Shown piece by piece: positions 1-20,000 of a stretch of 20,000 bases of DNA. Numbering within the stretch: the stretch's first letter is position 1; every line of letters begins with the position of its first letter. A program made the position numbers and the translations under genes. The stretch comes from an uncultured virus (IMG/VR IMGVR_UViG_3300019874_000003). Lineage: Duplodnaviria; Heunggongvirae; Uroviricota; Caudoviricetes. The stretch is from the IMG/VR virus record IMGVR_UViG_3300019874_000003; one strand, given 5' to 3'. The notes under the pieces are model-generated. The model made no database searches, was not told where the DNA came from, and worked only from the letters and a program-made list of their open reading frames with translations.

Positions 1-388
1 ACGGCAGCGCACAATTCGCCAACCGATTCGACGTGATCGGTTACCTTCTTCGACATGTGGCGATGCCGATCTTGGGTCTCCTACTTCCAGGCAGCTCTCG
101 AAAAAGCGTTTGAGCAGGCGGTGGAAGAGGAGGAGGCCCAGGCCACGGATGACTACTGGCGGACGTCGATCTACGACGACCGCAACTTTCCAGCGGCCCT
201 TGATCCTGATTCTGGGTTCTCGGGCGGAGATTAGAGATGCCCCGCATGCACGGCTATCGCGGTCCCTTGGTGATTATTCTGGTTTCTCCCCCATCAACCG
301 TAACCATACAAAGCCTGCCCCATACACCGCCCATGCCGCTGCATGACGACTTCCCGGTTGCGCGGGTTGTTCGCTGGAGCGGAAAGAG

Positions 389-901
389 GTGACAGCGTTT
401 CGTGTTCCCCATCCAGCGGAGGGTTCACCGGCGGAGGGAGATGAGATCGCCTGGCGACGCGAACTGAAACAGTTGCGCACGCGTGTCGTACAACTCGAGG
501 CAGAGCGCGGCCTCAGACAGTCGCCATCGATCGAGGTTACACACAGCAAGGTACACGGCTTTCAATGCGGAAGTCCGCCTCATGTCACGGTGATTGAAGA
601 AGAGAATCGCGTCGAATGTGTGGCGTGCGGAGCGGGACTACAAGCCATCAGCGTCCTCCTCGATTACGCCAGGCACGAGCGCGACTTTTGCTACTCGCTA
701 GAACATCTTCGCAAAGAGCGAAGAGATATCTCTGTTGAGATTGCGAAGCTCAAGTCGCTTCGCACGCGATTACGCGCCGATGCGCGCAAATTGCTTCCCG
801 CACCACCGCCCTGCGATCGAAAATGGGACCGGGACATGGTCGCAAACTACGAGCTCGACAAGGTGCTGGCGCGCGAAAAGCTGCCATCAGGAGACTCGTG
901 A
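389..901 (+). CDS. Phage hypothetical protein (CxxC, coiled-coil)
   Basis: 170-aa ORF with CVAC and a heptad-rich segment; its stop overlaps the next GTG start (GTGA at 898-901). Confidence 0.7.
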   Translation: MTAFRVPHPAEGSPAEGDEIAWRRELKQLRTRVVQLEAERGLRQSPSIEVTHSKVHGFQCGSPPHVTVIEEENRVECVACGAGLQAISVLLDYARHERDFCYSLEHLRKERRDISVEIAKLKSLRTRLRADARKLLPAPPPCDRKWDRDMVANYELDKVLAREKLPSGDS

Positions 902-2022
902 CTGCCTTCACTCGAATCGGATCATCGCTGTGGGACTGGGAGCCGTGGACCACGCTTCCAGGCAGCGATGCTAGACTTCTGTGGCTTGCCCTTTTCACGT
1001 CAGGCGAGGCCAAACGCCACGTACCTGGACTGTGGCAAGGCGGGATCCCGATGATGGCTGACGCCGCGCGCATGGCTCCTGATCAGGTACTCGGAGCGCT
1101 CGATAACCTGCTCGATCGCGAGCTCGTCGAGTACGACCCGAAGTTTCGCGTGCTCCGGCTGTGCACGCTACCGGACGCCGGTGAATACCCATCGAACGGC
1201 CGCGTGATCCGCGGCTGGTGGACTAAATTCAAGACGGTCCCGGAATGCGGCGTGCGCGACGCGCACGTCAACACGCTCCGCTGGATCATGACCCATGGCG
1301 CCCTCGTTTCTGGCAAGCTGGTGACCGCAGACCACCAGAGCACGTGGGACGAGACGTTTGGTCGGATTGCAATTCCTACTCCAAGGCGGCGTGGGGTTCG
1401 ACGTCTGGCTGACTCCGACACGAGCACACATGCTCAGGCATCGCTGTTTACACCCTCACGGATAGCTCTGCCTCCCGTGAGAGATCAGCGATCTTCTGGT
1501 GAACTAGGTTATCCACAGGAGGGTGTGGATTCTGTGGATAACTCTGCTGTATTGCGTCAACTGAACGAAAACAAGGGTCCGGAAACGGTATACGAAACGG
1601 TATCCGATACCGTATCGTATACCCACAGGATCCCGGATCCCGGATCCCGGATCCCGGATCCTTCTTTTCTTTCCGGATCCGGAGAGGGGGGATGGGGGGG
1701 AGGGCACGAATCTGGCAAGCCACGGTTCACCCTGGTGCCGCCGTACAGCGCAACCCAGGTTCTTAACGAGCTCGCTCAGGGACCGTGGGACAAATCGCTC
1801 GATTCTGGCTGCCAGGAGGCCGTAGGAGCGATGATTCCGGGTTGGGCATCATCGGGCGTCACCGGCGCCGATTTTCGCGTCCTAGCGGAGTACAACGCGC
1901 ATACGAATCGCCGGTGGAATGCGCGCTTTCTGCTTGGGTGCGACATCCTGGCGGAGATCGCAACAGCCAAGAAGGTCCTTGACTGGCGGGACGAACGTGC
2001 TGCGGCTATGCTCCGAACCTGA
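898..2022 (+). CDS. Phage replication initiator / replisome organizer-like protein
   Basis: Probable GTG start at 898 (AGGAG at 889-893, overlaps the upstream stop). The N-terminus (RIGSSLWDWEPW..DARLLWLALFTS..PGLW..ALDNLLDRELVEYD..RVL) resembles the wHTH of phage replication proteins. The central linker carries origin-like repeats. Confidence 0.7.
   Translation: MTAFTRIGSSLWDWEPWTTLPGSDARLLWLALFTSGEAKRHVPGLWQGGIPMMADAARMAPDQVLGALDNLLDRELVEYDPKFRVLRLCTLPDAGEYPSNGRVIRGWWTKFKTVPECGVRDAHVNTLRWIMTHGALVSGKLVTADHQSTWDETFGRIAIPTPRRRGVRRLADSDTSTHAQASLFTPSRIALPPVRDQRSSGELGYPQEGVDSVDNSAVLRQLNENKGPETVYETVSDTVSYTHRIPDPGSRIPDPSFLSGSGEGGWGGGHESGKPRFTLVPPYSATQVLNELAQGPWDKSLDSGCQEAVGAMIPGWASSGVTGADFRVLAEYNAHTNRRWNARFLLGCDILAEIATAKKVLDWRDERAAAMLRT
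1508..1542. promoter_or_regulatory. Inverted pair of perfect DnaA boxes inside the rep gene
   Basis: TTATCCACA at 1509-1517 and TGTGGATAA at 1533-1541, within the 11-bp inverted repeat GTTATCCACAG/CTGTGGATAAC; a degenerate TGTGGATTC lies at 1524-1532. Confidence 0.7.
1582..1661. repeat. Iteron-like 12-bp repeats followed by a (GGATCCC)n tandem repeat
   Basis: GAAACGGTATAC / GAAACGGTATCC / GATACCGTATCG at 1582-1617; four copies of GGATCCC plus GGATCC at 1628-1661, followed by a pyrimidine tract. Confidence 0.85.
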
Positions 2023-2070
2023 TGTTGGTCCACGGCTCGAGCTTGTTGGACTTCGCGTAGGAGATTTGAG

Positions 2071-2283
2071 ATGATTACCGACGAGATGAGACGTCTAGCG
2101 GAACGAGCCATCGACGCCGCGAAAGCGGATGTCGCGGCTCGCGTGAAGGCTGGCGCTCGGTTGATCAACCCGAGCATCGCTGCAGATCAAGCGCAGATTG
2201 AGCGCAACCGCGTGGCGCTCGAAGCGGCCATGCCAGGCGTCGACGAGCTTATTGATCGTGCGCTCGACGAAGAGAAGCCATGA
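2071..2283 (+). CDS. Hypothetical protein
   Basis: 70-aa helical ORF with upstream AGGAG; its stop overlaps the next ATG. Confidence 0.65.
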   Translation: MITDEMRRLAERAIDAAKADVAARVKAGARLINPSIAADQAQIERNRVALEAAMPGVDELIDRALDEEKP

Positions 2284-2531
2284 GGCAGGTCGTCGAGTCA
2301 TTGCTTCGCTATCACGCGGTGAGCGATGCCGATGCGGTCGGTATCCGTGAGGACTTCGTGGAGCGCGCGGCGATCTACGAGTACCTGGGCGAGTTCGATC
2401 GTTCCGGTGCCGAGTTATGGGCGATGCACGACGTCGAGCGGACGATGAAGTTGGTGGGCACCCGTCCTCCTCGTCCTCCTACTCCGCTCCGCAAGGCGTT
2501 TGCTCACCACGCCGACAAACGTCGGAGGTGA
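2280..2531 (+). CDS. Phage hypothetical protein (FxERAAIxEY motif)
   Basis: EDFVERAAIYEYLGEFDRSGAE resembles a small helical motif common in phage replication regions; ATGA coupling with the upstream gene. Confidence 0.7.
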   Translation: MRQVVESLLRYHAVSDADAVGIREDFVERAAIYEYLGEFDRSGAELWAMHDVERTMKLVGTRPPRPPTPLRKAFAHHADKRRR

Positions 2532-2532
2532 C

Positions 2533-3000
2533 ATGGCGGCGACGTGCGCGGCGTGCATGCTGCCGATTCTGGAGCGCTCTCGCCTGGTCGTGATGGAGAC
2601 CGAGGTGCTGCACAGGCAATGTGTCGGCCAGATCACGGAGTTGTGGCGCGCAAAGCAGAACGTGGCCAAGGCCCATCAGGCTGCCACGGAGGCCGTTTCT
2701 GCGCTCCGACGTTCGGTTGCAGCATCCGAGACTGCCCTCCGGTTGCAACAAGAAGCGGTGGAGGCGCTCAAGCGCGCAAGCATCAGTCAGGTATCTGCGG
2801 AGTCCCGGTGCCGTCTAGCCGAGCGTGCGCTTGAGCAGGAGAAGTCGCGCGGCGACGCTCTTCAGGCTCGTCTTGCCGCGGCGCCCATCCCTATCCCGGC
2901 GCCGGTTCAGGAACCTGTAGTCACTCCGGAGCGAGATCCAGTCGTCGATGCCGCGCTCGATTCCGCCGAGGCGAGGTTCGCCATGTTGGACCTCGACTGA
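2533..3000 (+). CDS. Zn-binding/coiled-coil hypothetical protein
   Basis: ATG at 2533 after GGAGG; CAAC...HRQC, a long coiled coil, and the C-terminus RFAMLDLD. Confidence 0.7.
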   Translation: MAATCAACMLPILERSRLVVMETEVLHRQCVGQITELWRAKQNVAKAHQAATEAVSALRRSVAASETALRLQQEAVEALKRASISQVSAESRCRLAERALEQEKSRGDALQARLAAAPIPIPAPVQEPVVTPERDPVVDAALDSAEARFAMLDLD

Positions 3001-3042
3001 ACGTCCTTGACACCATGCTCGTTCCGTAGCACAAACGTATAC

Positions 3043-3114
3043 GAGACGTCGTGGTGGATGGCACGAGCGGAATTCTCCGATCGAGCAAAGCCAACTCATC
3101 TACCGCGGCGTCTC
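3043..3114 (+). ncRNA. Candidate structured RNA / 5' leader hairpin
   Basis: Intergenic 18-bp stem (3043-3060 pairing with 3097-3114) containing 3 G-U pairs, enclosing the inner hairpin CGGA-ATTC-TCCG. Confidence 0.45.
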
Positions 3115-3130
3115 TCTACTGAGATCTGAG

Positions 3131-3373
3131 ATGGCAAAAACAACCAGGCAGCTACTCGCCGACGCCCACCAGAAGGCTCGTGACCTGAGCAACGAACTCC
3201 ATCTTGCCAAGCAGGGTAACCTACCCCTACGCGGCGAGGTGGTCGGCCTTACCAGCGAGCGCGATTTGCTTGTTCTCAAGGTGAAGTCGCTCATCACGCT
3301 CAACGAGCACTACCGCCACGCGCTGACCGGTCTGGTAGAATTGCTCCACGTCCTTGCCGGTGGCAAGACATGA
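3131..3373 (+). CDS. Hypothetical protein
   Basis: 80-aa helical ORF; its stop overlaps the next start. Confidence 0.65.
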   Translation: MAKTTRQLLADAHQKARDLSNELHLAKQGNLPLRGEVVGLTSERDLLVLKVKSLITLNEHYRHALTGLVELLHVLAGGKT

Positions 3374-3627
3374 TGATCGAGCTTGAGTTCCCCCTCTCGG
3401 AAGGAGGAGCGTGGGCGTCTTTGGGTTCGATATCCGTGCCTGACACGCTCCAGCCGCCAGCCATTGGCCAGTGTGTCGAAGTCAAGCTTGATGGGCGGGC
3501 AGGCGTCTTTTACATAGAGTCATATCACTGGAGGATTGAGAACTTCCTACCAGGATGCGCTGAGCTGACGATGATAGCGAGGCTATCGAGTAGCCTTGCT
3601 GGACTGCCTTCGCGGCGGCGCCGGTGA
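3370..3627 (+). CDS. Small beta-rich hypothetical protein (paralog 1)
   Basis: 85 aa, ATGA coupling; resembles the next ORF. Confidence 0.6.
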   Translation: MMIELEFPLSEGGAWASLGSISVPDTLQPPAIGQCVEVKLDGRAGVFYIESYHWRIENFLPGCAELTMIARLSSSLAGLPSRRRR

Positions 3628-3634
3628 GCAAGTC

Positions 3635-3907
3635 ATGAGGATCCGGTTCGAGTTCAACGACTACAAATTCAGTTGGCCGACGTTCGAGTTGCCGGATTCC
3701 CATCCACTGCCGAGCGCCGGAATGCTTCTGGATCTCGATCTGCAAGAGTCGCCGAGCAGGATTACCCCAGCGGTAGTTGGGAACTTCCGAGTTGTATCAT
3801 CCTACTGGCAGATGGGCGGCACCCCGGGGTCCATGTTCACCGTTCTTGTGTGTCATCTCGCCCAGGAGGGCGATTTTGAGCCCCGCAAGAATGGGCAGCG
3901 CCGGTGA
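3635..3907 (+). CDS. Small beta-rich hypothetical protein (paralog 2)
   Basis: ATG at 3635, 90 aa; its stop overlaps the methylase GTG. Confidence 0.6.
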   Translation: MRIRFEFNDYKFSWPTFELPDSHPLPSAGMLLDLDLQESPSRITPAVVGNFRVVSSYWQMGGTPGSMFTVLVCHLAQEGDFEPRKNGQRR

Positions 3908-4419
3908 GTACCTCCGATTGGTGGTGCTCGCCGCCGGAAATCGCGAAACCACTCGAGGAGTTCTTCGATGGCCCGGTCGACTTCGATCCGTGCTCAAACG
4001 ACCGCTCGGTCATTCGCGCACGGAAGGCGCTTACCACTGGCGGTCTCGTGCTCCCCTGGCGGATTGCGAAGCCGGTGAACTGGGGCGTGTACCAGAACGA
4101 TCCGTATTCGCAGGCTGGCATCTGGACGGACAAGATGCTGCTTGAGATCAAGATCGGTAACGTCCGTGAGCTTGTTCGGCTCTCGATGCTGCAGCCGTCA
4201 TGTCGGTGGTGGGGGCGGATGTGCAATGAGCCCGAGCGCAACCCGAGAATACTCGTCACGAGACGCCTCTCGTTTCTAGATCCGGATGCCATCGAGGCTG
4301 GGCAGAAACGGCAGTCCTGTCGATTCGAGCCGGCGCTCACGTATATCGGACCGCGTGTTGAGAAGTTCGACGCGGTATTTCGCCACCTGACGCGGTGGTC
4401 AGCCTGGGGGAGATCGTGA
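3904..4419 (+). CDS. Phage DNA N6-adenine methyltransferase (Dam-like, small phage type)
   Basis: DWWCSPPEI, FDPCS and VYQNDPYS (NPPY-like motif IV), plus a later RRLSFL, match the layout of phage N6-MTases. Confidence 0.8.
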   Translation: MSTSDWWCSPPEIAKPLEEFFDGPVDFDPCSNDRSVIRARKALTTGGLVLPWRIAKPVNWGVYQNDPYSQAGIWTDKMLLEIKIGNVRELVRLSMLQPSCRWWGRMCNEPERNPRILVTRRLSFLDPDAIEAGQKRQSCRFEPALTYIGPRVEKFDAVFRHLTRWSAWGRS

Positions 4420-4781
4420 GCCGACCGAATACGGTGTTCGTGGAAGCAGCGCTCCTTGAAGAGGCGGCTGTCCCTGTCGGAATCGAGAATGACGACGACC
4501 CGTGGGGAGAGGTCGATTCCCATAAGTGGGAGATCCGCAAGTTGCCGGATGGCGTCCTGGCACTGCAACTATCCGAGCCCGTCCTGATAGTTGATCGCAA
4601 GCCAACGGCGACGGACACCGAGAGCACCGACCTGCTACTGATGATGATGGTTGATGCGTGCTGCAGTCCGGGATTCGAGGAGGAGCCTACGGCGCGTAGT
4701 TGGTACGCTGATATCCCGCCTGCGAAGGAGATCCCTCCGCAGGTGAGGCATCGGCGGCTGGTGGCAAGGAGATCGACGTGA
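4416..4781 (+). CDS. Hypothetical protein
   Basis: GTG at 4416 overlaps the methylase stop; acidic 121-aa ORF. Confidence 0.6.
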   Translation: MSRPNTVFVEAALLEEAAVPVGIENDDDPWGEVDSHKWEIRKLPDGVLALQLSEPVLIVDRKPTATDTESTDLLLMMMVDACCSPGFEEEPTARSWYADIPPAKEIPPQVRHRRLVARRST

Positions 4782-4891
4782 GTTGTGGAGACCTGATGAT
4801 CAAGCTCAGCGAGTTGGGGGCCGCGCGCGTCGAGTCCGCTCTGCGCGGCGAGCTCAAGGCGGCCCTCGACAGTTGGAAGGTTGGAGCATGA
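4778..4891 (+). CDS. Small ORF (37 aa, MSCGDLMIKLSELGAARVESALRGELKAALDSWKVGA)
   Basis: Not in the ORF track; start and stop both overlap neighbouring genes (GTGA at 4778, ATGA at 4888). Confidence 0.45.
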   Translation: MSCGDLMIKLSELGAARVESALRGELKAALDSWKVGA

Positions 4892-5294
4892 GCGACAAGA
4901 CCGGCATCGAGTGGACGGACGCCACCTGGAATCCAGTGCGCGGCTGCTCGCGCCCGCCATCTCGAGCTTGTTCGATGAAGCGCGCATCGAAGTACAAGCG
5001 CCGGCCTCGTGACCTACATTACATGGCATGGATCCGTCGCCAGCCGTGCGCTGCTCGTGCGCTCACCGAGGGCCTCGCGCATACCTGCGATGGTTCAGTG
5101 GAGGCCGATCACGCTGGCAGGCGCTGCGTTGGGCAGAAGGCCGAGGATCGCACGTGCATCCCTCTGTGCTCTCACCATCACGCGCAGCGCGCGAGCTTCC
5201 ATGGGGTATTCAAATCTTGGAACCAGGCCAAGATGCGCGCATGGCTGACCGCACTGGTTCTCAAGTATCAACTCATGTACGACCTGGAGCATCA

Positions 5295-5298
<4 letters not shown>
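4888..5298 (+). CDS. HNH/Zn-finger nuclease-like protein (DUF968/Ref-like) with a remnant DUF5131 (Gp37Gp68) N-terminus
   Basis: MSDKTGIEWTDATWNPVRGCSR is the hallmark start of DUF5131 proteins. It is followed by YMAWIRRQPC..C..VEADH..GQKAEDRTCIPLCxxHH. An alternative ATG lies at 4975. Confidence 0.7.
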
Positions 5299-5978
<680 letters not shown>

Positions 5979-6683
5979 ATGTCAGTTCGGCTGCCCATGC
6001 TCATGACCACCAAGGAGGCCGAGGCGATCGCTGGCGCCTTGGGACACCCCAGCAAGATGCCGGGGTTCTCCTACGGCATCAGCGCCCAGAAGTGCCAGAC
6101 CGGCGCCAAGCTGCGCGGCGTCGCCGGGTCCGTGTGCTCGGGCTGCTACGCCATGACCGACTGGTACCGTAGTTGGAGGCCGCTACTCCAGGGCCATGAG
6201 CGCCGCTGGAACGGGCTGCGCCACCCCAGGTGGGTGGACGCCATGGTCTCGATGGTAACCCGCGCATGCCAGCCGCCTGACAATTACTTCCGGTGGCACG
6301 ACTCGGGCGATCTGCAGGGCCTGTGGCACCTTGAGAACATCGTCGCCGTATGTGAGCGCACGCCCGAGGTGAAACACTGGCTGCCGACGCGCGAATACGC
6401 CTTCGTGGAGGGGTTTCTTGCCAGCGGCAAGACGCCACCCGAGAACCTCGTGATCCGGCTATCGGCCCACATGATCGACTCCGAGCCGGTGGTACCCGCC
6501 GCACTGGTCGGCATGCCGACGTCGGCGGTCGCGAGCGTGCCGTTCAGCTCGAGTGGCGTACGGGTGGTGGAGGGTAAGGGATCGATCGAATGTCGTGCGG
6601 TAGAGAGCCGCGACAACAAGTGTGGCGACTGCCGAGCGTGCTGGGATGCACGCGTCGTGTGCGTCACGTACCCGCAGCACTGA
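5979..6683 (+). CDS. GP88-like phage protein (Cys-rich, radical-SAM-like Fe-S)
   Basis: SKMPG, C..CSGCYA, YFRWHDSGDLQ, HWLPTRE, NLVIRLSA and CGDCRACWD motifs. Confidence 0.8.
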   Translation: MSVRLPMLMTTKEAEAIAGALGHPSKMPGFSYGISAQKCQTGAKLRGVAGSVCSGCYAMTDWYRSWRPLLQGHERRWNGLRHPRWVDAMVSMVTRACQPPDNYFRWHDSGDLQGLWHLENIVAVCERTPEVKHWLPTREYAFVEGFLASGKTPPENLVIRLSAHMIDSEPVVPAALVGMPTSAVASVPFSSSGVRVVEGKGSIECRAVESRDNKCGDCRACWDARVVCVTYPQH

Positions 6684-6694
6684 AGGAGATAGCA

Positions 6695-7126
6695 ATGAAG
6701 GTCTACGTAGCGAGTTCGTGGCGCAATGAGCATAAGCAGCAGCTCATGGTTCAGGTATTGAGGGCAGCTGGCCATGAAGTGTACGACTTCCGGAACCCAG
6801 GGCCCGGAAACTCCGGGTTCTCGTGGAAGTCGATGTCAGGGCCGTGGGAGTTGCAGGATGGGGCGCGGTTTCGTAGCCATGTGCTTCAGCACCCGGTCGC
6901 ACAGGCAGCATTCGCGCTCGATATGGCGGCGCTCCGAGCCGCTGACGCCACGGTGCTGGTGCTCCCATGCGGTCGCTCGGCTCATCTCGAACTCGGTTAT
7001 GCGACCGGGGCCGGTCAGCGCACTATCGTGTTCCTGGACGAACCGATCTCCGAGCCCGAGCTCATGTACCTCATGAACACGAAGATCTGCATCTACATTG
7101 GCGAGGTCGTCGACGCGCTGATGTGA
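6695..7126 (+). CDS. Nucleoside 2-deoxyribosyltransferase-like protein
   Basis: AAGGAG RBS; MKVYVASSWRN, YDFRNP, D..AL..AD..VLVLPCGRSAHLELGYA.GAG. Confidence 0.8.
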   Translation: MKVYVASSWRNEHKQQLMVQVLRAAGHEVYDFRNPGPGNSGFSWKSMSGPWELQDGARFRSHVLQHPVAQAAFALDMAALRAADATVLVLPCGRSAHLELGYATGAGQRTIVFLDEPISEPELMYLMNTKICIYIGEVVDALM

Positions 7127-7208
7127 CAGGCAACGTCTAGTCTCGGCTCGAGATGCCGAGCGATCACGGCAGCCCGGCGCGTCGATGCCGGGACAGCGTC
7201 ATCCTGAT

Positions 7209-7550
7209 CTACGGCTGGACGGGACTGGCGCTCACGAATCGGATCTCGGACGCATCGGGCGCGGGATCCGTGGCGAACGGGATCGCTAGCTTGGTGTTGC
7301 TCGGCGGATCGGTATTGAGCACGACGGTGCCGCCGCCCGCAGCCGCGCCTGGCGAGAGGATGACGGCTCGCGGATTGGTCGGATGCACGACGCAAGTACC
7401 CTTGCCGGGTTGGTTGTTGCTCTCGATGACGAGCGCTGGCGGCCCGGCGGGGTTGGAGAGGGTGCCATTGGGGAGGAACACGTCGACGTTGATCTGGATG
7501 GAGGGGCCGCCGACTTGGAGGTGCTGTAGCTCGGTGTTTGTGATGGGCAT
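7209..7550 (-). CDS. Hypothetical beta-rich (Ig-like?) protein
   Basis: 113-aa ORF from ATG 7550 with alternating hydrophobic strands, rich in Pro/Asn/Thr. Confidence 0.6.
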   Translation of the reverse strand: MPITNTELQHLQVGGPSIQINVDVFLPNGTLSNPAGPPALVIESNNQPGKGTCVVHPTNPRAVILSPGAAAGGGTVVLNTDPPSNTKLAIPFATDPAPDASEIRFVSASPVQP

Positions 7551-7611
7551 GGTTCGGCTGTATAGCATTGCGATGTGACATAGCTGACACCCGAGATCTT
7601 CACGCGCTCAA

Positions 7612-7941
7612 GTGATCGTCAGACCGGACAGGTACGAAATGGGTATGTATCGCGCGTCCGCCGCTCAGGCTGAGGTGACACTGTCCATCGAGGTCGTCTG
7701 CCATCACTGCCAGCGTCCACGGGAGCGCTCCGACCGCGCGCTGGTCGACGTATTCTTGGTCATGGATCCAGGCATCGACGGCGTGCCATGGATGCTGTGC
7801 GGAAGATGCTGGTTAGCCTACCTGAAGTTTGAGGGCAACCTGGCTGCGATCGGTGGCAGGGTGCTCGAGTTGCCAGTGGCTACGACGATCGAGATCGCGA
7901 AGCCCGCCCCCGGGCCTTCCGCGAGGCCCCCTACGCCGTAG
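7612..7941 (+). CDS. Zn-finger hypothetical protein
   Basis: CHHC...CGRC; start codon uncertain (7612, 7639 or 7645). Confidence 0.55.
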   Translation: MIVRPDRYEMGMYRASAAQAEVTLSIEVVCHHCQRPRERSDRALVDVFLVMDPGIDGVPWMLCGRCWLAYLKFEGNLAAIGGRVLELPVATTIEIAKPAPGPSARPPTP

Positions 7942-8004
7942 AGGTGGCTCTAGACCTTGAACTAGAGAGATGATGGCACGTCGTTCGCCATCAGCGCGGC
8001 GCCC

Positions 8005-8034
8005 TTGAACTTACCGCCCGGATGGGGGTACCCT
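8005..8034 (+). promoter_or_regulatory. Putative promoter TTGAAC-N18-TACCCT
   Basis: Lies upstream of the ATG at 8051; the same architecture recurs at 10781-10810. Confidence 0.4.
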
Positions 8035-8050
8035 AGTGACACGGAGAACC

Positions 8051-8665
8051 ATGGCCCGATCCAAGATGCATCGGCGATACGTCAAGAGCAACCCGGGGCC
8101 CAAGAGCAACCCGCCGTTGTTCACCGAGCTCCTGGAGTTCGCCGGCCCTGGTTTCGGCGCCTTTGCGGCAACCAGACTGGGGACGCGCATCGCAGCCACG
8201 CAGGTTGAGAAGTGGAAGCCCTCCTGGGGGAAGCACGCCGGCGCCGTCGCGTCGGTCTCGGCGTTCCTGGCGGCCTGGTTCCTTGGTCACCGGGTGAAGT
8301 TCCTCGCGAAGTACCACACGCCGATCACAGTGGGGGCGGGGATTGCGATGGCGCAGTCGCTGATTCAGCTCTACATCCCTCAACTCGGCTGGATGGTCGC
8401 GGATGCCACGCCCGAGCTCGCGGCGACCGCGGCAAGCAACCTGACCTCGGATGCGACCATGCTGACGGCGAGCAGCGACCTGCAGCCGACGGACGATGAC
8501 CCCAACGAGTTCACGTACAACGACCAGTTCGATGCCGGCCGGTTCAGCAAGATCAACCAGTCCCCAGGGCAGAGCCCGCCGTTCGTCGCGCCGCACGACA
8601 GCGCAGATGTTGCGATCGACGATGCAATCGGACAGAGCGCCAACCTGGGCGTGTTCTCGAACTGA
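8051..8665 (+). CDS. Membrane-associated protein, possibly virion
   Basis: GGAG RBS; basic N-terminus with KSNP x2, three hydrophobic segments and an acidic tail. Confidence 0.75.
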   Translation: MARSKMHRRYVKSNPGPKSNPPLFTELLEFAGPGFGAFAATRLGTRIAATQVEKWKPSWGKHAGAVASVSAFLAAWFLGHRVKFLAKYHTPITVGAGIAMAQSLIQLYIPQLGWMVADATPELAATAASNLTSDATMLTASSDLQPTDDDPNEFTYNDQFDAGRFSKINQSPGQSPPFVAPHDSADVAIDDAIGQSANLGVFSN

Positions 8666-8667
8666 CC

Positions 8668-9177
8668 GTGCAGGCCCCGGAGGCACTGTTCCACGGCTCA
8701 AAGGCTCGACTCGAGGTCGGCGCCGCGCTTCACGCGCGCCGTACACCGAACGGAACCTTCGGGAAGGGTCTAGAGACGTTTGTCGAGTCGCTGCGACCGC
8801 CAAAGTGCTCGTCGCGGCTCGAGTCGTTCTACATGGTGGATGACCCTAGGTTGATCCGTGTAGCCGGTGGGGTGCAGAACTTCATCTACCGCCTCGAGCC
8901 GTTCGGCATGTTCTCGAAGCATAATCAGGGCTGGTTGAGTCGGATCTACGACGCGCTGATCTATCACTTCATCGGTCGCGAGGTGCTCAGCGGGGACGAG
9001 CTTCATGGTCGCCTGCGTGCAGCGGAGGCGTGGGCATGGAAGTACTGGGACGGGTCGCCGTGTCCGGATCTGCGCCCGCCCAATGTGGAAGTGTGGGAGT
9101 ATCTGGCATCGGACGTGCTCGTCGTGGCATGCGAATACAACGGCGAGTGGTGGTCCGCGGACATCGAAGAGGAGTGA
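8668..9177 (+). CDS. ADP-ribosyltransferase-fold protein (Arr/DUF2441-like)
   Basis: LFHGS..L.VG, E.LRP...SRL.SFY, IYRLEP.G, KYWDG and WEYL motifs. Confidence 0.6.
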   Translation: MQAPEALFHGSKARLEVGAALHARRTPNGTFGKGLETFVESLRPPKCSSRLESFYMVDDPRLIRVAGGVQNFIYRLEPFGMFSKHNQGWLSRIYDALIYHFIGREVLSGDELHGRLRAAEAWAWKYWDGSPCPDLRPPNVEVWEYLASDVLVVACEYNGEWWSADIEEE

Positions 9178-9179
9178 CT

Positions 9180-9518
9180 ATGTCATACCACCAGAAGCAA
9201 CGCGCTCTTGTGATCCGCCGCCCGCGGTCAATGGGGTCGATCGTGAGCCAGCCGACGAGTCAGCCGGTGTCGCGGCTTGCGGTCCAGCTTGGCTCGCTGG
9301 GTGACGACGCCGCCCCGGGAACCACGCTGTCGGATCCGACGATCGCGGACCCGACGTCAGTGTGGCAAGACAACGTGCTCGCCCAGCTCGCGGCTGGCGT
9401 GAAGACGCTGCAGATGGCCGAGATGCAGAAGTGGCTCCAGATCGCAGCCACGCTCTCGATCCCGCTGGCGGCGGCGGTGTGGAAAATGATCTTCAAGCGC
9501 GGTGCTGATATCACGTAG
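9180..9518 (+). CDS. Small protein with a C-terminal membrane anchor
   Basis: GAGGAG RBS, ATG at 9180; WLQIAATLSIPLAAAVWKMIFKR. Confidence 0.7.
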   Translation: MSYHQKQRALVIRRPRSMGSIVSQPTSQPVSRLAVQLGSLGDDAAPGTTLSDPTIADPTSVWQDNVLAQLAAGVKTLQMAEMQKWLQIAATLSIPLAAAVWKMIFKRGADIT

Positions 9519-9573
9519 CGTGCGTGGATACCGGGGTGTAGGAATAGGCGTCTCCTGTGATACGGTTGCCGCC

Positions 9574-10653
9574 ATGCCGCCGACGAAGCCCAGAATGCCA
9601 GGATCTCAGGTCGCGCCCAACGAGAGGCCGCAGCAGCATGCGAACCGCCGCACGGCGACGACGCACAGCCGGGTGCCGCTTGCGCAGGCGACCGCTGGCC
9701 GCACGTATCGAGTTCGCGACAAGGGATGGGTCAAGGTGTGGGGAGAAGGGTTGACCTGGGATGACGCGGTGAAGCTCAAGAATGGGGTGGTGGGTTCGAA
9801 GAAAAGTCGGACAGCCCGCGTCGAGGATGAGGCGATCCCGCCGCCCGCAGGATACGTGGCGGCGCCGCAGCCGAGCGCTGATGCGCTGGCGATCACGAGC
9901 GCCGTGGTCGCGGCTGGAGCACCGGCCGAGTACACGTACACGACGATACGCCAGGACGACGGTCAGTTCGCCGGTCTCGTTCAGGAGTTCCGCTCGTTGT
10001 CCTGGCTGGCCGATACCAAGGCGGAGGCGCTCGAGGGAATCAGGATGCTCGTCACGGATACCCTCGACGAGATGGACAAGGCTGGAGAGGTTCCGCCGCC
10101 TCCCGCAGGCACGGGCGATAACGCGAGGCCGTCCCTCGAGCTCGCCAACGATCAGTTGGTGATCGTCCCGGTGAGCGGAGTGATCCGCAAGATCCCAGCG
10201 GGCCACGAGCTCGTGGTCAACGGATTCACCCAGCCGGTCCCGGTAAGCGTCACGCAGGGCGACTCGGTGCAGGCTCGACCAGTGGACCCGGTCATCATCG
10301 CAGCGCGCGCATCTGCGAATGCGGCGGTCCGCCAGGTGCTGCAGCAGCGCCGTATCTATCGCGACGTCACCGCGACGCCGCCGGCCAAGCCGAACCCGAA
10401 CCCGCCCAAGGATCCCACGGTGTCCAAGGGCGGCGTGTACATCCGTCTGGGAGCTCCGGCGCAGCCCGTGACAAAGCCCCCGGCATCCCCGCTCAAGGTC
10501 GCCACCTTGCAGGATGGCGAGGCCTTGGGCGACGATGCGCTCACGGATGACGACCTGCCTGACCTCGCTGGTGATATCGGCGGCGGCGCCTCGGATGCCG
10601 ACCTCGAGCACGCGAGCAAGGTGCGCGAGGCCGAGGCCGCGAAGCGCGGGTAA
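9574..10653 (+). CDS. Pro-rich multidomain protein with an internal HicB-like domain
   Basis: Probable ATG at 9574; YTYTTIRQDDGQFAGLVQEFRSLSWLADTKAEALEGIRMLV..EVPPPP at ~9931-10104; acidic C-terminus. Confidence 0.75.
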   Translation: MPPTKPRMPGSQVAPNERPQQHANRRTATTHSRVPLAQATAGRTYRVRDKGWVKVWGEGLTWDDAVKLKNGVVGSKKSRTARVEDEAIPPPAGYVAAPQPSADALAITSAVVAAGAPAEYTYTTIRQDDGQFAGLVQEFRSLSWLADTKAEALEGIRMLVTDTLDEMDKAGEVPPPPAGTGDNARPSLELANDQLVIVPVSGVIRKIPAGHELVVNGFTQPVPVSVTQGDSVQARPVDPVIIAARASANAAVRQVLQQRRIYRDVTATPPAKPNPNPPKDPTVSKGGVYIRLGAPAQPVTKPPASPLKVATLQDGEALGDDALTDDDLPDLAGDIGGGASDADLEHASKVREAEAAKRG

Positions 10654-10780
10654 CCGTTCGGGATTGCGGTCGGCTCGGAATCGACTGGCCTATGACCCCA
10701 CCTAGGATAGTGGGGCGTCCCGACCCGTTTAGTGCCAGCCCAGAGGAATCTGAGACATGCTTCCGAGCCGGCAAATGGGA

Positions 10781-10810
10781 TTGCACCCAATCCGGAACCA
10801 GTAGTACCCT
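10781..10810 (+). promoter_or_regulatory. Putative promoter TTGCAC-N18-TACCCT
   Basis: Ends 7 nt before the ATG at 10818, which has no RBS (leaderless-like). Confidence 0.4.
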
Positions 10811-10817
10811 GCTTGGC

Positions 10818-11177
10818 ATGGCATTCACAGGCACCCCCGTCGTCACGCAGATCTCGGACAGCATCGTCCGCATCACCGGGTTGTCGCTGGCGGCGGCCGC
10901 CGTCGGCACGATCGGACTCACGGGTGCCACAGGCACCGCGCCCGGCGTCACGCTCCCGGAGTCGTTCAAGACCCTGCACTACACGTACGCTGGAGCGAGC
11001 GTTCCATTCCAGGACTGCATCGACGTCTCGGTGGGATTCTCGACGGTGGTCGGCCAGACCCCGCCGATCGCGGTGGTCAAGACGGGGACCACCGTCGCCG
11101 ACTTCCGGGCGACGCTGACCAACGGATTCGCGTCGGTCTCATCCGGGCTCGAGATCTACGTCAAGTTCCACAACTAG
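10818..11177 (+). CDS. Thr/Gly/Val-rich beta protein, likely virion structural
   Basis: 119 aa, MAFTGTPVV...LEIYVKFHN; composition typical of structural proteins. Confidence 0.65.
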   Translation: MAFTGTPVVTQISDSIVRITGLSLAAAAVGTIGLTGATGTAPGVTLPESFKTLHYTYAGASVPFQDCIDVSVGFSTVVGQTPPIAVVKTGTTVADFRATLTNGFASVSSGLEIYVKFHN

Positions 11178-11219
11178 GCGGCAACAGCCCGGCGTAGCCG
11201 GGACCGTGACACCGTAGAA

Positions 11220-11630
11220 CTACGCAGCCTGAGCGGTGACCATACGAATGCGCTCCCATGCCAAAACCGGGTCCGCGCTCGCCCAGAACGCGAGTGCCGA
11301 CCGCGTGGCACCAATGCCGGCGACCTCGAGAACGCCACGGGCCGCCGCCGCCAGAAGCTCCATGGCGTAGACGATGGGCGCTGCGTTGACGCCGAACGGT
11401 ACCGGCAACGTGCGCAGGCCGCTTGACCATGACTGCTCATGCCGCGCGAGGTCTGCACATGCGCGCTGCATCACATCCGGGCCGCACCGGTCCGCGACCA
11501 GGCGGACAACGCCAAGCAGGCACCGCGCCGCGCCACGTGCGGTGACGGCATCCGGCGGCGACACATCCACTGCGAGCGCCATGGAGCGGAGGTCGTCGAT
11601 GTTGTTCTTCCAGTGCGCGATCGTGGGCAT
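11220..11630 (-). CDS. Hypothetical helical protein
   Basis: ATG at 11630 with AGGAG RBS and an upstream promoter. Confidence 0.65.
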   Translation of the reverse strand: MPTIAHWKNNIDDLRSMALAVDVSPPDAVTARGAARCLLGVVRLVADRCGPDVMQRACADLARHEQSWSSGLRTLPVPFGVNAAPIVYAMELLAAAARGVLEVAGIGATRSALAFWASADPVLAWERIRMVTAQAA

Positions 11631-11658
11631 CTCAGGTCTCCTTCTGGGGGTTCCTCGC

Positions 11659-11711
11659 AAGATGGAGGCGCGGCTGCGCCATGTCAAGTCATAACTTGCC
11701 ACTGTCAAGTC
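11659..11711 (-). promoter_or_regulatory. Sigma70-like promoter with direct repeats
   Basis: TTGACA (11687-11682)-N17-CATCTT (11664-11659); TGTCAAGTC repeated at 11682-11690 and 11703-11711. Confidence 0.5.
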
Positions 11712-11755
11712 GGCCGCAGCCGACGACCGCACGTCCTGGTGATTGGGGTACCAGG

Positions 11756-12304
11756 CTACCGTCGAAGCCTGCCGAACACGGACGACGCGAGGCCGATGCC
11801 GTCCACGCCGGATGTAATCACGCCGACCAGATGGCCGTTGTCGTCGTAGAGCGCGGCGCCGGAGTTGCCGGGTACAGTGCGGATGTCCAGCGCCAGATCG
11901 ACCTCACCGTGAGGCGTTCCCACGGGGCGTATCTCGGTGATGTGACCGCAGCGACGTTCCCTGGCCGGCAGCGCAACCTCAGCGCATACGGCATCGCCGA
12001 CGTCCGCGGCATCGGTCACGGCTTCATCGCCGTGAAGGTCGGTGACCAGCAGTGCCAGGTCGTGGCCGTCGTCCCGCCAGGCGAGGTGATGAGCGGACAG
12101 GAGTTGGCCCACATCGGTTGTGATGGCAGAGCCGTCACATGCCACGTGGCTCGCGGTGAGCACGAATCCATCGCCGATATCTGCGCCGCTTCCACCGCAC
12201 GGCTCAAGCGCCACAGCCGCAGCGTGCTGTTGCTGGACGGTCCATGCCGGCGGCGGTTCGATGTGAGCATCGTCATAGGTACAGCCACAGACAAGTGCGG
12301 CCAT
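11756..12304 (-). CDS. Trypsin-like (S1) serine protease, lipoprotein-like
   Basis: Catalytic triad motifs VLTASHV, HDLALL and PGNSGAAL..G.LVGV; lipobox-like LVCGC; true start uncertain. Confidence 0.85.
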   Translation of the reverse strand: MAALVCGCTYDDAHIEPPPAWTVQQQHAAAVALEPCGGSGADIGDGFVLTASHVACDGSAITTDVGQLLSAHHLAWRDDGHDLALLVTDLHGDEAVTDAADVGDAVCAEVALPARERRCGHITEIRPVGTPHGEVDLALDIRTVPGNSGAALYDDNGHLVGVITSGVDGIGLASSVFGRLRR

Positions 12305-12339
12305 TATCGCTAAGCTTAACCTTAGTTCGCTAGGTCTCG

Positions 12340-12738
12340 ATTTCGATCGATCGGGCATCGAGCAGCCATTGTTATATCGAGAGGTCGTAACGGTCACGTC
12401 TTGTTTGGCCTGTCTCGATCGTTCTGGCATCGAGCAGCCATTGTTACCGCCGAGCTCGCGCACGCCCACCGTGCGAGCATGATCGTCTCGATCGATCGGG
12501 CATCGAGCAGCCATTGTTACATCGGCAATCTGCGCGAGCTGCGAGGTGATCTGATTGTCTCGATCGATCGGGCATCGAGCAGCCATTGTTACAACTGTTG
12601 CCAACGGCGGGAAGCTCTCAGATTGCTGGTCTCGATCGATCGGGCATCGAGCAGCCATTGTTACCCGCGTAGGTCTCGCGTCATGAGCGAACCACCTTCT
12701 ACGTCTCGATCGATCGGGCATCGAGCAGCCATTGTTAC
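12340..12738 (-). CRISPR. CRISPR array, 6 x 36-bp repeats, 5 spacers (36, 37, 36, 36, 38 bp)
   Basis: Repeat (+) GTCTCGATCGATCGGGCATCGAGCAGCCATTGTTAC at 12340 (3 mismatches), 12412 (2 mismatches), 12485, 12557, 12629 and 12703, with unique spacers. Degenerate copies at the low end imply - strand orientation. Stem CTCGAT/ATCGAG near the 3' end. Confidence 0.97.
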
Positions 12739-12778
12739 AGCGGGTTGGAAATATCGTGTCATCTCGCTGAGATACAAC

Positions 12779-13717
12779 TCAGGTTTCGAGCGGTCTGGTC
12801 GTTGTGCTCGCCGAACGCGCCGTTCGCAGACGCTGCGACCGAGATGGCTTCGCGATCGCCGACTTAGCGGTGCGAGCGGTCTCCGGAGTCTCCTGCGCAT
12901 TGGCCCACTCGAGTAGGAGATTGCGGCAGGCATTCGCATCCTGGTCGACACGCAGGCCGCACGCCGGGCAGGTACGCTCACGCCCGGTGTTGACGGACTG
13001 GTCCCACGCCTCATCGACATGACCGCAACTGTAGCACCGGCGGGTCACGTCGTTGGACGACATCTTCTCGACGCGGCCGTGGAACGCGTTCATGAGCACC
13101 TGACGAAGCTCGCTACCAGCGACCAGGCTTTGGTTGTTCTTCACGAGCGGGATGCCGTCGACCTCCTCGGACTCCGGGGCCGGCGATCGCTTGAGCTCGG
13201 CGAGGTCGGTATCGTCGATCACCAGCGTCCGATAGCGCTGGCAGAGGTTGGAGGCCAGGATGCGGTAGCCCTCCCGGCGGCGCAGGAGCGCCCGGCGGCG
13301 CATCCCGGTCTCGTATGGCTCAAGGTGGTTGTCGCGGTAGCGCCAGGCATCCAAGGCTTCATACCCAACCTCGTCACCGTGGAAGCGCGCCACGCGCCAG
13401 CGCTGCGCGAGCTTGCGGAACCGGTCCGCCGAGCGCCAGGCGTGCAGGTGCGGCTTGATCTCCGCCAGCCAGGGCGGCAGCGCCGGGCCGCCAGCGCGGA
13501 TGTACGCTCCGACGCGGCCCCATGGGTGGTCGGCACAGGCGATCGGGATCGGTGCGGGAGCTGATGCGGTCGTCACCCCTCGCTGCAACCGCGACGACCA
13601 CCAACGCAGCGTACCCACCTTGATTCCTTCACGCGCCGCGAACACCGCCGCGGTCTCGCCACTTGCTCTCCACTTCGCGACGCGTTTCTGCCAGGTGACC
13701 TTCGCTGCATTTGCCAT
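12779..13717 (-). CDS. Fusion: IS66 TnpA N-terminus (aa ~1-60) + C-terminal half of a Cas12m/type V-U1-like TnpB-family effector
   Basis: HLHAWRS..F..LA.RWR, AWRYRDNHL..YE...RRRALLRRRE.YR, RuvC-II-like LVIDDTDL, Zn finger CYSC/CPAC and RuvC-III DQDANACRNLL; no RuvC-I, WED or REC region; adjacent to the array. Confidence 0.8.
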   Translation of the reverse strand: MANAAKVTWQKRVAKWRASGETAAVFAAREGIKVGTLRWWSSRLQRGVTTASAPAPIPIACADHPWGRVGAYIRAGGPALPPWLAEIKPHLHAWRSADRFRKLAQRWRVARFHGDEVGYEALDAWRYRDNHLEPYETGMRRRALLRRREGYRILASNLCQRYRTLVIDDTDLAELKRSPAPESEEVDGIPLVKNNQSLVAGSELRQVLMNAFHGRVEKMSSNDVTRRCYSCGHVDEAWDQSVNTGRERTCPACGLRVDQDANACRNLLLEWANAQETPETARTAKSAIAKPSRSQRLRTARSASTTTRPLET

Positions 13718-13778
13718 CGGATCTCACCGTGCCGTCTCCCGCGCGATCGCGCCAGAACGCTGTTCGTGCAGCGGATAC
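13538..13778 (-). mobile_element. IS66-family left-end remnant
   Basis: Begins GTATCCGCTGCACGAAC at 13778 (IS66-type terminus). An ATG 61 bp inside encodes W.KRV..WRASGETAAVFAAREGIK..TLRWW..RL (TnpA HTH). No tnpB/tnpC or right end seen. Left boundary approximate. Confidence 0.75.
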
Positions 13779-14734
13779 CCCGAGATGGCGCGCGACAGCC
13801 AGCGCCGTCTCGCCCGCGTCTTCCGCCAGCGTTGCCTGCGTACGCCGCAACGCCTGGGGCGGCAGCACCGGCACCTTGGCGGCGTCGGCGATGCGCCGCA
13901 CGTGGTTGTAGGCCATGTACCGCGACCACCGCCGTCCGGCGGGCCAGCGCCGCGATGCCTCCGACACGAACAGCGGCGCATCACCCGGCCGGCCCTCCGC
14001 GAGCGCCAACAGGTACGGCCGGAGCTCGTCCGGAATCAACAGCCGGCGCGTCCCCGCCCCCGTCTTGGTGCGACCGATCCACAGTAGCCGGCCTTCATCG
14101 TCCAAGTCGCGCACGTCGCGCTTCACCAGCTCCGAGGCGCGCGAACCGAGCAGCAGATACGCCAGCGTGATCACCGCGCCAGCGTCGGTCGCGGCGTACT
14201 TGTGGCAATGTGCCTGCAGCTGCCGCGATTCATCGACGGTCAGACGTGGCTTGTCCGCACCTTCGACCTTCCGACCCACGGCCTCGACCTCGGCGAACGG
14301 GTTCGCCCGGAGCATCCGCTGCTTGACGCACCAGGCGCCCCAGTCCTTGGCGACCGCGAGCGCGTTCTGGTGCGTGTCGGCCGCGCGCGGCTTCCCCTCC
14401 CGGCGATGCCCCTTCGGGTAGACCCGGGCCTGCACGTAGAGCTCGGCGCCGCGGCCGAGAACCGCGCGCACCGGGCGCGGCATCAACGGCCCCAGGATCA
14501 TCGCGAGCCGGTCCTCGGCGCTCTCCACGCTGGACTCCGCCAGCTCCCGCTCGCGCTTCCAGGCGAGGAACCGGTCGACAGACTGCTTCACGGTGACGCC
14601 TTGCGCCTCGTCACGCGCCCCGGCGATGAACGCGTCGGCAAGATCCCGCGTTGCAAACGTCTGATAAAGCGTCTTCCGTTTTCCTCCGCGTCGAGTAACG
14701 ACGTGGACGCGGAACTGGTTGAAGTACTCGTTGG
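13779..14734 (-). pseudogene. Tyrosine recombinase/integrase, truncated
   Basis: LLGSRASEL (R), TKT (K), PQALRRT and ARHLG are present, then the sequence switches to the IS66 end with no catalytic Tyr. The frame extends upstream of GTG 14591 through an arm-binding-like segment without a start codon. Confidence 0.8.
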
Positions 14735-15655
14735 CTATTCGATCGACCCTTGTGCGATAGCCTTAGTGGCGGTGGGGAGGTCAGCGGCGATTTGCACGTC
14801 TGCTTCCTCGGGCGAGTACTGGTCCAACATCAAACGAGTCGTCGCAACGTAGTCCGCAACCGAAAGGTTAGTGACGTTGAAAAACGCGACGCGGATGTCT
14901 ACGACAGAGCCGCCCTTAACGACCACAACATCATTCAGCCAACCACTGAGAATTGCCTCTGCCTCGGCAGTGAATTCGATGGTCGAGCTGACGATCAACA
15001 AGAAATCGATCGTCATGCTCGAAGCGGCACCTGATGAATGGAACCGGATTTCTTCGATGTCGTTGAGTAGCTGTTTAAGCTTTGTGGTCTCGGCTTTCTC
15101 CTTCTCGCGCTTCTTCATCACGGAGTCGAGGGACTTCACGATCTGCTTGTGAACAGCCTTGACGATGTGGTCGGGGATCGCGGGGCGATTGTATCGCCCC
15201 GCGACCCACTGAGCGAAACGAAGCCGCTCCGGATCAGTAGAGAACACCGTCGCGAAGCCTACAGCGACAAGAGACTCCTTTCTCAGGTGCGCTCGGCGTC
15301 TCGCATCAGCAAGCAGTGCCCGCTCGTTCGCCTCAGTGAGCAAGAAGAGACGCGACGAATTGCCCTTCCGAGCTTGTAGGATTTCGGTCGGGTCAGTTGA
15401 CCAACGTGCTGTTACGACTTCGACGCACGGCTCAACCTCAGGACGTGCGTAGATGTCGCAGTCTTGTGAAACGAGGACCCACTCAGCATCAGTGTCAGCT
15501 TCGATCTTGGCGACCCACTTCGGCAGAGCGTTTGGCTCGTCCTCAGTATCCGTCTCCAGCCACAAGGTATGTGCTGCAGTCTTCACAAGAGATCCTTGGC
15601 GGCACCCGCGGGACAGAAGTACTTCTCCGACACTTTGGCTTTGTGGGCTCGGCAC
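14735..15655 (-). CDS. Conserved-looking hypothetical protein (RQGS / SQDCDI / RYNRPAIPD motifs), candidate toxin or defence protein
   Basis: 306-aa ORF, visibly lower GC than its flanks, GAGG RBS, 8 bp downstream of the HTH gene. Confidence 0.75.
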   Translation of the reverse strand: MPSPQSQSVGEVLLSRGCRQGSLVKTAAHTLWLETDTEDEPNALPKWVAKIEADTDAEWVLVSQDCDIYARPEVEPCVEVVTARWSTDPTEILQARKGNSSRLFLLTEANERALLADARRRAHLRKESLVAVGFATVFSTDPERLRFAQWVAGRYNRPAIPDHIVKAVHKQIVKSLDSVMKKREKEKAETTKLKQLLNDIEEIRFHSSGAASSMTIDFLLIVSSTIEFTAEAEAILSGWLNDVVVVKGGSVVDIRVAFFNVTNLSVADYVATTRLMLDQYSPEEADVQIAADLPTATKAIAQGSIE

Positions 15656-15663
15656 TCAATACC

Positions 15664-16338
15664 TCATTTCACAGACTCGTCGTCGTCCTCGAATTGCGCC
15701 GAGGGACTTAGTCTCTCGCGCGCCAGCCGACGCTCGAACACACTCATCGATGGTTGAACCATCGGTGCCTTGACTTGCGAGAAACCGGACATTGGCGAAC
15801 CGGCTCTAACGACTAGCCCACGGAACACAGAAAACTGTTGCTCCTTGATGTACTGCAGCGGGGACTTCCCCCCCGCTGCGATGGGCGTGCGGAGCCAAGT
15901 CGGGAGATCGATGATTCCGTCGAGCTTCTTCTTTGCGTCCTTAATGTGATTGAGCGCTTCCACTAGGTGCGTGAACGCTTCTTCCCGCGGCGTAGCTCCT
16001 TCCATCCAGTTGTAGAAGGTTGTCCGTGACACACCGAAGACCTGAGCGAGCTGTTGGGGAGTAAGACGAGAGGCCGTCCGTAGCTCCTCGGCGGCTGTAA
16101 GAATTTCGTTCTTGCGAAAGTGCGTAACGTTCGCCGGTGAAATTCGTCGCTGCTGCTTCACGATCACAAAGGCATCATCGCCGTCCCAGCTGTCGGTCGC
16201 CCAGCCGTTGACGCGAAGCACGCCCTGGCTGCCGCCGATCTGTTTGTCGAACGCCTTGAGCAGTAGCCGCTCCTCGTCGATCTCCGGATCGAACCTGATG
16301 GCTAGCTTGCCGTCGATCTCGATGAAGGTTGCGCGCAT
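15664..16338 (-). CDS. XRE-HTH protein with an Xre/MbcA/ParS (DUF2384)-like C-terminal domain
   Basis: LRTASRLTPQQLAQVFGVSRTTFYNW (HTH) and WLRTPIAAGGKSPLQYI. Confidence 0.75.
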   Translation of the reverse strand: MRATFIEIDGKLAIRFDPEIDEERLLLKAFDKQIGGSQGVLRVNGWATDSWDGDDAFVIVKQQRRISPANVTHFRKNEILTAAEELRTASRLTPQQLAQVFGVSRTTFYNWMEGATPREEAFTHLVEALNHIKDAKKKLDGIIDLPTWLRTPIAAGGKSPLQYIKEQQFSVFRGLVVRAGSPMSGFSQVKAPMVQPSMSVFERRLARERLSPSAQFEDDDESVK

Positions 16339-16342
16339 GGGG

Positions 16343-17131
16343 TTAGAACTCGCCGAGCGACAGGATGACTCCGGCGGCGGCCGGGGTGACGGTGACTGTC
16401 CCGCCGGCTCCGCGAGGGCGCGTGAGGAACCGGAACGCGACCGCTGTGATGCTCTCGCTGTCGAGGCTGAGTCCGTGGAAGTACACCGACACGTTGGTCG
16501 CGTTGATCCAGACCGTCTCGCCCAGCTCGTTCGTGCCAGACCGGTACGCCCTGATGGAGCCGCCCTCTATCGTGACGCGCAGGCGCATGGGTCGATCGCC
16601 GCCTGCCTCGAGCTCATCGGTGCAGAGGCAGGCGGCATCGCTCTCGGACACCATCGAACGAGCGGTGTGCGGGGTGATGGCGAAGTTGAGCGCGAATGTT
16701 TGGAGGAGCGCGCCCGCGAACGGAGCCGGGGCAAAGGAGGCCACGGATGGCGTCCGCGGATCGCCGCCGAGGAACTTGTACGGCGCGGCCTTGATCTCGG
16801 CGAGCATCGCATCGCGGCCGGCCTGGTGGCCCACCTGACGGGCATCGTTCAGCACGGCGGCGAAGCGCGCGTCCTCGTGACCGGCGACCCCGCCGGCTGC
16901 GGCGCGCTCGATCGCGTGCAGCCGATCAAGCGTGGCGCGCAGCTCGGCGCGGTCGAGCTCGATCACGACTTCGAGCCGATCGGCGAGCTTGCCCATAAGG
17001 GTAAGGGCTTCTACGCCGTCCGGCCCCATGGCGAGCCGCGCGCTCTCGGGGGCCTTTCGCATGCTCTCGGAGAGCGCACGAGCGGCGAGGATCAAGCGTT
17101 CGTCATAGGGCAGTTGTGACCAGATGCTCAT
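16343..17131 (-). CDS. Hypothetical protein
   Basis: ATG at 17131 with AAGGAG RBS; 262 aa. Confidence 0.7.
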   Translation of the reverse strand: MSIWSQLPYDERLILAARALSESMRKAPESARLAMGPDGVEALTLMGKLADRLEVVIELDRAELRATLDRLHAIERAAAGGVAGHEDARFAAVLNDARQVGHQAGRDAMLAEIKAAPYKFLGGDPRTPSVASFAPAPFAGALLQTFALNFAITPHTARSMVSESDAACLCTDELEAGGDRPMRLRVTIEGGSIRAYRSGTNELGETVWINATNVSVYFHGLSLDSESITAVAFRFLTRPRGAGGTVTVTPAAAGVILSLGEF

Positions 17132-17166
17132 GTAACTCCTTGAAATCACGTAATTCTGTGTGGATA

Positions 17167-17194
17167 GTGGTACTAAATTAGTATTTAGTACCAC
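17167..17194. promoter_or_regulatory. Perfect palindromic operator-like site
   Basis: GTGGTACTAAAT-TAGT-ATTTAGTACCAC in an AT-rich island upstream of the ATG at 17131. Confidence 0.75.
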
Positions 17195-17229
17195 CGGAAG
17201 CTAGCGGAAAGAGACGGCGCGACGAGGAT

Positions 17230-17379
17230 TCACTTCTCACGGTGGCGATCCACCGCCACATCTCCGTAGCTGTCCGGGCAGGTATCGGCGTACTTGTCGT
17301 AAGCGGCGCCGCAGCGCTTGCACAGCTTTCCGTGCTTGGTGGAGACCCACCCACAGAGCGGGCAGTCCGCTTCGCTCAT
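17230..17379 (-). CDS. Small Zn-finger protein (49 aa)
   Basis: MSEADCPLCGWVSTKHGKLCKRCGAAYDK...; not in the ORF track. Confidence 0.55.
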   Translation of the reverse strand: MSEADCPLCGWVSTKHGKLCKRCGAAYDKYADTCPDSYGDVAVDRHREK

Positions 17380-17391
17380 TGGCGCAGTTAG

Positions 17392-17889
17392 TCATCGTGC
17401 GCGGCCTCTAGCTGCGCGCTTCCGGTCATCGGCATCAAGCCACCGTTGCAACATAGCCTTCGACGCGTTCAGGCGCCGGATGGTCGGCGTGTAGTCGAAG
17501 CACCCTGCCTGGCGCGCGACGTCATTCGCCGGACCCGGATGGACCTCGACGAGCGCGCCGCACCTCCGCGCGAGCTCGTGGAACTCGGCGTCGGAGCCAA
17601 TGCAATCGCCGTGGTGTGACGTGATCAGGATGTCGAACCCGCCTAACATCGCGAGGAGGAACGCGACTTCGCTGTGCTGGTTGTCCGTCATGCCGAACCT
17701 GGTTCCGGTGAACCCGATGTGCTTCCTCACCGCGCCTGGCGGATCGGTGTGGATGTTCCCCTTGGTGAACATGTGACCGCCACGCCCGCAGTCGACGTAC
17801 GGCTTGCCAGGGGAAGGATTCTGGCAGTCCCGCTCGGGCGCTCCGAATCGGTCCCCGCAGTTCAGGCAGAAGCTCAGTCGCTCGATCAC
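17392..17889 (-). CDS. Zn-ribbon + partial SLOG/YspA-like domain protein
   Basis: CLNC..C..C..H, then IGFTGTR.GMT..Q, HHGDCIGSDAEFH and VEVHP. Confidence 0.65.
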   Translation of the reverse strand: MIERLSFCLNCGDRFGAPERDCQNPSPGKPYVDCGRGGHMFTKGNIHTDPPGAVRKHIGFTGTRFGMTDNQHSEVAFLLAMLGGFDILITSHHGDCIGSDAEFHELARRCGALVEVHPGPANDVARQAGCFDYTPTIRRLNASKAMLQRWLDADDRKRAARGRAR

Positions 17890-18068
17890 TTTCGGCTCCG
17901 GTCGATGAGTTTCTGCCCCTCGCGGATCGTGATCTTCTTGGCCAGTTCGGCCTCTTCATCGTCGAGGTCATCCCATAGCCCAGTGTCACCATCAGGGTGA
18001 GACCTGAGGAGACATCCGAGGTAGTTCAGCGTCTGCGCTCGGACTTCTGCAATTCGCTTTCCAGTCAT
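17886..18068 (-). CDS. Hypothetical protein
   Basis: 60 aa from ATG 18068, overlapping both neighbours. Confidence 0.6.
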   Translation of the reverse strand: MTGKRIAEVRAQTLNYLGCLLRSHPDGDTGLWDDLDDEEAELAKKITIREGQKLIDRSRK

Positions 18069-18862
18069 GGCAACCTCCTGAACGTCACCGCCCACACGAA
18101 CGGGTTGGACCCCCACGAGGCGCGCTTGGCGTTGAGCGAATCCCACAACGTGGCGTAATGAGCTCGCGGGCACGGCGCGCTACTGATCGCGACCCCGGGC
18201 AACAGCGCGCCGACCCATGCGATCTTGCCGCCGCGGATCCGCAGCGACAGGCCGCCTTCGGCGACCGGCTCCGGATCGGTGCCGGTGCACCCCTCTGCCA
18301 GCGCGTCCTCCACGGTGATCGCCTTCAGCCGCTGCACGCGGACCTCGGTAACCTCGAGCTTGATGCGCGACGCCCAGCGCGGCATGAAGATGGACGGCCG
18401 CCATGGCGATCGGTCACCGCCGCTCGGCCGCTGGCTGCCGTCCGACCGAACGATGTCCTTGTCGGTGGCCCGGTAGAACGCGAAGTGCTTGCCGCCGCCC
18501 TCGTAGCTGTCTGGTCCACGCGGCCGACCGTCGCTGTGATACGCGCCCTCCATCGAGTCCTCGCTGGCGAGGCACCAGGTCTCGCGGACCCACAGGTGAT
18601 CGCCAACCTCTCCGTACGGGCACGGGATCGAGACCAGCCCGTGGTTGTGCTGTTCGTTGTGGCCACGCCCGAGCACCATGTAGCCGTTGTGGGCCGGGCC
18701 GTCGAAGAAGTATCCCCACTCCGACGGATCATCCTCGCTGCCTCGCGGTCCGATGTGGCTCAGCGGATGCCGCGTAGTCGCGATCCGCCTAGTCTGCGTC
18801 TTGGTGTCGTCGAGCAACGGTGGGATCATCGATCCGGAGAACAGGATCGGGCGCTCCTTCAC
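18065..18862 (-). CDS. ASCH/PUA-like phage protein
   Basis: MKERPILFS, KTQTRR, CPYG..GD.LWVRETW, WRPSIFMPRWASRI.LEVT.VRVQRL and NPFVW.VTF. Confidence 0.85.
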   Translation of the reverse strand: MKERPILFSGSMIPPLLDDTKTQTRRIATTRHPLSHIGPRGSEDDPSEWGYFFDGPAHNGYMVLGRGHNEQHNHGLVSIPCPYGEVGDHLWVRETWCLASEDSMEGAYHSDGRPRGPDSYEGGGKHFAFYRATDKDIVRSDGSQRPSGGDRSPWRPSIFMPRWASRIKLEVTEVRVQRLKAITVEDALAEGCTGTDPEPVAEGGLSLRIRGGKIAWVGALLPGVAISSAPCPRAHYATLWDSLNAKRASWGSNPFVWAVTFRRLP

Positions 18863-19170
18863 GCGTCACCGTCCCGCGGGCGGCGCGGGGGCAAGGGAGG
18901 CCACTGAATCTTGGCTTGAAGCTCGGCAATGAGGCGATCGCGCTCGGCGAGGTCGGCGATGAGGTCCGGAAGATCATCGGCCGTCCGCTGCGCGCAGAGA
19001 TTACACAGTGCGGTCGGCTCGAGGTCGGATGGGCAGTACATTGACGTGTGGCACGACATGCACTGCTGCTCGTGCGCGAGGCCCTCGTCGCTCCATCGCT
19101 GGATCTCGATGGCGAGCACCTGCAGTTCGGCCATCCGCTCGGGCTTCACGACCAGCTTGAGCGATCTCAC
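18859..19170 (-). CDS. Zn-finger hypothetical protein
   Basis: CMSC..CNLC; coupled start and stop codons. Confidence 0.65.
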   Translation of the reverse strand: MRSLKLVVKPERMAELQVLAIEIQRWSDEGLAHEQQCMSCHTSMYCPSDLEPTALCNLCAQRTADDLPDLIADLAERDRLIAELQAKIQWPPLPPRRPRDGDA

Positions 19171-19460
19171 GGCAAGTCCTTGAACGCCGCGTACGCGATG
19201 TGCAGGAGGTCAAGGGCGGTAGACACCGGGCAGTCCTCGCTGTGCGTGTCGCCGGCGCACTCGCCGCGCGCGGATGCTACCGTGTAGTCATCGGTCTCGG
19301 CGGATTCGTTATCGCACTCGGAGTCGATCCATGATGCGAGCGCCCTGACGACGACAAGAAGCGCGAACATGTCACCTCCGTCGACGGTCGCACGGGTGAC
19401 CCGGGCGATACGACTGCCCGGAATGACAAACAGTTCCTCCAATCGATCTAGCGCGCTCAT
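19167..19460 (-). CDS. Hypothetical protein
   Basis: GAGGAGG RBS; coupled codons; H...CP motif. Confidence 0.65.
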   Translation of the reverse strand: MSALDRLEELFVIPGSRIARVTRATVDGGDMFALLVVVRALASWIDSECDNESAETDDYTVASARGECAGDTHSEDCPVSTALDLLHIAYAAFKDLP

Positions 19461-19711
19461 GAATCCTCCTCGATTGTTAGCCGTCCCGGAAACTGGAGTT
19501 CCTTGAGGCGATGATCAAGAGCTGGTCCACTGAATTCCTGGAGACCGGTCGCTCCGGTGATCTTGAAATGGCGCGCGCGCACCTCATCGTCGGTTTCCAT
19601 ACGCGTTCGCTTGTTCGACGCTTTTTGCTTGTTCGGATAGACCCACACCAGTCGCCCGGTCGCCGGGTCTACGTGCTGGTACGCATCCCGAGGTGGATCC
19701 TGGTCGCTCAC
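19457..19711 (-). CDS. Hypothetical protein
   Basis: 84 aa; coupled codons. Confidence 0.6.
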   Translation of the reverse strand: MSDQDPPRDAYQHVDPATGRLVWVYPNKQKASNKRTRMETDDEVRARHFKITGATGLQEFSGPALDHRLKELQFPGRLTIEEDS

Positions 19712-20000
19712 GATCCCGCCTCGCTCGGGCAGTCGACGTGTGTGACCACCGCGCCATCGATCCCGCCAGGCCAGGAGTGAAAGAGCTCGCTCGGACGGAC
19801 CTCTGATCCACAGTCGTCGCAGCGCCCCTCGAACCCCGTAGCGACCTGGATAGCCGGCATGTCCACGTTGGTGTCGATGACCGTCCTGTCCGGCTCATAC
19901 TGGACAGGGGCAAGAACGGCCCCAGAAGACGCGTGGAACGCGTGGCGGCACGTGGTCGGCAGTCCCGGTGGGATCGCGGTGAAGCCGCACTGGATGGCCG
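19708..20000 (-). CDS. Partial hypothetical protein running in from the window edge
   Basis: Open frame ...GRCDDCGSEV..HVDCPSEAGS* whose stop overlaps the GTG at 19711. Confidence 0.55.
   Translation of the reverse strand, partial: AIQCGFTAIPPGLPTTCRHAFHASSGAVLAPVQYEPDRTVIDTNVDMPAIQVATGFEGRCDDCGSEVRPSELFHSWPGGIDGAVVTHVDCPSEAGS

Follow-up and report, generated by a model that had tools for sequence, protein, structure and literature searches.

Very probable recent inactivation of a type V-M (Cas12m) CRISPR locus on a phage-like mobile element

Type V-M CRISPR-Cas12m systems, represented by MmCas12m2, GoCas12m and MsCas12m, were formerly known as V-U1. In the description of Cas12m2 that is given in PMC10442227, the RuvC site is formed by H317, D485 and D579, the PAM is read by Y141, W152, N156, Q195 and Q197, the contacts with the crRNA scaffold include those of H12, R245, H269 and R270, and the scaffold itself consists of a pseudoknot and a stem. 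The orthologs covered by Bigelyte et al. (PMC11013384), with D-E-D, H-D-D and N-D-D triads, are described there as binding DNA in a PAM-dependent manner and as not cutting it; as far as these two accounts go (PMC11013384, PMC10442227), DNA binding without cutting is known for the characterised Cas12m orthologs only. Carriage by phages has also been described: a preprint on the myxophage MV-1 (bioRxiv 10.64898/2026.09.14.751636) presents a phage Cas12m with an array, which it terms the first, and we have found a further case in the GenBank record KX853510 (Virus Rctr197k, Caudoviricetes; locus L095, 2819-6252), whose 622-aa homolog (E 7e-91) is 35% identical over the full length and is encoded 34 nt upstream of a CRISPR region, annotated as such, with at least 17 repeats that end in …CTGAGAC. 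The effector gene of KX853510 is annotated merely as "similar to transposase"; it is full-length, has the D-E-D residues and is part of a phage-borne V-M locus.

The stretch of DNA that we have analysed, hereafter "the window", is 20,000 nucleotides long and lies on a contig of 76,447 nt. We conclude that it very probably carries a recently inactivated type V-M (Cas12m) CRISPR locus on a phage-like mobile element; the features of the locus are listed in Table 1. As in the described type V-M systems, the coding sequence aligns with Cas12m at RuvC-II, at the TNB zinc finger and at RuvC-III, its RuvC-II residue is an Asp (cf. D485 of Cas12m2), and it is directly followed by an array, with no adaptation genes nearby; the 36-nt repeat has a pseudoknot and a stem, comparable to the Cas12m2 scaffold as described in PMC10442227. 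The window copy differs from the described effectors in that it is without the first ~375 residues and has an IS66 TnpA N-terminus instead, and it differs from Cas12m2 in its zinc ligands, which are CCCC in the window and HCCC in Cas12m2. With MV-1, as the preprint presents it, and with KX853510, the window shares a virus-borne effector and an adjacent array without cas1, cas2 or cas4, but the effectors of those two viruses are full-length and D-E-D, whereas the window belongs to an N-D-D lineage, its copy is truncated, and its phage nature is argued entirely from gene content and synteny. The Cas12m family, its N-D-D triad, the structure of its repeats and its carriage by phages are already described; what is new here is a base-precise, recent inactivation, together with intact relatives that make up a syntenic lineage in soil.

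Table 1. Positions, in the window, of the array, the chimeric reading frame, the insertion sequence fragment and the interrupted integrase gene.
Feature	Position	Strand	Remarks
CRISPR array	12340..12738	-	six 36-nt type V-M-style repeats and five spacers; from the repeat search
Array repeat units	12340-12375, 12412-12447, 12485-12520, 12557-12592, 12629-12664, 12703-12738	-	
Gap between stop codon and first repeat	12739..12778	-	40 nt; tight gene-array layout, as in intact relatives
Chimeric 312-aa ORF (P0001)	12779..13717	-	IS66 TnpA HTH N-terminus in frame with a Cas12m C-terminal part
cas12m 3' remnant	12779..13545	-	~residues 377-631 of an intact 631-aa relative, plus stop codon
RuvC-III residue D260	12938-12940	-	aligns with D579 of Cas12m2
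RuvC-II residue D168	13214-13216	-	aligns with D485 of Cas12m2
IS66-family fragment	13546..13778	-	233 bp; 61 bp upstream of tnpA and tnpA codons 1-57/58 of 108
Tyrosine integrase gene	13779..14762	-	cut after codon 271 (…ARHLG)

A preliminary description of this DNA had pointed to six repeats lying 40 nt past the stop codon of a co-oriented open reading frame (ORF) and, in the product of that ORF, to a TnpB-type zinc finger, a RuvC-III motif, the letters VIDD with an Asp at RuvC-II and an Arg/Trp-rich helical insert. All of these are present: the repeat search and the ORF coordinates place the array as described, and the 312-aa product, P0001, contains VIDDTD (RuvC-II), a CxxC...CxxC zinc finger (C228, C231, C250 and C253), DQDAN (RuvC-III) and, at about residues 80-160, the Arg/Trp-rich helical stretch, which is conserved in the family, with three invariant Trp residues (W402, W426 and W444 in P0006, an intact relative). 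When compared with all PDB chains, residues 80-268 of P0001 match residues 381-568 (of 577) of the Cas12m chain 23vw_A with an E value of 1e-27, and further Cas12m chains are also matched (Cas12m2, E 6e-10; 8pm4, E 1e-8); the best natural chains outside Cas12m reach E values of 0.014 (Cas12f) and 0.08 (TnpB). P0001 has in common with TnpB, including that of IS200/IS605 and IS607, the zinc-ribbon/RuvC-III core (Pfam PF07282, 30 bits), but it differs from these proteins in being accompanied by an array instead of an omega-RNA and transposon ends, in having the Cas12m-specific Arg/Trp-rich helical region, and in scores that are far below the cut-offs: three NCBIfam TnpB models give 18.3, 25.5 and 26.9 bits (cut-offs 425, 350 and 100, respectively). 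A grouping with ordinary TnpB, which the preliminary description had named as evidence against its own reading, is not what these scores give; judged by the alignments, the retained part of P0001 is of the Cas12m type and not an ordinary TnpB, and in this respect the earlier assignment stands.

What is retained is the end of a longer protein. Residues 57-312 of P0001 are identical at 254 of 256 positions (99%) to residues 376-631 of the 631-aa P0006, which aligns over its whole length with Cas12m structures (E 4.7e-59; residues 28-610 of 8pm4) and has the complete WED-REC-RuvC-TNB architecture of ~600 aa that P0001 does not have. A tblastn search of the window with P0006 returned residues 376-631 only, the next match having an E value of 0.03; WED, REC1/2 and RuvC-I are missing from P0001 and are found nowhere else in the window, so that the six-repeat array is orphaned. 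Of the three-part RuvC site, RuvC-II (D168) and RuvC-III (D260) are present and the RuvC-I segment is deleted, while the Cas12m2 residues listed above for PAM reading, scaffold contact and RuvC-I all map N-terminal to the retained part; by analogy with Cas12m2, we infer that the 312-aa chimera would be unable to form the RNase H fold, to read a PAM or to hold the crRNA scaffold. Among 5.8 billion proteins, only two of similar length (171-546 aa) match P0001, one being P0001 itself and the other a protein of 324 aa from a 1190-nt contig, against 42 longer relatives (593-845 aa); there is, therefore, no conserved short form of Cas12m.

The N-terminal part of P0001 belongs to another family. Its residues 8-61 pass the NCBIfam model of the IS66-family accessory protein TnpA (NF047593; 37.9 bits, cut-off 28), and its residues 1-59 are identical at 56 of 59 positions (95%) to a 108-aa protein that also passes the IS66 TnpA model; since the later residues match Cas12m, P0001 is a chimera. 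Its residues 1-58 and the preceding 61 bp correspond to the 5' end of the 108-aa TnpA genes of IS66 elements, from which the window differs in keeping just 233 bp, without tnpB, tnpC or a second end; the scanned window ORFs gave no match to tnpB or tnpC, and no target duplication is visible. In a single-sequence AlphaFold model of the chimera (mean pLDDT 42.5), the HTH is the only part that is predicted with confidence, so that the model carries no information on the Cas12m part.

In order to place the two joints, the contigs of four public runs (called here X1, X3, X4 and X5; the independent runs are from soil) have been compared with positions 12300-14700 of the window. A Logan contig of 6144 nt from X1 agrees with the window at every base from 12710 to 14700 and crosses both joints; X1 is probably the source sample, so that the assembly is a separate one but the DNA is not. 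A contig from X3, which belongs to another study, equals 13183-13545 with 1 difference and is then unlike the window; its continuation, on the minus strand, reads …EAHDKAVAI, i.e. P0006 just upstream of the break, which places one joint at 13545/13546 and means that an intact allele exists elsewhere. The pieces from X3 differ from the window at 2 positions in 760 nt, one of them synonymous and the other corresponding to the E/G difference in the comparison with P0006; since the intact allele differs so little, the break is recent. The second joint is located at 13778/13779: a contig of 1088 nt from X5 matches solely 13545-13778, with both flanks unlike the window, and continues with …IPMVQL…, where intact TnpA reads …IPM, while a contig from X4 matches 13779-13945 and differs before 13779, where it continues with HATAAA, like intact integrases. 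The boundary recurs as an end of homology in the X4 and X5 studies, and it thus behaves as the end of an IS element in several contexts. The contigs of X4 and X5 give no cover over cas12m, and cover by the public-run contigs is absent over 12381-12542, i.e. over most of the array.

These homologies and both joints are observed directly; the order of events that we infer from them is an IS insertion followed by a deletion. An IS66-family element would have landed in the 3' end of the integrase gene (joint 13778/13779), and a later deletion, with almost no microhomology, would have joined tnpA codon 57/58 to cas12m codon ~377 (13545/13546), taking away the rest of the IS, any intervening DNA and ~375 codons from the start of cas12m, with WED, REC1/2 and RuvC-I. 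In its intact state, for which near-identical and more distant relatives provide the model, the locus would have had a ~630-aa N-D-D Cas12m gene with its own array immediately behind it. If it acts like the characterised orthologs, the transcript would be processed into crRNAs, each with a repeat handle and a spacer, and matching DNA would be silenced by PAM-dependent binding without cutting, a capacity that would help a mobile element to keep rivals out. The letters of the locus are, by themselves, no proof of its death: the reading frame is open across the joint, its GC3 of 0.81 is gene-like, and four of the repeats are perfect, but a recent event looks alike.

The interrupted integrase has been examined at the same joint. 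Its Pfam match breaks off at position 138 of a profile of 172, and the homologs found by an exhaustive HMMER search align to ~residue 271-279 and then continue for 27-40 residues. At the point where the window diverges, GH is found in all 11 aligned homologs, and in 10 of them …(S/A)Y follows; the window has …HLG/VSAARTAFW (the slash marks the joint), without the conserved His of LGH and without the catalytic Tyr (…RSY). The complete catalytic set of a tyrosine recombinase (last His/Trp, Tyr nucleophile) is not found in the window, and the ability of the element to integrate or excise may be lost. At the other end of the gene, the conserved N-terminal region (14592-14762) begins directly after a stop codon and contains no ATG, GTG or TTG start; a tblastn search with the integrase gave no match in phages. 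Another interpretation of the divergent tail, a tandem duplication of an HTH shared by the integrase tail and the head of the ORF, has been rejected: the DNA similarity is negligible and the protein score weak, and the alignment shows that the tail is an IS end that is read in the integrase frame.

The repeats of the array recur with a period of 72-74 nt and enclose five spacers of 36-38 nt, all of them different. Four of the six repeats are exact, and repeats 5 and 6, which are the furthest from the ORF, are degenerate, with 2 and 3 mismatches. A search of the window at up to 3 mismatches returned the six array units and no other copy, and none of 200 shuffled windows gave any repeat match. 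Folding of the minus-strand repeat reproduces the 3' stem-loop of the preliminary description; its energy alone is not better than that of shuffles (z -0.28), and the stem-loop is supported by covariation, not by fold energy. As regards the targets of the spacers, a blastn search of phages and plasmids with the array gave only matches with E values of 1 or higher, and nothing beyond chance 13-19-mers was found in the window itself or in 94 homolog loci; the viral contig collection contained neither an exact copy of the repeat nor relatives of P0006. No sigma-70-like promoter was found by a scan that is ill-suited to high-GC hosts, the single terminator-like site is at chance level, and no Rfam families or tRNAs were found. 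The degenerate end of the array is abutted by a gene for a trypsin-like serine protease (11756-12313, minus strand; Pfam Trypsin_2, phrog_9683), which has no counterpart in three syntenic loci, L024, L025 and L030; the next gene shared there is the homolog of window positions 11220-11732.

The linkage of this type of repeat with this type of effector has been observed in the 94 homolog loci, which were collected from genome and metagenome collections and do not include the contigs of P0006 (99%) and of another relative, P0007 (80%; 633 aa, on a contig of 79 kb). Among the 75 loci whose downstream sequence extends for 250 nt or more, a k-mer scan found an array of at least three repeats, beginning within 400 nt downstream, in 36, which is a lower bound, as two-repeat mini-arrays escape it; the link between the repeat and homologs of the ORF, the lack of which would have spoken against the preliminary description, is thus found. 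In the relatives, the array begins at most a few hundred bases from the end of the homology match, and the repeats, 36 nt long, have the ending …GAGAC or …GCGAC, as the window repeat does. An alignment of 30 repeats from relatives and the window repeat (31 in total; of the 36 loci with an array, six were left out: L035 and L087, whose repeats are unusually closely spaced, and L043/L044, L056 and L094, whose repeat was already represented by another locus) gives a pseudoknot of two helices, in which positions 7-11 of the window repeat pair with 20-24, and positions 14-19 pair with 29-34. Pairing is present in 84% of the cells, compared with 30-47% when the partners are slid, and 10 of the 11 pairs show compensatory changes, a covariation that is reached by 0 of 500 shuffles, with the structure being derived from the same 31 sequences on which the covariation was scored. 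The window thus has, next to the ORF, an array with the 36-nt structured repeat of the Cas12m family, and on this comparison of repeats the window repeat belongs to the Cas12m effector family.

At the RuvC-I position, the full-length relatives have Asn in 22 of 24 cases (…ALNLG…) and Asp in 2 of 24, so that the lineage is N-D-D; the identity with the plasmid-borne homologs of the plasmid collection is ~24-30%. On metagenome contigs of 45-86 kb, counterparts of the window's proteins lie in the same order beside intact cas12m genes, downstream of cas12m in L024 and L030 and upstream of it in L040, L041 and L080, and these contigs carry similar phage-type DNA-metabolism genes. In the window, the family scan covered 36 of the 169 ORFs of at least 50 aa, and 11 of these 36 match PHROG families; among the proteins matched are mycobacteriophage GP88 (Pfam E 4.5e-25), a nucleoside deoxyribosyltransferase (1e-47), a methyltransferase, an HNH-like protein, the trypsin-like protease and the integrase. 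Neither capsid, portal or terminase genes nor housekeeping genes were found among the scanned ORFs; no match to the Cas1, Cas2 or Cas4 families was found among them either, in agreement with the earlier statement that the window has no adaptation genes. A phage-like element is, on the basis of gene content and synteny, well supported; of the preliminary claim that the locus is phage-borne, the phage-like setting is kept, and a phage as such is not proven.

The preliminary description had gone further and had read the 312-aa protein as a working minimal effector for RNA-guided silencing and possibly as the first of a new clade related to Cas12m. Such a reading, which draws on an open, co-oriented ORF at 40 nt from the array and on the preserved RuvC-II, zinc finger and RuvC-III, we regard as extremely improbable: at 99% identity the protein repeats the last 256 residues of P0006 (631 aa), it begins with IS66 TnpA codons, it is without RuvC-I, WED and REC, and it has no family of its size among 5.8 billion proteins. 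As for the clade, the relatives align over their full length with solved Cas12m (the E value above rounds to 5e-59), and the N-D-D triad is already among those characterised in the work of Bigelyte et al. (PMC11013384). It is also very unlikely that the joints are misjoins, by the assembler, of an IS copy, the integrase and cas12m from different molecules, even though the data come from a metagenome of modest depth (~7x word depth) and IS elements are a frequent source of misassembly; the separate Logan assembly of X1 crosses both joints without a difference in one 6144-nt contig, there is at 13545 practically no repeat common to the parental sequences by which an assembler could be misled, and the boundary at 13778 recurs in X4 and X5, as is expected of a true IS terminus.

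Another explanation, to which we assign a low probability, though not the lowest, is that the array is still in use: it would be transcribed, from the IS tnpA promoter or together with the chimera, and a full-length Cas12m that uses this repeat too, coming from the host or from a co-resident related element, would take up its crRNAs in trans, so that the locus would be a satellite array. The four perfect repeats and the unique spacers are consistent with such use, as are the circulation of the intact allele, different at 2 of 760 bases, in another soil sample and the presence of related elements with intact cas12m at the same syntenic position. On the other hand, a second cas12m was not found in the window, the scan for promoter-like sites (ill-suited to high-GC hosts, as mentioned) found none, the phage and plasmid collections gave no target for the spacers, and the X1 contigs are here all of the broken form, with the reservation that contigs can drop rare variants. 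Somewhat less probable still is the idea that the orphan array has been retained, perhaps together with the HTH-Cas12mC chimera, because it exploits or interferes with the full-length Cas12m of closely related co-infecting elements; if this were true, the array would free-ride on the effector of the relatives with its own spacers, or the array or the chimera would soak up or poison that effector, like a repeat-RNA or Cas-fragment anti-CRISPR.

Under the reading that we prefer, i.e. a recently inactivated Cas12m locus, the window would be a clean natural example of the loss of a class 2 CRISPR locus on a mobile element, with the damage to the integrase and to the effector both accounted for by one IS66 element. 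The intact relatives form a lineage of phage-like elements from soil in which an N-D-D Cas12m and its array occupy a conserved position; this lineage is of use as a source of compact DNA-binding effectors and as a system for the study of competition between elements. In genome scans, orphan arrays that are located beside truncated cas genes should not be counted as minimal systems.

Some additional observations concern the surroundings of the locus and the arrays of the relatives. A low-GC island is located at 14500-16000 of the window (57-58%, compared with 63% for the window and 70% for the integrase); it contains a 306-aa ORF without a family match and an HTH protein (15664-16338), and no homolog of it was found in the related loci. 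A full-length homolog of 42% identity is encoded on contigs of ~85 kb in L040 (5591-7432), L041 (10001-11851) and L080 (10001-11845), where another ORF lies directly downstream of the effector and no array was detected at that place. The array of L087 (3949-4135) has periods of 57-62 nt and spacers of ~21-26 nt, and downstream of the effector in L029 and L025 there are short, irregular repeat-like units that end in …CGCGAC or …GGGAC; these odd arrays may be degenerate or mini-arrays. In L022, at ~8870-8960, a two-repeat mini-array that escaped the three-copy scan adjoins a 42%-identical effector on a contig of 81 kb, and its repeat, GT·TCAATAGCTGCTCGATG…ATCGAGAC, is very close to that of the window.

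Follow-up and report, generated by a model that had tools for sequence, protein, structure and literature searches.

A probable fusion pseudogene joining the start of an IS66-family tnpA to the 3' part of cas12m, next to an orphan type V-M CRISPR array

The effectors of type V-M CRISPR systems (formerly V-U1) are the Cas12m proteins, which appear in PADLOC under the former name Cas12u1. This group is exemplified by 23vw_A, by Cas12m2 of Mycolicibacterium mucogenicum (8HHL/8HIO) and by 8PM4. Its members measure ~600 aa, the typical end-to-end length being about 580-630 aa. They are characterised by a split RuvC domain into which a TNB zinc ribbon is inserted, by RNA-guided binding of DNA with silencing of transcription, and by a neighbouring CRISPR array without adaptation genes. 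In the sections of PMC10442227 that deal with Cas12m2, the PAM is read by the residues Y141, W152, N156, Q195 and Q197, all in the N-terminal half, the crRNA scaffold is contacted in the WED domain by H269 and R270, and the RuvC-I residue is H317. The RuvC set of Cas12m2 is H-D-D, and the sets listed in these sections are HEK/HQK, HDD, DED/NED and DED/DND/NED. According to the available part of the preprint, the Cas12m of myxophage MV-1 is encoded on a virus-like element next to an array and without adaptation genes (bioRxiv 10.64898/2026.09.14.751636). A further point of comparison is provided by CRISPR-Cas loci that degenerated, and arrays that were orphaned, through IS insertion and deletion: the effector is destroyed by mobile-element activity whereas the array survives. 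The elements of the IS66 family are ~2.5 kb long, carry the genes tnpA-tnpB-tnpC, have ends beginning with GTAA and produce 8-bp duplications.

The locus described here is located in a window of 20,000 nucleotides (the whole stretch of DNA that was analysed) from an uncultured virus (IMG/VR record IMGVR_UViG_3300019874_000003). It contains the ORF P0001 (12779..13717, minus strand; 312 aa), which is composed of 58 TnpA codons, 254 Cas12m codons and a stop codon. The initial annotation had proposed, from the letters of the DNA, a 312-aa in-frame chimera of TnpA and Cas12; this ORF does exist and its two halves match different families. The start codon is the ATG at 13717, preceded two codons upstream by a TGA. 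The native start of tnpA is kept with a plausible ribosome-binding stretch, and the frame is free of internal stop codons, so that translation is conceivable. In the public protein collection the gene is present once, as the 288-aa protein P0002 that begins at residue 25 of P0001 and sits on a single 76,447-bp contig. We consider it very likely that the locus consists of a fusion pseudogene and an orphan type V-M array, derived from the insertion of an IS66-family element followed by a recent illegitimate deletion. P0001 is what is left of a cas12m gene after its tail was attached, in a frame that fits by chance, to the beginning of an IS gene. A Rfam hit to c-di-GMP-II-GAG at 13639-13704 was below threshold (21.7 bits against 40, E 0.79) and was taken as a chance match. 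A promoter scan returned 0 sites, a result that is uninformative at the G+C content of this DNA.

The part of P0001 derived from tnpA extends from the start codon to codon 58 (13546..13717, minus strand) and corresponds to 54% of a gene of 108 codons. Residues 8-61 match the NCBIfam equivalog model NF047593 (IS66_ISAeme5_TnpA; positions 5-58 of 79, E 1.9e-9, 37.9 bits for a cut-off of 28 bits). Residues 1-58 are identical to those of the intact 108-aa TnpA P0186 save for G47E and S52A. P0186 itself matches NF047593 (E 4.6e-11). After residue 58, P0186 reads M-V-Q-L, whereas the window reads I-A-C-A-D-H. A search with the first 70 residues of P0001 recovered 32 relatives of 84-120 aa, 13 of which are exactly 108 aa long. 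The assignment of residues ~1-60 to an IS66 TnpA made in the initial annotation is thus borne out by the NF047593 match and by P0186. The HTH part (residues 8-46) is complete and the C-terminal 50 residues of TnpA are missing, leaving the N-terminal 58 of 108. No Pfam HTH family was recognized for this head at E values up to 0.1. The possibility that the HTH is a native Cas12m-associated domain was rejected: the head is 97% identical to a stand-alone family of 108-aa TnpA proteins, and it was detected by phmmer (E up to 10) in none of 183 Cas12m relatives. In the reciprocal phmmer search (E up to 10), the 254-aa Cas12m tail was detected in none of the 32 TnpA relatives. A tblastn search of plasmids with the 62-aa head gave one weak match in Skermanella (43% over 37 aa, E 6e-4), a distant blastn search of plasmids with 13500-13830 gave no match, and the TnpA alignment gave only one 22-aa match among viral contigs (L089), which was left aside.

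The tnpA ATG is preceded by 61 nt (13718..13778, minus strand) that correspond to the left end of the IS66-family element, a non-coding stretch beginning with GTAT. This end was delimited with the tyrosine-integrase gene that precedes it, of which codons 1-271 occupy 13779..14591 (minus strand), cut before the segment of the catalytic Tyr. The integrase ORF spans 13629..14591, the last 49 codons (13778-13629) being a read-through into the IS. The catalytic domain PF00589 is incomplete (residues 116-254, positions 2-138 of 172), and the match to the phrog_1 integrases covers residues 67-271, ending at codon 271 (13779), where the frame is cut after R-H-L-G. In the public run X4, from leaf litter, a related integrase is ~95% identical over 13779-14704, which is also the extent of its contig cover, and diverges exactly at 13779. 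Past this point it reads H-A-T-A-A-A after HLG in the integrase frame. We take this continuation ('LGH...') for the beginning of the final catalytic segment, as commonly found in tyrosine recombinases. Because X4 diverges between 13779 and 13778, where the homology to integrases ends, the stretch 13718-13778 is identified as the left end of the IS, inserted within the 3' part of the integrase gene. The end coordinate 13778 given in the initial annotation is exactly this IS end. The 61 nt presumably hold the left inverted repeat and the expression signals of tnpA. The first 21 nt of the IS end have no inverted copy in the window with up to 3 mismatches (the single match is the end itself), so that no right inverted repeat was recognized, and a 17-nt piece of the end has three exact matches that were attributed to chance, having neither further homology nor a TnpA. 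The IS66-family elements with an ISAeme5-type TnpA therefore share with the window the first 58 codons of tnpA and the 61 nt upstream, but the window retains only this left end and 54% of tnpA, without tnpB, tnpC and right inverted repeat. No Pfam match to an IS66-family tnpB or tnpC transposase was found in the 25 window ORFs scanned, and tnpA runs directly into cas12m. The IS66 element of the window is dead. The integrase gave no match by sequence to the PDB, and neither the integrase nor its 170-aa neighbour gave a match among viral contigs.

The 3' part of cas12m (codons 377/378-631) occupies 12779..13545 (minus strand) and was delimited from matches to solved structures, PADLOC, PF07282 and the protein P0004 and from contigs of the run X3. 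Residues 59-312 of P0001 are residues 378-631 of a 631-aa Cas12m of type V-M. In BLASTP, residues 57-312 align with residues 376-631 of P0004 with 254 identities in 256 positions and no gaps. Residues 80-268 match the solved Cas12m 23vw_A (residues 381-568 of 577, E 1e-27) and residues 92-275 match Cas12m2 8hio_A (residues 413-593 of 596, E 6e-10). The PADLOC profile Cas12u1 covers only its positions 345-532 of 533, hence P0001 is not an end-to-end Cas12m. The profile PF07282 (Cas12f1-like TNB) matches residues 214-267 above its cut-off (E 6e-7). The Cas12m identity that had been assigned to residues ~68-312 therefore stands, whereas the start of this part has to be moved to residue 59.

The intact parent is represented by P0004 (631 aa), a full-length Cas12m that matches Cas12u1 over residues 1-592 (positions 1-532 of 533, E 5.5e-86) and 23vw_A over residues 6-587 (E 4.7e-59). 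Its RuvC-I position is N302, aligned to 'DLG' of 23vw_A, and the RuvC positions of the clade are N-D-D in 27 of 28 aligned relatives. In the window copy, the residues 1-377, with WED, REC1, REC2 and RuvC-I, are replaced by the 58 residues of TnpA; N302 lies upstream of the break at 377/378 and, as the initial annotation had stated, the N-terminal half and RuvC-I are indeed missing. The retained elements are RuvC-II (D168 in 'VIDDTDL'), the TNB zinc ribbon (C228, C231, C250 and C253, in columns with C or H in 27-28 of 28 aligned relatives), RuvC-III (D260 in 'DQDANA') and the C-terminal tail. Compared with the described Cas12m effectors, of which its parent gene is a member, the locus thus has RuvC-II, TNB and RuvC-III and an array directly downstream, but lacks residues 1-377 and with them the equivalents of the PAM and crRNA residues described for Cas12m2 in the corresponding sections of PMC10442227. 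As WED, REC1, REC2 and RuvC-I are lost, the tail would be unable to form the RNase H core, to hold a crRNA or to read a PAM. A fragment with two of the three RuvC segments and no RNA-binding lobe would not be expected to work as a Cas12m.

The junction lies at 13542..13545, where up to 4 nt (CGAT on the minus strand) fit both parents, according to a contig of X3 and to the TnpA relatives. The position of ~13515-13540 given in the initial annotation has to be corrected accordingly. It joins codon 58/59 of tnpA to codon 377/378 of cas12m. At this point the TnpA relatives have P-I-P-M and the window has P-I-P-I; the codon of this Met fits only through 13542, and the overlap amounts to 1-4 nt, depending on the third base of the parental Pro codon. 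The evidence on the breakpoints consists of Logan contigs of the four public runs X1-X4, and not of raw reads. In X3, an independent soil sample, a 795-nt contig matches 13183-13545 with one difference and diverges at 13546. Beyond 13545 it encodes E-A-H-D-K-A-V-A-I (minus strand), which are the residues 368-376 of P0004, and hence continues into an intact cas12m. A second contig of X3 covers 12754-13150 with one difference, and X3 is without contig cover at 12336-12753 and 13546-16000; such uncovered parts of X2, X3 and X4 were left out of the evidence. Both breakpoints, that of the IS end and that of the fusion, are therefore exact to the base from contigs of other samples. In the family alignment, 15-16 of 28 sequences have a gap where cas12m is broken, a position rich in indels. 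The remnant and the intact gene of X3 differ at 2 of 760 nt (99.7% identity), one change being E247G and the other silent. Since the two genes differ so little, the deletion is regarded as recent, with the frame still open, and this open frame says nothing on selection.

In the Logan assembly of X1, one contig of 6144 nt spans 12710-16000 without a single difference and bridges both breakpoints. X1 is probably the source sample of the window, and is consequently not independent as a sample. In X2, a second run of the sample of X1, the contigs end at 13521 and start again at 13581. These data bear on the possibility, also raised in the initial annotation, that the two halves were never on one molecule and were joined by the assembly. 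The metagenome is of low depth (~7x in the spanning contig) and X2 leaves 13522-13580 uncovered, both of which would suit an assembly artefact. Nevertheless, a separate assembly of X1 gives the same join without a difference, and no loose ends occur at the junction in X1 or X2. The depths on the two sides in X2 are alike (4.7 and 3.7), and the gap between them is a coverage gap that neither supports nor contradicts the join. Furthermore, the parents have at most 4 nt in common, far below any assembly word length, and the breakpoints are biologically sensible, with the end of an IS in one gene and a microhomology at the other. Judged from these contigs, an assembly chimera is very unlikely.

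The sequence of events that best accounts for the locus began with the landing of an IS66-family element in the 3' part of the integrase gene, upstream of cas12m and on the same strand. A single illegitimate deletion guided by microhomology would then have joined tnpA codon 58/59 to cas12m codon 377/378, removing the rest of the IS, the tail of the integrase gene, whatever lay between and ~1.13 kb (1129-1133 nt) of cas12m, that is the first 60% of the gene. By chance the join preserved the reading frame, so that the start codon of tnpA now opens the frame of 312 aa. The two breakpoints are observed, and from them we infer a single deletion event by illegitimate recombination. The deletion would not have been made by the transposase, because its end lies inside the IS. 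Taking together an IS66 element of ~2.5 kb and the missing part of cas12m, the total loss probably exceeds 3.5 kb. The initial annotation had put forward an IS66 insertion, followed by loss of what remained of the IS, of the end of the integrase and of the 5' part of cas12, and a chance in-frame join; this model is supported by the break of X4 at 13779, the tnpA ATG located 61 nt inside, the end of the TnpA match at 58/59, the continuation of X3 into an intact cas12m and the single occurrence of the fusion. With the known degenerate loci and orphan arrays left by IS insertion and deletion, the locus has in common the destruction of the effector by mobile-element activity and the survival of the array; it differs in that the end of the deletion is inside the IS, not at its tip, and in that an open fusion frame was left.

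A second copy of the fusion was not found in a collection of ~15 billion proteins. The search for proteins of similar length retained two among 3855 candidates, namely the window's own protein and P0003, a contig-edge fragment that begins inside Cas12m on a contig of 1190 bp. In the search for longer proteins, the 42 matches are all confined to the C-terminal 60-93% of the query. An exhaustive search with HMMER returned 2955 matches at E values up to 0.001; among the best 150 of these, the match lies in the interior or at the C-terminus of proteins mostly of ~600 aa. Six stretches among these best 150 start before residue 59 of the query: P0118 (at residue 15), P0065 (25), P0060 (38), P0024 (49), P0059 (53) and P0154 (57). 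They were rejected as TnpA heads, as each aligns to the interior of a protein of 600-780 aa. The search for the same fusion in other genomes thus yields one occurrence only, together with intact relatives of both parents. No full-length homolog with this N-terminus was found among these proteins, and the origin by accident stands. A megablast search of phages and plasmids with 12300-14700 gave no match. No report of a truncated Cas12 associated with an IS66 element was found in the literature searched.

These counts also bear on the possibility that P0001 is a functional new protein, with an HTH followed by RuvC-II, zinc ribbon and RuvC-III and expressed from the signals of tnpA, which could regulate by binding DNA or interfere, as a dominant-negative partner, with the intact Cas12m of related elements. 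Several features would suit such a protein: the 312 codons are open, the native tnpA start and the IS end upstream of it are kept, the HTH is complete, and the cysteines of the zinc ribbon and both retained RuvC aspartates are intact. However, it occurs once in ~15 billion proteins, it lacks three strands of the RNase H core and all the crRNA- and PAM-binding parts known from Cas12m2 in the relevant sections of PMC10442227, and 0 of 24 rows of RNA runs carry the sequence. The open frame is itself uninformative at 99.7% DNA identity to the intact gene, and the chance that such a join is in frame was a priori 1 in 3. The single occurrence and the existence of intact relatives of both parents argue against function, and the expressed HTH-RuvC/Zn protein mentioned as an alternative in the initial annotation appears very unlikely. 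Under the preferred explanation, an IS insertion followed by a deletion, any protein made from P0001 would most likely be inert or unstable, the product of a pseudogene.

The neighbouring genes of the window include GP88 (PF17338, 5979-6683), a nucleoside deoxyribosyltransferase (phrog_12607, 6590-7126), a Dam-like methyltransferase, an HNH-like protein, the integrase and a trypsin-like protease. No capsid, terminase or other structural or packaging gene was identified in the 20 kb of the window, whose gene content suggests a part of a phage-like mobile element. The alignment A1 recovered 88 related loci (8 + 80), the best being only 54% identical. No related locus was found with P0004 as query against metagenome and viral contigs or with P0005 against genome contigs. 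Gene order at 7612-11732 of the window matches that found downstream of cas12m in three of the related loci (L009, L014 and L010), and the ORFs 17392-17889 and 18065-18862 have homologs located 4-5 kb upstream of cas12m in two others (L021 and L022); these five loci are metagenome contigs with an intact cas12m. An integrase or TnpA homolog near cas12m was found in none of the 88 loci; for this reason the integrase module is regarded as particular to the element of the window. The ORFs 14735-15655, 15664-16338 and 16343-17194 have no homolog in the 88 loci either. The G+C content is 0.70 over 13501-14500 and 0.56-0.59 over 14501-16000.

Part of this context would also be expected if the illegitimate recombination had occurred between two molecules, one carrying the integrase with its IS66 on another prophage or on the host chromosome, the other being the Cas12m element; P0001 would still be a pseudogene. 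Past the breakpoints, other samples continue differently on each side: in X3 the sequence leads into an intact cas12m, in X4 into an intact integrase. The lack of integrase and TnpA homologs in the flanks of the 88 cas12m loci, the lack of homologs of the genes between the integrase and 17194 in these loci and the shift in G+C content are likewise in accordance with two sources. On the other hand, relatives with an intact cas12m share synteny with the window both upstream (17392-17889 and 18065-18862) and downstream (7612-11732), so that both sides of the join lie within the backbone of one family of elements. An integrase module inserted upstream of cas12m, followed by a local deletion, needs fewer steps. 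An exchange between two molecules is therefore considered improbable, and a deletion within one molecule is retained as the explanation.

The CRISPR array is located at 12340..12738 (minus strand) and begins 40 nt past the stop codon of cas12m. The repeat search delimited 6 repeats of 36 nt and 5 spacers of 36-38 nt. Four repeats are perfect, the fifth has 2 mismatches and the sixth is degenerate with extra bases. The arrays of the relatives occupy the same position, with repeats that likewise end in CGAGAC (3 repeats in L009, ~30 in L056). Paired changes preserve the predicted hairpin at the 3' end of the repeat (CUCGAU/AUCGAG in the window, CUCGGC/GCCGAG in L056). The spacers have no credible target among phages and plasmids, the best being a match of 26 nt in Cupriavidus (E 0.4), and no target besides themselves in the window and 89 loci. 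No PADLOC match to Cas1, Cas2 or Cas4 was found among 16 window ORFs of at least 110 aa. The locus thus resembles that of myxophage MV-1, as far as the preprint presents it, by a cas12m with an adjacent array, by the lack of adaptation genes and by its neighbourhood, here with phage-type genes, there a virus-like element. It differs in that the effector of MV-1 is intact (610 aa, D-E-D) and in that the element of the window is phage-like by its genes only. The array is an orphan, without its own effector, at least in cis. One could imagine that the array is served by an intact Cas12m of the type found in X3, and that a translated chimera acts in trans, by poisoning or titrating the intact Cas12m of co-infecting relatives or by binding IS66 ends; we regard such a role as exceedingly improbable.

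If P0001 were functional, it would be a natural protein combining an HTH with a partial RuvC domain; nothing found points that way. P0001 represents ordinary gene decay and not a new protein family. It illustrates that a sizeable open frame with two domains may be a days-old accident of IS activity that is reported as a protein by gene callers. The locus documents cleanly how a type V-M locus borne by a mobile element is lost: its two breakpoints are known to the base, and an intact parent of each half can be found in public data.

The residues of the RuvC domain place the Cas12m clade of the window outside the sets listed in PMC10442227. In an alignment of 28 Cas12m relatives, the triad N-D-D is present in 27 sequences, at positions 302, 487 and 579 (numbering of the intact 631-aa relative P0004 as reference). 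The RuvC sets given for Cas12m clades in the available part of PMC10442227 are HEK/HQK, HDD, DED/NED and DED/DND/NED, and N-D-D is absent from them. This difference from the published sets, observed at the sequence level, suggests that the clade represents a further Cas12m branch which would bind DNA without cutting it.

A 170-aa ORF (11220-11732, minus strand) has no family match in Pfam, PHROGs, PADLOC or Atlas. Its homologs are located directly downstream of cas12m and its mini-array in the closest related loci, i.e. L009 (8283-8621), L010 (3404-3649), L014 (8213-8569) and L016, the match in this last locus being weaker than the three others. In this Cas12m clade, the ORF may represent an accessory gene that has been conserved.

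The CRISPR array is crossed by two long mechanical ORFs (11756-12721, minus strand; 12401-12916, plus strand), and translation of its repeats yields the recurring motif MAARCPIDRD. In the first ORF, the real gene is probably limited to the trypsin-like protease part (11756-12313; PF13365, E-value 1.1e-7; phrog_9683, E-value 1.2e-15), which has the CRISPR array on one side and the 170-aa gene on the other. A homolog of this protease part was detected in none of the 88 related loci. In X2, a second sequencing run of the probable source sample, one assembled contig links position 12342 directly to position 12706. The 363 missing nucleotides reduce the array to a single repeat, and 32 letters at the join fit both sides. 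Either some members of the population have truly lost the array through recombination between its repeats, or this short form is a collapse during assembly.

Other repeats are found elsewhere in the window. An imperfect tandem repeat at 5419-5627 (periods of 18, 24 and 33; approximately 6-11 copies; 81-84% matches) is composed of GCC/GAC-rich units and is included in the ORF 5028-5978, for which no family match was obtained. The heptamer GGATCCC is perfectly repeated in 4.9 copies at 1628-1661.

Several of the syntenic contigs carrying Cas12m are of nearly equal size, about 85 kb (L014, 86,414 bp; L021, 86,338 bp; L022, 85,350 bp), and the contig of the window (76,447 bp) is grouped with them. 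They may be complete genomes of one family of mobile elements or phages that bear a type V-M locus. What its authors call the first phage Cas12m is described in a preprint of 2026 (bioRxiv 10.64898/2026.09.14.751636).

A 224-aa protein and a 306-aa ORF are encoded at 14735-16338 (minus strand). The former displays an Xre-type HTH (PF13560, E-value 7e-6) and scores 25.6 bits against PF20432 (Antitoxin Xre-like HTH), slightly below the cut-off of 25.8; the latter, without family, begins 9 nt after the HTH gene. The G+C content is 0.56-0.59 in this pair against 0.70 in the integrase, and the pair may be a separate cargo module. The tyrosine integrase of the element (13779-14591, minus strand) is cut and inactivated by the IS insertion, its catalytic tail being gone. 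If this gene encodes the element's own integrase, integration and excision by that enzyme are no longer possible.
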